From Terracidiphilus sp. (GTDB lineage: Bacteria > Acidobacteriota > Terriglobia > Terriglobales > Acidobacteriaceae): 64,000 bases of DNA. Below, one piece after another: positions 1 through 64,000 of the stretch. Position 1 is the first letter of the stretch, and each line of letters begins with the position of its first letter. The stretch is from NCBI GenBank assembly GCA_036502485.1, contig DASXYM010000016.1, one strand, 5' to 3'. Under the pieces are notes generated by a model. It searched no databases, was not told the origin of the DNA, and saw nothing but the letters and a program-made list of their open reading frames with translations. A program made the translations under genes and the position numbers.

Positions 1-64
1 TCGTGCGTTCGGAGAAGTTGCGCAGCCGGAGATCCTCCTGCATGCGCTGGCGTAGACGTGTCAT
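1..64 (-). CDS. 5' end of a tyrosine recombinase/integrase (runs off the window); N-terminus of the type encoded next to IS91-family transposases
   Basis: Reverse complement reads MTRLRQRMQEDLRLRNFSERT from ATG at 64. SD AAGGAGGT at 69-76. Not in the ORF track because it is truncated by the window edge. Confidence 0.8.
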   Translation of the reverse strand, partial: MTRLRQRMQEDLRLRNFSERT

Positions 65-315
65 GGACACCTCCTTGGGTGTCCAACACTCTATCCAAAT
101 GCCACAGAGGCATCCCCTGCCGCGCTAGCGGCTTAGTGCAAATCGCCAAGTCGCTCATCGAGGGCCAGAAGTCGATTCTGAGCGGTTGACCGGCATCCCG
201 AACCTTTCAGCAGTTTTCGCGTATTCTTCGCTCCAATCTCGAGAAGTACGGGAAGCCGACTACTCACTCAAAACGATTCGAATTGCGTAAACGCATCGAG
301 CGAGTCTGCCCAGAT

Positions 316-777
316 TTAATCATTGAGTGTGTCTGACGGCTCCGACCATTTGACGAGAAAGTCAGGGAGTACGCGGGGCACGGCTTCGGCTTGACGAACG
401 GCCAGAAACTTGGCAGTGCGTACGATGCTCTTCGATGGATCGGTCTTGAGATGATCGGCTAGAACTGGTTCGATCTCACCATGGCGACCTGCATCTTCAG
501 GCAGCGCAGGATGGGCATCCATGCCCGTCTTGCCGGAATTGAATGCGTGTTCCGAGCGTTTCCAGACGGCCCAATCTTCGAGCGCCAACTGAAGAATCTG
601 ATCATTCACCGGAGTGAGCTGATAAGCGCTGGTGAAATCCTGTTTCCGCTCAGAGAAAATGCAGTCATAGAAGTGCGGCGATCCGAGGTAATTTGCAATG
701 CCCTGAGGAGGACCGTCATAGTAGTCGGTCACCGTGAAGACCTCTTCAAAGCCGGGCTGCGGTGAATGCGAACTCAT
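316..777 (-). CDS. Hypothetical protein (island cargo)
   Basis: Open frame with protein-like composition (DYYDGPPQGIANYLGSPHFYDCIF...ALEDWAVWKR...HPALPED). Start at 777 or 801 is uncertain. Confidence 0.6.
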   Translation of the reverse strand: MSSHSPQPGFEEVFTVTDYYDGPPQGIANYLGSPHFYDCIFSERKQDFTSAYQLTPVNDQILQLALEDWAVWKRSEHAFNSGKTGMDAHPALPEDAGRHGEIEPVLADHLKTDPSKSIVRTAKFLAVRQAEAVPRVLPDFLVKWSEPSDTLND

Positions 778-1368
778 CACGAACGTTATGCCGATAGCCA
801 TCGTATACGTCTAGCGCGTATCACCGCCGACTCTTCCCTTACGGGTACCGGGGCCGAACCCGGCAGGCGAACGGACGTCAAAGGGACGAGTAGCGGGCAA
901 CCGACTACGAAGTCAGTTAGAAATCAGAGGTGGATTTTTCACTTCGCCGTTTACCTCAGCGGGTCACCTTTGGAACATTCAGGCGCAACGCGAGAATCCG
1001 TAAATACGCGGCACCGATTAGTGCACGGGCTGACAGCGTGACAAAAGGCTCGAGAGGCATTTCAAGCCAATGGGACGAGGACTGATGCACATGGAGCGTG
1101 AACCCCTGAAGAAATGCATTGCTCGAACAATTGGGCGTGCCCGAAGAGCGGCTCCGGATGCGAACCCCGCGGGCGCGGCATCGGCAGGAAGCCGGGACCG
1201 TTTCGGCCGTCCTTATGAGCGCCGGGACAACCCGGCCTCCTCATAACGAGCAAATCGGTGTCACATCCACTTCGCAGCAAACCGCCTTCGCCTGAACGCA
1301 CCATCTCGCCATCACCCCATGATCTGTCCCGTCTCATCGATCGCCGTCGTGCTGAACGCCTGGAGATT

Positions 1369-1535
1369 GAACCCCTTCTGGTGACACACGAGGCGGCTGC
1401 CTACCTTGGCCTGTGGATTGCCACACAGTGGCAAGCATGGCTCGGGAGGGAGACCTTCCTGCTGCCGTGCTACCCCAATCGTCTCCCGACGATTTCGGGT
1501 TCCTGCGATCCGATCTGGACGCATGGTTGCGAAGC
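1369..1535 (+). pseudogene. Frameshifted excisionase-like HTH gene remnant
   Basis: EPLLVTHEAAAYLG in one frame continues as VDCHTVASMAREGDLPA...FLRSDLDAWLRS in another frame after about 1410. It is colinear with the intact protein at 2141-2395. Confidence 0.65.
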
Positions 1536-1862
1536 GCATCAATCTCAGCGGTTCCAACTCGATCTCCAGCGACGGGATGCCCTGGATTTGAAAGAGGATC
1601 GGCATCAACCGCGTCCCCCTTTCCGCCGGCGCCAATGATGCTGGCCGTATCGGTCGCTACCGCTGCGATTGACGTCGTGAACCTGGTGCTCGCGTTGGTG
1701 CTCCGGTCCACTGACCGCAACGGCTGATCGTCAACGCTCTCTTCCCACATCGTGCGGGGACAGCGGCAAAGTGCGTAGTTTTGCGGATACCAATCTCTTA
1801 CGAATCACCGTACGCTGAATCCAGTGAGCCGCTTCGCAAGCGCACAGCCCTAGATGTGAACT

Positions 1863-1997
1863 TCACGAGCCGGCTCGATCGACACTAAACATTCCGGTTC
1901 GCACGCCATCGGAAGCGGTCCAAACATCGCGGCCCCGTGACGGGCACTGATCCGGACCGATCACATGCAACTCAAACGTCGCCGCAGACACCTTCAT
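1863..1997 (-). CDS. Possible 44-aa ORF or gene fragment
   Basis: GGAGG SD upstream of ATG 1997 (MKVSAATFELHVIGPD...). No recognisable motif. Confidence 0.25.
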   Translation of the reverse strand: MKVSAATFELHVIGPDQCPSRGRDVWTASDGVRTGMFSVDRAGS

Positions 1998-2140
1998 GGT
2001 GCCTCCAGTCGAACTGTGTTTTGGCACCGAGAAGTAGAAAACGCTATGAGAATCTACGGGGCTCGGTTCCACGAGTCATCTGAAGTTTTGGCCATGGAAG
2101 CACAGCTCAATGAACGAGAGCAGGAAAAGAGGAGGAAGCA

Positions 2141-2395
2141 GTGAACACCCGTAACAATCCCCAGGCGCCCGTAATCGACAACTTCGTGTCGAAATACCAC
2201 GGACCGCGACCTCTCACTCCGGAGGACGCAGCCGATTACTTGGGCATGGACGTGAAAACCATAACCAGGTGGGCGCGGCAGGGGTACTTGCCGGCGCATC
2301 CACTCGGCGAAGGAAAGCGCAAATTCTGGCGCTTCCTCCAAGGTGAACTCGCGGAGTGGCTTGTAGCAAAGACAAACTTTCCGGAGCCTGCATGA
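2141..2395 (+). CDS. Excisionase-like helix-turn-helix DNA-binding protein
   Basis: LTPEDAADYLGMDVKTITRWARQGYLPA...WRFLQGELAEWL (HTH_17/Xis pattern). SD GGAGG before GTG. Lies directly upstream of the integrase. Confidence 0.88.
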   Translation: MNTRNNPQAPVIDNFVSKYHGPRPLTPEDAADYLGMDVKTITRWARQGYLPAHPLGEGKRKFWRFLQGELAEWLVAKTNFPEPA

Positions 2396-2475
2396 CCTCG
2401 CGGCCTTCACATCCACAGGACGGAAATGTAGACTCGGTCCCAGCCATCAGTGCGCATGCAAAGGAGAAAATCCGA

Positions 2476-3651
2476 ATGCAGGCGCAACGGTATCAGAGAG
2501 GATCTCTGAGCATGGTAAAGCGCAAGAGAAAACCCGACACTTGGGTCTTCCGCTACTACGCGAGACTGAACGGCCGCAGTGTGTACAAGAAGCACATCGT
2601 GGGCACTGTGACCGAGTTCCCGAAGCGTAAGGATGCGGAGAAGGCTGTCGCGCAGCTCAGGGTTGACGTCAACGACGGGGCTGCCTTCGCCCCCATGAAC
2701 ATGGAGCAGCTCGCAGCGCATTATCAGCGCGTCGAGCTTCCATCCAAGGCGTACTCCACGCAGGAGGGATATAAGAATTACATCGAAATTCACATCCTGC
2801 CGAAATGGGGGAAATACAGCTTGGCTGCGGTCAAGAGCGTCGAGGTGGAAGGCTGGCTCCGGGCTCTGACCTCCTCGAACGGCAAGCCCGCCAGTCCCGG
2901 TACCACGACCAAGATCCGCAACCTGATGTCCGCGATGTTCAGCCACGCCATTCGCTATGAATGGGCGACTCGCAACCCGATCGCCGCAGTGCGGACCTCT
3001 TCCAAGCGGCTTCGGGTTCCCGACATCCTCACTGCCGAGGAGTTTCAGGCCCTTGTCCAGGAGCTTCCTCCCCGCGCGCGGCTCATGGTTCTGCTCGCGG
3101 GCAGTACCGGGTTGCGCAGGGGAGAAATGATCGGCCTTCGCTGGGGAGATATCGATTTCCACGCGGCCCAAGCCAATGTCACCAGGTCCGTGTGGCACAA
3201 CGTGGAGGGCGATACCAAGACCGAGGCATCTCGCAAGCCGGTGCCTCTGCACCCGATTGTCGTCGAAGAGCTGACCCTCTGGCGCGACGAGTCGCTCTAT
3301 GCCGCGGAGTCGGACTTCATCTTCCCGTCCCTCGAGAAGAATGGACATCAGCCGATCTCACCGGAAACGATTCTGAACCGGCAGATCCGGCCGGCTCTGA
3401 CGAAGCTCGGGATCACCAAGCGTGTCGGGTACCACACCTTCCGGCACACCCTTGCGACCATGCTTCGGCAGCACGGCGTTGACATCAAGACGGCGCAGGA
3501 ACTGCTCCGGCATGCGAACCCCAGGATCACGATGGCGATCTATCAGCAGGCTGTCAGTGGGGAGAAGAGGATGGCTCAGAACCGGGTGGTGGCGAATCTC
3601 ATTCCGCGCGGCGTGCTTCAGCACCCTTCAGCACCCTCGGAGGACCCTTAA
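2476..3651 (+). CDS. Tyrosine recombinase/phage-type integrase
   Basis: Catalytic motifs TGLRRGE, HTFRHT, LLRHANPRITMAIY. SD AAGGAG at 2461-2466 supports ATG 2476 rather than 2356. Confidence 0.95.
   Translation: MQAQRYQRGSLSMVKRKRKPDTWVFRYYARLNGRSVYKKHIVGTVTEFPKRKDAEKAVAQLRVDVNDGAAFAPMNMEQLAAHYQRVELPSKAYSTQEGYKNYIEIHILPKWGKYSLAAVKSVEVEGWLRALTSSNGKPASPGTTTKIRNLMSAMFSHAIRYEWATRNPIAAVRTSSKRLRVPDILTAEEFQALVQELPPRARLMVLLAGSTGLRRGEMIGLRWGDIDFHAAQANVTRSVWHNVEGDTKTEASRKPVPLHPIVVEELTLWRDESLYAAESDFIFPSLEKNGHQPISPETILNRQIRPALTKLGITKRVGYHTFRHTLATMLRQHGVDIKTAQELLRHANPRITMAIYQQAVSGEKRMAQNRVVANLIPRGVLQHPSAPSEDP
3617..3637 (+). repeat. Tandem 10-bp direct repeat TTCAGCACCC x2, candidate integrase arm-type sites
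   Basis: Exact copies at 3617-3626 and 3627-3636, about 60-80 bp from the tRNA 3' end. Confidence 0.5.
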
Positions 3652-3694
3652 AAGATTTGATCATCGCCGTAAGCCGTTGGTTCTAACCGGTTTA

Positions 3695-3772
<78 letters not shown>

Positions 3773-3911
3773 GCTTACGGGTGGCACACTGCTGAACCAT
3801 CCGGGCTGTGCTGCAACATGTCTGAGTGTAACAGAAACGGCGATTCCCAGTCTCTGAGCCTGTGGCAAAAACCACAGGGTGAAATGGTCCGGAACTCAGC
3901 CAATCGGAGCT

Positions 3912-4727
3912 TTATGCGGTCCAGGCTGCCGCCCGGTTTCCGCGCACATTCGAGATAAAGCCCATGTCCATTGAAATACCGCGCACACACTGAAGAAGAT
4001 GATTTGCTATCGAAGGCAGCTTCTGGGCAGTCACGCGGAACGATGGACCCGAAATGCTGACTGCCGCCACAGGCTGCCGCTGGGCATCCAGTACTGGCAC
4101 AGCGATGCAGCGAAGACCTTCTTCCAATTCCTCATCGTCCACGGCGTAACCACGGCGGCGCGTCTTCTCAATCTCCGCGCGCAATGCCTCGGCATTCGCG
4201 ATGGTGCGGTGCGTCAAGCGCTCAAAACGGGTGCGACGGACGATATCCGCAATGCGCTCTTCCGGCAGGAACGCCAGAATCGCCTTGCCCACGGACGTGC
4301 AATGCACCGGATTGCTGGCCCCAATTCGTGTGATCATGCGAACCGAGCGTGCCGGCTCAATCTTGTCGATGTAAATCACGCGGGCCTGCTCAAGGATGCA
4401 CAGGTGAGCCGTTTCTTCGGTTTCCGCCACCAGCCGCCGGAGATGGGGCTGCGCGCGATCACGCAAATCATACTGCTCAATAGCCTTGTTCCCGAAATCG
4501 AATAAACGCAAACCGAGGCGGAATTTACCACTGCTGGTGCGCTCCACCATGTGGTGCCGCTCCAGCACCATCAGGAACCTGTGTGCCGTACTTTTATGGA
4601 GTTGCAGCGAAGATGCCACTTGCGCCAGACCGAGGGGTGTATCGCTTTCACCAAGCAGATCAAGAACAGCAAAAGCTCTATCAAGGGCTTGCACTTTATA
4701 AGTACCGGTAGGGGCAGAGTCTCGCAT
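3912..4727 (-). CDS. IclR family transcriptional regulator
   Basis: VQALDRAFAVLDLL, LHKSTAHRFL, HCTSVGKAILA, RRRGYAVDDEELEEGLRCIAVP. GGAG SD before ATG 4727. Confidence 0.95.
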   Translation of the reverse strand: MRDSAPTGTYKVQALDRAFAVLDLLGESDTPLGLAQVASSLQLHKSTAHRFLMVLERHHMVERTSSGKFRLGLRLFDFGNKAIEQYDLRDRAQPHLRRLVAETEETAHLCILEQARVIYIDKIEPARSVRMITRIGASNPVHCTSVGKAILAFLPEERIADIVRRTRFERLTHRTIANAEALRAEIEKTRRRGYAVDDEELEEGLRCIAVPVLDAQRQPVAAVSISGPSFRVTAQKLPSIANHLLQCVRGISMDMGFISNVRGNRAAAWTA

Positions 4728-4929
4728 AGTGGTTCTCCGTTTCGCTAATTGACTAACCCAGTTTTTCAGATTATGGAGGGGCATGTCAACCTTTGGGACG
4801 GGCCCAGCCCCGCGTCCCAGCCTCACCCTTCTTTTCATGTGAGGGGCCTGAAACTATGGACGCCAAAACACCCGGCGCGATGCGGGAATCACTCTTGCGA
4901 GCCTGTGAGATCAGGAGCCCTCAGGCCCC

Positions 4930-6807
4930 TCAGGCCGGGACCGTATCCCCTTCGCCGGGTGCCAGGAAGAGGTTCGCCTCCAGCCCATGCTGCCGGGTAT
5001 AGAGGTCGTAGTAGCGACCGCTTTGCGCAAACAGTTCAGCGTGATTGCCGTGTTCCACAATCCTGCCCTGCTCCACAACCAGGATCTGGTCCGCCCGACG
5101 GATCGTCGAGAGTCTGTGCGCGATCACAAACGTAGTACGCCCCTGCATCAGTTGGTTCAAACCAGCCTGGATCATTGCCTCGGACTCGGAGTCAAGCGAA
5201 CTCGTCGCTTCGTCGAGAATGAGGATGCGCGGATCGGCAAGCAGTGCCCGCGCAATGGAGAGTCGCTGCCGCTGCCCCCCGGAGAGCTTCACCCCGCGTT
5301 CGCCCACAATCGTTTCGTACGCTTCGGGAAACCGCTCCGCGAACTCGTCCACTCGGGCCGTCCGGCAGGCGAACAGGAATTGCTCCTCCGTCGCCTCCGG
5401 CCGCGAGAACATGATGTTTTCGCGAATGCTTCCATCGAACAGGAACGAATCCTGCAACACCACCCCAAGCTGCGAGCGGTACGAATTGAGGTCAACCTGC
5501 GCAAGGTCGATATCGTCCACCAGCACGCGCCCTTGGGTTGGCGTGTGGAAGGCACACAGCAGACTGATGATGGTGGATTTGCCGGATCCCGAAGATCCCA
5601 CCAGTGCCGTCACCGTCCCCGGCAGCGCGTTGAAACTGATGCCGTGCAGCACCGGCTTCTCCGGCTCATAAGCAAATTCCACATCCTCGAATCGCACTCT
5701 ACCCTCGACCGAGGGCATCCTGGTGCTGCGACCGGGAACCTGGTTCTCCTCAAGCTCCGACATGATCTCATTCGTGCGATCCAGCCCGGCAAACGCCTCC
5801 GTCAACTGCGTCCCAATGTTCACAATCTGGAAGAGCGGCGCAATCATGAACGCCAGAAAAATGTTGTACTGGAAATAATCTCCCGGCGTCCAATGCCCGT
5901 TCAGAACGCTGTGACCGCCCAGCCACATCACAATCGCCGACACAAGTCCCAGTACCGTGGTCGATGCCGCTCCAAGCACGCTTGTCATGGTCAGCGACTT
6001 CATCACGTTCTGCAGCAGACGCTCCACGCCGGCCCCGAATACACTCGCTTCGCGGGCCTCGGCGTTATACCCCTTGATCACCCGCACTCCGCCCAGCGAT
6101 TCGGTAAGCCTGCCGGTCACCTCGGCGTTGATGCGTCCCCGCTCGCGGAAAATCGGACGGATGGTTTTGAAGCCGTATTGCAGAACCACGGTGAACGCCC
6201 CAACCACCGCGAATACGGTCAGCGTTACCGTCACACTGCGATGAAGGAGATACACAAACACCAGGCATGCCGTGACAATGCCGCCCACAAACTCCACCAG
6301 CCCGGTCCCCACCAGATTGCGGACACCTTCCACGTCCGTCATGATCCGCGACACCAATGTGCCCGTGCGGTTGGCGTCGTAATAGGCCACCGGCAGCAGG
6401 CCCACGTGCTTCTGCACCTGCCGCCGCATCTCGGCAATCAGCCGCTGCCCCGCCTTTGAGAGCAACTGCGTGAGCGAGAACGATGTGAGCGCCTGCACTA
6501 CCGTGGCCATGGCTACGATCGCAATAATGTTGGCAAGAACCTTGGGCGCCGGATGGGTGGGATTCAGAGCCGTGTCGAGCAGCGTCTTGCTGTAGTACGG
6601 CATGGCCAGTCCGGCCACCCGGTTAAAACCCATCAGCAGCAGTCCCGCCACCAGCAGGCCTTTGCGGGGCCCCACCAGCAACTTGATCTGCGGCCAGAGC
6701 CGCTTCAGTTCGGGCTTGCGCTTGGGAAGATCAGCCTGTCCCGCGCGGCCGCCTCTGGTTCCCCGCTCAGCCCGCATACTCATACCCATTCCGCCGCCGC
6801 GCATCAA
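4930..6807 (-). CDS. ABC exporter, fused permease and ATP-binding domains (MsbA/MdlB-like)
   Basis: TM domain, Walker A GSSGSGKS, signature LSGGQRQ, Walker B ILILDEATSSLD, IAHRLST. Start uncertain among several Met codons at 6777-6807. Confidence 0.95.
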   Translation of the reverse strand: MMRGGGMGMSMRAERGTRGGRAGQADLPKRKPELKRLWPQIKLLVGPRKGLLVAGLLLMGFNRVAGLAMPYYSKTLLDTALNPTHPAPKVLANIIAIVAMATVVQALTSFSLTQLLSKAGQRLIAEMRRQVQKHVGLLPVAYYDANRTGTLVSRIMTDVEGVRNLVGTGLVEFVGGIVTACLVFVYLLHRSVTVTLTVFAVVGAFTVVLQYGFKTIRPIFRERGRINAEVTGRLTESLGGVRVIKGYNAEAREASVFGAGVERLLQNVMKSLTMTSVLGAASTTVLGLVSAIVMWLGGHSVLNGHWTPGDYFQYNIFLAFMIAPLFQIVNIGTQLTEAFAGLDRTNEIMSELEENQVPGRSTRMPSVEGRVRFEDVEFAYEPEKPVLHGISFNALPGTVTALVGSSGSGKSTIISLLCAFHTPTQGRVLVDDIDLAQVDLNSYRSQLGVVLQDSFLFDGSIRENIMFSRPEATEEQFLFACRTARVDEFAERFPEAYETIVGERGVKLSGGQRQRLSIARALLADPRILILDEATSSLDSESEAMIQAGLNQLMQGRTTFVIAHRLSTIRRADQILVVEQGRIVEHGNHAELFAQSGRYYDLYTRQHGLEANLFLAPGEGDTVPA

Positions 6808-7188
6808 TCAGAGTTCCCGCTGCCGCCGTGCGTTGATAAACGACTTCACGCACATCAGCACATAGACGAGAAGCAGTCCGGCCATCGCCCCCTGGGCCGC
6901 CAGCGCAATCTTGTCGGGATCGACACCCTGCGAACGCGCATGCCCATAGGCGCTCAGCGCCCGCCACGCGGCGCCAATCAACCCCAGCAGGCCGATAGTC
7001 ACATTGATGTGCATAAACAGTTTGCGGCGGCTCTCATCAGGGCTCATCGCCAAAAAACCGAACACCCCTAGCGCCACGCCGAACCACGTCGGTATCAGCG
7101 CCGTAGGATGCTGACTCCCGGTTCCGAAATAGCTCACCAGCCCAAGAGCAATCAAAACCACACCAAACACAATCGACATTCTCGCCAT
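6808..7188 (-). CDS. Hypothetical small membrane protein (about 4 TM segments)
   Basis: Four hydrophobic segments; abuts the ABC gene in the same orientation. Confidence 0.8.
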   Translation of the reverse strand: MARMSIVFGVVLIALGLVSYFGTGSQHPTALIPTWFGVALGVFGFLAMSPDESRRKLFMHINVTIGLLGLIGAAWRALSAYGHARSQGVDPDKIALAAQGAMAGLLLVYVLMCVKSFINARRQREL

Positions 7189-7410
7189 GGACGACCTCAG
7201 GTATCAGCCTACCAGTTGGATGGATGCGCGAGCCGCTGCAAAGAACCGAAGAAAGCGCAGAATTCAGGCAGGATAGCGCCTATCGCAAATCCTCATGAGC
7301 ACACGGCGCGTCCGCCTCATCCCGCAAACGCGTCGCTTCGTCACAACCGGCCCCATTTCCCCGCTTCTCAAGCCATACTTAGCTCCCATGCCTTGTGCCT
7401 GGAATCATTT

Positions 7411-8382
7411 ATGAGAAACTCGCTGCGATTTCAGATACTGATCTCGATCGCCTGGATAGCCCTGCTCTGCGGCGGTTGCTCAACCGCGGCCGCTCAAGCC
7501 GCCGCCCGGAACAGCCCAGACCTCAAAGCGGCCGAAGAAGCCTACACCGCCAGGCAATGGCCCCGCGCGGAAGAGCTGTATGCGGCGCTCACCCGGCAAT
7601 CTCCTGATTCGGCCCGTCTGTGGTTCCGGCTCGGCGTAGCGCAACGCGGCAATCACCACTTCGATGCGGCACTGCAGTCATTTGCGCGTGCCCGCAACCT
7701 GGGCGCCGGCAAAGGCCTCCTGCCCTCCGTCGTGGACTACGAAGTGGCCGAAACCCTGGCCGGAAGCGGCGACACAGACAAGGCTTTGCAGCAGCTCAAA
7801 GCAGCCGCGGACGGCGGCTTCTTCCAGCCTGACCGCCTCGCCAATGATCCCGAGTGGGAAGCGCTCCGTCAGAAGCCCGAGTTTGTCGCTCTCGCCCGCC
7901 AGGTTCACCACAATGCCATGCCCTGCGACGATCCGGAATTCCGCCAGTTCGACTTCTGGCTGGGCGACTGGGACGTCGTGTCCACTCAGGACGGGATACC
8001 CCGCGGGACCAGCCACATCGCCCGTGAGATGGACGGCTGTGCCGTGTGGGAAAACTGGAGTTCGGCCGGATCGCCGTACTTCGGCAAAAGCTACAACACT
8101 TACAACGCCGCCCTGCGCCGCTGGGAGCAGTTCTGGGTCGACAACATGGCAGGCACCATGTTCTTCCACGGTGAGTTGAAGGATGGCGTCATGGACTACT
8201 GGACGGAGGACATCCCCCAGCCGAACGGCACGCCTCTCCGTCGCCACCTGCAGTTCTTCAATCTAGGGCCGGATAAGGTCAGGCAATTCAGCCAGGGCTC
8301 CCGCGACGGAGGCAAGACATGGGCTGTCGAATATGACCTGACCTACAACCGGCATGCCTCAACTGCAACGGGAACACGGTAG
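7411..8382 (+). CDS. Exported TPR-repeat protein with a C-terminal DUF1579-like domain
   Basis: Signal-peptide-like start MRNSLRFQILISIAWIALLCGGC, TPR-like helices, and FRQFDFWLGDWDV...WEQFWVDN...SRDGGKTW. The ORF-track upstream extension overlaps another gene. Confidence 0.75.
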   Translation: MRNSLRFQILISIAWIALLCGGCSTAAAQAAARNSPDLKAAEEAYTARQWPRAEELYAALTRQSPDSARLWFRLGVAQRGNHHFDAALQSFARARNLGAGKGLLPSVVDYEVAETLAGSGDTDKALQQLKAAADGGFFQPDRLANDPEWEALRQKPEFVALARQVHHNAMPCDDPEFRQFDFWLGDWDVVSTQDGIPRGTSHIAREMDGCAVWENWSSAGSPYFGKSYNTYNAALRRWEQFWVDNMAGTMFFHGELKDGVMDYWTEDIPQPNGTPLRRHLQFFNLGPDKVRQFSQGSRDGGKTWAVEYDLTYNRHASTATGTR

Positions 8383-8409
8383 AACCTGCCTCGCACCCCC
8401 TCCTGAAGC

Positions 8410-9486
8410 TCAACGCTGAATACGCGCCGAGCCGCCCTTGGCAAAGGCTCGCACCTGGTCCACCGTAGCCATCGTCGTGTCGCCCGGGAACGTTGTCAGC
8501 AGCGCGCCATGCGCCCAGCCCAGCTTGACCGCGTCTTCCGGCTTCTCCCCGGTCAGCAGGCCATAAATGAAACCCGACGCGAATCCATCCCCGCCGCCTA
8601 CCCGATCGTAGACGTCCAACTCCGCCGTGGGCGCGGTGTAGGTCTTCCCTTCCATCCACGCCACCGCGCTCCAGCTGTGCCGGTTGGTGGAGTGCACCTC
8701 CCGCAGCGTCGTCGCAACCACCTTCACGTGGGGCAGCTTCTTCGTCACGTTCTCCATCATGCCGAAAAATGCGTTGGCATCGAGCTTTGACTTTGCCGCA
8801 ACTTCGGGTCCGGGAATTCCCAGCCCCTTCTGCAGGTCCTCTTCGTTCCCCACCAGCACGTCAACGTTCTCCACAATACGGTGAATCGTCTCCACCGCCT
8901 TGCTCTCGCCCCCCGCCACCTTCCACAGCTTCTCGCGAAAATTCAGGTCGAACGAAGTGACCGCTCCCGCCTCCTTCGCCGCCTTCATCATCTCCGCCGC
9001 CAATTCCGCCGTCGTGGATGAAAGTGCCGCGAAGATGCCTCCGCTATGGACCCAGCGAACCCCGCCGGCAAAGATCGCTTTCCAATCGAAATCCCCCGGC
9101 TTGAGCAACGCCGCAGCCTCATTCGCCCGGTTATAGAACACCACCGGCGGCCGCACGCCAAAACCGCGATCGCTGTACACCGTGGCCATGTTGGGCCCGT
9201 TCACGCCGTTGTGCTGAAAGTGCTTGTAGATCGGCTTCACGCCCATCGCCTTCACGCGTTCAGCGATAAGGTCGCCTACCGGGTAGTCCGACATCGCGCT
9301 CGCAAGGGCCGTCTTCATTCCAAAGCAATCAGACAGGTTGGCAGCCACGTTGAACTCCCCGCCACTCACGTGGATGTGACACTCCGTCGCCTTCCTGAGC
9401 GGCACGATCCCCGGATCGAGCCGATGCACAAGTGCTCCCAGCGACAGGAAATCCAGTTCAGCATCCTTCCGAATCTGCAAGCTCAT
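8410..9486 (-). CDS. kdgK: PfkB family sugar kinase, probably 2-keto-3-deoxygluconate kinase
   Basis: SGGEFNVAANL, SFDLNFREKLW, DRVGGGDGFASGFIYG. Confidence 0.85.
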   Translation of the reverse strand: MSLQIRKDAELDFLSLGALVHRLDPGIVPLRKATECHIHVSGGEFNVAANLSDCFGMKTALASAMSDYPVGDLIAERVKAMGVKPIYKHFQHNGVNGPNMATVYSDRGFGVRPPVVFYNRANEAAALLKPGDFDWKAIFAGGVRWVHSGGIFAALSSTTAELAAEMMKAAKEAGAVTSFDLNFREKLWKVAGGESKAVETIHRIVENVDVLVGNEEDLQKGLGIPGPEVAAKSKLDANAFFGMMENVTKKLPHVKVVATTLREVHSTNRHSWSAVAWMEGKTYTAPTAELDVYDRVGGGDGFASGFIYGLLTGEKPEDAVKLGWAHGALLTTFPGDTTMATVDQVRAFAKGGSARIQR

Positions 9487-9545
9487 GCGCTCCGCTCCTT
9501 TGTGCTCTCAGGGAATTGATTTCTGTTTGGGGAATATCGGGCTGC

Positions 9546-10448
9546 TCATGCGCCCGCGCCGTGCTTTACGTCCGCCAGCACCTGCTCGACCGTCCACTCA
9601 TTTCCAGGATAAAACTGGTTCACCTTGCCATCCGCGCCGATCAGCGTCGTCGAAAGCGTGTGCGTAATGTTCGCCTCTGAATCCTTCGTGATCCCGACGT
9701 CGAAAAACTGCGCCATCTTGTCGACCGTCGCCTTGTCTGGAACCGCAAAGTCCCAGTGCGCAAATGCGCTCTTCGCATCGCTGCCGATGTATGTCGCTCC
9801 GTACGCCCGCAGACGCGCCGGCGTGTCATTCTCCGGATCAAAGCTCACACACAGCAGATGCGTCTTGCTGTACACCGCGGGATCGGACTGCAGCTGCCGA
9901 TCGATCTGCGCAAACTGCCGCGTCACGCGCGGGCAAAACTCCGGCATCGGGCAGCGCGTATAGATGAACGTAACCAGCAGTTGCTTGCCGCGAAACTGAT
10001 TCAGCGATATCGCCCGGTCATCCTGGTTGCGCAGCTTGAAGTCCGGAACAGCGTCGCCAGGCGAGGGCACATGATACTGCGACGTGGGCTTGTAATCGGG
10101 CTTGCCCTGCGCCACCACCACGATATGATCAAGCAGAATATCGGCATCGGGAGTCTGCGACACCAGCACGTCCGCAGTGATCACATCGCCTGGGTGCAGT
10201 TCGCTCAGAACGCCCGGGTCCTTCACCTTGTACGGCATCGTCATGGCTTCCATGAAGCCAGGAATTGCCTGGTGGTTCACCGTCACCTCGCCGGTCTTCA
10301 GGTTCGTCGACATGACCTTGCCCTTCAGCTTGTAGGTCTTGTAAGACGAATCCGCTGAGGAGGGTTGGTCGCTGCTGGCAGCCTTATGGCACCCCGGCAG
10401 CAGGATCGTAGCGGCGAGAATTGTGAGGCTGGCGTATCGGCGGATCAC
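9546..10448 (-). CDS. SCO family copper chaperone with an N-terminal CusF-like domain (lipoprotein)
   Basis: Lipobox LLPGC, NHQAIPGFMEAMTMPY, FIYTRCPMPEFCP, VSFDPENDTP, ITHTLST. Confidence 0.88.
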   Translation of the reverse strand: MIRRYASLTILAATILLPGCHKAASSDQPSSADSSYKTYKLKGKVMSTNLKTGEVTVNHQAIPGFMEAMTMPYKVKDPGVLSELHPGDVITADVLVSQTPDADILLDHIVVVAQGKPDYKPTSQYHVPSPGDAVPDFKLRNQDDRAISLNQFRGKQLLVTFIYTRCPMPEFCPRVTRQFAQIDRQLQSDPAVYSKTHLLCVSFDPENDTPARLRAYGATYIGSDAKSAFAHWDFAVPDKATVDKMAQFFDVGITKDSEANITHTLSTTLIGADGKVNQFYPGNEWTVEQVLADVKHGAGA

Positions 10449-10523
10449 CCCTCAGTCTACAACCCCGGACGAGCTGTGTTCGGCAGCATGGCAATGCGTA
10501 CCCGGACAGCGTATAACGCTGAA

Positions 10524-13208
10524 ATGGGGTCCCAACCAGCGGCTGAGATCGATGCCCACCTGTGCGCCGGTGGTACTGTCGTTGCCGCAAGCGATCGCGC
10601 CGCCCGGGCCCTTGCAGCCGCCTACCACCGCTCTCGACGCGCCGAGGGCAAAGAAGCATGGGCTTCCCCCCGAATCTACAGTTGGCACACCTTCATCAGG
10701 CTCGCATGGGAAGAGCGCGCGTCGGCCCCGCCCCTGATCCTCAATCCCACCCAGGAACTGACCTTGTGGGAACAACTGGTCGGCGCCGGAAACCATGCAG
10801 CCGCCCTGCTCGAAGCGCCCCGGCGGAATCTTGCCGCCATGGCCATGCGTGGCCACGCCCTGCTCTGTTCGCACGCGCCGCAGTTCCTCGAACCCAGAAC
10901 ACGTACCGCCTGGGACCAGGATTGCGCCGCCTTCAGCGCCTGGCTCTCAGAGTTCGACGAGCTCTGCCGCGCCCATCACGCTGTCAGCGCAAATCGCCTG
11001 CCGCTCCAACTCATCCCTTTGCTCCAGTCCGATACGGACCTGCGGCCACACCTGCTGCTGGCTGGCTTCGACCGCCTCGAGCCGGTTCAATCTGCCGTCT
11101 TATCCGCCTGGGGTTCGTGGGCGCAGGTCGCTCCCTCTGATCCGGCACCGGCCATCCAGTTCTTCACAGCACCGGATCCTGCTGTCGAACTGGCTGCCGC
11201 AGCCGCATGGTGCAGCCGCCAACTCCGCGCAGCCCCGCACCGTCGTATCCTCGTCATCGCTCAGGACGTCAGAAACCGCCGCGGCGAGTTCGAGCGCGCG
11301 TTCCTTCACCACGCAATCTCTGATCCGCACTTCCGCTTCGAGTTCTCCCTCGGGCTGCCGCTCGCGCAAACCGCCCCCGTTCGTGCCGCGCAGTTGCTTC
11401 TCCGCTGGCTGAATGGCGAGCTCGCCGAGAATGAAGTGGACTGGCTCATCGCCTCCCCGTATGCCGCCGCTCAACTCGAATCCGCTGCCCTGCAGGCACG
11501 CATGCGTGCCCTCCGAAAGCGCGGCTTACAGCGCACCCACTGGACGCTGAAAACGTTCCGCCAGGGCGCCGCCCCCGCACCCCTTCCGGAAACGTGGCTC
11601 CATCGCATGCAGGCGGCGCAGGCGCAGCTTGATAGCCTCATGCAGCGCCGGCGCAGCCCCCTGGAATGGGCCGACGCCGTTCCGCAGCTCCTGGCTGCAT
11701 CGGGCTGGCCGGGCGCGAACGCCCTCACCAGCGCCGAGTTCCAGGTGCTCGGCCGCTGGCAGGACGTCCTCGACACCTGCGGTTCGCTTGGCTTCAGCGG
11801 CAGCCGCATCAGTTGGCGCGAGTTTCTCGCCGAGCTGACGCACGCGGCAAACGAAACCTTGTTTGCGCCCCAGTCCGAGGATGCCCCCATCCTGATCTCC
11901 GGGCCCGCCGAATCAGCCGGCCTCACTGCCGACGCCGCCTGGTTCCTTGGCGCGACCGAAGACGCATGGCCCGCTGCCGGCGACTCCCACCCCCTTCTGC
12001 CCCTCGATGTGCAACGGCGCGCTGGCATGCCGCACTCCTCCGCTCAACTCGATTGGGATCTGGCCCAGACCATGACGGCCCGCATCGCCGCATCCGCCGG
12101 CGAACTGATATTCACTTGCCCGCGCCAGGCCGAAGGCGTAGAGGCGCGCGCCTCGCGAATCGTTATGGCGTTCGCCGGCCCTCCGCAGCCACTGCCTTCC
12201 GAGTGGATCCCCTCGCCCATCGCCGCCGACCTCACCCATGCCGTTGAAGACATCGAAGCCCTTCCTCTTGCTGCGGCCTCTTTACCGGATGCATCCGTTC
12301 CCCTGCGCGGCGGTGCAGCCCTGCTCACGGCACAGTCGCAATGCCCGTTCAAAGGTTTTGCCACCGGTCGCCTGCAGGCCAAATCGTGGGACCCCGCTCA
12401 GACAGGCCTCACGGCCGCCGAACGAGGACAACTACTGCACGCCGCCCTGCATTCCATCTGGGGCGGCCCTCCTGATGGCATGCGCTCCTCCCGCCAACTC
12501 AATCACATCGCCGACCTGCCGGAATTCGTCGCCATCCACGTGCGCCGCGCCATCGCTGACCACGCCCCTTCGCGCGTGCGCGATGAGATGCCCTCCCGCT
12601 ATCTCGAACTCGAAGCCGAGCGGCTCATCCGTCTTCTCAGCGAGTGGCTGCGTTTCGAACAGAAGCGCGTCGACTTCGAAGTTGTCGGTACTGAAATCGA
12701 TAAAACACGCACCATTGATGGGCTGTCTCTCGACCTCCGTCTTGATCGGCTCGACCGCCTCAACAACGGCGCCGTGCTCGTCATCGATTACAAAACCGGC
12801 GACGTCGCGCCGAAAGACTGGGACCTTCCCCGCCCCGAGGACGTCCAGTTGCCGCTTTATGCCGGCTTCGGCCTCGACGAAGACGAGACCATCGGCGGCC
12901 TCACCTTCGCCAGGGTGCGCCCCGGCGACATATGCTTCGCCGGCCGTATCGGCGACGCCAGGGCTACCCTCGACACCAATCTCAAATCGACATCCTCCCT
13001 CGTCAAAAATCCGTTCGATCTCGAACAGCTCATGGCCTGGCGCAACGAGATCCGAAAGCTCGCGCGCAACTTCCTCGCCGGTCGCGCTGACGTGGATCCA
13101 CGGGACTCCGCGACAACCTGCAAACGCTGCGGCCTGCAGACCATCTGCCGCATCGGCGAACAAGCCGTCCCCCTCGACGAACCGGAAGCGGAGGCGGCCT
13201 ATGACTAG
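10524..13208 (+). CDS. AddB-like PD-(D/E)XK nuclease subunit with a 4-Cys Fe-S motif
   Basis: QSQCPF...LRLDRLD...VIDYKTG...QLPLY...CKRCGLQTIC. Overlaps the start of the helicase gene. Confidence 0.85.
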   Translation: MGSQPAAEIDAHLCAGGTVVAASDRAARALAAAYHRSRRAEGKEAWASPRIYSWHTFIRLAWEERASAPPLILNPTQELTLWEQLVGAGNHAAALLEAPRRNLAAMAMRGHALLCSHAPQFLEPRTRTAWDQDCAAFSAWLSEFDELCRAHHAVSANRLPLQLIPLLQSDTDLRPHLLLAGFDRLEPVQSAVLSAWGSWAQVAPSDPAPAIQFFTAPDPAVELAAAAAWCSRQLRAAPHRRILVIAQDVRNRRGEFERAFLHHAISDPHFRFEFSLGLPLAQTAPVRAAQLLLRWLNGELAENEVDWLIASPYAAAQLESAALQARMRALRKRGLQRTHWTLKTFRQGAAPAPLPETWLHRMQAAQAQLDSLMQRRRSPLEWADAVPQLLAASGWPGANALTSAEFQVLGRWQDVLDTCGSLGFSGSRISWREFLAELTHAANETLFAPQSEDAPILISGPAESAGLTADAAWFLGATEDAWPAAGDSHPLLPLDVQRRAGMPHSSAQLDWDLAQTMTARIAASAGELIFTCPRQAEGVEARASRIVMAFAGPPQPLPSEWIPSPIAADLTHAVEDIEALPLAAASLPDASVPLRGGAALLTAQSQCPFKGFATGRLQAKSWDPAQTGLTAAERGQLLHAALHSIWGGPPDGMRSSRQLNHIADLPEFVAIHVRRAIADHAPSRVRDEMPSRYLELEAERLIRLLSEWLRFEQKRVDFEVVGTEIDKTRTIDGLSLDLRLDRLDRLNNGAVLVIDYKTGDVAPKDWDLPRPEDVQLPLYAGFGLDEDETIGGLTFARVRPGDICFAGRIGDARATLDTNLKSTSSLVKNPFDLEQLMAWRNEIRKLARNFLAGRADVDPRDSATTCKRCGLQTICRIGEQAVPLDEPEAEAAYD

Positions 13209-16200
13209 CTCGGCGCGCCCAGCCCCCGCCCGCCCCGCGCCTTCCGATCAGGCGCAACGCGAACGTGCCCTCGATCCGGCTCGATCGCTCATTGTGCAGG
13301 CGCCCGCCGGCTCCGGCAAAACTGACCTGCTCACCCGCCGCTTTCTTCGCCTTCTCGCGGAAGTAAACGACCCCGGCGAAGTCGTCGCCATCACCTTTAC
13401 AAAAGCTGCCGCCGCGGAGATGCGCCACCGCATCCTCGCTGAGCTCGAGAAAGCATCGTCGCCCCATCCGTCCCCGGCGACACACGACGAATTCGCGATG
13501 GACACTCTCGCGGCGCGGGCCCTCGCGCATTCCAACCGGCTGCGTTGGAACCTGCTGGAGTTGCCCAGCCAGCTCCGCATCTCCACCATCGATTCGTTCT
13601 GCCGCGAGATCGCCATCGAGCGCCCGCTCCTCACCAGTCTCGGTGGCGGTGTCGACATCGCCGAGCAGCCCGACGAGCTCTACCGCAACGCCGCCCGCAG
13701 CACACTCAAACAGCTCGGCGCAGCCCAGCGCTCCTCGCAGTTGCAGCAGGCCATCGAAGCGCTGCTCCTCTGGCGCGACAACAACTGGCAGGAACTCGAA
13801 AATCAACTCATCACCATGCTCCGCCAGCGTGACCGCTGGATGCAGGAATTCTGGCTGCGCGACTTCCGCGACGACGAAAGCAGTTGGAACGCCCTGCGCG
13901 AACTCCTTGAGCGCCCTTTTGCACGCGCCGTTGCCGAACACCTCTCGCACACAAGCCGCCTGCTTCTCAGCATCCCCGGCGCCTGCGATGAAGCGCACGA
14001 CCTCGCCCGCTTCGGTTGCGCACAGCATGGCTCGCTCTATCGTGAACTGGCGGAGATGGCCGACTTCCCGCATGCCCCCTTCGCCTCGCCCAGCGATCTT
14101 GAGGCCGCGCGCCAGGCGTATACCTGCCTCGCTCACCTTCTTCTCACCAACGATGGCGACTTTAGGAAGGCAGTTGATACTCGACGAGGCTTCCCATCCG
14201 ACTACAAGCGCGAGAAACAACGCCACCAGGAGCTCGTTAAAAATCTCCGAGGTGTTGAAGGCTTTGCGCAGGCGCTCGCAGGCGTCCGCGACCTCCCGCC
14301 GGTCCAATACTCTGAGGAAGACTGGCGCATCGTGCGCGCCTGCTTCATCCTGCTGCGCCACGCCGCCGCCCAGCTTCAGGTCGCGTTTGCTGAAGCGGGC
14401 ACCGTCGACTTCTCTGAAATTGCCCAGATCGCGCTGCGCATTCTCGAAGGCGAAGACCGCCTGCCCAGCGAAGCGGCGCTCCGCATCGCCGATGGCATCC
14501 ATCACCTGCTTGTCGATGAATTTCAAGACACCAGCCGCCGCCAGCACAAGCTGCTCGCCGCTCTGGTAGCGGCGTGGCCTGACACCGTCAACCGCTCGCT
14601 CTTCGTTGTCGGCGATCCCATGCAGTCCATCTATTTCTTCCGCGACGCCGACGCCGAGCTGTTCCCGCGCGTGCAGCAGGCAGGGCTTGAACTGCCGGCC
14701 CGCGAAGCGCTGTCACTCGAATCCATACAGCTTGAATCCAACTTCCGCACCCGCCCCGATCTCGTGCGCCGGATCAACACCACCTTCGAAGCCGTCTTCT
14801 CCGTCAACGATGGCAGCAGCGTGCGCTTCACCCCATCGCAGCCCGCACGACCCCCTGGCCAGAACCCCGGTTCCGGGTTTTCCCTGCACGTCGAATTCGT
14901 TCCGCAGGCGGTGCGCGCCCATCCCGGCAATCCCGACTCTGCATCGCTCAAGGAACAATCGGCTGCCGAATGCGACGCCGCGCTCGAAGCTCAAATCGTC
15001 GAGATCGTCGACCTCATTCGCAGCCGCATGGGCGCCATGCAGGAGGCGCGCGCGCGTGGTGAAAAATATCGCATCGCCGTGCTTGGCCGCGCCCGCACCG
15101 CGCTCGCACCCATTGCTCACGCGCTGCGCGACGCAGCCATTCCCTTTCGCGCCGTCGAGCTTGAACAACTCGGCGATCGTCCCGAGGTCCTCGACGCCCT
15201 CGCCCTCGCTGGCGCCTTGCAGAACGTCGAGGATCGTGTTGCCTGGCTCGGTACATTGCGTGCGCCGTGGTGTGCGCTCTCGCTCGCTGACCTGCACCTG
15301 CTGACCAGCGCCGACGATCCCGCCATTCAATCTCGGCCCATCCTCACACTGATGCGGGAACGCGGACCTCTGCTCAGTGCAAGCGGCCGGCTCGCCATCG
15401 ACCGTCTCCTGAATGCATATGACGAGGCCGCCTCGTTCCGCGCTGCCATGCCCGGAATCGCGCCCGGAACATGGCTGCAGCAGGTGTGGTTGCGCCTGGG
15501 GGGAGCCTCCTGCGTCGATGCTGCGGCATACGCCAATATCGAATTGCTGTGGCGCAGCCTCGATCACCTGCCCGCTGGAGACTGCGACCTCGCAAGCCCC
15601 GCGCTTGCAGCCGCCCTGAATAAACTCACCGCCCTTCCTGATCCCGATGCTGAATCTGATTGCGGCGTGCACCTCATGACCATTCACAAATCCAAGGGCC
15701 TGGAATTTGAAGTGGTCATCGTGCCGGAACTGCAGGCTCGCTCCGGCAGTACACGAACTTCCATGTTCGGCTGGCTCGAGCGCGGCGTTGAAACTCCTGA
15801 CGAATCCGGCGAGATCACCGAATTCCTCATCGCGCCTCTCCAGACCAGGGGAGGAGACCGCGGCCCATCGAAGGGATGGGTTGATTGCCAGTACCGCACC
15901 AAGGAGGCGCAGGAGACCCGCCGCATCCTTTATGTGGCTGCAACCCGGGCGCGCGAAGAATTGCACCTGTTCGCGCGCCTCAGCTACAAACTCTCCGATG
16001 AAGAGCCGGCCCTCTGCGATCCCGCCGAGAGCCTTCTCTTGAAAGCATGGCCCGCCCTGGAAGACGAACTCCGCGATCTATTCAATCAATGGAAAGCCGC
16101 GCCGCAGCCGGCAGAGGCCCTCTCGCTTGCCGCCGCCGCGGACAATGTGATTCCGATCCGGCCGGCGGGCAAGCCCGCAATTTTGCATCGTCTGCCCAGC

Positions 16201-16839
16201 GACTTCGCACCGCCTCGGAAGATCGACTCTCTTGCTGCAGAAGCCGCGACAGGACAGCCCGCCACGGCGCCTTATCAGCGGCACGAAGGGGGACTGCTCT
16301 CGCGCGCGCGCGGCACCGCCATTCACCTCGCACTCGAGCACCTCGCAAATCTCCGCTCGTCCCATGACTGGGATACCGCGCGTGCGAAGCTCGAGAACAT
16401 CCATGAACGTATCTCCGCCCGCGTGCGCGCCACCGGCATTGATCCCCAGAGCGCACGTGATATCGCCACGGAAGCCGTCGACGCAGCCCGGCGCGTTTCA
16501 TTCGATCCGCCCGGCGCGTGGATCCTCTCGCCGCACGCCGATGCCGCCGCCGAGGCGAGCTGGACCGGCATCCTCAATGGCGATTTGCGTACCGTGCAGG
16601 CAGATCGCGTGTTCCGCGCCGGAGCCGGCCCGCTCCAACCGGGCTCGCACGTGTGGTGGATCGTGGACTACAAGACGCATGCCGGCGATGCAGGCTCAGT
16701 CGCAGAACTGCGGGAGTTCTTCGCACCCCAGCTCAATGTCTACGCCAGCGTCTTGCGCAAGCTGCATGGATCTGACATCGCGATCCGCGCCGGCCTTTAC
16801 TATCCACGCATGCTGCAGTTCGACTGGTGGGAGGCGTAA
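13201..16839 (+). CDS. AddA-like UvrD helicase-nuclease
   Basis: QAPAGSGKT, AITFTKAAAAEM, LVDEFQDTS, VGDPMQSIY, MTIHKSKGLEF, YVAATRA, and C-terminal ADRVF...IVDYKT. ATG 13201 overlaps the addB-like stop. Confidence 0.92.
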   Translation: MTSSARPAPARPAPSDQAQRERALDPARSLIVQAPAGSGKTDLLTRRFLRLLAEVNDPGEVVAITFTKAAAAEMRHRILAELEKASSPHPSPATHDEFAMDTLAARALAHSNRLRWNLLELPSQLRISTIDSFCREIAIERPLLTSLGGGVDIAEQPDELYRNAARSTLKQLGAAQRSSQLQQAIEALLLWRDNNWQELENQLITMLRQRDRWMQEFWLRDFRDDESSWNALRELLERPFARAVAEHLSHTSRLLLSIPGACDEAHDLARFGCAQHGSLYRELAEMADFPHAPFASPSDLEAARQAYTCLAHLLLTNDGDFRKAVDTRRGFPSDYKREKQRHQELVKNLRGVEGFAQALAGVRDLPPVQYSEEDWRIVRACFILLRHAAAQLQVAFAEAGTVDFSEIAQIALRILEGEDRLPSEAALRIADGIHHLLVDEFQDTSRRQHKLLAALVAAWPDTVNRSLFVVGDPMQSIYFFRDADAELFPRVQQAGLELPAREALSLESIQLESNFRTRPDLVRRINTTFEAVFSVNDGSSVRFTPSQPARPPGQNPGSGFSLHVEFVPQAVRAHPGNPDSASLKEQSAAECDAALEAQIVEIVDLIRSRMGAMQEARARGEKYRIAVLGRARTALAPIAHALRDAAIPFRAVELEQLGDRPEVLDALALAGALQNVEDRVAWLGTLRAPWCALSLADLHLLTSADDPAIQSRPILTLMRERGPLLSASGRLAIDRLLNAYDEAASFRAAMPGIAPGTWLQQVWLRLGGASCVDAAAYANIELLWRSLDHLPAGDCDLASPALAAALNKLTALPDPDAESDCGVHLMTIHKSKGLEFEVVIVPELQARSGSTRTSMFGWLERGVETPDESGEITEFLIAPLQTRGGDRGPSKGWVDCQYRTKEAQETRRILYVAATRAREELHLFARLSYKLSDEEPALCDPAESLLLKAWPALEDELRDLFNQWKAAPQPAEALSLAAAADNVIPIRPAGKPAILHRLPSDFAPPRKIDSLAAEAATGQPATAPYQRHEGGLLSRARGTAIHLALEHLANLRSSHDWDTARAKLENIHERISARVRATGIDPQSARDIATEAVDAARRVSFDPPGAWILSPHADAAAEASWTGILNGDLRTVQADRVFRAGAGPLQPGSHVWWIVDYKTHAGDAGSVAELREFFAPQLNVYASVLRKLHGSDIAIRAGLYYPRMLQFDWWEA

Positions 16840-16846
16840 CACCCCG

Positions 16847-18685
16847 TCACTCTGTGACGCCCAGCCCGATAGCTCGCATGAGCTTCAGCGCGTTGCTGGT
16901 CTGCACCACGCCCGGTTTCAGCTTGTAGTCGAAAATGAGCCCATCGCCTTCGATTCGATCCTCGAAATGCGCATTGAATGCATGGCCGCCCATCCCATCT
17001 GGAATGCCCGTGAGTGCCAGATCGTGCGTGCTCACAATCCCGATCGCCCGATGCTGAACCATCTCGCGCAAAACAAACTCCGTCCCCGCCAGCCGGTCAT
17101 GCGAGTTGGTGCCCGACAGCAATTCGTCCAGCAGAAACAGCACCGGGACCGGGCCTGCGGCCAGATCGGCAATCATCTTGACTCTGCGAATCTCCGCATA
17201 AAAACGCGACACGCCCCCACTCAACGAATCCAGAATGCAGATCGACGCCGCTACCTGCAAAGGAGACATCGCCAGCCTGCGGGCACGCACCGGCGCGCCA
17301 CACTGCGCGAGCACAGCATTCACCCCAATGGCGCGAATGAATGTGCTCTTGCCGGCCATATTCGGCCCGCTCAGAATCATCAACTGGCGCTCGCCATCCA
17401 GATGGAAGTCATTCTCCACTGCTTTGCCAATCGCCAGCAGAGGGTGCGCAAGGCATTCGGCATTGAAGATCGAGCCCTCAGGCACAATCTCGGGAAACGC
17501 ATAATCCGGGTGCTCGAACGCGAAGCTTGCCAGCGAGCCGAGCGCCTCCAGTTGGCCCACCGCGTTGAACCACGTCTGAAGCTCAGGCCCAAAACTACGC
17601 TGCCAGTGCTCCGCGGCAAAAATCAGTTGGGCGCTCCAGAATGTAACCAGATCGAGCGGCCGCGCGAACAGGCTGTGCCGCGATTCGATCAGTTCTGCAA
17701 GGCGCGCCAGCTTGCGGATGGCGTGCGACGGCGACACCCCTTGCCGCTGCAGCGCAGACTGCAACGCCTTCAGCTTCGGAGCAGCGAATTTTTGCGCTTC
17801 AAATAGAGCAAGCACTGCGGCCAGCAGCCTCAGATCACCCGCTCTTTCAATTCCCTGCGCGGCAGCATCCAGTCGGGCGGCGATCTTGTGCGCGTAAGAA
17901 AAGTTCAGCAGCGTCATCAGCAACGCAGGCGCCGGAGTTCCCCACATGGCCCACGCCACCAGACTGCCGATCCAGAGCACTGCCAGCACAGAGGTCAACG
18001 TGCGCGTAGCGGCCGAGGTAAGCACCGGCGCCGCGGTTCCCCACCGCATCAGCACCTCCGGATCCACTGCATTGCGGACCGGCTCGCCTGCCGACGCAAT
18101 CTTCTCCCGGAATGCCAGACGCGATGACAGCTCCCGCACCGCCGCCTGGCGAGCCGCTATCTCCCTCGCAGGCGCCGGTTCCAGCAGCCAGCCTGCCAAA
18201 GTATCTTCTCCGCTGTGCGTGCGAGCCGTACACAAATATTGGAATACCGATGCATTTCCAAACATGTCGAGATCGCGCGCATACGGATGATCGCCTTTCA
18301 GGAACCGCTCGCCTGTCTGGGTCAGCTCTTGCCATTGATCCTGCAGTCGCGCCAGTCCATCCTGATAGAAACGGATCGCCCGCGCGCGCCGGCGCATCGA
18401 CTCGAGCAGCTTTTCATGCAATATTGCGAGGACAACGAACACCAGTGCCGGCGCCAGTAAAAGCAGCAACCCCGTCGCATGGTGAATCAGAAAGCCGGCA
18501 GCAATCAACGTGAATGCCGCGATACCAAGCTTGCTCGCGCCGTAGATGCGGCCGCGTCGCTTCGCCGCCAACTGCAGCCGTTCCAGACCCTCGAGCTGAT
18601 TTTTGTATTCGGCTTCAGGAGGCCGGGGCGTGCCCACGCCAGTTTGCGCCGCGTCTCGTTCCGGAGCAGGATTCATAACCTGCAC
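16847..18685 (-). CDS. MutS-related ATPase (domain V only) with N-terminal TM segments
   Basis: LSGPNMAGKSTF, LFLLDELLSGTNS, STHD, FDYKLKPG, plus two hydrophobic regions. No mismatch-binding domain seen. Confidence 0.85.
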   Translation of the reverse strand: MQVMNPAPERDAAQTGVGTPRPPEAEYKNQLEGLERLQLAAKRRGRIYGASKLGIAAFTLIAAGFLIHHATGLLLLLAPALVFVVLAILHEKLLESMRRRARAIRFYQDGLARLQDQWQELTQTGERFLKGDHPYARDLDMFGNASVFQYLCTARTHSGEDTLAGWLLEPAPAREIAARQAAVRELSSRLAFREKIASAGEPVRNAVDPEVLMRWGTAAPVLTSAATRTLTSVLAVLWIGSLVAWAMWGTPAPALLMTLLNFSYAHKIAARLDAAAQGIERAGDLRLLAAVLALFEAQKFAAPKLKALQSALQRQGVSPSHAIRKLARLAELIESRHSLFARPLDLVTFWSAQLIFAAEHWQRSFGPELQTWFNAVGQLEALGSLASFAFEHPDYAFPEIVPEGSIFNAECLAHPLLAIGKAVENDFHLDGERQLMILSGPNMAGKSTFIRAIGVNAVLAQCGAPVRARRLAMSPLQVAASICILDSLSGGVSRFYAEIRRVKMIADLAAGPVPVLFLLDELLSGTNSHDRLAGTEFVLREMVQHRAIGIVSTHDLALTGIPDGMGGHAFNAHFEDRIEGDGLIFDYKLKPGVVQTSNALKLMRAIGLGVTE

Positions 18686-18741
18686 TCAAGACTATCGTGA
18701 CCGCTGGCCCTCTGGTCTGCCGAACGCCCCCGGCTGTCTGC

Positions 18742-19452
18742 TCAATCGGCCGAGGAGGGCGTCGGCTTGTTCTGCGCCTGCTGCCGCGCCATCACGCTCT
18801 TGTGGTGCCGCACATCGGCTCCCTGCACCCAGAAGATCACGTCTTCGGCAATATTGGTGGCGTGGTCCGCCACCCGCTCCAGGCTGCGGCTGATCATCAG
18901 CGCGTTAAGCGCCTGCGGAGCCAGGTGGCTCTGCTCTTCCATCACCTTGGTCAGTGCCTTGTATGCACTGCGATTCATCGCGTCCACCGCGTCATCCATG
19001 GTGAGCACAGAACGCGCCAGTTCGGCATTCGCGTCAATAAAAGATTGCAGGCTCTTGCGCACCATATCGGCCGCCAGCGTCGCCATGCGCGGAATATCCA
19101 CCGGCAGTTCGGCACTGGGCAATTGCTCAATCTGGCGCACGCGATCGCTGATGTTCTTGGCGGAATCCCCCACGCGCTCCAGATCGGAATTGATCTTGAT
19201 CACGCTCAGAATGAAGCGCAGGTCCGAGGCCATCGGCTGTTCCATCGCCAGCAGATCGAGCGCCGCATGATCGATGTCGCGCTCCATGCGGTTGATCGCT
19301 ATCTCGCTGCGGCTTACCAGATCGCAGATCGACAGATCGCGGGTGCGATATGCCTCTACCGCCCGCTGGATAGACTGTTCGGCCAGACCCGCCATGACCA
19401 GCAGGTTTTCCTTCAGGTCTTCCAGGCTCTGCTGAAATTTGATGCGTGTCAT
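18742..19452 (-). CDS. phoU: Phosphate signalling protein PhoU
   Basis: [37 protein letters not shown]; last gene of the pst operon. Confidence 0.96.
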
Positions 19453-20207
19453 CCGAACCTGCCTGTGATGTAGTCTTCTGTCCGCTTGTCGCTGGGATTG
19501 GTGAAGATCTTATGCGTGGAGTCGAACTCCACCAGCCGCCCATTCAGGAAAAACCCGGTCTTCTCCGCAACACGCGCCGCCTGCTGCATGTTGTGCGTCA
19601 CAATCACAATGGTGTATTGCGATTTCAGTTCAAAAATCAGATCCTCGATCTTCGATGTCGATACGGGATCGAGCGCGGATGCCGGCTCATCCATCAGCAG
19701 AACCTCAGGGTCGACAGCCAGCGCGCGCGCAATGCACAAACGCTGCTGCTGGCCGCCCGAAAGGCTCGCTCCCGACTTCTTCTTCAGGTCGTCTTTCACC
19801 TCGTCCCACAACGCTGCCTTCTTCAGCGAGCGCTCCACCGTCTCGTCCAGCACCCGGCGGTTGCGGAAGCCGTTCAGCTTCAGCCCCGAGGCAACGTTGT
19901 CGTAAATCGACATGGTCGGAAATGGGTTGGGCCGCTGGAACACCATGCCCACCCGCCTGCGAATCGATACCGGCTGTGAATCCGCATAAATATCCATTTC
20001 GCCCATCTTCACCACACCGGTGACGCGGGCTACCGGATTGGTCTCGTGCATCCGGTTGAGGCAGCGCACAAACGTGCTCTTACCGCAGCCTGAGGGACCG
20101 ATCAGCGCAGTCGCCTCGTTGGCCGGAATATGCAAACTGATGTCTTGCAGCGTGTGATTCGTGCCGTACCACGCGTTCAGCTTTTCCACTTCGATTCCGA
20201 CACCCAC
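19449..20207 (-). CDS. pstB: Phosphate ABC transporter ATP-binding protein
   Basis: [44 protein letters not shown]. Confidence 0.97.
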
Positions 20208-21077
20208 TTAGCTCGCCCCCTTCAACACGCCGCGGCTGGTCACATACCGCACCAGCGATACTGCAAACACAATCAGAAGAATCAGTACTAATGCGCCGCC
20301 CCACGCCATCCGGTGCCAGTCGTCGTAAGGCGAAAGCGCAAACACATAAATCTGCAGCGGCAACGCCGCGATAGGACGATTCGGGTCGGTGCTCCAGAAC
20401 GAGTTGCCCAGCGCCGTAAACAGCAACGGAGCCGTCTCACCCGCCACCCGCGAAAACGCCAGCATGCAACCCGTGATAATGCCCGGCGACGCCGTCTTCA
20501 CCGTGATCGACAGCACCGAACGCCAGTTCGGAAGCCCCAGCCCCAGAGCCGCCTCGCGCACCGCATTCGGCACCATCAGCAGCATCTCTTCGCTGGTGCG
20601 GGTCACCGTGGGAATCATCATGATGCCCAAAGCCACTCCGCCCGCCAGCGCCGAAAAGTGCCCCTGCCGCATCACCACCAGCGAATACGCCGCCAGCCCC
20701 ATCACGATCGAAGGCACCCCGTTAAGCACATCGGCCGTAAACCGGATGCCGTGTGCCAGGCGCGTTCCTCGCCCGAACTCGGCCAGGTAGATACCGCCGC
20801 CGATGCCAATGGGAACTCCAATCAGGCTCGCCAGACCCAGCAGCACCGCCGAGCCGACAATCGCGTGCGCCATGCCCCCGCCCATCTCGCCGGGCGGCTT
20901 CTGCACCTTGGTGAAGAAGTCGAGATTCAGCGAACTCGCGCCCTTGTAGACCAGGTAGATAAAAATCGCAAACAGCGGCAGAATCACCACCCCCGTGGCC
21001 GCGATCGCCAGGAACGTCACCATGTGATCGGTCACGCTGCGCACCCGCGAGTTGTAGCTATGCTCCCTGGTCTGCAC
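20208..21077 (-). CDS. pstA: Phosphate ABC transporter permease
   Basis: LNGVPSIVMG, VPNAVREAALGLG, RVAGETAPLLFT; operon position. Confidence 0.96.
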   Translation of the reverse strand: MQTREHSYNSRVRSVTDHMVTFLAIAATGVVILPLFAIFIYLVYKGASSLNLDFFTKVQKPPGEMGGGMAHAIVGSAVLLGLASLIGVPIGIGGGIYLAEFGRGTRLAHGIRFTADVLNGVPSIVMGLAAYSLVVMRQGHFSALAGGVALGIMMIPTVTRTSEEMLLMVPNAVREAALGLGLPNWRSVLSITVKTASPGIITGCMLAFSRVAGETAPLLFTALGNSFWSTDPNRPIAALPLQIYVFALSPYDDWHRMAWGGALVLILLIVFAVSLVRYVTSRGVLKGAS

Positions 21078-21086
21078 CTTGGCTCC

Positions 21087-22187
21087 TTACTGCACCCGCG
21101 CCGGGGCGCCGCGCGTCACCATCCACACCAGGAACCGCGCCAGCGCATTCACGATGATCGTCACGATAAACAATGCCAGTCCGATCTCCGTCAAGGCGCT
21201 CCGATGCAGATCCGTAACCGCCTCGGCGTACTCGTTGGCGATGACCGCTGCCATCGATGTCCCGTTCGCCAGCACCGATTTGCTGATCTCCGGCGTATTG
21301 CCAATCACCATGGTCACCGCCATGGTCTCGCCCAGCGCACGGCCCAGTCCCAGGATGACCGCGCCCACAATGCCAATCCGAGCATTGCGCAACACCCCCG
21401 TGCGTATCATCTCCCAACGAGTGGCGCCCAGCGCCAGCACCGCCTCGCGCTGCGAGTGCGGTACAGCGATCATCACCTCGCGCGTGAGTGAAGAAATAAT
21501 CGGCAAAATCATGATCGCCAGAATTACCGCCGAGGCAAAATAGCCCAGCCCCGTCGGATTGTCATCGCCAAACATTCCGGTCCATCCCAGGCTTCGGATC
21601 AGCAGGGGATTTACATACTGCCGCAACAGCGGCACCAGCACAAACACAGCCCACAGCCCGTAAATCACGCTGGGAATCGCGGCCAGCAGTTCCGTCAGAA
21701 ACGCCAGCGCGGTGCGCAGTGCCTTGGGGCACATTTCCGTGAGAAACACAGCCACGCCAATGGCCAGCGGAACGGAAATCAGCAGAGCCATAAACGATGT
21801 GACCAGCGTCCCGTAAACAAAAGGCAGCGCGCTGAAATGCCCGTTTACCGGGTCCCAGTACCAGGGCTTGTGCGTCGACGGGTCGACATCGGCCCTGAAA
21901 AAGAACTGAAATCCGAAGTTCTTCCACGCCAGATCGGACCGAAGCACCAGCTCAAAAGCGATCAGGGCCACAATGGCGAAGATGCTCAATCCGCACAGAA
22001 ACATCAGCCATTGAAAACCCCTGTCCGCCATCGCGGAGTTTCCGCGGGACAGGAGGAACTTCCGGACTTCCGACTCACGCGCCGGTGCTTGCGCCCTGGG
22101 CGCTTCCAGCGTGGAAGATCCCGGTGCAGGCGGAGGTTTGATTTGGGGTACACGTATCTCGGGCACTTGTCCGATCACCAGTGACAA
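21087..22187 (-). CDS. pstC: Phosphate ABC transporter permease (true start probably somewhat downstream of 22187)
   Basis: LAAIPSVIYGLW, REAVLALGATRWE, GRALGETMAVTMVIGN. Confidence 0.95.
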   Translation of the reverse strand: MSLVIGQVPEIRVPQIKPPPAPGSSTLEAPRAQAPARESEVRKFLLSRGNSAMADRGFQWLMFLCGLSIFAIVALIAFELVLRSDLAWKNFGFQFFFRADVDPSTHKPWYWDPVNGHFSALPFVYGTLVTSFMALLISVPLAIGVAVFLTEMCPKALRTALAFLTELLAAIPSVIYGLWAVFVLVPLLRQYVNPLLIRSLGWTGMFGDDNPTGLGYFASAVILAIMILPIISSLTREVMIAVPHSQREAVLALGATRWEMIRTGVLRNARIGIVGAVILGLGRALGETMAVTMVIGNTPEISKSVLANGTSMAAVIANEYAEAVTDLHRSALTEIGLALFIVTIIVNALARFLVWMVTRGAPARVQ

Positions 22188-22220
22188 GGCTACCCGGCAA
22201 TTATGAACATAACGTTACAG
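22181..22220 (-). promoter_or_regulatory. Candidate PHO box
   Basis: Minus strand CTGTAAC-GTTA-TGTTCAT, plus TTGTCAC in the same 11-bp register (starts at 22220, 22209, 22187), upstream of pstC. Resembles the CTGTCAT consensus. Confidence 0.55.
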
Positions 22221-22284
22221 TCCAGCAAAATCAGACGCATACAGCCGGTGAAAAAGCCCCCCTGTCAGATACCCTAGTTCCCTG

Positions 22285-24846
22285 ATGCACCTCTTGAGGA
22301 GCCCGATGCGCCGTACTCTTGCCCTGCTGCTTTTCGCCGCCGCCTCCCTGCCCCTGGGCGCCCAGACACCCCAGCCTTCCGGTCCGGCCGTGGATGCCAA
22401 CCCAGACCCTCCAACCCGCCCGTGGCATGCCTCCTGGATCACCCATCCGACCGCCCCGCTGCGGGATCCCCTCGTCCTGCACTTCCGCCGCGACCTCCAT
22501 CTGACCGCCGCCCCCGCCACCTACATCGTCCGCGTCAGCGCCGACAATCGCTTCCTCCTCTATGTGAACGGAAAGCGCGTCGGCGATGGCCCCGCCCGCG
22601 GCGACCTCACCCACTGGCGCTACGAGCGGTTCGATCTCGCACCGCACCTTCGCGCCGGCTCCAACCTCATCACCGCCACAGTCTGGAACTTCGGAGTCCT
22701 TGCCCCCATTGCCCAGATGAGCGACCGCACCGCCTTCCTGCTCGAAAGCGAAGCCACAGGCGATACAGGCATCAGCACCCCGGGCGGATGGCAGGTCGAA
22801 GTCGAACCCGGCCAGACCCCGCTTCCGCGTTCCAGCCTCACCTACACCGCCTACTACGCCTCCGGCCCCGGCGAGCAACTCGACGCTGCCCAATATGACT
22901 GGAGCTGGGATGCGCAATCCGCGGCCGGATCCAACTGGGTCAAACCCGGCGACCCCATGCGCGACAGCGCCTCCCCCGGCACCAACCGCGCCCACTCCGC
23001 CGACGAGACCGGCGACAACCCCTGGGGACTTGTGCCCGACGAGCTGCCGCACATGGCGTACTCTCCCGTCGACCCCGGCAAGGTAGTCCGTGCCACCGCT
23101 ACAAAAGGCGAATCGGTCCCGGGCGAGCCAGGCAAAGTGAGCGCATCGGTGAGTTCTCCTCATGGTTCGTTCGAGGGCTTCCCGGCAGAATCCGGCGTCG
23201 TTCCGGCGCACGCGCATCTGGCCTTGCTGCTCGACCGCAAAGCCCTCACCACCGCCTACCCGCAACTCACCGTCTCCGGCGGAAAAGGCGCCAAAATCCA
23301 ACTCACCTACTCTGAAGCCCTCTTCGACGACAAGTTTCACAAGGGTGACCGCGACGCCCTCGACTACACCGGCGCGCAGGGTCAAAAACACGATCGCAAA
23401 GCCGCCGGCCTGAATGACCTTTTCCTTCCTGATGGCGGCCGGCATCGCACCTTCGAACCCCTCTGGTGGCGCACCTGGCGGTATCTCGATCTCGACATCG
23501 CCACCGGCGATCAGCCGCTCACGCTCGAGTCCTTGAAAGCGCAGTTCACGGCCTATCCATTTGAAGAGCGTGCCAGGCTGACCACCGGAAAGCCGGACCT
23601 CGACAAGATCTGGGAAATCAGTTGGCGGACGGCGCGGCTCGATGCCCACGAAACCTATATGGATACGCCGTACTACGAGCAGCTTCAATACATCGGAGAT
23701 ACGCGCATTCAGGCGCTCATCTCGTACACCGTAGGCGGCGATGACCGGCTGGGGCGACAGGCCCTCGAAGCCTTCAACACATCGCGCATTCCCGAAGGCA
23801 TCACGCGCTCCCGCTATCCCAGTTCCCTGCCCCAGAACATCCCCACCTTCTCCCTCCTCTGGATTGGCATGCTCCACGACTGGTGGATGTACCGGCCCGA
23901 TCCCGCGCCAGTCAAGGAGTCCCTCCAGGGCACACGCTCCGTGCTCAACTGGTTCGCGCAATATGAGCAGCCCGACGGCCTGCTGAAAAAGGTGCCGTGG
24001 TGGTCGTTCGTGGACTGGGTGATCAAAGGTGAGCTGGGGAGCTACGGAGCGAAAGGCGAGTCGTGCCTCACCTCTCTCGAATACCTCGGCGCGCTGAACG
24101 ATGCCGCCGATCTCGAACAGGCCTTTGGCGACCCGCACATCGCCGGCCAACACCGGGAGCGCGCCGCGCGCCTGCGGTCAGGCTTGGCCTCGCAGTGCTG
24201 GAGCACGGAGAGAAAGCTGCTGGCAGACAATCCCGACCGCAAAGACTTCTCGGAGCAGGCCAACATCCTCGGCGTCCTCTATGACGTGATTCCCAAAGAG
24301 CAGCAGAAGGACGTGCTCACCCGCATGCTTCCCATCCAACCCGGCGAAACTCCGAACGGCATGCAGAGCGCCTCGCTCTATTTCCGCTTCTACCTGGCCC
24401 GAGCCCTGGACCACGCCGGCATGGCGGACGACTATCTGAAATCGCTGGATGCGTGGCGCAGTCTGCTGCCGTTGCACTTCAGCACCTGGCCGGAGCAGCC
24501 CGGAAATACGCGCTCCGACTCGCACGCCTGGACGGCTCACCCCATCTATGACCTGCTCACCCTGGTCGTCGGCATCGAGCCCGCCAGTCCTGGATTCAAG
24601 ACCGTCCGCATCGCGCCGCATCTGGGCGACCTGCCTTCCCTCAGCGCTTCGTATCCGCATCCGGAGGGAATGATCGCAGTGGAGTACCACTGGACTCCCG
24701 CTGAACGCAATGTGCAGATGAAAGGCGGTTCCGTCTTCCACGCCACGATCACCCTGCCGGGTTCTCTCAATGGGACATTCGAATTCGATGGCAGAACGCA
24801 GGAGCTCAAGCCCGGCGTCAATCGCGTCGAGATACCCATGAAGTAA
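22285..24846 (+). CDS. Alpha-L-rhamnosidase-like glycoside hydrolase (GH78)
   Basis: Signal peptide, VSADNRFLLYVNG, MDTPYYEQLQYIGDTRIQ, RSDSHAW. Start may be at 22306. Confidence 0.88.
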   Translation: MHLLRSPMRRTLALLLFAAASLPLGAQTPQPSGPAVDANPDPPTRPWHASWITHPTAPLRDPLVLHFRRDLHLTAAPATYIVRVSADNRFLLYVNGKRVGDGPARGDLTHWRYERFDLAPHLRAGSNLITATVWNFGVLAPIAQMSDRTAFLLESEATGDTGISTPGGWQVEVEPGQTPLPRSSLTYTAYYASGPGEQLDAAQYDWSWDAQSAAGSNWVKPGDPMRDSASPGTNRAHSADETGDNPWGLVPDELPHMAYSPVDPGKVVRATATKGESVPGEPGKVSASVSSPHGSFEGFPAESGVVPAHAHLALLLDRKALTTAYPQLTVSGGKGAKIQLTYSEALFDDKFHKGDRDALDYTGAQGQKHDRKAAGLNDLFLPDGGRHRTFEPLWWRTWRYLDLDIATGDQPLTLESLKAQFTAYPFEERARLTTGKPDLDKIWEISWRTARLDAHETYMDTPYYEQLQYIGDTRIQALISYTVGGDDRLGRQALEAFNTSRIPEGITRSRYPSSLPQNIPTFSLLWIGMLHDWWMYRPDPAPVKESLQGTRSVLNWFAQYEQPDGLLKKVPWWSFVDWVIKGELGSYGAKGESCLTSLEYLGALNDAADLEQAFGDPHIAGQHRERAARLRSGLASQCWSTERKLLADNPDRKDFSEQANILGVLYDVIPKEQQKDVLTRMLPIQPGETPNGMQSASLYFRFYLARALDHAGMADDYLKSLDAWRSLLPLHFSTWPEQPGNTRSDSHAWTAHPIYDLLTLVVGIEPASPGFKTVRIAPHLGDLPSLSASYPHPEGMIAVEYHWTPAERNVQMKGGSVFHATITLPGSLNGTFEFDGRTQELKPGVNRVEIPMK

Positions 24847-24877
24847 CGCCTCCTGCCGGCGCGATGCCCCCGTGGTA

Positions 24878-24915
24878 GTCCCTTCGTCCCTGTTTCCCTT
24901 TTCCCTTTTCCCTGT
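24878..24915. repeat. 7-8-nt tandem array (TTCCCTK-like)
   Basis: CCC triplets start at 24880, 24888, 24896, 24903 and 24910. Confidence 0.6.
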
Positions 24916-25008
24916 CTACTGGTCCGCAGCGGACAAGGAATCCGATCAAGCACCGGCAGGGACGTCATACCGTTTCACGCCGCGGGTAAATCGTGTTACA
25001 ACTTCGTC

Positions 25009-26079
25009 ATGCCAAAGGGAAAGACAAGTATGCCTCCGGGACACGTCAATCTGCGCATGCTCGCGGAGTACCTCGAGCTCTCGCAGACTACCGTATCGCT
25101 GGTGCTGAACAACTCCCCTTCGGCCAAATCCATTCCGCCGGAAACCCGGCAGCGCGTCATGGAAGCGGCGCAAAAGCTCAACTACCGGCCCAACTACTTC
25201 GCCAGATCGCTTCGGCAGAGCCGCTCCATGAGCGTAGGCGTGCTGGCCCCCGACCTCAGCGAAGGCTACTTCACCCGCGTCATGAACGGCGTTGTGCAGG
25301 AGCTGACCGCCGCCCGCTACTTCTACTTCACCGCCTGCCACGACTGGCGCAAGGAACTGATTGAGCAGTATCCGCGCATGCTGGTGGAGCGCGCCGTCGA
25401 CGGGTTTCTGTTGCTGAACACGCCGGCAGACCAGATCCAGGTGCCCGTGCCGGTGGTCGCCATCTCCGCCCACAGCCAGGTCGAAAACGTTACCAATATC
25501 GTTCTCGATCACCACGCCGCGGTGGAACTCGCCCTGAAGCACCTCTACGACCTGGGACATCGCCGCATCGCCTTCATGCGCGGCCCCAAAGCGATTCCCG
25601 ACTCCGAATACCGCTGGGATGCCATTCAGGAAGTGACTGCGGAGATGGGGCTCAAAATCGACCCAGCCAACGTGATCCGCATCGATGCCGAAGGCTGGTC
25701 GATGAAAACCGGCTATCATCCCATGGCGCCCGAGATCGGCTACAAGCCCATGAAGGCGCTGCTCGACAAGCACCGCAGCTTTACCGCCATGTTCTGCTTC
25801 AATGACATCGCCGCCATCGGAGCCATCCGCGCGCTCAAGGACTCAGGCTGCTCGGTCCCCCAGGATGTGTCCGTGGTCGGGTTCGACGACATCCTGTCCG
25901 CCGCCTACTCCACGCCTTCGCTGACCACCGTGCGGCAGCCGCTGCTGGAGATGGGCAAGCGCGGCGCAGAGGTGCTGCTGGACCGGATCGCGAACCGCGA
26001 CAAGGAATATCCGGCCGAGATCACGATGGAGCCGGAGCTGATTGTGCGCGAATCCACCGCACCTGCGCCCACGGCCTGA
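25009..26079 (+). CDS. LacI family transcriptional regulator
   Basis: LAEYLELSQTTVSLVLN, LNYRPNYFARSL, CFNDIAAIGA, VSVVGFDD, PSLTTVRQP. Confidence 0.96.
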   Translation: MPKGKTSMPPGHVNLRMLAEYLELSQTTVSLVLNNSPSAKSIPPETRQRVMEAAQKLNYRPNYFARSLRQSRSMSVGVLAPDLSEGYFTRVMNGVVQELTAARYFYFTACHDWRKELIEQYPRMLVERAVDGFLLLNTPADQIQVPVPVVAISAHSQVENVTNIVLDHHAAVELALKHLYDLGHRRIAFMRGPKAIPDSEYRWDAIQEVTAEMGLKIDPANVIRIDAEGWSMKTGYHPMAPEIGYKPMKALLDKHRSFTAMFCFNDIAAIGAIRALKDSGCSVPQDVSVVGFDDILSAAYSTPSLTTVRQPLLEMGKRGAEVLLDRIANRDKEYPAEITMEPELIVRESTAPAPTA

Positions 26080-26460
26080 ATCACGACCGCTCCCCGGGCC
26101 AGCCTTGTGACCACCGGCACAGCTTCGCAGGGTCACTCTGGTGCACAATGGACTCCTTCCAATCATGGCCAGTCTTGCGCAATCCCGTAACCTAACTCAC
26201 AACCTGCCCCTCACGCCCTGGAGAGTGTTTACTACAAAACTAATAGGGTTTTACCCCCATTCGCTGCAAACCTTTCACCCCGATATAGCGCGTAAGTTGA
26301 TGAAATTTATACAGTTTATGCGAAAAATGGCCGCAGGTCATATTTTCGCCCTGAACCCGAAGATATTGCGAATGTCCGGCGAAAAAAGACCCACCTTCCC
26401 GAATCACCTTTCGGGGGCAAAAGTTACTTACTGGTAAACACATCCAGCCCCGAGCGACGC

Positions 26461-26667
26461 TCACCCGCAGAAGGTCTGGAACCAGCGGCTGATGTACACC
26501 TGCGCGTGAGCCTCACCGCAGTAATGGCGTGCGTGCGGCGCATTGGCGGCTTCCTTGGTCCAGCGATGGATGGCCAGTTGCGTGTCCCCGCAGTGGATGA
26601 CGAACCACCGCACCGGGTTCTGGCTCTCTTCTCCGCAAATCTCACAACGATAGTTGGTTTCAATCAT
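26461..26667 (-). CDS. Small putative zinc-binding protein
   Basis: MIETNYRCEICGEE...HYCGEAH; GGAGG SD before ATG 26667. Confidence 0.75.
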   Translation of the reverse strand: MIETNYRCEICGEESQNPVRWFVIHCGDTQLAIHRWTKEAANAPHARHYCGEAHAQVYISRWFQTFCG

Positions 26668-26752
26668 TTGGGGGCAGCCTCCGGAGGACAACGGTTAGAT
26701 GTTAGGTTGGTTATGCTGCTGCGGCGACGCCCGGGTCTAAGGCTCTTCTGGA

Positions 26753-26813
26753 CCCTGATGCCTGGTCCCTGGTGCCTGATCCCTGGCCCCGCTCCCTGGT
26801 TCTGCTCCCTGCT
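26753..26813. repeat. Heptamer tandem array (SCCTGRT) starting at the hom stop codon
   Basis: ccctgat gcctggt ccctggt gcctgat ccctggc ... ccctggt ... ccctgct. Confidence 0.8.
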
Positions 26814-28107
26814 ACTCGAGCATCTGCAGATCGAGCGGCGGTTCCAGCAGGCAGTCCATGGTGCGGATGCTGGCAAGAGCCCGCTGCAATGCCGACGACT
26901 TGCACGGTTCCACGGTGACGACGAAAGGCAGCGCATTGGCCGGATAGCCGGCCTTCTGCATGATGGCGCGAATGTTGATGCGCTCGCGGGCCAGGGCTCC
27001 GGTGATTTCAGCCACAATGCCCGGCCGGTCGTTGACCAGAAAACGGATGTAGTGCGGCACTTCAAACTCCGCCCCGATTCTTGTCGTCTGCGACGGGATA
27101 TCTACGCGGCGCGATCCGTGTGCCAGGGCGATCAGATCGCTGACCACGGCCACAGCCGTCGGGTGCCCGCCTGCGCCGTGGCCGCTGAAGACCACGTCCC
27201 CGCCGTAGTGGCCGCTGAGGATGACCATGTTCTCCGTACCTCGCGACCACGCCATGGGCGAATGCAAATCGATCAGCGTGGGGCCGACGGTCGCGGCGAC
27301 AGCGCCGTTGGTCTTCTGGGCTCGGGCCACCTGGCGAATGGTGCAGCCCAGATCGCGCGCATAGCTGAAGTCAACCGCCGTCACCTCGGTGATAGGCCGC
27401 GGATGGATCTCGTCGGGATCGACCTCCACGCGCAGAGCCAGCCGCATGAGGATGGCAAGCTTGGCGCGCGCGTCGAATCCGCACACGTCTTCCGTCGGGT
27501 CTGCCTCGGCATAGCCTCGCTGCTGGGCCGTGGCGAGCACCGGCGCATATTCCGCGCCCGCTTCCATCTGGCTGAGAATGAAGTTGCACGTGCCGTTGAG
27601 GATGCCCTCCAGCTTCTCAATGCGGTCACCGGCCAGGCCCTGCTCGATGCCGGGAATGACCGGAATCCCGCCCGCCACGGCAGCGCCGTACTTGATATGT
27701 CCGCCGCGCTGTGCGGCCAGCTTTTCCAACTCCACGCCGTGAAACGCGATGAGCTTCTTGTTGGCTGTGACCACGCTTTTGCCTGCCTCGAGGGCACGGC
27801 GAATGAAGCTGCCTGCGGGGTCCAGCCCGCCCATAAGTTCCACGATCACGTCCGCATCGGACGCCAGAACCGCGTCGGCGTCTTCGCTCCACTGGACGGC
27901 GGTCCCTGCCCAATCGGCGCGCTTGCGTCCCACATTGCGATTGAAGACGTGCGTCAGCTCCACCCCTTCAGGCTTGCATTCGGCCAGGATACGGGCCACG
28001 GAACTGCCGACCGTGCCGAATCCGAAGATGGCTGCGCGCAGCGGACGCAGCCTGCGCGCCTCCTGCGGGGCCGCGGCCGAGCCTGACGGAACAGTTGCTT
28101 GAGACAC
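26812..28107 (-). CDS. hom: Homoserine dehydrogenase with C-terminal ACT domain
   Basis: FGFGTVGS, VVTANKKLIA, AVAGGIPVI, GILNGTCNFIL, GYAEADPT, GAGGHPTAVAVVSD. GAGGAG SD before GTG 28107. Confidence 0.95.
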   Translation of the reverse strand: MSQATVPSGSAAAPQEARRLRPLRAAIFGFGTVGSSVARILAECKPEGVELTHVFNRNVGRKRADWAGTAVQWSEDADAVLASDADVIVELMGGLDPAGSFIRRALEAGKSVVTANKKLIAFHGVELEKLAAQRGGHIKYGAAVAGGIPVIPGIEQGLAGDRIEKLEGILNGTCNFILSQMEAGAEYAPVLATAQQRGYAEADPTEDVCGFDARAKLAILMRLALRVEVDPDEIHPRPITEVTAVDFSYARDLGCTIRQVARAQKTNGAVAATVGPTLIDLHSPMAWSRGTENMVILSGHYGGDVVFSGHGAGGHPTAVAVVSDLIALAHGSRRVDIPSQTTRIGAEFEVPHYIRFLVNDRPGIVAEITGALARERINIRAIMQKAGYPANALPFVVTVEPCKSSALQRALASIRTMDCLLEPPLDLQMLE

Positions 28108-28260
28108 GGATACTCCTCTCCGGAAAGGGGGACGGTGAAAAAATGCGATGTGCCGATCATACCTGAGCCGCGTCCCGCATCTATCTGATTGCCGCGCTCC
28201 CAAAGGAGTGCTTGCCTTAACACAAAGACTGCTGATAAAGCTCATGTAAGGATTGAAAGC

Positions 28261-28614
28261 ATGCGGCGGCTCGTTTCCATCGCGATGGTGTTGCTGTTCT
28301 GGCTGGGGCCTCTGAGCGCCCTCCTGCCCGGCAGCGATGAGTCGCAGCTGCCCGCCTGCTGCCGCCGCCACGGCGTACACCGTTGCGTGATGTCGATCGA
28401 CGAGGCTTCCGGGCCGGTGCACGTTGTAAGCGCCCCTGCCAGTTGCCCCCGGTATCACCGGCCCGCGCCCGCCACACGCTGCGGTTTCACTCTACCGGGG
28501 GGATTTTCCATTGCGCACGCGACGGCCGCGGAGCCGATCGTGCCCAGCGTACAGATCGTCACCGCGCATCAGGCGCGCCCTGCCGCCGATCGCGGCCCTC
28601 CCGCCCTCCTCTAA
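28261..28614 (+). CDS. DUF2946-like leader protein with a Cys/His motif and C-terminal RGPP
   Basis: N-terminal hydrophobic segment, LPACCRRHGVHRC, CPRY and terminal DRGPPALL, 99 bp upstream of a TonB-dependent receptor gene. Confidence 0.75.
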   Translation: MRRLVSIAMVLLFWLGPLSALLPGSDESQLPACCRRHGVHRCVMSIDEASGPVHVVSAPASCPRYHRPAPATRCGFTLPGGFSIAHATAAEPIVPSVQIVTAHQARPAADRGPPALL

Positions 28615-28713
28615 AACAGCACTCTCTTCCCTTCAATCAACCATTTCCCCTGGTTCTGTCGCAAGCAGCTTTTTGCTGCTGCTCGTTCGTGCTGCTTTTG
28701 GAGGTCGGGCTTC

Positions 28714-31017
28714 ATGAGACGTTTTCCTCTCTGCATATTGATTGCTTTGGTGTCGATGCTGATGGCGGGAGGTGCGCCGGCGTTTGCCACCGTTTTTGCC
28801 ACGGTGCATGGGATCGTGCACGATCCGCAGCACAGGCCGGTTTCCGGCGCTCATGTGTGGCTGCGGGCCAGCGATTCGGATTTTCACCTCGCTGCGGAGA
28901 CCGTGTCCGACGGCGGATTCACGCTGCCCAACGTGCCAATCGGCAATTACCGGCTCGAGGTGGATGCGGCAGGCTTTGCGCACGTGACGGAGGCTCTGAC
29001 GCTCAGCTCAGGAACGAATCCCTTGCTGCATATTCCGCTGGAGTTGGCTGCCGCCGCACAGAACGTCGTGGTGCATGCGACGGATGGAACCATGGCAGCG
29101 CTTGATACCACCACGCCCACGACGCTGATTACGCGCGAGGACATTCAGTCGACCCCCGGCGCCAGCCGCACGCTGGGCATGCAGATGATCACGGATTACG
29201 TGCCGGGCGCCTACATGACGCACGACATGCTGCACATCCGCGGCGGCCACCAGGCGAGCTGGCTCATCGATGGCATCTCCATTCCGAACACGAAGATCGA
29301 TGCCAATGTCGGCCCGCAGATCGACCCCAAGGACATTGACCAGTTGGAAGTGCAGCGCGGAAGCTACGGGGCAGATGTAGGCGACCGCACCTATGGGGTG
29401 TTCGACGTGTTGCCGCGTAACGGGTTTCAGTTCAGCCGCCAGGGCGAGCTCATGCTGCTGGGCGGAAACTTCGCAAGCGGGGAAGCGCAACTGGCGCTGG
29501 GCGATCACAGCGCGAAGACCGCCTGGTATCTGAGCGGCACGGGATCGCGGGCAGATTATGGGTTGGAGACGCCCATCCCCGAGGTAATGCATGACCGCAC
29601 CAATTCCCAAAGCGCCTTCGGGTCGCTGATCCGCAACCAGACCGCCGGCGATCAGCTTCGCCTCACCGGACAATGGCGGCAGGATTACTTTCAGGTGCCG
29701 AATGATCCCAACGCTGAAGACTGGCAGAACAGCGCCTACAATTCGTCCGGCCTGCGCGATGCGCAGACGGAGCGCGACTCATTTGTGATCGCCAATTGGG
29801 TGCACACCATTTCACCAAAAGCCATGTTCGAGCTGGCACCCTTCTGGCATTACAACCTGGCGAACTACGATTCCTCTCCGCACGACATTCCGGTGGCGAC
29901 GACGTGGCACCAGACGTCGAACTATGCCGGAATGCAGGCCGATGCACGCGCCGATGCTGGGCCGAACAACTTGGCGGCGGGGCTCTACTCCTTTGCGCAG
30001 TGGGAGCACGATCGCTTCGCGCTCACTGACAGCGAGGGCGGCGGCCTCGCAACAACCAACGCGGCCATGCCGGCGGGGCTCATCGAGGCGCATGTGTCAG
30101 ATCATCTGCACGTGGGCCGGTATGTCACGCTGCTGGGCGGGTTGCGCTTCTCCAGCTATCACCAGGCGCTGACGGAGAACGTGCTTTCTCCGCGAGTGGG
30201 CGCGACGGCGGAGATTCCAAAGCTGCATTGGGTGCTGCGCGGATTTTATGGGAAGTTCTTCCAGCCTGCGCCGGTGCTTACGGTGTCAAGCGCGCTCCTT
30301 AACTATGTGCGGGGGCAGGGCGATCAAGGGCCGAATACACTGGTGCCGCTGCCTTCCGAGCGCGATGAGGAGCATCAGTTCGGCGTGCAGATTCCGGTGC
30401 GCGGGTGGACGCTGGACGTGGATACCTTCCGCACGCGCGTGAACAACTACCTGGACCACGCGACTCTCGGTGAGTCAAATCTCTACTTCCCCATCTCGAT
30501 TGACGGCGCGCTGATCCGCGGGTGGGAGATGACGGTGCGCTCGCCCCAGATCGCGCGGCACGCGCAGTTCCACCTGGCTTATTCCAACCAGATCGCCCAG
30601 CAGCGCGGCGGCATTACCGGCGGATTCACGTGCCGGCTTGCGACGGACCCGGCGTGCAATGACGGTTTCGACTACCAGGCCCTCGACCATGACCAGCGGC
30701 ACACTCTGAATACAGGATTCACAGCACGGCTGCCGCTGCGGACGTGGTTTGCGACCAATGTCTATTATGGGTCTGGCTTTGTGAACGGGATGCAGGACTC
30801 GGGCATCGGGCCGTACCAGGGCGCTTATCTCCCGGCGCACACCACGTTCGATGTGTCGGCCGGGCACAACTTCGGCGAGCGGTGGAAGGTGTCAGCCAGC
30901 GCCGTGAATGTGCTGGATCACCGCGTGCTGATGGATAACTCGGAGACGATCGGCGGATTTCATTACAACGATCCGCGGACCGTGACGGCAGAGGTTCGGT
31001 ACCGGTTTGGATTTTGA
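28714..31017 (+). CDS. TonB-dependent receptor (carboxypeptidase-regulatory-like N-domain, plug and barrel)
   Basis: Signal peptide, VHGIVHDPQHRPVSGA, plug with YMTHDMLHIRGGH, C-terminal DPRTVTAEVRYRFGF. SD GGAGG at 28700. Confidence 0.88.
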   Translation: MRRFPLCILIALVSMLMAGGAPAFATVFATVHGIVHDPQHRPVSGAHVWLRASDSDFHLAAETVSDGGFTLPNVPIGNYRLEVDAAGFAHVTEALTLSSGTNPLLHIPLELAAAAQNVVVHATDGTMAALDTTTPTTLITREDIQSTPGASRTLGMQMITDYVPGAYMTHDMLHIRGGHQASWLIDGISIPNTKIDANVGPQIDPKDIDQLEVQRGSYGADVGDRTYGVFDVLPRNGFQFSRQGELMLLGGNFASGEAQLALGDHSAKTAWYLSGTGSRADYGLETPIPEVMHDRTNSQSAFGSLIRNQTAGDQLRLTGQWRQDYFQVPNDPNAEDWQNSAYNSSGLRDAQTERDSFVIANWVHTISPKAMFELAPFWHYNLANYDSSPHDIPVATTWHQTSNYAGMQADARADAGPNNLAAGLYSFAQWEHDRFALTDSEGGGLATTNAAMPAGLIEAHVSDHLHVGRYVTLLGGLRFSSYHQALTENVLSPRVGATAEIPKLHWVLRGFYGKFFQPAPVLTVSSALLNYVRGQGDQGPNTLVPLPSERDEEHQFGVQIPVRGWTLDVDTFRTRVNNYLDHATLGESNLYFPISIDGALIRGWEMTVRSPQIARHAQFHLAYSNQIAQQRGGITGGFTCRLATDPACNDGFDYQALDHDQRHTLNTGFTARLPLRTWFATNVYYGSGFVNGMQDSGIGPYQGAYLPAHTTFDVSAGHNFGERWKVSASAVNVLDHRVLMDNSETIGGFHYNDPRTVTAEVRYRFGF

Positions 31018-31054
31018 CAGGCAGCGGGGTTAGCGGAGTCGGCAAACGCTCAGG

Positions 31055-31765
31055 TTACTGCGCGTCGAACAACCCAGGCATGACTTCGCCGGCTTTGCCT
31101 TCAACTATGGTGGTAAAGGCCTGGGCGTTCAACGGCCGCTCCGGCCCGATATAAACCGTCCTAGCGCCGTGATGGCGGGCCCAGTTGACGAAGTTGGCCG
31201 CGGGATACACCGAGCCCGACGTGCCGATGACAATCATCACCGTGGCGCGGTCGATCTCGCTCTGGATGCGGTCCATGTCGAGAGGAATCTCGCCGAAAAA
31301 GACGATGTGCGGCCGTAGGCGGGCGCCGCATGCGCAACGCGGAACTTCGTCGAGGCTCTTGTAGGCCGTTGTGTCCGGAACAGCCGGACGGCCGCACTCA
31401 TCTTCACAACGAGACTTCGCGAGTTCCCCATGCATGTGGACGAGACGCTTCGAACCGGCGCGCTCGTGCAGGTCGTCGACATTCTGCGTGCACAGAAAAA
31501 AGCGCTCGCCGAGTTTCGACTCGAGCTTAAAAAGTGCGACGTGGGCGGCGTTGGGTTGTGCTGTAGCTCCCTGCGCGCGCCGCTGCGAGTAGAACTCTCA
31601 TACGAGGGCGGGGTTGGACTGCAGAGCTTCGGGAGTGCAAACCTCTTCAATGTTGTAGCCGGCCCACAACCCATCAGACGCTCTGAAGGTAGGCAGGCCG
31701 CTCTCGGCCGAGATGCCGGCGCCCGTCAGGACGAAAACGCGGTCAGTCGATGAGATGGGGATCAT
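31055..31765 (-). pseudogene. cobB: NAD-dependent deacylase (sirtuin) with an in-frame TGA at codon 56
   Basis: [16 protein letters not shown]...NPALV*EFY...TQNVDDLHERAG...HMHG...RPHIVFFGE...GTSGSVYPAA, all in one frame. The stop is at 31598-31600. Confidence 0.9.
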
Positions 31766-31766
31766 G

Positions 31767-31907
31767 GTTCACATGCGTAGTTCATAGCTCTTCGTTCACA
31801 GTTCATAGTTCTGCTCAAAATCGGCAGGTTTCAATTCCATTTCAAGCGAACAGTTTGCCGGCCGGCCAACATCGTCACTGAAAACCGAGAACCGTGAACT
31901 GACAACT
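31767..31907. repeat. Two oppositely oriented heptamer arrays (GTTCAYA and GWGAACY-like)
   Basis: gttcaca..gttcata gctcttc gttcaca gttcata (31767-31807) and gaaaacc gagaacc gtgaact gacaact (31880-31907). Confidence 0.65.
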
Positions 31908-31910
31908 CGG

Positions 31911-32879
31911 CTACGGCTCCAGCAAAATCTTCCCCGTTGTGCGGCGGTTCTCCATCTCGCACTGCGCATGGCCCGCTTCCGTGAGCGGATAGATGTGCTC
32001 CATGCGCAGCTTCAGATCGCCGCTCTTCACCCAGTTGAGAACATCGCTGGCGCGGCGCTCCAGTTCATCGCGCGTCAGGATGTAATGCCACAGCGTGGGC
32101 CGCGTGATAAACAGCGAGCCCTTGCTCGAGAGCTGGATAGGATCGATGGCCGGGACGGGGCCGCTCGATCCGCCGAAGAGAGCAAGCAGCCCGCGCGGAC
32201 GAAGGCAATTCAGGCTGCCTTCGAAGGTGGTCTTCCCTACGGAATCGTAGACCACGTCCACCCCTTTGTTGTTGGTGAGGCGCTTAACTTCGGCAACAAA
32301 GTCCTGCTGCGAATAAAGAATCACATCGCTGGCGCCGGCCTCACGGGAGAGCTCCGCCTTTTCTTCCGTGGAGACAGTAGTAATGACGCGCGCGCCGATC
32401 TTTGCGGCCATCTGCGTGAGCAGGAGCCCGACCCCGCCCGCACCGGCGTGGATGAGGCAGGTCTCGCCGGCTTTGAGCGGCCAGGTGGAGTAGGCAAGGT
32501 AGTGCGCCGTCATCCCCTGGAGCATCGCCGCGGCGGCCTGCTCGGGCGTGACGCCATCGGGGACCTTGACGAGCTGCGCAGCGGGCACCAGCGCGTATTC
32601 GGCGTAGCTGCCGAGCACGCCGACCGCAGCCACGGAATCGCCGGGCCGGAAGCCGTTGACGCCGGGTCCGCATTCTTCCACAGTGCCGGCGGCTTCACTG
32701 CCGGGTGTCATCGGCAGCGTGGCTTTGTACTGGCCCTTGCGGAAGTAGAGCTCGATGAAGTTCATTCCGATGGACTCGACGCGGAGGAGCACCTGCCCGG
32801 CCCCGGGTGCGGGGATGGGCAGATCGACGAGTTGGAGGACCTCTGGCCCCCCGATCTCACGAATCTGGATGGCTTTCAT
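31911..32879 (-). CDS. qor: NADPH:quinone oxidoreductase (zeta-crystallin family)
   Basis: MKAIQIREIGGPEVL, AAAMLQGMTAHYL, HAGAGGVG, GVDVVYDSVGKTT, TTGKILL. Confidence 0.92.
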   Translation of the reverse strand: MKAIQIREIGGPEVLQLVDLPIPAPGAGQVLLRVESIGMNFIELYFRKGQYKATLPMTPGSEAAGTVEECGPGVNGFRPGDSVAAVGVLGSYAEYALVPAAQLVKVPDGVTPEQAAAAMLQGMTAHYLAYSTWPLKAGETCLIHAGAGGVGLLLTQMAAKIGARVITTVSTEEKAELSREAGASDVILYSQQDFVAEVKRLTNNKGVDVVYDSVGKTTFEGSLNCLRPRGLLALFGGSSGPVPAIDPIQLSSKGSLFITRPTLWHYILTRDELERRASDVLNWVKSGDLKLRMEHIYPLTEAGHAQCEMENRRTTGKILLEP

Positions 32880-32965
32880 AACAGCCAAGAATACCCGACC
32901 GGAGCAGGTGCAGGGGAATACACATTGAAATTGTGTGCGTCCTGGCGATGTGCTTTGATGAAACC

Positions 32966-33403
32966 ATGTCCCTTCATCGCGTACGACAGATCGTGGTCGG
33001 CGGCATCGGGTGTTTCTACCTGTGCCTGATCTATCCGTTGTTCGTCGACCTGCACCATAGCCGCTGGCTGATCGAGATGCACAACCAGGAATGCGATCCG
33101 ATGTTCATCAGCTTCTTCATCGCGCTTGGGCTGTTCCTTGTGATCGCGGCGCGCCGCCCGGAACAGCATCGCCTGATGATCAACTTCGCGGCCTATCAAA
33201 GCCTGTTTCACTGCGCAGTGATGACGGTAATGACGGTGGAGGCTGCCCGCAACGGAACGCCTCGCCAGATTGCCGATGTCGTGATCACCGCTGTCATTGG
33301 CGTGGTGCTTCTTGCGCTCACGCCACGAGGCGCAACGCCTCAGGGCGATGAAGGAAAGCGCCCTCAGGTCAGTGCTGGCTCTTCACCCGCTCCGCCACTT
33401 TGA
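32966..33403 (+). CDS. Hypothetical membrane protein (DUF6632-like)
   Basis: Four hydrophobic segments with AARRPEQHRLMINF...SLFHCAVM. Confidence 0.7.
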   Translation: MSLHRVRQIVVGGIGCFYLCLIYPLFVDLHHSRWLIEMHNQECDPMFISFFIALGLFLVIAARRPEQHRLMINFAAYQSLFHCAVMTVMTVEAARNGTPRQIADVVITAVIGVVLLALTPRGATPQGDEGKRPQVSAGSSPAPPL

Positions 33404-34166
33404 TGGACCCGTCTGCATTCACACAATAAACAGCAGTTTGCGTGCTGATGTACTCAGGCATCGACGGCTTCCGTGTGAGGACATAGAACACATCCGTGTC
33501 CTCCGGCACATTGCTCAGCACGTGCGAGTGAGTTCCTCCCGCCATCTTGGTTCCAGGAGGGACGTCGCCATGCGGGATCAGGCCTTTGTGCAAGGGGCGC
33601 TTGTTGATGATCTTGCCGTCCGCAGCTACCAGGTAGCGCACATCAGCGCCCAGCGGGTAATCGCCTTCGTCCGTCTGCGCAGGCACAAGATAGACATACA
33701 ACTGGCCGTTAGTAGCCGGAACGGCCGCCACATTGTAAAGCCGATTCATCCCGCCAAAGTCGCTGGTGGCCGCGCGAATACCCTTCGACGCTGACAAATA
33801 GAACCCGGTGTCACGCTGCGGCTGGTCGAACTTCTTTGCAGTGAATTCCTCAATCGACTTACCCTGCTTAGCCAACACGGCAATCAGGAAGGCATCGCCA
33901 GAGGAGCTGATCTGCCCGAAGGCCACTTCCCATCCTGCCGCGGTTTTTCGCGCAATGTATTGCGCCATCTGTTCCTTGCGCGGAAGCGTCGCGGCGGCGG
34001 CGTCACTCGCATGCCATGCGGCCTGGTCATACTCGTAAAGCACACGCCCGCGCGCCGCGATTGTCGCCAGTTCCGCATCGGACGCAACCTGGGCATGAGC
34101 GTTGATCAGAGAAGATGAAAGAAGGCATGCAGATAGCAGGAGAGTGTGGATACGAATGTGCAGCAT
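33369..34166 (-). CDS. Hypothetical exported protein
   Basis: Signal peptide ending AHA; long protein-like ORF with THSH...PEDTDVFYV. Confidence 0.75.
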   Translation of the reverse strand: MLHIRIHTLLLSACLLSSSLINAHAQVASDAELATIAARGRVLYEYDQAAWHASDAAAATLPRKEQMAQYIARKTAAGWEVAFGQISSSGDAFLIAVLAKQGKSIEEFTAKKFDQPQRDTGFYLSASKGIRAATSDFGGMNRLYNVAAVPATNGQLYVYLVPAQTDEGDYPLGADVRYLVAADGKIINKRPLHKGLIPHGDVPPGTKMAGGTHSHVLSNVPEDTDVFYVLTRKPSMPEYISTQTAVYCVNADGSIKVAERVKSQH

Positions 34167-34242
34167 GGGAGTCCTTTAGGAGTATCCGCGCAAGTATACC
34201 GTCGCCCATCAAGCCTCAACGTGGCCTGACGCAACCAGCATG

Positions 34243-34274
34243 AAAAAAGCCCGCTCGGCGTACCGGCGGGCTTT
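34243..34274 (-). terminator. Intrinsic terminator after the GT2 gene
   Basis: AAAGCCCGC/GCGGGCTTT stem with a T6 tail on the minus strand. Confidence 0.8.
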
Positions 34275-34293
34275 GCTGTCTGCTTCCTGTTCC

Positions 34294-35286
34294 CTAATCC
34301 CTGTCCCTCAGGATGCCCGGCTCTTCAGGGGCGCGCAGGCGGACCAGGCGATCCACCGCATAGGGCGTGTTGTTTTGCGAGCTGTAGTAGTGGCGCACCT
34401 GCAGTTCGCCCAGCAGGCCGAGCGCGAGGAGTTGAACGCCCGCCAGGATGAGCACACCGGCGATGACAAACAGCGGGCCGTGCTGATCCATGATGTTGGC
34501 GTGCGGGTTGAACACCTTCATGCCCAGCAGCAGTGCGGAGATGAAGCTGCCGAGAAGAATGCCGAGCGCGCCGAAGGAACCGAAGAAGTGCAGCGGCCGG
34601 CTCATGTATTTGATCAGGAAGCGGATCGTCAGCAGATCAAAGAACACGCGGAAGGTGCGGCCAATGCCGTAGTGGCTCTTGCCGCGCAGCCGGTTCACGT
34701 TCTTGATCGGAATCTCGCAGATCGACGCGCCATACCAGGCGGCCAGCGCCGGAATGAAGCGGTGCATCTCCCCGTAGAGCGGTATGTTGTGGATCACTTC
34801 GCGGCGGTAGGCCTTGAACGTGGTGCCAAAGTCGTGAATGTCCACGCCGGAAAGCTTGGCCATGAGCCAGTTGGCGATGCGCGAAGGAATGCGGCGCATG
34901 ACAAAATTGTCAATGCGCTTCTCGCGCCAGCCGGAGACGACGTCGTAGCCCTCTTCAAGCTTCTCAAGAAAGTTGGGAATCTCGTCGGGATCGTGCTGCA
35001 GATCCCCATCCATTGACAGGATGAACTCGCCGGACGCATGGTCGAAACCGGCAGCAAGGCCCGCGGTCTGGCCAAAGTTGCGGCGCAGCTTAACCACCAG
35101 AACCCGGCTGTCAACGGCGGCGATCTCTTCCAGCAACTTGTACGTGCGGTCAGAGGAGCCGTCGTCTACGAGAACCAGTTCGAAGGAGTCGCCCACCTGC
35201 TCCATGACCTGCTTAAGGCGGTCGTAGAGGGCGGTGACATTCTCTTCCTCGTTGTGGAAAGGGACGACGATAGAGTACTTCGGCAT
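34294..35286 (-). CDS. Glycosyltransferase family 2 (ArnC/polyprenol-phosphate glycosyltransferase-like)
   Basis: SIVVPFHNEEEN, VDDGSSD, RNFGQTAGLAAG, MDGDLQHDP, and two C-terminal TM segments. Confidence 0.93.
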   Translation of the reverse strand: MPKYSIVVPFHNEEENVTALYDRLKQVMEQVGDSFELVLVDDGSSDRTYKLLEEIAAVDSRVLVVKLRRNFGQTAGLAAGFDHASGEFILSMDGDLQHDPDEIPNFLEKLEEGYDVVSGWREKRIDNFVMRRIPSRIANWLMAKLSGVDIHDFGTTFKAYRREVIHNIPLYGEMHRFIPALAAWYGASICEIPIKNVNRLRGKSHYGIGRTFRVFFDLLTIRFLIKYMSRPLHFFGSFGALGILLGSFISALLLGMKVFNPHANIMDQHGPLFVIAGVLILAGVQLLALGLLGELQVRHYYSSQNNTPYAVDRLVRLRAPEEPGILRDRD

Positions 35287-35373
35287 ATCAATAGTATAGA
35301 CGCGGGTGATTTTCAAAGGATTTACCGAAATGAGAGAGAAGAGGGCCGGAGAGGAGCCAGCCCGAGGAGGGGG

Positions 35374-35694
35374 TCAGCCGTTGAGCTCGTCGAGCATAGC
35401 CTGCATCTCGCTCAATGCATGGCGGTTGCCGGTTCTGGCAGCGCAGCTGATACCGTCTTTCAGGCGGGCGACCGCTTCCGGGGTGCGGGCCGCCTTGGAC
35501 AGCGTCTGGGCGGCCATGAAGTATCCGGCTGTGTAGTCAGGGTCTTTCCGGAGCAGTTCGTCGAATTCAGCCATGGCAGCATCGGTCTCGCCCCGGCTGG
35601 CAAGTTCCACGGCGATCCCGTACCGTGCGAAGCTGTTTTTGGGATCCAAGGCGAGAATCTCTTTTAAACCTGCGATTTTGTCCATGGTGCTCAT
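35374..35694 (-). CDS. Small TPR protein
   Basis: DPKNSFARYGIAVEL...DPDYTAGYFMAAQTL. Confidence 0.85.
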   Translation of the reverse strand: MSTMDKIAGLKEILALDPKNSFARYGIAVELASRGETDAAMAEFDELLRKDPDYTAGYFMAAQTLSKAARTPEAVARLKDGISCAARTGNRHALSEMQAMLDELNG

Positions 35695-35846
35695 ATAGAA
35701 ATCACGGCCACCTATGCGATTTGCGTTATTGAAGGGGATTGCCGAAACTGGAACAGAGTGGCCCCGATGCTCGGTCCCCGTCGTTCCATTGTAGCCGGAG
35801 GAAGGGTTTTCGGGTTGATTGAAAACAAGAATGGAGCCGGCAAGGT

Positions 35847-36374
35847 ATGAGTTCCACTGAAAGTGTTCCCTCCAGCGCGCGCACAGTCCCCGAATCGCAG
35901 TCGGAAATGAGCGAAATCATTCTGCCGAACGATGCCAACATCCTGGGCAATTTGCTGGGCGGACGGCTGATGCACTTCATCGATCTGGTAGGCGCAATGG
36001 CAGCTTACCGGCACTCGCGCACGCACGTGGTGACGGCGGCGATGGACCACATCGACTTCATTCAGCCGGTGCACGTGGGCGACCTGTTGACGCTGAAGTC
36101 CAGTGTGAACCGCGCGTTTTCCACATCCATGGAGGTGGGCGTAAAAGTTTGGGTGGAGAACACACAGACCCAAGTGATGCTGCACGTGGCAAGCGCCTAT
36201 CTCGTCTTTGTTGCTGTCGACCAGAACGGCCGGCGCGTGCGCGTGCCCGAATTGAAACCTGTGACGGCGGATGAGGAGCGCCGCCACCACGATGCGCTGC
36301 TGCGGCGCGAACATCGCGAACGCGAGCATGCGCGGCGCAAGGCGGCTCGCAAGGCCACGGCTGAAAACGCATAG
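35847..36374 (+). CDS. Acyl-CoA thioesterase (hotdog fold)
   Basis: LPNDANILGNLLGGRLMHFID, SVNRAFSTSMEVGV. Confidence 0.92.
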   Translation: MSSTESVPSSARTVPESQSEMSEIILPNDANILGNLLGGRLMHFIDLVGAMAAYRHSRTHVVTAAMDHIDFIQPVHVGDLLTLKSSVNRAFSTSMEVGVKVWVENTQTQVMLHVASAYLVFVAVDQNGRRVRVPELKPVTADEERRHHDALLRREHREREHARRKAARKATAENA

Positions 36375-36428
36375 CCTCCCACGCGAGACGAAACAGAACG
36401 AAGTAAAAAGAAGGAGTGTACGAATCTT

Positions 36429-37259
36429 ATGGCACATGGAAATGCCATGCCTCAGCCCGTGGCTTTGCCGGGCGTATCGAAGATCATTGCGGTTGGTTCG
36501 GGCAAGGGCGGCGTAGGCAAAACCACCGTGGCCGTGAATCTGGCCATTGCCCTGTCAAAGATGGGCCAGCGCGTGGGGCTGATCGATGCCGACATCTACG
36601 GGCCGAATGTGCCGCTGATGATGGGTTCGAGCCAGTCGCCGCGCGTGGGCGCCGGCAACGTCATTGAACCAAATGAGACGCACGGACTGAAGACGATCTC
36701 CATCGGTTACATTTCGCCCGGCGATAAGCCGCTGGTGATGCGCGGCCCCATGCTGCACCAGATCATCCGGCAGTTCCTGCAGCAGGTGAACTGGGGCGAG
36801 TTGGATTACCTGGTAGTCGACCTGCCGCCGGGCACGGGCGATGTGGTGATCTCGCTGGTGCAAACGGTTCCCCTGACCGGCGCGGTGGTGGTCTCCACAC
36901 CCAGCGACGTGAGCCTGCAGGATGCGCGCAAGGCGCTGGAGATGTTTGGGCAGGTCAATGTGGAGGTGCTCGGCATCGTGGAGAACATGAGCTACTTCAC
37001 TTGCCCGCATTGCCATGAGGTCATTGACATCTTTTCGAAGGGCGGAGCGGAACGGACTGCCGCACAGTTCAAGGTGCCGTTCCTCGGGTCAATCGAATTG
37101 ATCCCGGCAATTCGTGAAGGTGGCGACAAGGGTCTGCCGGTTGCGCTGGCGGGGCCAAAGAGTCCGCAGGCGACCGCGTTCTTCGATGTGGCCCAGAAGT
37201 TGATGGAACGGGCAGATGCTGCGGCGGCGGCGAGCAAGGATGTGTTCGAAATCAGTTGA
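36429..37259 (+). CDS. mrp: Mrp/NBP35 (ApbC) Fe-S carrier ATPase
   Basis: SGKGGVGKTT, DADIYGPNVP, LVVDLPPGTGD, VENMSYFTCPHC. Confidence 0.94.
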   Translation: MAHGNAMPQPVALPGVSKIIAVGSGKGGVGKTTVAVNLAIALSKMGQRVGLIDADIYGPNVPLMMGSSQSPRVGAGNVIEPNETHGLKTISIGYISPGDKPLVMRGPMLHQIIRQFLQQVNWGELDYLVVDLPPGTGDVVISLVQTVPLTGAVVVSTPSDVSLQDARKALEMFGQVNVEVLGIVENMSYFTCPHCHEVIDIFSKGGAERTAAQFKVPFLGSIELIPAIREGGDKGLPVALAGPKSPQATAFFDVAQKLMERADAAAAASKDVFEIS

Positions 37260-37285
37260 TGAGAGGAAACCTGCTCCTTGATGTG

Positions 37286-37330
37286 TGTAGTCAGGTCTGA
37301 CTACAAAGTTTGTTTTCAGATCTGACTACA
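37286..37330. promoter_or_regulatory. Two tandem 20-bp palindromes, operator-like
   Basis: TGTAGTCAG-GT-CTGACTACA (37286-37305, perfect arms) and TGTTTTCAG-AT-CTGACTACA (37311-37330). Confidence 0.55.
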
Positions 37331-37395
37331 ATCTCCACAAAATAAGCAGAGAAGATGAGAAAACAGCCTGTCTGGTTCTTGCTGATCCCTGAAGA

Positions 37396-39675
37396 CTAAT
37401 CCCTGGTGCCTGTTCCCTGCTCGCCGGGATGGTACGTCTGCCGCGCATGCCCCTTCAGTTCGTCAGGATAGAAATACACATCGCGCAGATTGCCTGAAGC
37501 GTAGCGCGCCGCCTCGTCCCCGAAATGAGACGACGCCGGATCTCCGCTCTCGCCTCCAGCCGTCACAGCCTTTGCGCGCACCTTGTCTCCAAACTCCACC
37601 ACCGCCACAAAGCTGTTCCCATAATTGCCATACCACCGCTTGGTGCCGGGATACGCACGCCCCACAAACGCCGCCAATGAGCCAAAACCACCCGGCACAA
37701 ACGGCACCGGAGTACTCGCGCCCGCATCGGTAAACTTCGGCGCCAGTTCATCCGTGAGCCGCTGGAAACGATTGATCTCGCCCCATGGCGTGCGCCATGT
37801 TCCAAAATCTGCGGCAAGCTGATCGGACGCCGTCTCCAGCGCCTGCACCAGATCATGCGGCCCCAGCTCCGACGCAACCCACTCCTCGCTGGGAATCTTT
37901 GCCTCGCGCGCCGGCCTCGCCACCGTCTTCAGCAACTCCGTTCCCCAGAACATCCCCAGCGCCGTCTCCACCGAACCCGTTCCCCATCGACAATCCCATG
38001 CCCGCAGCATCTTCACCTGCTCCGTCAGCTTCGCCTTCAGTGGATCGCTCGCCGGCAAATCGTCGTATGCCTTTGCCAGGACCGGCAACGTGCGCGCGAA
38101 CCATGGAAGATAGGAGTCATACGCCGCCGCCCGCAGCGTCTCCACCGTCCAGTCGCGCCGCGGCTTCCCGCCCGGAGCCAGCAGCAGCATCGCGTGCACA
38201 CCCCGCGGCGTCTCGATCCCCTCCTCCACATACGCCGGAAAATCGCTCCTCTTCAACGAGTCAGGCCCGGCCCCGTTCCATGGTGAATCGTTCGCGTTGA
38301 ACAGGTATCCCACCTGCGGATTCAGCAGGTGCGGCACCTCCTCCACCGTCATCAATCCAAGCCAGTTCGTCGAAGGATCGCTGCCATCGACCGGCTTCGC
38401 ATAGTCGAATCGCGGATCGCGCCTGGGAATGAAATCCCCCTGCCAGTACGCAATCTCTCCATCCGCATCCGCAAACACGGTGTTATTCGACGAGTTGGCG
38501 CGCAATTCCATCGTCTTCTTGTATTCAGCGTAGTTGTGCGCCTTGGTGCGCAAATAACTCTGCTCCAGTGCCGCAATCGGCACATTCATCAACTGCATCG
38601 TCACCAGCCGCTCGCCGTCCTGCGCAATCACCGGCCCATGCAGGGAATACATGGCCATGAATGTGCGCGACTTCAGCCCCTCCGGTGTCTTGTACCGAAT
38701 CGTAATCTGCCTGGTTGTGAACGGCCGGGTCTCGCTGCCATAGCGGTAACTCAGCTTCTTGTCCTGAAGCACCACCGCCTCGAGATACTCATCCACCGCA
38801 TCCACGCCGCTCGACGTATGCATCCACCCCGCGCGCTCGTTGAATCCCTGGTATACAAAAAACTGCCCCCAGGTCACCGCCCCGTACGCATTCAGGCCTT
38901 CATCGCTCGACATCTGCAGTTCGCTGCGAAAAAAGAACCACGTATGCGGATTGATAAGCAACAGCGCATGGTGATTGGCCGCGTTCGAAGGCGCAATCGC
39001 AAACCCATTTGAACTGCTCGGCCGCGGCTCCATCCACGGGACTGCCACATGCGGCCGCACCTCCCAACCCGCTATCTCTTTCCCTTGTTCCCTCTTTCCC
39101 TCTTTCCCCGCACTTCGCATCCCTTTCTTTTCGTAGTACGCCTCCAGCCGCTTCAAATCCACGCGCTCAATATCCCCGCCAATGCTTCCCTCCGTGAACG
39201 ACAAGGCCATCCACGGCTCGAAATGCGTGATCACCTTCGGCTTCATCGCGGGGTGCTGCGCGAGATAGAAGTTGATCCCATCGGCCCACCCGTCCATCAG
39301 CTTCTTCAACCAGTCAGGACTCTCCGCATAATCCCGCTTGAGTTCTTCGTGATCCAGATAGAGCCGCTGCCTCAGGTCCTGCCAGATGGCGGCCTCGCCT
39401 TCATCCTCGGCGCGCAGCCCCAAAGCGGTGAGATAGTTGGTCTCCACGCGATTGAAGTCGTCCTCGCACTGCGCGTAGATCATGCCGAACACAGCATCCG
39501 CGTCGCTCTTGCCGTGAATGTGCGCGATACCCCAGTCGTCGCGAACGATAGTCACGCGCGAAGCTTCATCCTTCCACCGCGCCGCATCCGTCGCGCCCGT
39601 TCCTTGCGCTGCCGCCGCCATCCCCAACCCAACCAACGCACCCGCAACTGCAAGAACCACGCGCAACCTCATCAC
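37396..39675 (-). CDS. Penicillin acylase family Ntn-hydrolase (S45)
   Basis: IVRDDWGIAHIHG, beta-subunit start SNGFAIAP, LLINPH, GWMHTSS, FNANDSPW. Confidence 0.92.
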   Translation of the reverse strand: MMRLRVVLAVAGALVGLGMAAAAQGTGATDAARWKDEASRVTIVRDDWGIAHIHGKSDADAVFGMIYAQCEDDFNRVETNYLTALGLRAEDEGEAAIWQDLRQRLYLDHEELKRDYAESPDWLKKLMDGWADGINFYLAQHPAMKPKVITHFEPWMALSFTEGSIGGDIERVDLKRLEAYYEKKGMRSAGKEGKREQGKEIAGWEVRPHVAVPWMEPRPSSSNGFAIAPSNAANHHALLLINPHTWFFFRSELQMSSDEGLNAYGAVTWGQFFVYQGFNERAGWMHTSSGVDAVDEYLEAVVLQDKKLSYRYGSETRPFTTRQITIRYKTPEGLKSRTFMAMYSLHGPVIAQDGERLVTMQLMNVPIAALEQSYLRTKAHNYAEYKKTMELRANSSNNTVFADADGEIAYWQGDFIPRRDPRFDYAKPVDGSDPSTNWLGLMTVEEVPHLLNPQVGYLFNANDSPWNGAGPDSLKRSDFPAYVEEGIETPRGVHAMLLLAPGGKPRRDWTVETLRAAAYDSYLPWFARTLPVLAKAYDDLPASDPLKAKLTEQVKMLRAWDCRWGTGSVETALGMFWGTELLKTVARPAREAKIPSEEWVASELGPHDLVQALETASDQLAADFGTWRTPWGEINRFQRLTDELAPKFTDAGASTPVPFVPGGFGSLAAFVGRAYPGTKRWYGNYGNSFVAVVEFGDKVRAKAVTAGGESGDPASSHFGDEAARYASGNLRDVYFYPDELKGHARQTYHPGEQGTGTRD

Positions 39676-39777
39676 CCCGGCCCCTTCTCCCGAGCGATTT
39701 ACAGATTCTCAATCTAGCATTCAGCGCACAACCCGATCCCAATTTCCCAGTGCGCCACCGCGCCGCCATGCCGTACG

Positions 39778-40170
39778 ATGAACCCCATGAGCGACTTCTT
39801 CCTCTTCAAAACCGAGCCCACGGTGTACTCGTTCGACGACTTCCTCCGCGACAACGAGACGGTTTGGGATGGCGTTACCAATCCCACCGCCGTGAAGCAC
39901 CTGCGCGAGTTGAAGAAGGGCACAAAATGGATCTTCTACCACACCGGCGAGGAGCGCAGCGCCGTCGGAACCGGCACCGTAACCAGCGTGGACGCATCCG
40001 ATCCCAAGGTGCCCGTCGTGAAGGTCAAAGTCGGAAAGCGCCTCAAATCGCCCAAGACCCTCGACGCCATCAAAGCCGCATCCCTCTTCCACGACTCACC
40101 TCTCGTGAAGATCGGCCGCCTCTCCGTCGTCCCGCTCACCGAAGCCCAATGGGACTGGTTCCTGGCATAA
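39778..40170 (+). CDS. EVE domain protein
   Basis: FLFKTEPTVYSFDD, WDGVTNPTA, FYHTGEE, RLSVVP. Confidence 0.92.
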   Translation: MNPMSDFFLFKTEPTVYSFDDFLRDNETVWDGVTNPTAVKHLRELKKGTKWIFYHTGEERSAVGTGTVTSVDASDPKVPVVKVKVGKRLKSPKTLDAIKAASLFHDSPLVKIGRLSVVPLTEAQWDWFLA

Positions 40171-40171
40171 A

Positions 40172-40399
40172 CAGGGAAAAGGGAATAGCGAAAGGAGGGA
40201 ATAGCGAAAGGGGAATAGCGAGTAGAAAACATTTCCGCGATACGCCCGCAAGCTTGTCATCCTGAGCCGAAAGCGAAGGACCCGCTTTTGCACTTGCCTT
40301 TACTGCTCTTATTCTGTCGTCCCGGAAGACCCGCTTCAGCACAGACCCGCCCAGCGGCCCTAATCCCTGATCTTTGATCCCTGGTCCCTGGTCCCTGCC
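40172..40399. repeat. Repeat-filled spacer between convergent genes
   Basis: GGGAATAGCGAAAG at 40181 and 40197 (partial copy at 40211). A REP-like TGTCATCCTGAGCCGAAAGCGAAGGAC lies near 40255, and six CCCTGRT-type heptamers at 40358-40399. Confidence 0.8.
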
Positions 40400-40403
40400 T
40401 TCA

Positions 40404-40862
40404 TCACACCCCGAACTGCCGCAGATGATGAGCCGTGTGCAGATATCCCCACCGCATCCAGTCTTTCTCGCTCATTTCCTTGAACATCGGATGCGGCCGG
40501 AACCGGAACGTTCGCGGCTGAGCCGTAAACCTCTCAATCGCAGCCAGCAGCCTCCGCATATCCTGGTCGAACTCCACGGGCCGCGTGCCGCCGATCTGCT
40601 GGTCCATTTCCGGACGCGTGGGCACGCCCTGCGGCCAGTTGAACGGCGCATATAAAACCCACGGCTTCATCATCGGCCACAGGTTGAAACCGCGCGGCAT
40701 CTCGATCGGCTTGTCGCCCATCACGCCCAGAAACGCATCGCTCACGTGGCAGATCATCTGCGAAGCATTCATCCTGCCCCAGCGATGCGGCGTGTCAGGA
40801 CAAATCAAAGCCAGCCTCCGCAGAATCTCTCTCCTGCCTTCCGGATCACTCAGCGTCTTCAT
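40404..40862 (-). CDS. DUF1569/DinB-superfamily protein
   Basis: WGRMNASQMICHV...HPMFKEMSEKDWMRWGYLHTAHHLRQFGV. Confidence 0.88.
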   Translation of the reverse strand: MKTLSDPEGRREILRRLALICPDTPHRWGRMNASQMICHVSDAFLGVMGDKPIEMPRGFNLWPMMKPWVLYAPFNWPQGVPTRPEMDQQIGGTRPVEFDQDMRRLLAAIERFTAQPRTFRFRPHPMFKEMSEKDWMRWGYLHTAHHLRQFGV

Positions 40863-40886
40863 CGCTCTTGCCTCGCATCCACGCCG

Positions 40887-41951
40887 TTATTTCGACCCGA
40901 AGAACAAGTCCGCCTGACTCTGTTCCGCCTCTGTCGCCTCCGCCGCTTCTCTCGGAACTGTCTCGTCCCCCGCCAGCCACGCCCGCGTACTCAGCAACTG
41001 CCTCTGATCCAGCGCCCACACCTTCCCGGTCATCTCCTCGGCGCTCTTGCCTTCCCGCGCACAGCGATCGAACTCGCCCTGCATGGCCTGCATCTTCGCA
41101 TCCAGATCATCGACAAAATTCAACACCAGGGCCTCGGGGATCATGGGCAGCTTGGGCGATCCGAATTCCAGCTTTCCATGGTGCGAAAGAATCACATGCA
41201 GCACCAGCGTCTTCAGACGCGGCGGAAACCCCGGAATCGACTCCATGGTCTTCTCCGCAAGCGACGCGCCCATTTGGATATGCCCCAGCAGCACGCCCTC
41301 CGTGGTGTACTCAAACCCCACATCCCACGAGAGCTCCTGGATCTTGCCGATATCGTGCAGCATCACGCCCGTAAGCAGCAGATCGCGATGCAAAATCGGA
41401 TAGTGCGGCGCAATGCGATCCGCCAGCGTGAGCAGGCTGATGACATGCTCCAGCAACCCGCCCAGGTACGCATGATGCAATTGCTTGGCAGCCGGCGCCT
41501 CCCGAAACGCCGTGGCAATCTGCAGATTGCTGAAGATGTTTCCGACCAGCGCCTTCAGATGCGGCTCGGTGAACGAATCGATGAATCCCAGCAGCCGCTG
41601 CCACATCTCCTGCACGTCATAGGTGGTAGCCGGCATCATGTCGGCCTTCTCCGCCTCGCCGGGCTGCGCCCTCCGCAACTGCTCCACCTTCATCTGCAGG
41701 CGATCGTTAAACCGCGAAATGCACCCGCGCACCTTCACCACGTCGCCACGTTGAAAGTCCTTCACAACCCGGGGATCGTTGACGTCCCACACGCGCCCCT
41801 CGAGCTGCCCCGTCTTGTCGCACAACGTCAGGCTCAGGTATGGCTTGTTGGTCTGCGTGGTGCGCTGCTGCCGCGCCAGCACAAGAAAATGGCTGTCAAA
41901 CAGCTTGCCTTCCTCATAGGAAGCCAGATCGGCGATATAGATGTCCTTCAT
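40887..41951 (-). CDS. yhaM: OB-fold plus HD-domain 3'-5' exoribonuclease, YhaM-like
   Basis: KPYLSLTLCDKTG, APAAKQLHHAYLGGLLEH, LHDIGKI, ILSHHGKLEFGSP. Confidence 0.88.
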   Translation of the reverse strand: MKDIYIADLASYEEGKLFDSHFLVLARQQRTTQTNKPYLSLTLCDKTGQLEGRVWDVNDPRVVKDFQRGDVVKVRGCISRFNDRLQMKVEQLRRAQPGEAEKADMMPATTYDVQEMWQRLLGFIDSFTEPHLKALVGNIFSNLQIATAFREAPAAKQLHHAYLGGLLEHVISLLTLADRIAPHYPILHRDLLLTGVMLHDIGKIQELSWDVGFEYTTEGVLLGHIQMGASLAEKTMESIPGFPPRLKTLVLHVILSHHGKLEFGSPKLPMIPEALVLNFVDDLDAKMQAMQGEFDRCAREGKSAEEMTGKVWALDQRQLLSTRAWLAGDETVPREAAEATEAEQSQADLFFGSK

Positions 41952-42026
41952 GCTGAGGGGAAGAATAACAGGGCGGAAGGACCCGTTCACAGCAGGCCAG
42001 CTGACCAGGACCGGTATCCTGAATCC

Positions 42027-42494
42027 GTGCCCGACGCGCTCCCCTCTATCCCCGAGTTCAGCACCATTCGCGACATGCGGCAGAGCGATGCCGAATCGGT
42101 CTCGCAGCTCACCACCCAGCTCGGCTATTCACGCACTCCCCACGACGTCAACGCCTGGATTGCGCGCCTCGCGGAACAACCTGCCGGGCAGGCGGCTTTT
42201 GTCGCCTGCATCCGCGACGAAATCGTTGGCTGGATCGAAGTCTCCATTCAGCGCCATCTCCAGTCCGAGCCCTTCGCGATGATCGGCGGCCTGGTCGTCA
42301 GCGATCGCGTGCGCGGCCGCGGCATCGGCCGCCTGCTCTGCCATCGCGCCGAACAGTGGACCTGGGATCACCGCCTCGACACCCTGCGCGTCACTTCGCG
42401 CAGCACCCGCGCCGATGCCCATCGCTTCTATCTGCGCGATGGCTATCACCAGGTCAAAACGTCCTTGGTCTTCGAGAAATCCAGACCCGCCTGA
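42027..42494 (+). CDS. GNAT family N-acetyltransferase
   Basis: SQLTTQLGY, LVVSDRVRGRGIGRLL, RADAHRFYLRDGY. Start at GTG 42027 or ATG 42075. Confidence 0.85.
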   Translation: MPDALPSIPEFSTIRDMRQSDAESVSQLTTQLGYSRTPHDVNAWIARLAEQPAGQAAFVACIRDEIVGWIEVSIQRHLQSEPFAMIGGLVVSDRVRGRGIGRLLCHRAEQWTWDHRLDTLRVTSRSTRADAHRFYLRDGYHQVKTSLVFEKSRPA

Positions 42495-42557
42495 CACTCC
42501 CGCAAAAACAGTTCGGCCCTGAACGCATCGTTCAGGGCCGAATCTCACAGAGCAAAT

Positions 42558-44372
42558 TTACTGCTGAGGCTGTGTCTGGGCCGGTGGCGTCGGGGACGCC
42601 GGAGTCTGCGCAGGTGCCGGCTGCGGAGCCGTGGTGGGAGCAGGCGCGCCCGGAACCGCCGGAATCGGCGTGGGCTGAACCGGGGCCGCATTCTGCTGCG
42701 GCTCGTCGCTCTTCTTCTTGTCGCTCAGGCGGGTCTTCTCTCCCGTAGTCGTCGCCTGCTTCTTCTTCTTCTTCGTTTCGCCCTGCAAGCCCAGCGCTGA
42801 CGACTGCGTCTGGCGATCCGCCACCTCCGCCGCATCCGGCGCCAATGCCGGGTTCTGCGACGGATAGCTCACCTTCTGCGGGTTAACGTGCTCTTGCTCC
42901 CTCTTCTCCTTAGGCAAACGCGCACGATCGCTGAAGCGCGTCTTCTTCGCCTCCGGAGCCGTCGCTTCCACCGGAGCTTCCGGCAGTGCCGCCTGCGCAG
43001 TCTGAGCTCCCTCGCCCACGCCCTGCCCGGTTGCGCCGGCATCTTCCGTCGGAGCTTCCTGTCCGGCAGGCAGCGTCTTGGTCGGCGCCTGCCCGAAGCG
43101 GATCTTTTCCTTCTTGCCCGGCTTCATCGTCGGAGCAGCCGCGCTGGCCGTGCTGGTCTGCGTCGACCCCGCGGCAGCCGCCGTCGGCGCTGCTTCGCCA
43201 CTCGCTGAAGAGGTCTGTCCAGGCATCGACGTCTTCGAGCGGAAATGGGTGTTCTCGCGGAACCGCGTGCGCTCAACCTTCTTCTTCTTCTTCGGCTGGG
43301 GCGGCGTATACGCCGAGTAGGCAATCGGATTCACGCGCTTGTTGGTGCTGGCGCCCGTGTCCGTAAACCCCGGAGAAATGTCGATGTACGCGTCTTCGCG
43401 CATCTTCGTCAGATACTCGCGGATCGCCGGCTCCATCTTCGACCCGTAGTAGTCCTGCTCAACCTGCTGCTCCACATCCTTATATTCAGGAGCGCCGCCC
43501 GCATTGTGCTGCACCACCTTGAAGATCACAAATCCCTGGCGCGTGCGGATCGGGTCGGTAATCGTTCCCGTCGGCTGGCCGAACGTCGCGTCCTCAAACA
43601 CCTTGTTGAGTTGTCCGCGCTTGTACGTCCCCAGGTCGCCGCCCTGCGCGGCCGTCTGCCCCTCGCTGGATGCCTTGGCCACCTGCACGAAGTCTTCGCC
43701 GCCCCTCAGCTTGGCCACGACCCCCTCAGCCTTCGTCTTCGCCGCCGCAACCTGCGCGTCGCTGGCGTCGGCCGGCGTGCTGATCAGGATTTCGCTCAGC
43801 TTCACGCTCTCCGGCTGCTCATAGTCCTTCTTGTGCTCCTCAAAGTAGCGCTGCACCTCGCCCGGTGTGAAGGAGATGTGCCGGCCCACCTCGTCGCGCA
43901 TCACCTGCTGCGTGACGATCTGGTTGCGAATATTAGCTTTGAAGTCCTCATAGCTGACGCCCTGCTCCTGGGCCGCCTTCTCCAGGTCCTCGAGCGTACC
44001 CAGGTTGTACTGCTTGCGGATCTCGTTCAGGCGGTTGATCAGCTCGGTCTCGCCCGTGATGCCCAGTTCCTTGCCCTTCGAGATCCAGAGCTGCTGATCG
44101 ATCAGGTTACGCAGCAAGTCTTTATGCGCATCGGAGATCTGCTGCATCGTCGCGCCCTGCTTGCGGGCCTCGTCGTCCAGCTCCTTCTGAGCGCGGTCGT
44201 AATCGGACCGGGTGATGATCTGGTCATTCACGCGGGCAAGAATCTCTTCTACCGTGACGCCGCCGTAGGGGCTCGCCGGCTCAGCAGGACGCGTCTGCGC
44301 CAGGGCGGAAGTTGCAAGCAGGGCTGCCGTCAAAGCGGCCACCGCGGGGATACGAAGAAAAGTCAAGGTCAT
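42558..44372 (-). CDS. SurA-like peptidyl-prolyl isomerase with a long low-complexity C-tail
   Basis: EEILARVNDQIITRSD, LSEILIST, GEDFVQVAKASSEG, GGDLG, RTRQGFVIFKV. Confidence 0.88.
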   Translation of the reverse strand: MTLTFLRIPAVAALTAALLATSALAQTRPAEPASPYGGVTVEEILARVNDQIITRSDYDRAQKELDDEARKQGATMQQISDAHKDLLRNLIDQQLWISKGKELGITGETELINRLNEIRKQYNLGTLEDLEKAAQEQGVSYEDFKANIRNQIVTQQVMRDEVGRHISFTPGEVQRYFEEHKKDYEQPESVKLSEILISTPADASDAQVAAAKTKAEGVVAKLRGGEDFVQVAKASSEGQTAAQGGDLGTYKRGQLNKVFEDATFGQPTGTITDPIRTRQGFVIFKVVQHNAGGAPEYKDVEQQVEQDYYGSKMEPAIREYLTKMREDAYIDISPGFTDTGASTNKRVNPIAYSAYTPPQPKKKKKVERTRFRENTHFRSKTSMPGQTSSASGEAAPTAAAAGSTQTSTASAAAPTMKPGKKEKIRFGQAPTKTLPAGQEAPTEDAGATGQGVGEGAQTAQAALPEAPVEATAPEAKKTRFSDRARLPKEKREQEHVNPQKVSYPSQNPALAPDAAEVADRQTQSSALGLQGETKKKKKQATTTGEKTRLSDKKKSDEPQQNAAPVQPTPIPAVPGAPAPTTAPQPAPAQTPASPTPPAQTQPQQ

Positions 44373-44462
44373 AGGTCGGCACACACGGCAGGGGTCCAAC
44401 GATCCCCACCTGAGGTATAGACGCCATTGTAAATGTTGGGCGAGCGGGAAAGACAGAAGGCA

Positions 44463-44527
44463 GGGAATAGCGAATAGAGAATAGGAACTAGAGGACCGTA
44501 TTCCCTACTCCCTAATTCCTGTCTCCC
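44463..44527. repeat. Inverted pair of heptamer arrays in the surA/ctpA divergent spacer
   Basis: gggaata gcgaata gagaata ggaacta, then tattccc tactccc taattcc. Confidence 0.75.
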
Positions 44528-44626
44528 GCGTCCAACAATCAGTGCGCTATACTTTAGTGCAAAGGCTGCTGTGCTAGGCGTGTCTCTTGCCGCCGCTGCA
44601 TCTGCCGCCGGAGGTTCTGTCCGCCT

Positions 44627-46282
44627 ATGACTCCCCGCGCCCGCCGGGCACTATTCAGCATCATTCTCTTCTTCGCAGTCTGCGCCATGCTCGGAACCAT
44701 GCTTCAGCGCAAAGTGGGCGCCCAGTCCTCTGAGGACGAAAGCCAGATCCGCGATAACCTCAAGCAGTTCACCAACGTATACGCGCTGGTGGAGCAGAAC
44801 TACGCCGAGGCCATCACCGGCGACAAGGTCGACACCGTCATCTACGACGGCGCCATCCCGGGTATGCTCCGCACCCTTGACCCCCACTCAAACTTCTACG
44901 ATCCAAAGGCTTACGCCAAAATGCGCGAAGACCAGCGCGGCCACTATTACGGCGTCGGCATGGTCATACAGCAGCAGAAGAACAAGATCTACGTCATTAC
45001 TCCCTACGAGGGCACGCCGTCCTTCCGCGCCGGTATCCGCCCCGGCGACGTGATCACCGCCGTGGACGGCAAGCAGGTCGTCACCGAGGGCAACAATCCC
45101 GACTCGCTCGCCTCGTCCGACGCCGTCGCCAAGGCCCTCAAGGGACCTAAAGGCACCCACGTTCAGGTCACCATGGCCCGCGAAGGCCAGACCAAGCCCA
45201 TCACCTTCGACCTCGTCCGCGATGAGATCCCCCACCCTTCGGTGGACCTCAAATATGAGATCCGCCCCGGCGTAGGCTATGTCCATCTCACCCAGTTTCA
45301 GGAAACCACCGCCCAGGAAGTCATCGACGCCGTCAACAGCTTCGGCAACATCAAGGGCCTCGTCTTCGACCTCCGCGGAAACCCCGGCGGCCTGCTCAGC
45401 CAGGCGGTCGAGGTCTGCGATCACCTCCTGAGCAAGGGCCAGACCATCGTTTCCCAACGCGGCCGCGCTTATCCCGACCAGAACTACACTGCCACCCACG
45501 GCAACGACGGCAAGAGCTTTCCCATCGTCGTCCTCGTGAACCGCAACACCGCCTCAGCCGCGGAAATCGTCTCCGGCGCCCTGCAGGATCACGACCGTGC
45601 CCTCATCGTGGGCGAAACGACCTTCGGCAAGGGCCTGGTCCAAACGGTCTACAACCTCAGCGAAAACACCGGCCTCGCCCTGACCACCTATCACTACTAC
45701 ACGCCCTCCGGCCGCCTTATCCAGCGCAACTACTCCGGCGTGTCGCTCTACGACTACTACTACAATCACGCCGGCGCCCAGCCCGCCGACAAGACCAACC
45801 AGGAAGTCAAGATGACCGACTCCGGCCGCACGGTTTACGGCGGTGGCGGCATCACCCCGGACGAGAAGATCGACTCGCCCAAGGCCAACAAGTTTGAAGA
45901 TGAAGTCGGCTATCAGTACACTTTCTTCCACTTCGCCCCGCACTACCTGGCAAACCACACCGTCGACAAGGACTTCAAGGTGGACGATGCGGTGATGAAC
46001 GAGTTCAAGCAGTTCCTCACCAGCATGAACATCCCCTTCGCTGAGAAAGACATCAACGACAACGCGGACTGGCTGAAAATCAATATCAAGCAGGCGCTGC
46101 TGACCAGTCAGTACGGCCAGTTGCAGGGGCTCCGCGCGCACGCCGACTGGGATCCCGAGATCCAGAAGGCCCTCACCTTCCTCCCTGAAGCCCAGGCTCT
46201 CGAAGACAACGCCCACAAGGTGCTGGCCGAGAAGGCCCAGGCCCACGAGACCCCGCAGGGCGCCGCCGCCGCCCGCCCCTAG
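44627..46282 (+). CDS. S41 carboxyl-terminal processing protease (CtpA/Prc-like)
   Basis: LDPHSNFYD, PDZ domain, DLRGNPGGLL, ASAAEIVSGALQD, GETTFGKGLVQ. Confidence 0.95.
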   Translation: MTPRARRALFSIILFFAVCAMLGTMLQRKVGAQSSEDESQIRDNLKQFTNVYALVEQNYAEAITGDKVDTVIYDGAIPGMLRTLDPHSNFYDPKAYAKMREDQRGHYYGVGMVIQQQKNKIYVITPYEGTPSFRAGIRPGDVITAVDGKQVVTEGNNPDSLASSDAVAKALKGPKGTHVQVTMAREGQTKPITFDLVRDEIPHPSVDLKYEIRPGVGYVHLTQFQETTAQEVIDAVNSFGNIKGLVFDLRGNPGGLLSQAVEVCDHLLSKGQTIVSQRGRAYPDQNYTATHGNDGKSFPIVVLVNRNTASAAEIVSGALQDHDRALIVGETTFGKGLVQTVYNLSENTGLALTTYHYYTPSGRLIQRNYSGVSLYDYYYNHAGAQPADKTNQEVKMTDSGRTVYGGGGITPDEKIDSPKANKFEDEVGYQYTFFHFAPHYLANHTVDKDFKVDDAVMNEFKQFLTSMNIPFAEKDINDNADWLKINIKQALLTSQYGQLQGLRAHADWDPEIQKALTFLPEAQALEDNAHKVLAEKAQAHETPQGAAAARP

Positions 46283-46303
46283 TCGTTCGATTCCCACCGT
46301 CTC

Positions 46304-46342
46304 AAAGAGCGGACAGACCCCAAAGTCTGTCCGCTCTTTTTT
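46304..46342 (+). terminator. Intrinsic terminator
   Basis: 15-bp stem AAAGAGCGGACAGAC/GTCTGTCCGCTCTTT followed by T's; a heptamer array follows at 46343-46400. Confidence 0.9.
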
Positions 46343-46469
46343 GCCTGCTCCCTATCCCCTATTCCCTGCCTTTCTAATCCCCGGTTCCTGGTCCCTGCCC
46401 TTACGTAACCGCCGTCACAGCGCAGAATTCCAACTGGCCGCAAGCTGGATCGGAAGTACGAGGTGAACC

Positions 46470-47048
46470 ATGCATGCCGTCGCCTCTGAACAGGAAATCC
46501 TCATCGAGAAGCTCCAGAACGCCCTCGACAACGAATCCAACGCCCACCTGCGCTACCTGGAATTTGCCGAAAAGGCTGACGGCGAAGGATGGCATGGGGT
46601 AGCCAGCCTGTTCCGCGGCGTCGCGCGGGCTGAAGAAATCCACGCCGCGAATCATCGCCGCATCCTGCACCAGTTCGAGCCAGATCTGCATTTCGTTCCA
46701 GCCAGAACGGAAGAAGGCACCACGATCGAGAACGTCCGCACCGCTCTGGCCGCCGAACTCTGCGAAGTGGGCAGCATCTATCCCACCTGCGCGGATATGG
46801 CCCGCACCGCGCGCGAGGTCTCCATGGTGCGCACCTTCACCTGGGCTCTGGCAGCCGAGAAGACCCACGCCCGCCTCTTCAATGAAGCTCTCGCTCTGCT
46901 CGAGATCGAGGACGAGGACGCGTGGATCACCATGGTCCGCGACTTCTACGTGTGCCCGGTCTGCGGCTTTACGTCCGAGTTCGAAGATGAAGCAAGGATC
47001 TGCCCGTCCTGTTTTTGCTCGCGCAGCCGCTTTGAAGCCATCCGCTAG
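46470..47048 (+). CDS. Rubrerythrin family protein
   Basis: ARAEEIHA, AEKTHA and C-terminal CPVCG...CPSC. Confidence 0.88.
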   Translation: MHAVASEQEILIEKLQNALDNESNAHLRYLEFAEKADGEGWHGVASLFRGVARAEEIHAANHRRILHQFEPDLHFVPARTEEGTTIENVRTALAAELCEVGSIYPTCADMARTAREVSMVRTFTWALAAEKTHARLFNEALALLEIEDEDAWITMVRDFYVCPVCGFTSEFEDEARICPSCFCSRSRFEAIR

Positions 47049-47069
47049 GCGTGCATTGTGCTTTTCTTT

Positions 47070-47096
47070 CTGTCATTCCCGAAGGGAATCTGCTTT
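47070..47096. repeat. REP-like palindrome, copy 1
   Basis: CTGTCATTCCCGAAGGGAATCTGCTTT; further copies at 49945 and 52987. Confidence 0.8.
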
Positions 47097-47125
47097 TCTC
47101 TCCCGCCAAAAAATGGCCGCAAGCC

Positions 47126-47674
47126 CTAACGCTGGCTCGCCTCGCCAGCCGACACCCGGCGATTGAACTCCGCCGACTGCCTCCGTGGAATCGTCAGCGA
47201 CTCCCACTCCTCGGCCGCAAAGTGCTTGGCCAGCAGCACAATTTGTCCGATATGGTGCGCATAGTGCGCCACCTGTCGATTGATGGCCTGCATCACCGAG
47301 TGCGCCTCGCCGCGGATCGTCACCGTGCGCTCCAGATCATCATCCGTCAGCGGCTCCAGCGCGCCCAACACCGCCGCCCAGCCGCTCTCCCAATCGCGCA
47401 TCAGCGCTTCGCGCGTCGCCGCCGGATCTTCGAATTCACTGTCGCGATCGCGTGTCGGCTTCTCCCCGTCGCTCGAGAGAAAGTCCGTCCAGCGCGACCG
47501 CATATTCCCGGCCATATGCTTCACGATGATGGCAATCGAATTTGACTCTTCGCCCAGAGACGCAAACAGCTTCTCGTCCGCCACCTGCGCCATCGCCCGG
47601 TCAGCCAGCCGCTTATAGTGGCGAAACAGTTCCAGCGAATCCTCGAGATACGACGTGGTAAATTTCAGCGCCAT
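47126..47674 (-). CDS. DUF1572/DinB-superfamily protein
   Basis: SNSIAIIVKHMAGNMRSRWTDFL...KPTRDRDSEF...HYAHHIGQIV. Confidence 0.9.
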   Translation of the reverse strand: MALKFTTSYLEDSLELFRHYKRLADRAMAQVADEKLFASLGEESNSIAIIVKHMAGNMRSRWTDFLSSDGEKPTRDRDSEFEDPAATREALMRDWESGWAAVLGALEPLTDDDLERTVTIRGEAHSVMQAINRQVAHYAHHIGQIVLLAKHFAAEEWESLTIPRRQSAEFNRRVSAGEASQR

Positions 47675-47879
47675 GGCGCCATTATGATTTCTCCCGCCGC
47701 CCTCCGTCCATACCCCAGGCCCGCGCCTATCCGGCCACTGTGAGCTGCCGCCGCATGCGCCCCGCCGCCGCTGTTCTTCGCGCTTTTAAGCAGAACACCT
47801 CCTCTTCAGGCGACTGATCTCCCTCATCTGATACACAGACGCATCCATTCCGCCAGCCTCAGGAATATACGATCGCAAC

Positions 47880-48923
47880 ATGCTTCGTTCGTTCCGCCAT
47901 TGTTCTCTCTACGTCCTTCTATGCGTCGTCGCGGGCGCCGCGTTCCCCCAACAAAACCCTCTCCCCGTGAAAGTCGTGGTCGTCACCATGTTTGAAGTGG
48001 GAGAAGACACCGGTGACGCGCCCGGCGAGCTGCAGTACTGGGTGGAGCGCGACCATCTCGATCGCGTCTACCCGTTGCCTGCCGGTTATCACCCCGTGCA
48101 CATCAATGACCAGGGCGAAATGGCAGTCCTTACCGGCCCGGGCACAGCGCATGCGGCCGCCACCATCATGGCCGTTGGTCTCGATCCGCGCTTTGACCTC
48201 TCGCGCGCGTACTGGATCATCGCGGGCATCGCCGGCGGCAATCCGGATCGCATATCCCTCGGCTCCGCAGCCTGGGCACGCTGGGTCGTCGACGGTGACC
48301 TGGGCTACGACATCGATGCGCGCGAAATTCCAAAGGACTGGCCCACCGGATATCTCCCTTTACGCAAGACCCGCCCTTTCGAATCGCCCGCCGCACCACT
48401 CGCCGGTCAGGTGTATGCTCTCAATCCTGCCTTGGCTGACTGGGCATTCAAGCTCACCAGAGATATCCCGCTCGCCGACTCGGACCACCTCAAGGAGGTC
48501 CGCACCGGCTTCGACGGTGCAGCAGCGCAGCGGTCTCCCTTTGTCACCATCGGCGATGAAGTAAGCAGTTCCCGCTACTGGCACGGCAAGCTACAGGACG
48601 CCTGGGCATCCGAGTGGATGCGCTACTTCACCGCCGGCAAAGGCGACTTCGCCACCACGGCCATGGAGGACTCGGGCACGCTGCAGTCCCTCGACTTTCT
48701 CGCTCACGCCGGCCGCGTCGACTTTCGCCGCGTCCTGGTGCTGCGCACGGTGAGCAACTACGACCAGCAGCCGCGCGATCTCGATGCCGCCCAGAGCCTT
48801 TCGCGACAGCGCATCGGCACCTACAGCGCGTATGTCCCCGCGCTCGAGTCTGCCTACAAGGTCGGCCACACCGTCGTGCATGAACTGCTGACAAATTGGA
48901 GCAAGTACTCTGACCTCCGCTAA
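47880..48923 (+). CDS. Purine nucleoside permease (NUP family)
   Basis: KVVVVTMFEVG, AYWIIAGIAG, SAAWARWVVDGD, TAMEDSG, LRTVSNYD. Confidence 0.82.
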   Translation: MLRSFRHCSLYVLLCVVAGAAFPQQNPLPVKVVVVTMFEVGEDTGDAPGELQYWVERDHLDRVYPLPAGYHPVHINDQGEMAVLTGPGTAHAAATIMAVGLDPRFDLSRAYWIIAGIAGGNPDRISLGSAAWARWVVDGDLGYDIDAREIPKDWPTGYLPLRKTRPFESPAAPLAGQVYALNPALADWAFKLTRDIPLADSDHLKEVRTGFDGAAAQRSPFVTIGDEVSSSRYWHGKLQDAWASEWMRYFTAGKGDFATTAMEDSGTLQSLDFLAHAGRVDFRRVLVLRTVSNYDQQPRDLDAAQSLSRQRIGTYSAYVPALESAYKVGHTVVHELLTNWSKYSDLR

Positions 48924-49165
48924 CGACGTCGCGGCCTGCTCTTGGCAAACGATCGATTCGCAGTAGAGAATGCATTCGTTCCAGAAATCCCCGGCTGATG
49001 CGCCCTGAAACGCAGCGGCTCCGAACCACGGGCGGCGTCGATGCGAGAGGTATGAAGCTCAACATTGCGACCCCCGCCTCCACCGCCCACAAGCAGAAAA
49101 CCTGGTTCTAACTTCGGCCTGCGAAATTTCTATTGACGTTTTGCCAACGAGTTGAGGAGTTAGCA

Positions 49166-49897
49166 ATGCATTCTCCGTGGTTCGGCGAGTTTATGGGAAC
49201 ACTGGTCCTTGTTCTGCTCGGCAACGGCGTGTGCGCCGGCGTAACCCTGCGCAAGTCCTACGCGGCAGATTCGGGGTGGATCGTCGTCACCACCGGATGG
49301 GCCCTCGCCGTGATGTGCGGAGTCATGGTGGCACAAGGATTCGGCAGCCACGACGCCGCGCTCAACCCAGCGATCACCCTCGCCGGCGCCATCGTTAGCG
49401 GCAAATATGGATCGGTGCTCGCCATGTGGTCGGCGCAAATGTCGGGCGCATTCTGCGGCGCCACCCTCATGACCCTTCACTATGCACCGCACTGGGCGCA
49501 GTCCCCTGATCCCGCCGCCAAGCTCGGCATCTTCTGCACCGGCCCCGCAATCAACGCTCCCATATGGAACACCCTCAGCGAAGTCATCGGCACCGCGCTG
49601 CTGGTCCTCGTCGCCGGAGCCATCTTCTCTCCCGGCGTCGCGGAGAAAGGACCCGCAGCCGGCATCGGCCCATGGCTCGTCGCCAGCCTGGTGTGGGGCA
49701 TCGGCCTCTCGCTCGGCGGCACCACCGGCTATGCCATCAACCCCGCGCGCGACCTCGGGCCGCGCATCGCCCACGCCATACTGCCCATTCCAGGCAAAGG
49801 CGGCTCCAACTGGAGCTACGCTCCCATCCCCGTCCTCGGTCCCTTGATCGGCGGCGCACTCGCCGGTGTCCTCGTGAAGTTCGCGCACCCGTGGTGA
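49166..49897 (+). CDS. glpF: MIP family channel, GlpF-like aquaglyceroporin
   Basis: Two NPA boxes (LNPAITL and INPARDLGPR), LGGTTGYA; GAGGAG SD before ATG 49166. Confidence 0.88.
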   Translation: MHSPWFGEFMGTLVLVLLGNGVCAGVTLRKSYAADSGWIVVTTGWALAVMCGVMVAQGFGSHDAALNPAITLAGAIVSGKYGSVLAMWSAQMSGAFCGATLMTLHYAPHWAQSPDPAAKLGIFCTGPAINAPIWNTLSEVIGTALLVLVAGAIFSPGVAEKGPAAGIGPWLVASLVWGIGLSLGGTTGYAINPARDLGPRIAHAILPIPGKGGSNWSYAPIPVLGPLIGGALAGVLVKFAHPW

Positions 49898-49944
49898 CCG
49901 ACGGGAGCGCGGCCTCTACGTGCTTCTGCCCTTGCTTTTCTTGT

Positions 49945-49971
49945 CTGTCATTCCCCAAGGGAATCTGCTTT
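49945..49971. repeat. REP-like palindrome, copy 2
   Basis: CTGTCATTCCCCAAGGGAATCTGCTTT. Confidence 0.8.
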
Positions 49972-49990
49972 CGCACTGATCCAAAAACCC

Positions 49991-51007
49991 TCAGCTCACC
50001 TCGACCACAATCTTCCCGAACCGCGCCGGCTCCCTATCCCAGGCCGCCACAATCTCCGGCGCTTCACCCAGCGCCACTCGATGCGTGATCGCCTCCTCCA
50101 CCGGAAACCGCTTCGCCTCCAGCATGCGGATCACGTCTTGAAAATCCTCCGGCTGCGCATTCCGCGATCCCAGAATATCCAGCTCCTTCTGCACAAACAG
50201 CCGCGTCTCGTACGCCACCGGCTCCTTCGCGTACCCGATGTAAACCACGCGCCCCGTAAACGCGACTTCCTCCACCGCAGCGCGAAACGTCAGCGGCAGG
50301 CCGATCGCCTCAATCACAACATCCGCCCCGCGGCCTTCCGTCAACTCCGCCAGCACCGCATGAAGATCCACCGCGGCCGTGTTGATCGTGTGCGCCGCGC
50401 CCGCTTTGCGCGCCGTCTCCAGCTTGCCGTCGTCCACATCGATGCCGATCACCGTGGCTCCACGAAACGCTGCGCCGCTCACCGCGCCCAACCCCACTCC
50501 GCCGCACCCCATCACGGCAACCACATCCTCCGCCGCCACCCGCCCTCGCGACACAGCATGAAACCCCACCGTCAACGGCTCCACCAGGCAAAGCTCCTCA
50601 ATCCCAAGCTCAGCCCGGTACAGCCGCCCCGCTGGAACCGCGATCGACTCCGTCAGCGCGCCGTCCCTCTGCACGCCCAGCGTCTGATTGAACTGGCATG
50701 CATTCGGCCGCCCCCGCAAGCATGACGCGCAGCGCCCGCAATTCGTATACGGCGATACCGTCACAGCACTGCCGGCCAGCCACTCGGGATGCCGCGGATT
50801 CACCTCCGCCACCGTCGCTGCAATCTCATGGCCCAGAATCCGCGGATAACTCACCAGCGGATTCCGTCCGCGATACGAATTCAGATCGCTGCCGCATAAT
50901 CCCACGCGACGCACCTGAAGCAGCACATCATCCTCTCCTGAGCGAACAGCGTCGCTCACCTCCGCGACCACAGCTTCGCCCGGCCCCTGCAGCATCAGTG
51001 CTTTCAT
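49991..51007 (-). CDS. Zinc-binding alcohol dehydrogenase, L-galactonate 5-dehydrogenase-like
   Basis: GLCGSDL, LGHEI, CGRCASC...NACQFNQTLGV, VEPLTVGFHAV, ELDILGSRNA; divergent from uxaA. Confidence 0.88.
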   Translation of the reverse strand: MKALMLQGPGEAVVAEVSDAVRSGEDDVLLQVRRVGLCGSDLNSYRGRNPLVSYPRILGHEIAATVAEVNPRHPEWLAGSAVTVSPYTNCGRCASCLRGRPNACQFNQTLGVQRDGALTESIAVPAGRLYRAELGIEELCLVEPLTVGFHAVSRGRVAAEDVVAVMGCGGVGLGAVSGAAFRGATVIGIDVDDGKLETARKAGAAHTINTAAVDLHAVLAELTEGRGADVVIEAIGLPLTFRAAVEEVAFTGRVVYIGYAKEPVAYETRLFVQKELDILGSRNAQPEDFQDVIRMLEAKRFPVEEAITHRVALGEAPEIVAAWDREPARFGKIVVEVS

Positions 51008-51283
51008 CCGTCACTCCTTGGACACAGGCCATCATATCGATCAGCGTCACAGCCGTGCTGCAAATGGAATGAACCTGGATACCGCAACTGCCACCGCACA
51101 GTCCCCGCGGGACGTCAGCAGGTTAGCCGAGGACAAATTCCTGGGTATGCGATCGACTAGATCTCCTGAGCCCCGTAGGGGCGGCGGCCCCGCGCCGGAT
51201 TCCTGAGGAGCCCCAGGAGAGGCGGGCTTCTATCGCCGGCAGTTGTATTCTGGGCTGTACGCATCGCCACCACGAAGGACCCC

Positions 51284-52921
51284 ATGTCCGAAACCGCTCT
51301 TCAACTCGACAGCCGCGACAACGTGCTCGTTGCCCTTCAGCCCCTCACTGCGGGAACCGACGTCCGCTTCGGCCACGCCACCAGCCCCGTCACGGAGAAC
51401 ATTCCGCCCAAGCACAAGATGGCTCTCGTCGATCTGGCGCCGGGCGACCTCATTCGCATGTACGGCATGGTGGTCGGCGAAGTCACGCAGCCCATCGCGC
51501 GCGGCGGCCTCGTCTCCACACGCAACGTGCGCCACCGCGCGGAAGCCTACTCAGCGCAGCGCCACTCCGTGTCTCTTTCGCTACCGGATCCGACCGCGTG
51601 GGCCAACCGCACCTTCATGGGCTACCACCGCGCGGACGGCCAGGTGGGCACGCGCAATTACTGGCTCGTGCTGCCGCTCGTCTTCTGCGAGAACCGCAAC
51701 GTCGAGCGCATGAAAGAAGCCCTCGAAGAAGAACTCGGCTATGGCAGTGAGGCCAACAGCTATCGCCAGCACGTGCGAAAGCTGCTCGAGCAAAAGCAAA
51801 CCAGCGCGGCCAACGACCCAGGCACCGCCGCAAGCAAAGCTTCCACCAGAAGAGTATTTCCCAACATCGACGGCATCCGCTTCCTCACGCACCAGGGCGG
51901 CTGCGGCGGCACGCGCCAGGATGCGCAGGCCCTATGCGGCCTGCTCGCCGGTTACATCCATCATCCCAATGTCGCTGGAGCGACGGTACTCAGCCTCGGC
52001 TGTCAGAACGCCGAAGTCCGCATGCTCATGGACGAACTCCGCGCGCGCGATCCGCAGATGTCCAAGCCCGTGCTCGTCTTCGATCAGCAGAAGTCCGGGC
52101 GCGACTCGGCACTCATGAGCACCGCCCTCGATGCCACCTTTGCCGCTCTCGAGCGGGCTAACACCGCTGCGCGCACGCCCGCTCCCCTGTCAGCTTTAAC
52201 AGTCGGTCTCAAGTGTGGCGGATCTGACGGCTTCAGCGGCATCTCCGCCAACCCCACCCTCGGATATCTCTCCGACCTCCTCGTCCAGTTAGGAAGCAAG
52301 ACAATCCTCTCGGAGTTTCCTGAACTGCACGGCGTCGAGCAGGAACTCATCAACCGCTGCGTCAGTGACGAAGTCGCGCAGCGCTTCTATGACCTCATGC
52401 AGGCGTACTCCGCGCGCGCCAAGGCCGTGCACTCCGGTTTCGACATGAATCCATCTCCCGGCAATATCCAGGACGGCCTCATCACCGACGCCATCAAATC
52501 CGCCGGCGCGGCGCGCAAAGGCGGAGTGTCACCCGTGCGCGACGTGATCGACTTCCCGCAGTACGCCACCACGCCCGGCCTCAACCTTCTCTGCACGCCC
52601 GGCAACGACGTAGAATGCGTCACAGCCCAGAGCGGCGCGGGCGCCAACCTCGTCCTCTTCACCACCGGCCTCGGCACGCCCACCGGAAACCCCGTCGCAC
52701 CCGTCGTGAAGATAGCGACTAACTCGCAGCTAGCCGAGCGCATGGCCGACATCATCGACTTCAACGCCGGCGGCATCATCACCGGCGACACGACTATCGC
52801 CGACTGCGCCGCGCAGCTGCTGGAGTTCTGCCTCGACGTCGCCAACGGCACTCGCCTCACAAGAGCGGAGCAGTTAGGCCAATACGACTTCATTCCCTGG
52901 AAACGCGGCGTGTCACTCTAA
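51284..52921 (+). CDS. uxaA: Altronate dehydratase (UxaA family, N-terminal SAF domain)
   Basis: HKMAL...MYG, GTRNY, HQGGCG, KCGGSDGFSGISANP, FTTGLGTPTG, WKRGVSL. Confidence 0.88.
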   Translation: MSETALQLDSRDNVLVALQPLTAGTDVRFGHATSPVTENIPPKHKMALVDLAPGDLIRMYGMVVGEVTQPIARGGLVSTRNVRHRAEAYSAQRHSVSLSLPDPTAWANRTFMGYHRADGQVGTRNYWLVLPLVFCENRNVERMKEALEEELGYGSEANSYRQHVRKLLEQKQTSAANDPGTAASKASTRRVFPNIDGIRFLTHQGGCGGTRQDAQALCGLLAGYIHHPNVAGATVLSLGCQNAEVRMLMDELRARDPQMSKPVLVFDQQKSGRDSALMSTALDATFAALERANTAARTPAPLSALTVGLKCGGSDGFSGISANPTLGYLSDLLVQLGSKTILSEFPELHGVEQELINRCVSDEVAQRFYDLMQAYSARAKAVHSGFDMNPSPGNIQDGLITDAIKSAGAARKGGVSPVRDVIDFPQYATTPGLNLLCTPGNDVECVTAQSGAGANLVLFTTGLGTPTGNPVAPVVKIATNSQLAERMADIIDFNAGGIITGDTTIADCAAQLLEFCLDVANGTRLTRAEQLGQYDFIPWKRGVSL

Positions 52922-52986
52922 ACTCCGGACTAAACCGGATTCAATGAAGCCGTATCTTGGCTTGGGTTTTGTGTTTGCTTTTCTTT

Positions 52987-53075
52987 CTGTCATTCCCGAA
53001 GCGAATCTGCTGTCCGCTTCCTCTTCCTTGCCATCCTGACGCTGAGTGAAGCGAAGCGGATGGGCCCGCTTCTCT
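52987..53075. repeat. REP-like palindrome, copy 3, plus a second REP type
   Basis: CTGTCATTCCCGAAGCGAATCTGCT followed by TTGCCATCCTGACGCTGAGTGAAGCGAAG. Confidence 0.7.
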
Positions 53076-53122
53076 GCTTCACTCCAGGCGACTGCAACAG
53101 CCGGCAGTCTAAAAAGCAGTCC

Positions 53123-53854
53123 TTACTCCAGAAACGAAGCCACCACCGCCAACGCCGCAACCGCCGCCGTCTCCGCCCGCAGAATCCGCGGCCCCAGCGA
53201 AGCAGCCCGCCATCCATTCGCATCGAACAGCGCCTCTTCCTCCGGCGCCCATCCACCCTCCGGCCCAAACGCCAACTCCAGCACCGGCATCTGGTTCTCC
53301 CCCGCATCCATCGCTTCCTGCACCAGCGCGCGCAGCGTAGTGCTGCGTTCCTGCTCCGCCAGAACAATCCGCATCGCCTCCGAGTCAGCACGCACCCTGT
53401 CGGAGAGCGCAACGGGATCATGGATAAACGGCACATCCGAGCGCCGCGACTGCTTCGCCGATTCATGCGCAATGCGCCGCCACCGCTCCACGCGTTTCTC
53501 CGCGGCCTGCGCCAGATGCTTCTCCGTGCGCCGCGCAATCACCGGAGCGATCGCGCCCACGCCTAACTCCGTCGCCTTCTCGATTCCCCACTCCATGTGA
53601 TCGAACTTGAAGATGGAAACTACCAGCGTGATAGGCAGCGCAGGATCGGCATCCAGTTCACGGATCAAATTGAACCGCACTTCGTTCGCCGCAACCGCGG
53701 CCACCTCGGCGTGATACACATGTCCGCCGGCCACCACGTCCGCCTGCATCCCGGGCTGTGCGCGCAGCACGCGTGCCAGGTGTTCGGCCTGTGGCCCCAC
53801 CAGCGTGGCAGTGGCCTCATCCCAATGTTCGGCAATCCAACGGCGGCGCGTCAT
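53123..53854 (-). CDS. rsmE: 16S rRNA m3U1498 methyltransferase
   Basis: HLARVLRA, EKATELGV, AKQSRRSDVP, FGPEGGW, SLGPRILRAETA. Confidence 0.95.
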   Translation of the reverse strand: MTRRRWIAEHWDEATATLVGPQAEHLARVLRAQPGMQADVVAGGHVYHAEVAAVAANEVRFNLIRELDADPALPITLVVSIFKFDHMEWGIEKATELGVGAIAPVIARRTEKHLAQAAEKRVERWRRIAHESAKQSRRSDVPFIHDPVALSDRVRADSEAMRIVLAEQERSTTLRALVQEAMDAGENQMPVLELAFGPEGGWAPEEEALFDANGWRAASLGPRILRAETAAVAALAVVASFLE

Positions 53855-53902
53855 CGTTCGTCTCTCCTCGGTAGATTCTAGTCGCCACCACGCGACCAAC
53901 CG

Positions 53903-54066
53903 TCCGTCATTCGTTGCCAGGAAACACTAAGCATTCGCGCTTTGAAGGGGCGCGACTTCAGTCGTGCCGCAAAGCACCCGGACGACGCGGGCTTCACCCC
54001 CTGAGAGATGGTTCTCGTCAACTGCGTACTTTGTCGGCTCCGTCATCCGTCTCCAGAAACACTAAG
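53903..54066. repeat. 107-bp palindromic module bracketed by imperfect 28-29-bp direct repeats
   Basis: TCCGTCATTCGTTGCCAGGAAACACTAAG (53903-53931) and TCCGTCATCCGTCTCCAGAAACACTAAG (54039-54066). Internal hairpin GGCGCGACT-TC-AGTCGTGCC. Confidence 0.7.
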
Positions 54067-54088
54067 GGGACGCTCTAAGCGTCCCCTT
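54064..54088 (-). terminator. Hairpin downstream of the microprotein gene
   Basis: 11-bp stem AAGGGGACGCT/AGCGTCCCCTT. Confidence 0.75.
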
Positions 54089-54120
54089 TGAGTGTTGCCT
54101 GTTTTGTTGTTGGTCGCGAA

Positions 54121-54192
54121 TTACTTCTTCTTTGCGGCCTTCTTCGCGGCCTTCTTCGCAGGTGCTTTCTTGGCTGCCTTCTTAGTTGCCAT
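54121..54192 (-). CDS. 23-aa Lys/Ala-rich microprotein MATKKAAKKAPAKKAAKKAAKKK
   Basis: ATG 54192, TAA 54121-54123, SD GGGAG 9 nt upstream, with its own promoter and hairpin. Below the ORF-track size cutoff. Confidence 0.85.
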   Translation of the reverse strand: MATKKAAKKAPAKKAAKKAAKKK

Positions 54193-54253
54193 TTGCCTAT
54201 TCTCCCTTTTCGATGGTTCGCATCGATACTGCAAATGAATTGCAGTTGAGGAA

Positions 54254-54282
54254 TGTATAGATTCATGTGTCACAAGTGTCAA
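54254..54282 (-). promoter_or_regulatory. Sigma70-type promoter for the microprotein gene
   Basis: TTGACA (54282-54277), 17-nt spacer, TATACA (54259-54254). Confidence 0.7.
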
Positions 54283-54354
54283 GAGAAAAACGAACACTAC
54301 GTGGAAAAAGTGGTAACAATTTCTTCAAGTTGAATTCGCAATCGGATTGCGACT

Positions 54355-55164
54355 TCAAATCACACCGCGTGAATGCAAAAGTGCGAGCCCCAAACCCGCA
54401 ATGATGTCCTGCCAGGCATGCGCCATCATGCCCGCTCGAATGTTGCGGCGGAAGATCGCCAGCACGCTGAACAGCGCACCATAGATCGACAGCAGAATCA
54501 TGTAATGCACGCCCTGGTACCCATGCGCGCAGCCGAACATAAGCGCTGAAAACACCACGCCCATCGCCAGCGCTCCCCTTCCCCACGCCGTGAACTGCCG
54601 CTGCAGATACCCACGGAACACAATCTCCTCGCTGATGCCCGCCATCACGCAGAGCAGTATCCATGCGGCTATTTCGCTCATGTTCGAGGGCGCAAGGCCG
54701 GCCAGCGTGTGGACCGTCTTCTCCTGCGATGGGTCAAGCTTGCCATTGTTCATCAGCGGACGATGATGAATCAGCGCATCCGTAATCAGCCACGTCGCAT
54801 TGATCGTCGCCAGCGCCGCAAGCGAGCTGATCCAGAAACCCGCCGCCACAAGAACATCGATCCCCAGCGAACGCGAGCCCGAGACATTCCCGAAGATCAA
54901 CCGAAACGGAATCTTCCGCAGCCGCATCCCCAGGTAGATCCAACCCACCATCACGAACTCCGTCGCAAGCGTCGTCGCATACGTCTGCAGCCGGTTCACA
55001 TGCGCCTCATGCTCTCCGGAAAACTGCTTCGCGCCTGCCAAGGAAAGTAGAAGGATTCCCGCGACCAGCACAACCGTATGCCAGACCGGCGCAATCGGGG
55101 TGGTCGATCCGGGTGTGATGCTGAACACCGGTTCAGCGGAGGGCGGATAAGTTTGATCGGACAA
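54355..55164 (-). CDS. CPBP (Abi/CAAX) intramembrane metalloprotease
   Basis: AGISEEIVFRGYLQ, FGCAHGYQG, MMAHAWQD; multiple TM segments. Confidence 0.92.
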   Translation of the reverse strand: MSDQTYPPSAEPVFSITPGSTTPIAPVWHTVVLVAGILLLSLAGAKQFSGEHEAHVNRLQTYATTLATEFVMVGWIYLGMRLRKIPFRLIFGNVSGSRSLGIDVLVAAGFWISSLAALATINATWLITDALIHHRPLMNNGKLDPSQEKTVHTLAGLAPSNMSEIAAWILLCVMAGISEEIVFRGYLQRQFTAWGRGALAMGVVFSALMFGCAHGYQGVHYMILLSIYGALFSVLAIFRRNIRAGMMAHAWQDIIAGLGLALLHSRGVI

Positions 55165-55217
55165 GTAAATCCTTTCAGGAAAAATTTACATCCGCCGCAC
55201 GGCCGGCGCGCAACCCA

Positions 55218-56633
55218 TCAGCACTCGATGACATTCAGCGCGAGCCCCGCAAGGCTGGTCTCCTTGTAGCGCGACTGCATATCCATCCCCGTGAGATACA
55301 TCGTGCGAATCACCTGGTCCAGCGAAACCTTGTGTCCTTCCGTCTCGTTCAGCGCCATCCGCGATGCCTGGACCGCCTTCACCGCGCCCATCGCATTCCT
55401 CTCGATGCATGGAATCTGCACCAGCCCCCCGATGGGATCGCACGTCATGCCCAGGTTATGCTCCATGCCGATCTCGGCCGCATGCTCCACATTCCCGTTG
55501 GTCCCGCCCAGCGCCGCAATCAAGCCGCCGGCCGCCATCGAGCACGCCACTCCCACCTCGCCCTGGCAGCCAACCTCCGCGCCGCTTATCGACGCGTTCT
55601 CCTTATATAGGATGCCGACCGCCGCAGAGGTCAGGAAGAAGCGATGAATGCCCGCGCGATCCGCGCCCTCAATAAACTGCTCGTAGTAGCGCGCCACCGC
55701 CGGCACCACGCCCGCCGCTCCATTCGTCGGCGCCGTCACCACGCGCCCGCCCGCGGCGTTCTCCTCGTTCACCGCCATGGCCCACACCGTTACCCAGTCC
55801 AGCGGCGCCAGCGGATCGGCTACCTTCCCTTCGCCTTCCTTCTCGCGCAGCCTCTCCGCAAGCCGATGCGCCCTGCGCCGCACATTGAGCCCGCCCGGCA
55901 GCGTGCCCTCCGTCGCCACCCCACGCTCCATGCATCCGCGCATCGTCTCCCATATCCGATCGATTCCGCTGCGTACCCACTCTTCCGCTTCCGCACGCGA
56001 CAGATGCCCGAACCGCGCCGACTCATTCGCCAGCATCAACTCACTTACCGTGAGCTTGTGTGTTTCAGCCAGCTCCAGCAACTCCGCTGCGCTGTGAAAG
56101 GGAAACGGAATCCGCGCCTCGCCCTGCGCAGCCCGCGCATCCGCACCCGCCCCATCCTCGGTGATGAATCCGCCGCCAATCGAAAAGAACGTTCGCCGTT
56201 CGACAACACTCCCCGCCTCATCAAACGCCGTCAGCCGCAATCCGTTGGGATGGTGCAACACGCTCTCCGGCGGAAACATGGTCGAGCGATGAAACAAAAG
56301 ATCGCGCGCCTCGTCGAACGCAACCCTTTTCTTCCCAGCCAGGTTGATCTCTTTGTCTCCGCGGATCGCGCCGATCGTCGGCTCTATCGATTCCGGAGCA
56401 ACCGTCGCCGGCTCGCATCCCACCAGCCCCAGCAGCACCGCACGATCCGTAGCGTGCCCCACGCCCGTCAGAGCCAGCGACCCGTACAACTCCGCCTGCA
56501 CGCGGAACACGCGATCAAGCTTCCCCGCCTTCGCCAGTTCCGTTGCAAATTGGAATGCCGCGCGCATGGGACCCATGGTGTGCGAACTCGATGGCCCGAC
56601 ACCGACCTTATATAAGTCAAACAGACTCGTCAC
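55218..56633 (-). CDS. sdaA: L-serine ammonia-lyase, Fe-S dependent single chain
   Basis: [64 protein letters not shown] start at 56633. Confidence 0.95.
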
Positions 56634-56799
56634 GTTCCAGATTCTATCGCGACACGCATTGGTCACGTTCTCTCCGCAGCAACGCATGCTGCGAATCCAG
56701 CAACCGCCCTCCAACCAGCTCCCAAGTCCTCGATCCATCTGCAGCGTCATCCGTCACATACCGCACCACTACACGCGGTGATACACTCCGGCCAAATCC

Positions 56800-58362
56800 A
56801 TGGCACACTTCAGGGCTCTCAGCGCAGCCGTCTACGGCATCGATGCCAACCTGATCGACGTCGAAGTCGACTACAGCGGCACTACGACCAATGAAGAACA
56901 TTTCCACATGGTCGGCCTGCCTGACGCCGCCGTGCGCGAAAGCCGCGACCGCGTGCGCACCGCCATCAAGAACTCCGGCTACCTCATTCCCCCGACTTTC
57001 ATCACCGTCAACCTCGCGCCGGCCGACTTGAAGAAGGAAGGCTCCGGCTTCGATCTCCCCATCGCCGTCGGTATCCTCGGCGCTTACAACGCCATCACCC
57101 TTCGCGATCTGAGCCCGTTCCTGCTCGTCGGCGAACTCGGCCTCGACGGAAAAGTGCGCGCCGTCCCCGGCATGCTTCCGGTCGCCATCATGGCCCGCGA
57201 AAAAAACATTCCCAACCTCATCCTCCCCGCGGACAACGCTCCGGAAGCTGCCGTAGTCGAGGGAGTCAACATCTTTCCCGTCACATCCCTGCTCGATGTC
57301 GTCGAACTCCTCAACTCCACCCTGCTCGGCCAAGTGCAGCGTCCGCCTTTTCGCGTATCAACCGAAGAGCTCCTTGGCGAACTGCAACAGTTCACCGTCG
57401 ACTTCAAAGATGTCCGCGGCCAGCAGACCGCCAAGCGCGCTCTCGAGGTCGCAGCCGCCGGCAGCCACAACATATTAATGATCGGCCCCCCGGGCAGCGG
57501 CAAAACCATGCTGGCCAAACGCCTGCCCTCCATCCTCGCCCCGCTCAGTTTCGATGAAGCACTGGAAACCACCAAGATCCATTCCGTCGCCGGCGTGCTC
57601 GATGCCGCAGCCGGACTCGTCACCCACCGGCCCTTTCGCTCCCCGCATCACACCATCTCTGACGCCGGCCTCATCGGCGGCGGCGTCGTTCCCCGCCCCG
57701 GCGAAGTCTCGCTCGCGCACAATGGCCTTCTCTTCCTCGATGAGTTGCCGGAATTCCCTCGCAACGTTCTTGAAGTGTTGCGTCAGCCTCTTGAAGACCA
57801 CACCGTCACCATTGCCCGCGCCAGCATGTCGCTCAGCTTCCCCGCTCGCTTCATGCTCGCCGCCGCCATGAACCCCTGCCCCTGCGGCTACTTCAATGAC
57901 AAGTCGCGCGAATGCATGTGTACCCCGCCCATGATCCAGCGCTACGTCGCCAAAATCTCTGGCCCGCTGCTCGACCGCATCGACATCCACATTGAAGTTC
58001 CCGCCGTGCACTACAAGGAACTGCGTGGCGGAGCCGCAGCCGAAGGCTCAGCCGAGATTCGCGACCGCGTCCTCGCCGCCCGCGCCCGTCAGCAGGAACG
58101 CTTCCACAGCCACGGCGAAAAAATCTACTCCAACGCGCAGATGACCACCCGCCAGATTCGCGTCTACTGCGAGCTCGGCGCCGATGCCGAGCGCCTCCTC
58201 GAACGCGCCATGCAGCAACAGGGCCTCACCGCCCGCGCCCACGACCGCATACTCAAAGTTGCCCGCACCGTCGCCGACCTCGATGCCGCGGAACGCGTCA
58301 CCGTCTCCCACCTCGCAGAGGCTATCCAATACCGCACCCTGGACCGCAGCTACTGGTCCTGA
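56800..58362 (+). CDS. YifB/ComM family Mg-chelatase-like AAA+ ATPase
   Basis: [58 protein letters not shown]. Confidence 0.95.
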
Positions 58363-58390
58363 CCTAACTCATCCCACGCCTCCCCGCAAA

Positions 58391-58468
58391 CTTCGTAACT
58401 CTGTAACTTTGCGACCCTGTAACTCGGTAACTCCGTCGGCCTTTCTACTCCCTACTCCCTGCCTTTCA
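58391..58468. repeat. Six octamers (CTYYGTAA) followed by four heptamers (CTCCCTR)
   Basis: cttcgtaa ctctgtaa ctttgcga ccctgtaa ctcggtaa ctccgtcg; ctttcta ctcccta ctccctg cctttca. Confidence 0.75.
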
Positions 58469-58563
58469 TTACTTCCGTTCTTAAGAGAATTCCAATTCCA
58501 GCCGATGAGCCGGTCAGGAGATGAGAACCCTCTCATCCTCCAAATGCCTGGACGGAGGCACCC

Positions 58564-58956
58564 ATGTACACCCCCAATATGCTTGACCACTGGGATATGG
58601 CCATCCTCATGGTGCCAATCTTCGGCTTTCTGATCCTCTGGTTGTTTCGGCTTGACGAGCGGGTCACCGCGCCCAGGGAACGGTCAACCCGCCGCCATTT
58701 CTGTCAGGCGGACGGCAACGCATCCTATTTATATGACCCGGACGGCAGGCCCGTCCTCTTCCGCAATCCGACCCCTTCGCCTGCTCCACTGACAGCCCAA
58801 ATTGTGGAAATCCAATCGCCCCAAAAGCTTCTCTCAGTGCCTGAACTGCACCCCTTGTTCCCCCTTAACGAACACAAATCAATGTCCTTATCTCCATTGA
58901 TCGTGACAATCCACACCCCGTCCACAAACCGGTGCAAATCGTTAAAAAACTGTTGA
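58564..58956 (+). CDS. Hypothetical protein with one N-terminal TM segment
   Basis: GGAGG SD, ATG 58564, TM segment ILMVPIFGFLILWLFRLDE, and DPDGRP motif. Confidence 0.6.
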   Translation: MYTPNMLDHWDMAILMVPIFGFLILWLFRLDERVTAPRERSTRRHFCQADGNASYLYDPDGRPVLFRNPTPSPAPLTAQIVEIQSPQKLLSVPELHPLFPLNEHKSMSLSPLIVTIHTPSTNRCKSLKNC

Positions 58957-58981
58957 CCGTGACCCCGCTCCGGTTTAACTT
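58953..58981 (+). promoter_or_regulatory. Candidate sigma70 promoter upstream of the omega-like gene and rho
   Basis: TTGACC, 17-nt spacer, TAACTT, preceded by an A-tract. Confidence 0.5.
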
Positions 58982-59320
58982 TAAAGGTGCCATCCACAAG
59001 GGAGATCGCACAGGTCCGGCAAGGTGAATCCGTCTGTCCGTTTCCAGCATCAAACAAAGCAGCCTGTGGCCTTTGAGTTGATGACGCGTCGTGTTTAGTT
59101 CTGCCCGCCGCGAAAAACGGAAAACGCTAAGGCTTCACCAAAAAAAATCTGCAAATGCGTTTCACATTGTGAAGAACTGCATCAAAGGTTTTTGAACTGC
59201 GCACCGGACGTGTGCGTCTAACTGTTGTGATGGAAATTTTGGCGACCAAAACAGGTCGCTGGCTGCACTGGCGGCGCCAAGCAGTTCCGGCCGGGCAGAC
59301 CGAAGAAGGAGAAACTCATA

Positions 59321-59542
59321 ATGCGTTCTGATTTGGTTTTTGGGGCACTCTCTCATGTGTCCAATCGCTACCAGCTTTGCCAGCTCGCCAGCAAGGCGAC
59401 CCGCAAGCTGCACAAGCCGAACACCCGGCTCCAGGACACGACCAATGACGTGCTGCATCGCTTCCGCAGCACCAATCCCGGCACGCTGGCGCCCGTCGCC
59501 GCGCCCGCAAAGGAATCCGTTCAGCAACGTCGCGCCGCCTAG
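59321..59542 (+). CDS. RNA polymerase omega-subunit-like protein
   Basis: SNRYQLCQLASKATRKL resembles the omega motif NR(F/Y)xLxxxAxKRARQL; AAGGAG SD. Confidence 0.65.
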   Translation: MRSDLVFGALSHVSNRYQLCQLASKATRKLHKPNTRLQDTTNDVLHRFRSTNPGTLAPVAAPAKESVQQRRAA

Positions 59543-59835
59543 GCTCGCTCCCTCCAGGAACCGGCGGCTTTCCTCTCCAGGTCAGCCGCCCTTCGGTTCC
59601 TCCTGTCCCCATCAACTCAAATTTCCAGACAGGTTCGCAGATCACGCGCCGACCGGGAAACTTGCAATTCGGGAACAGGCCCAACTCAAAACCCACTGCC
59701 GCAACACTAAAATTCCACTTCATCCCGGGGAACCAACGTCGCAGCAGCTGCGTTACAATGCTGCCTAGATTCCCCTCCTGATTCCGGAGTACATCCCTCC
59801 GACTCTCCTCCCATCACAATCCCGCCCACCCGCAG

Positions 59836-61092
<1,257 letters not shown>

Positions 61093-61117
61093 CCGGACTC
61101 GTTCCCAAGGCTCGGTT

Positions 61118-61137
61118 GGCCGGGGTTTCCCCCGGCC
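61118..61137 (+). terminator. Hairpin between rho and the convergent PP2C gene
   Basis: GGCCGGGG-TTTC-CCCCGGCC with a weak T tail. Confidence 0.65.
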
Positions 61138-61197
61138 TTCGCCTTTGTTCCCTACTTGTCCAGGCTGCCGTCCTTTAGCGCCCGATCCATAAGTGGA

Positions 61198-63240
61198 CTA
61201 TCGCTGCCCAGCCGCTACCAGCGAAATATGCTCCGGTCGGGCTGCAGCCCCTTCCGTCCTTGCCTTCGCCCGCTCAATCACCACCACCGTAATGTCATCA
61301 TTCTGCCCAAACGCGCTCGCCGCATCGGCAATCTCTTTCGCGCTCAACCGCGACAACTGCTGCACCCGCTCAAATCCCAGCAACTCGCCGCGTGCATTCT
61401 GCGCCTCCAGCACCCCATCCGAATAGAACGTCAGCCGCGCCCCCCCATCCAGATACACCGCTTGCGACGCATACTCCACCCCCGGCGCAATCCCCAGCGG
61501 CAGCGCTCCCTCCACGTCCACCTCGCACCCGTTCATATACGGTGCGGGATGCCCCGCGCTCGCCAGCAATCCCGTTCCGTCCGTGTGCAGATAAAGCGCC
61601 AGGCACGTTGAGAATCCCCCTCCCGTCCGCCCCTGCATGCGCTCATTCATGTGCGCAAGAATCTCCGCCGGATCCGACGTCACCTGCGCCAGCGTCCGTA
61701 TCGAACCCACCAGCACCGCCACCATCATCGCCGCCGGCAGCCCCTTCCCCGCCACATCCCCCAGCACCAGCAACAGCCCTCCGTCGGGAGCCGGCCATAC
61801 CTGAAAGAAATCTCCGCCCACCTGCTGTGCGGGCCGGTACACCGTCTCCACCGTAAACCCCGGAACCACATCCTGCGCCGGCGGCAAAATCACGCTCTGC
61901 ACCTGCCGCGCGGCTTCCAGATCGTGCTCCATCCGCGCCTGCTCGCGGCTGATCCGAATCGTCCGCAACACCAGGATCAATGCCAGCGAAATCCAGAACA
62001 GGCCATTCGAAATGTGCGTGAGCTGTACATTGAATGGTCCCAGCCGATAACTGGTCCAGGCCACGCCCAGGTTATACGCCCATGTGCTGTAGCGCGGCAC
62101 CGCTCCCATGGCGTCGAAGAACAGTTGCAGATTCGCCTCCAGGGCCTGCAGCAGCGCAGGAATCAACAAGATTCCCGCCTCCCGGTTCCCCCGCCGCCAA
62201 TGCACCAGCAGCACAATCGGGAGCGCAAAGTAAGCCGCCGCGTACAGCGGCACAGACAGCGCAATCCGCAAACCCGGACGCATCCACTCGTAGTCCCTGC
62301 CCACCACCTGGATCAACGAAAGCCCCGCCGCCACCAACAGCGCCACTGCCACCCGCCGCGGCATCCTGATCCGCAGAAACGCCAGGTACATGAACACCGG
62401 ACCCAGCAGCACCCACAGCAGCAAAACACCGTCCAGGCACGTCGCCCACTCCAGGGGCAGATTCTGCACCCGCAGCAGCGCACTCCACACCAGGTCCACC
62501 AGGTACCCCAGCGCCACCACCGCCATCCACAGGTATTCGGTCCGGTCGCGCTGCACCCAGTACAATCCCAACGCCATGATCCCGGTGATCAGCCCCAGCA
62601 CCACGATCAAGGCATACCCGGCAAAGCTTGAAATCCACGCCAGCCACAGATAGTCCTGCAGCTGCGGCCGCCGCCCCACCATCAGGTTGTCGTAGTAGAG
62701 CCCCGGCAACGCGCTCGACCACTCCCCCCGCGAAATATGCACGCGCAATGCGAGCACCAGCGTCCCCGTCTCCATATCGGCCCAGTCGAATGCCGCGATC
62801 CTTCGCGCCGAATCGGTGTACGGGTGGTACGGCGCCACACTGCCCGCCCGCAGCAACCGGTCGCCGTTCACGTATATCTCGAACGCATGCGACAGGTGCT
62901 CAACCTCCAGCGCCAGCCCCGACTGGCGCGAAGACACCTTCAAGCGGATCCGGTACCACACAACCTCAGGACGCTCGTCGGGCAAATACTCCACCAGGCT
63001 CTTGTACGGATCCACCAGCAGCCACTTTGAGTCATCGAAATCAGCTTTGGCCCATGCCGGATTATCCCCCGCTTGCACCCTCCAGGCGGCATCCACGTAC
63101 ACCGGCTTCTGGATATCGCTCGCATCAAATACCTGCGCCCCCGCCGGGCTCCCCGTCGCAACCCACACGATCGCCAAAAACCCCATGAACACTAGGGTTT
63201 TGCACGCGAATTCAAAACCGCGGACGCGCATCTTCTTCAC
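61198..63240 (-). CDS. Membrane sensor phosphatase: sugar-binding-like N-domain, about 7 TM segments and a SpoIIE/PP2C domain
   Basis: WRVQAGDNPAWA...VWYRIRL, TM block, VGGDFFQV, GDVAGKGLPAA, ASAGHPAP, YSDGVLEA, DDITVV. Confidence 0.9.
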   Translation of the reverse strand: MKKMRVRGFEFACKTLVFMGFLAIVWVATGSPAGAQVFDASDIQKPVYVDAAWRVQAGDNPAWAKADFDDSKWLLVDPYKSLVEYLPDERPEVVWYRIRLKVSSRQSGLALEVEHLSHAFEIYVNGDRLLRAGSVAPYHPYTDSARRIAAFDWADMETGTLVLALRVHISRGEWSSALPGLYYDNLMVGRRPQLQDYLWLAWISSFAGYALIVVLGLITGIMALGLYWVQRDRTEYLWMAVVALGYLVDLVWSALLRVQNLPLEWATCLDGVLLLWVLLGPVFMYLAFLRIRMPRRVAVALLVAAGLSLIQVVGRDYEWMRPGLRIALSVPLYAAAYFALPIVLLVHWRRGNREAGILLIPALLQALEANLQLFFDAMGAVPRYSTWAYNLGVAWTSYRLGPFNVQLTHISNGLFWISLALILVLRTIRISREQARMEHDLEAARQVQSVILPPAQDVVPGFTVETVYRPAQQVGGDFFQVWPAPDGGLLLVLGDVAGKGLPAAMMVAVLVGSIRTLAQVTSDPAEILAHMNERMQGRTGGGFSTCLALYLHTDGTGLLASAGHPAPYMNGCEVDVEGALPLGIAPGVEYASQAVYLDGGARLTFYSDGVLEAQNARGELLGFERVQQLSRLSAKEIADAASAFGQNDDITVVVIERAKARTEGAAARPEHISLVAAGQR

Positions 63241-63442
63241 CCCGGACCCGCAGAGATCCAGCTACCGTAGCACGCGGCCGGCTGCCGCGCAATCGGTAGA
63301 AATGCTGTAGCCGCGCCCTCCCGTTGACCGCGCAATCCGTCCCGTGCCATCCTCTAAGGCGACTGACTCTCCTTCCCTTTCCTGGAGGATCGATCGTGAG
63401 GCCTTCCCTTATTCGCCCCTCCAGGCATCACCGGGACATTCG

Positions 63443-64000
63443 ATGAGGAGAATCTCCCATCCGGCATTTCTGGTCACCATCGCTCTTCTGGCATGCTTCG
63501 CGACCCGGCTCCGCGCCCAGGGGCCGCCCTACCAGACCGATGATCCCGTTCCCGTGGACTTCCAGCACTACGAGTTCTACATCTTCGGCGCCGCCGACGG
63601 CACGCCCGTGGAGATGGATTCTCTAGGGCCGGCCTTCGAATTCAACTGGGGCGCCATTCCCCGCGTCCAGCTCCACGCAGTTCTTCCCTTCGGCGTGGCC
63701 GCCCCTCTGAACCGTCCCGTCTACCTGCCGTCAGGCACAGGCCCCACGGAGTTCGGCCTTCTCGATATGGAAATCGGAGCAAAAATCGCCATCATCAAGG
63801 AGTCGAAACACGTCCCCCAGATCGGCACATTCACCATGGTTGAGCTGCCCGCCGGGAATGCCGACAAAGGCTTGGGAGTTGGCACAACCTGGTACAAAAT
63901 TCCGCTGTGGATGCAAAAAAACTTCGGCAAATGGCTCGTCGATGGCGGCGCCGGTGAGACCATCATCCCGCAAACCGGCTTCCACAACTTCCCCTACGGC
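63443..64000 (+). CDS. 5' part of an exported, probably outer-membrane transporter-like protein (runs off the window)
   Basis: Open frame from ATG 63443 to the window end: signal peptide, then QGPPYQTDDPVPV...FEFNWG...FGLLDMEIGAKI...WMQKNFGKW. Confidence 0.75.
   Translation, partial: MRRISHPAFLVTIALLACFATRLRAQGPPYQTDDPVPVDFQHYEFYIFGAADGTPVEMDSLGPAFEFNWGAIPRVQLHAVLPFGVAAPLNRPVYLPSGTGPTEFGLLDMEIGAKIAIIKESKHVPQIGTFTMVELPAGNADKGLGVGTTWYKIPLWMQKNFGKWLVDGGAGETIIPQTGFHNFPYG

Follow-up and report, generated by a model that had tools for sequence, protein, structure and literature searches.

The initial annotation of a 64,000-nt stretch of Terracidiphilus sp. DNA (the window) proposed that a short, lysine-rich open reading frame (ORF) on the minus strand belongs to an unannotated, monocistronic unit encoding a microprotein similar to the tail of histone H1. 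We asked whether this ORF is a gene at all and, if it is, what a peptide of such composition would bind. In acidic soils and peat, Acidobacteriaceae belong to the dominant bacteria, and, to our knowledge, almost nothing is known about the organization of their chromosomes.

Organization of the transcription unit

Read on the minus strand, positions 54282 to 54053 form a full transcription unit with a promoter, a leader containing two hairpins, a Shine-Dalgarno (SD) sequence, an ORF, and a terminator. All of the elements reported initially (promoter, hairpins, SD, ORF, and terminator hairpin) were found again, and they are kept in 80 of 80 relatives. The extent first given, 54064 to 54282, was correct at its start but a few bases short at its end, since the T-tract places the true end near 54053. 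The unit has a G+C content of 47%, compared to 61% for the window, and when all six frames of the 64 kb were searched for stretches with at least 6 Lys per 15 residues, only two were obtained: the unit and one near 42779, also on the minus strand. The unit is far beyond chance and is not a chance ORF.

The predicted promoter is of the sigma-70 type, was graded strong, and spans 54282-54254 (-35 hexamer TTGACA at 54282-54277, a 17-nt spacer, and -10 hexamer TATACA at 54259-54254). CTTGACA-N17-TATACA is kept in related loci, and in a sister type of the unit, type B, the promoters read TTGAC[AT]-N17-TATATA in 38 of 38 units. The promoter scanner omitted this promoter because it demands a T at position 6 of the -10 hexamer. 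Abutting the -35 hexamer is an A/T-rich element with T-tracts (CTTTTTCCAC...CGTTTTTCTC; 54310-54283, minus strand). The TTTTTCCAC and CGTTTTTTTC blocks upstream of the -35 hexamer are kept in 80 related loci, and the sister type carries CATTTTTTTC at the matching position; this region may possibly serve as an UP element.

The 5' leader (54253-54193, minus strand) contains both hairpins and the SD. Hairpin 1 (ACTGCAA/TTGCAGT, 54246-54228) has five invariant pairs and two pairs with compensatory or G-U changes among 77 sequences. Its loop, and with it the spacing of the arms, varies by ~7 nt across the aligned sequences, as an RNA hairpin would allow, and we rejected a DNA operator on this ground. 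Hairpin 2 ((T)CGATG/CATCG(A), 54226-54210) lies in a segment with a mean minimum free energy of -5.4 kcal/mol versus -0.55 kcal/mol for shuffled sequence, and the value was lower than that of the shuffled control in 73 of 76 sequences. GGGAGAATAG is invariant in the leader alignment, as is a block, AAAAGGGAGAATAGGCAA, that contains the SD. The latter (GGGAG, 54206-54202) lies nine nucleotides ahead of the ATG at 54192 and is near-ideal. In the minimum-free-energy fold of most sequences, a UUCCU just 3' of the -10 hexamer pairs with the SD; we did not rely on this pairing because UUCCU may sit upstream of the transcription start site.

The ORF, MATKKAAKKAPAKKAAKKAAKKK followed by TAA, occupies 54192-54121 on the minus strand and consists of 23 codons arranged in 12- and 15-nt repeat units (AAKK and APAKK). 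Beyond it is a 3' UTR spacer (54120-54097) with an A-rich end that runs into the 5' arm of an extended intrinsic terminator (54096-54053). The inner stem of the terminator-like hairpin, 54088-54064, has 11 pairs, 7 of them G-C, and the inverted repeat extends to 16-nt arms (54093-54059) with TTTCTG directly after. A conserved 3' UTR motif, AGGCAACAC, lies at 54100-54092, and its AACAC(T) pairs with (A)GTGTT in a manner that covaries between species. Compensatory pair changes were found in the terminator over 62 relatives, for example GC in 35, AU in 14, and GU in 13 at a single pair. The predicted RNA is short, ~195 nt. With its own promoter, leader hairpins, and terminator, conserved with compensatory changes, the unit can be called monocistronic, as had been claimed.

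Selection on the reading frame

The translated peptide contains 11 Lys, 9 Ala, 1 Pro, 1 Thr, and 1 Met, the Lys count and the lack of acidic residues being those of the initial annotation. Its predicted net charge is near +11, and there are no Arg, aromatic, or bulky hydrophobic residues. The predicted peptide species is ATKKAAKKAPAKKAAKKAAKKK, with or without the initiator Met.

Loss of the ORF, SD, or frame among relatives would have spoken against a gene, and none was seen: the ORF, its ATG, the SD spacing, and the stop codon were kept in 80 of 80 related genomes. Variation within the frame was mostly synonymous. Among 45 unique sequences of the 23-residue class, the variable columns numbered 7, 3, and 21 at the first, second, and third codon positions, the pairwise differences 747, 174, and 6731, and the codon differences 6325 synonymous versus 834 non-synonymous. 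Across 175 unique ORFs of the family (4081 codons) there were 1973 Lys, 17 Asn, and no Arg codons, and His occurred only at the C-terminus of two metagenomic variants. Purifying selection at the amino acid level spans the Ala, Pro, and Thr positions and both termini as well as the Lys codons. These substitution patterns show that purifying selection acts on the ORF at the protein level, retaining Lys and keeping Arg out. We take the unit to be a genuine, independently transcribed gene for a 23-residue polycation that is predicted to be translated.

Distribution and annotation of the family

A protein search with the 58-aa over-extended ORF as the query retrieved those relatives that had been mis-called. 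In 80 of 80 fetched Terracidiphilus/Acidobacteriaceae species genomes, the unit lies upstream of rsmE. Peptide length among Terracidiphilus-like genomes ranges from 19 to 37 aa, changing only in steps of in-frame repeat units, and in the family as a whole from 15 to 58 aa (usually 20 to 23 aa), again by whole repeat units and even within one genus. The peptide is a member of a previously uncharacterized family of (A/P/T)-A-K-K repeat microproteins of Acidobacteriaceae and related soil Acidobacteriota. The sister type has the same architecture as type A, the form found here, at another conserved locus, and its peptides start MK[SNTY]ATKK. The order at that locus is RlpA, unit, Methyltransf_28, and in type B loci, to which 41 of the fetched metagenomic matches belong, the downstream gene is convergent. 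Type A units remain next to rsmE also at loci where rsmE has the opposite orientation, and at divergent type A loci the unit is followed by a convergent gene. The rsmE-to-CPBP synteny suggested at the outset is true of one branch of the family alone, the sister branch being at a different conserved locus. A pattern search of viral contigs gave one match, in an unrelated 73-aa ORF.

The exact peptide is not in a collection of 15 billion proteins, and to that extent it is unannotated as first described; its relatives, on the other hand, often are annotated, as ORFs of 34 to 101 aa that are over-extended at the N-terminus, begin in the promoter or leader, and bear spurious names, such as the JGI label "topoisomerase IA-like" on some of them. 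Scans of several family peptides against Pfam and NCBIfam produced no meaningful match, and a PDB phmmer search at E<=10 produced none, probably because of composition filters. Rfam gave no match at the unit (region at E<=1; whole window at gathering thresholds); the lone match in the window was a tRNA at 3698-3771. We found no description in the literature of the peptide sequence or of small Lys-rich proteins of Acidobacteria. A highly transcribed, deeply conserved gene that is missed or mis-started amounts to an annotation gap in every genome and metagenome of the group. Since low-complexity microproteins are lost to the length limits of gene callers and to the composition filters of homology searches, similar families may be widespread.

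Expression

Transcripts of the unit were present in soil metatranscriptomes, so that the lack of a transcript, which would have counted against the gene, did not occur. In assembled contigs from soil and rhizosphere metatranscriptomes, which are strandless and give only a crude measure of depth, the k-mer depth of the unit was 15 to 1379 versus 0 to 2.5 for rsmE, CPBP, and sdaA, a difference that is inflated because the high conservation of the unit recruits contigs from many more species than its less conserved neighbors do. Unitigs that exactly matched the SD-start region had a depth of 380 to 388, and rho was the only gene within 20 kb with comparable depth. Sequencing adapter adjoined the contig ends near the ends of the unit, indicating short discrete molecules. 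A look for RNA-seq or Ribo-seq runs of isolates, covering the organism of the window and Terracidiphilus gabretensis S55, turned up none. The unit is strongly transcribed.

Predicted function

The Lys/Ala/Pro repeat composition bears out the likeness to an H1 tail, and from composition and analogy we infer, as the initial annotation did, a nucleoid-condensing or ribosome-associated role. Our favored reading, to which we assign a probability of about 0.5, is that this real and strongly expressed gene encodes a peptide that would bind polyanions in the manner of an H1 tail, with chromosomal DNA as the most likely target. The peptide would be an abundant, disordered polycation that binds cellular polyanions by multivalent electrostatic contacts, and on chromosomal DNA its role would be that of a mobile counter-ion and compaction factor. 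The models for such action would be the C-terminal tail of linker histone H1 and the Lys/Ala/Pro tails of Hc1/Hc2, HupB, AlgP, and PhaF; RNA or the ribosome would be the main alternative target. On a helical wheel the mean resultant length of the Lys positions is 0.06. Lys residues are thus evenly placed, the peptide is not amphipathic, and with Lys on all helix faces it would touch phosphates on every side. Length steps of whole repeat units between species are what would be expected of a fuzzy, non-stereospecific binder. Profile and PDB searches found no homology to characterized DNA-binding families.

A bolder form of this idea, which we hold tentatively and with somewhat less confidence, is that Acidobacteriota possess a "tail-only linker histone", a Lys/Ala/Pro peptide of ~20 residues that is made at housekeeping level and would serve the nucleoid as a major counter-ion or, if it is a ribosomal microprotein of a new, repeat-based type, would do so for rRNA. 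If true, it would be the smallest known component of bacterial chromatin or of the bacterial ribosome, systematically missed by gene callers in a phylum that ranks among the most abundant in soil.

Alternative explanations

The most serious competitor, though in our estimate an unlikely one, is a ribosomal or rRNA-bound microprotein like bS22, eL41, or mS38 (or bL37 or bTHX), that is, a short basic helix in an rRNA pocket whose tiny gene was missed by annotation; for bS22 the pocket is in the 30S subunit and is made up of h2, h27, h44, and h45. The known proteins are 24 to 33 aa, extremely basic, and predicted to be helical, with highly transcribed genes that annotation has missed (PMC10618245). 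The family unit resembles them in its tiny size, strong basicity, high transcription, and deep conservation at fixed loci. Type A units adjoin rsmE, the gene for the 16S rRNA m3U1498 methyltransferase, whichever way rsmE is oriented; fixed loci, housekeeping-like expression, and this adjacency fit a ribosomal role equally well. There is a precedent in Borrelia, where bS22 was unannotated, is encoded by a candidate essential gene, and has an abundant transcript; bS22 is ~30 aa with 61% Lys plus Arg, and its authors predict that it is present in more phyla (PMC10618245). Borrelia bS22, however, differs by a single residue over the entire genus (PMC10618245), whereas the peptides studied here range from 15 to 58 aa in repeat units, with 19 to 37 aa in one genus. 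The ribosomal proteins have a unique sequence of about 30 aa with Arg, Lys, and His that is near-invariant within a genus, and the three known bS22 sequences are Arg-rich with His; the family peptide is a low-complexity repeat with no Arg in 4081 codons and nearly no His, and it offers no unique sequence that could be fitted to a pocket. The type B locus also lacks a ribosome-related neighbor save der, ~1.6 kb off. Family peptides were unmatched by the bS22 profiles (NF047430; PF08213, COX24_C), a result that is uninformative because the structurally verified bS22 proteins of Flavobacterium and Borrelia fail too and M. smegmatis bS22 alone matches.

We regard it as less probable still that the peptide, disordered and Lys-rich, binds RNA or polyphosphate granules in the way of the KPAA region of PhaF or of AlgP and is no nucleoid protein. 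Chemically it is a polycation of that kind. The Lys-rich disordered KPAA-type region of PhaF binds RNA and, contacting specific transcripts by way of its lysines, is an activator of translation; AlgP is associated with polyphosphate granules, and DNA is the presumed partner of H1 tails (PMC12818456; PMC9239181). One could speculate that the structured leader and invariant SD block would permit autoregulation by the peptide on its own mRNA. The family repeat, on the other hand, is AAKK or APAKK with Lys doublets and not KPAA, the peptide has no folded domain for localization or specificity, and no gene of polyphosphate metabolism was seen beside the unit where neighbors were identified; as between RNA or polyphosphate and DNA as the target, the data are neutral. 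An attenuator leader peptide of rsmE that senses Lys or Ala, or a non-coding sRNA with an incidental ORF, is very improbable, and we rejected the attenuator. A promoter, a short ORF rich in one amino acid, a terminator hairpin, and a co-directional rsmE do resemble an attenuator superficially. Against this, the stop codon lies ~25-33 nt 5' of the terminator stem, no alternative antiterminator pairing was seen, no Rfam family was matched, and selection also acts on amino acids other than Lys. Moreover, type B and divergent type A loci have a convergent gene downstream, which leaves no co-directional read-through operon and nothing to attenuate.

The least probable explanations are that a hydrophobic peptide on the opposite strand (…YFFFAAFFAAFFAGAFLAAFLVAICLF…) is the selected product, with the sense RNA as its antitoxin in an Ibs/Sib-like type I system, or that the Lys peptide is a secreted antimicrobial. 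In Sib/Ibs pairs the toxin ORF lies wholly inside an abundant sRNA, with the same geometry as here. All relatives have an open antisense frame, and third-position periodicity alone cannot separate the strands because the two frames share wobble positions. An open Phe/Ala/Leu antisense frame, however, is an automatic outcome of Lys/Ala coding. The first start codon of that frame is not of one type and lies anywhere between -95 and +49 counted from the sense stop; the relation of the frame to the conserved 3' UTR motif is not constant, and in one locus (L004) a stop closes the frame shortly before the Phe-rich core. A conserved antisense promoter is also missing, the DNA past the terminator not being conserved among related loci. 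The two strands differ in degeneracy: the wobble base of a Lys codon before a non-Lys residue, which is four-fold degenerate in antisense and two-fold in sense, was G or A in 714 of 714 cases, and sites two-fold degenerate in antisense used all four bases. Selection therefore acts on the sense frame, and with substitutions following that frame and no conserved antisense start, we rejected a type I toxin-antitoxin system. We also rejected an amphipathic helix or antimicrobial peptide, Lys being uniform on the helical wheel and there being no signal peptide and no transporter or immunity gene among identified neighbors.

Relation to known basic proteins

We return to the favored reading of an H1 tail-like polycation, for which a group of larger proteins offers the closest comparison: the H1 tail, Hc1/Hc2 of Chlamydia, AlgP and the C-terminal region of PhaF of Pseudomonas, the HupB/MDP1 tail and Rv3852 of mycobacteria, Streptomyces DdbA, and the Burkholderiales H1-like protein. 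They share with the family a low-complexity Lys/Ala/Pro repeat with Arg and acidic residues nearly nil, a repeat number that varies between species or strains, and an expected electrostatic, multivalent binding of DNA, RNA, or polyphosphate. Copy number of KPAA is reported to vary in PhaF (PMC12818456), as is pentamer repeat number in Hc2 (PMC2848022). They differ in that their repeats are tails or regions of proteins of ~100-350 aa with another domain or a much longer repeat array, whereas the family peptide is the tail alone, with its own promoter and terminator, and consists of AAKK/APAKK units instead of KPAA or Hc2 pentamers. The AlgP/PhaF region is defined by tandem KPAA in 9 to about 30 copies joined to another domain (PMC12818456), while the family has a few AAKK/APAKK units at most and no further domain. 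The profiles of this group were likewise unmatched. With linker histone H1/H5 (PF00538) there was no Pfam match even at E<=10, 23 aa being too short for the winged-helix domain, and the peptide appears to share only tail-like composition with H1. Neither Hc1 (PF07432) nor Hc2 (PF07382), nor any other Pfam family, was matched at E<=10 by three family peptides. The 37-aa variant scored 10.2 bits against NF038053 (Burkholderiales histone H1-like; cut-off 80) and 11.2 bits against NF050153 (Rv3852 family; cut-off 100), and the 23-aa peptide matched neither. The only Pfam hit of the 58-aa variant was NNH2, at the level of noise (E=7.7).

Protamines are Arg-rich and ScvA of Coxiella burnetii is Arg/Gln-rich, and both are stage-specific, whereas the basic residues of the family are Lys only and its RNA is abundant in bulk soil. 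Sperm protamines and C. burnetii ScvA/Hq1 nevertheless resemble the family in being very small, highly basic proteins that bind DNA in a condensed nucleoid, the DNA binding of the family being put forward by analogy. ScvA and Hq1, which are enriched in the small cell variant, have been described as "small basic DNA binding proteins" (PMC4766238).

If the peptide is a component of the nucleoid or ribosome, it would be a minimal natural model of fuzzy electrostatic binding by an H1 tail. At 23 residues it can be synthesized chemically, and the idea is therefore directly testable by biophysics. The organism of the window is a soil-metagenome MAG, and Terracidiphilus gabretensis S55 is a cultured carrier of the unit.

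Results

The initial annotation had proposed a complete unit consisting of a promoter, two leader hairpins, a Shine-Dalgarno (SD) sequence, a short ORF and a hairpin, and the minus-strand sequence matches that description exactly. The -35 hexamer TTGACA (54282-54277, minus) is followed by a 17-nt spacer and a -10 hexamer that reads TATACA (54259-54254, minus). The leader contains hairpin 1 (ACTGCAA/TTGCAGT, 54246-54228) and hairpin 2 (CGATG/CATCG, 54226-54210), and the SD sequence GGGAG (54206-54202) lies nine nt 5' of the ATG at 54192. The microprotein ORF, MATKKAAKKAPAKKAAKKAAKKK, is made up of 12- and 15-nt repeats and ends with TAA at 54123-54121. It is followed on the same strand by a G+C-rich hairpin of 11 pairs (54088-54064, with arms reaching 54093-54059) and then TTTCTG. 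The G+C content of the unit is 47%, versus 61% for the window, and only two stretches with at least 6 Lys per 15 residues occur in the six frames of the 64 kb, one in the unit and one near 42779 on the minus strand. The unit is flanked by rsmE (53854-53123, minus) and a CPBP/Rce1-like protease gene (55164-54355, minus), and an L-serine dehydratase gene (minus) and a YifB/ComM-like ATPase gene (plus) are also among the flanking genes.

We retrieved 80 loci from genomes of different GTDB species with the rsmE protein, all of them Terracidiphilus or allied Acidobacteriaceae, with rsmE identities of 73-89%. The unit was found 5' of rsmE in 80/80 loci and the ORF was intact in 79, the exception (locus L074) being broken solely by an NN assembly gap; ORF, SD and frame are thus kept in relatives, the check that the initial annotation had called for. 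The relatives' peptides all begin with MATKKA and end with AKKK, apart from one shorter variant with KKKK, and range from 19 to 37 aa through in-frame insertions and deletions of repeat units. Conservation extended to the promoter and the T-rich tract upstream of it, to the two hairpins of the leader, to the AAAAGGGAGAATAGGCAA-ATG block and to the terminator, whose stem shows compensatory changes. Five pairs of hairpin 1 were invariant and two more carried compensatory or G-U changes, while the length of its loop varied among relatives, a pattern consistent with an RNA hairpin rather than a DNA operator. The mean folding energy of the hairpin 2 segment was -5.4 kcal/mol, versus -0.55 for shuffled sequences.

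Two further motifs were observed. TTC(C/T)TC, directly 3' of the -10 hexamer (54247-54253), is conserved and complementary to the SD GGGAG (54202-54206); in 61 of 76 leaders the minimum-free-energy fold pairs the two and, if those bases are transcribed, this pairing could partly mask the SD. AGGCAAC(AC), directly 5' of the terminator (54092-54100), is duplicated in several relatives (L012, L040, L061, L066 and L085) and is similar to the AGGCAA-ATGGCAAC found at the start codon. In 45/45 sequences codon 2 was GCA, a frozen synonymous site that, taken with AGGCAAC(AC), suggests, in addition to terminator pairing, a constraint on the RNA or a motif bound by protein.

Codon variation was analyzed in the 23-residue class, which comprises 45 unique sequences at the nucleotide level. 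Over 24 codons, 7, 3 and 21 columns were variable at positions 1, 2 and 3, with 747, 174 and 6731 pairwise differences, respectively; codon differences were synonymous in 6325 cases and non-synonymous in 834. On the opposite strand a frame rich in Phe, Ala and Leu is also open, and it shares its wobble positions with the Lys/Ala frame; third-position periodicity alone therefore cannot tell the strand. The antisense frame had no conserved start, its first start codon varying in type and position (-95 to +49), and it is closed by a stop in locus L004. Across the family set of 175 unique ORFs, Lys codons that precede a non-Lys residue had G or A at the wobble position, a four-fold degenerate site in the antisense frame, in 714/714 cases, while the wobble position of Ala codons before Lys, two-fold in the antisense frame, took all four bases. 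The sense ATG, SD and stop position were invariant. Together these observations identify the sense strand as the coding strand, and an Ibs/Sib-like antisense toxin pair was rejected on the same grounds. The 4081 codons of these 175 ORFs include 1973 for Lys, 17 for Asn and none for Arg, a striking exclusion in a lineage of approximately 60% G+C.

A pattern scan of metagenome contigs, which required GGGAGAAT and was therefore blind to more distant relatives, returned at least 120 stretches. We classified 121 pattern matches in fetched loci, one of them from a viral-contig scan: at least 78 were MATKK-type ORFs (15-58 aa, mode 22-23 aa), at least 41 were of a sister type, MK[S/N/T/Y]ATKK…KKKK (type B; 19-24 aa; for example MKSATKKAAPKKKAAPKKKK), and 2 were unrelated ORFs. 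The expected rsmE-to-CPBP synteny holds for the type A loci, in which the order (sdaA)-CPBP-unit-rsmE was kept down to an rsmE identity of ~47-50%, where rsmE is convergent with the unit. It does not extend to type B, which among the matches listed always had an RlpA/SPOR gene on one side and a convergent Methyltransf_28 gene on the other, with the promoter TTGAC[AT]-N17-TATATA in 38/38. Type B also has a leader hairpin, the GGGAGAAT SD and a terminator. Longer peptides of 37-58 aa (MATKKAAKKATKKAAKK…) occupied a third genomic context in L100, L107 and L195; their upstream region differs, with a GCCGGCG hairpin and then AAACAAACAAAAGGGAGAATACCA, and no obvious TTGACA promoter was seen within 100 nt. 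In two loci, L175 (minus, 103-aa ORF) and L196 (95-aa ORF), the same SD context precedes a MATKKAAKK… repeat fused to a conserved C-terminal domain of ~60 aa (…RKYSPSVGKDVEREMHEMKRGKLKSGRSGKKVTSRKQAIAIGLSEARKEGKKVP), so a further small protein carries the AKK tail at its N terminus.

The peptide had been described as unannotated. The exact 23-aa sequence was indeed absent from a collection of about 15 billion proteins, but relatives have been called as over-extended ORFs. A 58-aa over-extended ORF, used as query, matched at least 120 proteins of 34-101 aa, and in every match inspected the core peptide followed an N-terminal extension that is not conserved and that results from translating the leader or promoter. 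Leader lengths fall into all three modulo-3 classes, so these extensions are not conserved as protein. Most were labeled "hypothetical protein" by JGI; some (P0003, P0005, P0007, P0024, P0063 and P0098) carry the JGI/IMG names "topoisomerase IA-like protein", "cell division protein ZapA" or "dsRNA-specific ribonuclease", all of them annotation artefacts that stem from the Lys-rich, low-complexity sequence. The gene has been missed or mis-started by annotation, not recognized. There was no match in Rfam for the unit, nor in Pfam, NCBIfam or PDB for the family peptides.

The window comes from a soil-metagenome MAG, 97% of whose sampled words were found in one DNA run, and no isolate RNA-seq was found for this organism or T. 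gabretensis. Transcripts of the unit, on which the initial annotation had made its proposal depend, are present in soil and rhizosphere metatranscriptome contigs, which carry no strand information. The k-mer depth, a crude measure, was 15-1379 over 54108-54243 versus 0-2.5 for rsmE, CPBP and sdaA, a comparison affected by the unit's strong conservation, which draws in contigs from many species. Unitigs matching the SD-start region exactly had a depth of 380-388 (identity at least 97%). Within 20 kb, only rho (59836-61092, plus; Rho_N, Rho_RNA_bind and ATPase domains) reached comparable depth, at 88% identity or more. Illumina adapter adjoins contig ends directly upstream of the terminator stem and within hairpin 1, which indicates that reads were longer than their inserts; a short discrete RNA with structured ends would give this pattern.

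Discussion

The unit is a conserved monocistronic gene with a strong promoter, and selection acts on it for a Lys-only polycation. With ~11 positive charges on 23 residues, and without Arg, aromatic or bulky hydrophobic residues, the peptide would be expected to bind polyanions. Similar Lys/Ala/Pro repeats are known from H1 tails and, in bacteria, from Hc1/Hc2, HupB, AlgP, PhaF and DdbA; such repeats are thought to bind DNA, RNA is bound by those of PhaF, and an association with polyphosphate granules has been described for AlgP (PMC12818456; PMC9239181; PMC3643593). The varying repeat number among closely related species and the reliance on Lys alone are consistent with a dynamic, non-stereospecific ("fuzzy") binder and not with a fixed-pocket peptide. 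By analogy with H1-like repeat chemistry, and given these features, we rank nucleoid DNA binding and compaction first as its probable role.

The main rival is a ribosomal microprotein like bS22, a protein of ~30 aa with 61% Lys+Arg that in Borrelia was unannotated and abundantly transcribed, and that is predicted in further phyla (PMC10618245); current bS22 HMMs fail even on verified bS22 orthologues. The lasting adjacency to rsmE is a weak hint of a ribosomal role, although peptide length varies, Arg is absent and His nearly so, and the sequence is a repeat. The H1-tail-like nucleoid or ribosome peptide of the initial annotation is plausible but unproven. An attenuator leader peptide was rejected, since in type B loci, and in those type A loci that are divergent, the gene downstream of the unit is convergent with it, and an amphipathic antimicrobial helix was rejected on a Lys resultant of 0.06 on the helical wheel. 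The Lys-rich peptide lacks a signal peptide, and the identified neighbors include no transporter gene.

The peptide chemistry is already known from bacterial H1-like Lys-rich proteins. What is new is a free-standing, tail-only peptide of ~20 residues with its own strong promoter and terminator, kept at fixed loci throughout a major soil lineage. Our literature search found no paper with the peptide sequence or describing such a gene in Acidobacteria.

Several minor features were also observed. A near-perfect palindrome (54330-54358; 14-nt arms that are 93% complementary and separated by 1 nt) lies about 50-75 nt 5' of the -35 hexamer, where it overlaps the stop codon of CPBP. It may act as the terminator of CPBP or as a regulatory site; in L074, the one relative checked, no such palindrome was found. 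Between the terminator and rsmE lies a direct repeat of ~21-30 nt (53903-53923 and 54039-54059; spacing 136 nt), and CTTAGTGTTTC also stands at 53921-53931 and 54056-54066. Two copies of the terminator's distal part (CTTAGTGTTTC-TGG-A-CG-ATGACGGA) lie on either side of ~110 nt of extra DNA. The terminator-to-rsmE distance is 60-130 nt in most relatives, the closest one (L001) included, and the repeat has the look of a duplication in place or of a small insertion that duplicated its target. The window also carries a tRNA gene at 3698-3771 (minus). On one metagenome contig (L160, 4867 nt), two inverted CPBP-unit-rsmE copies, at 884-913 (plus) and 3961-3989 (minus), reflect either chimeric assembly or a genuine inverted duplication in which one copy is decaying; the ORF of one is frameshifted and degenerate (MATKKAAKKAAREEGRKKKK…).
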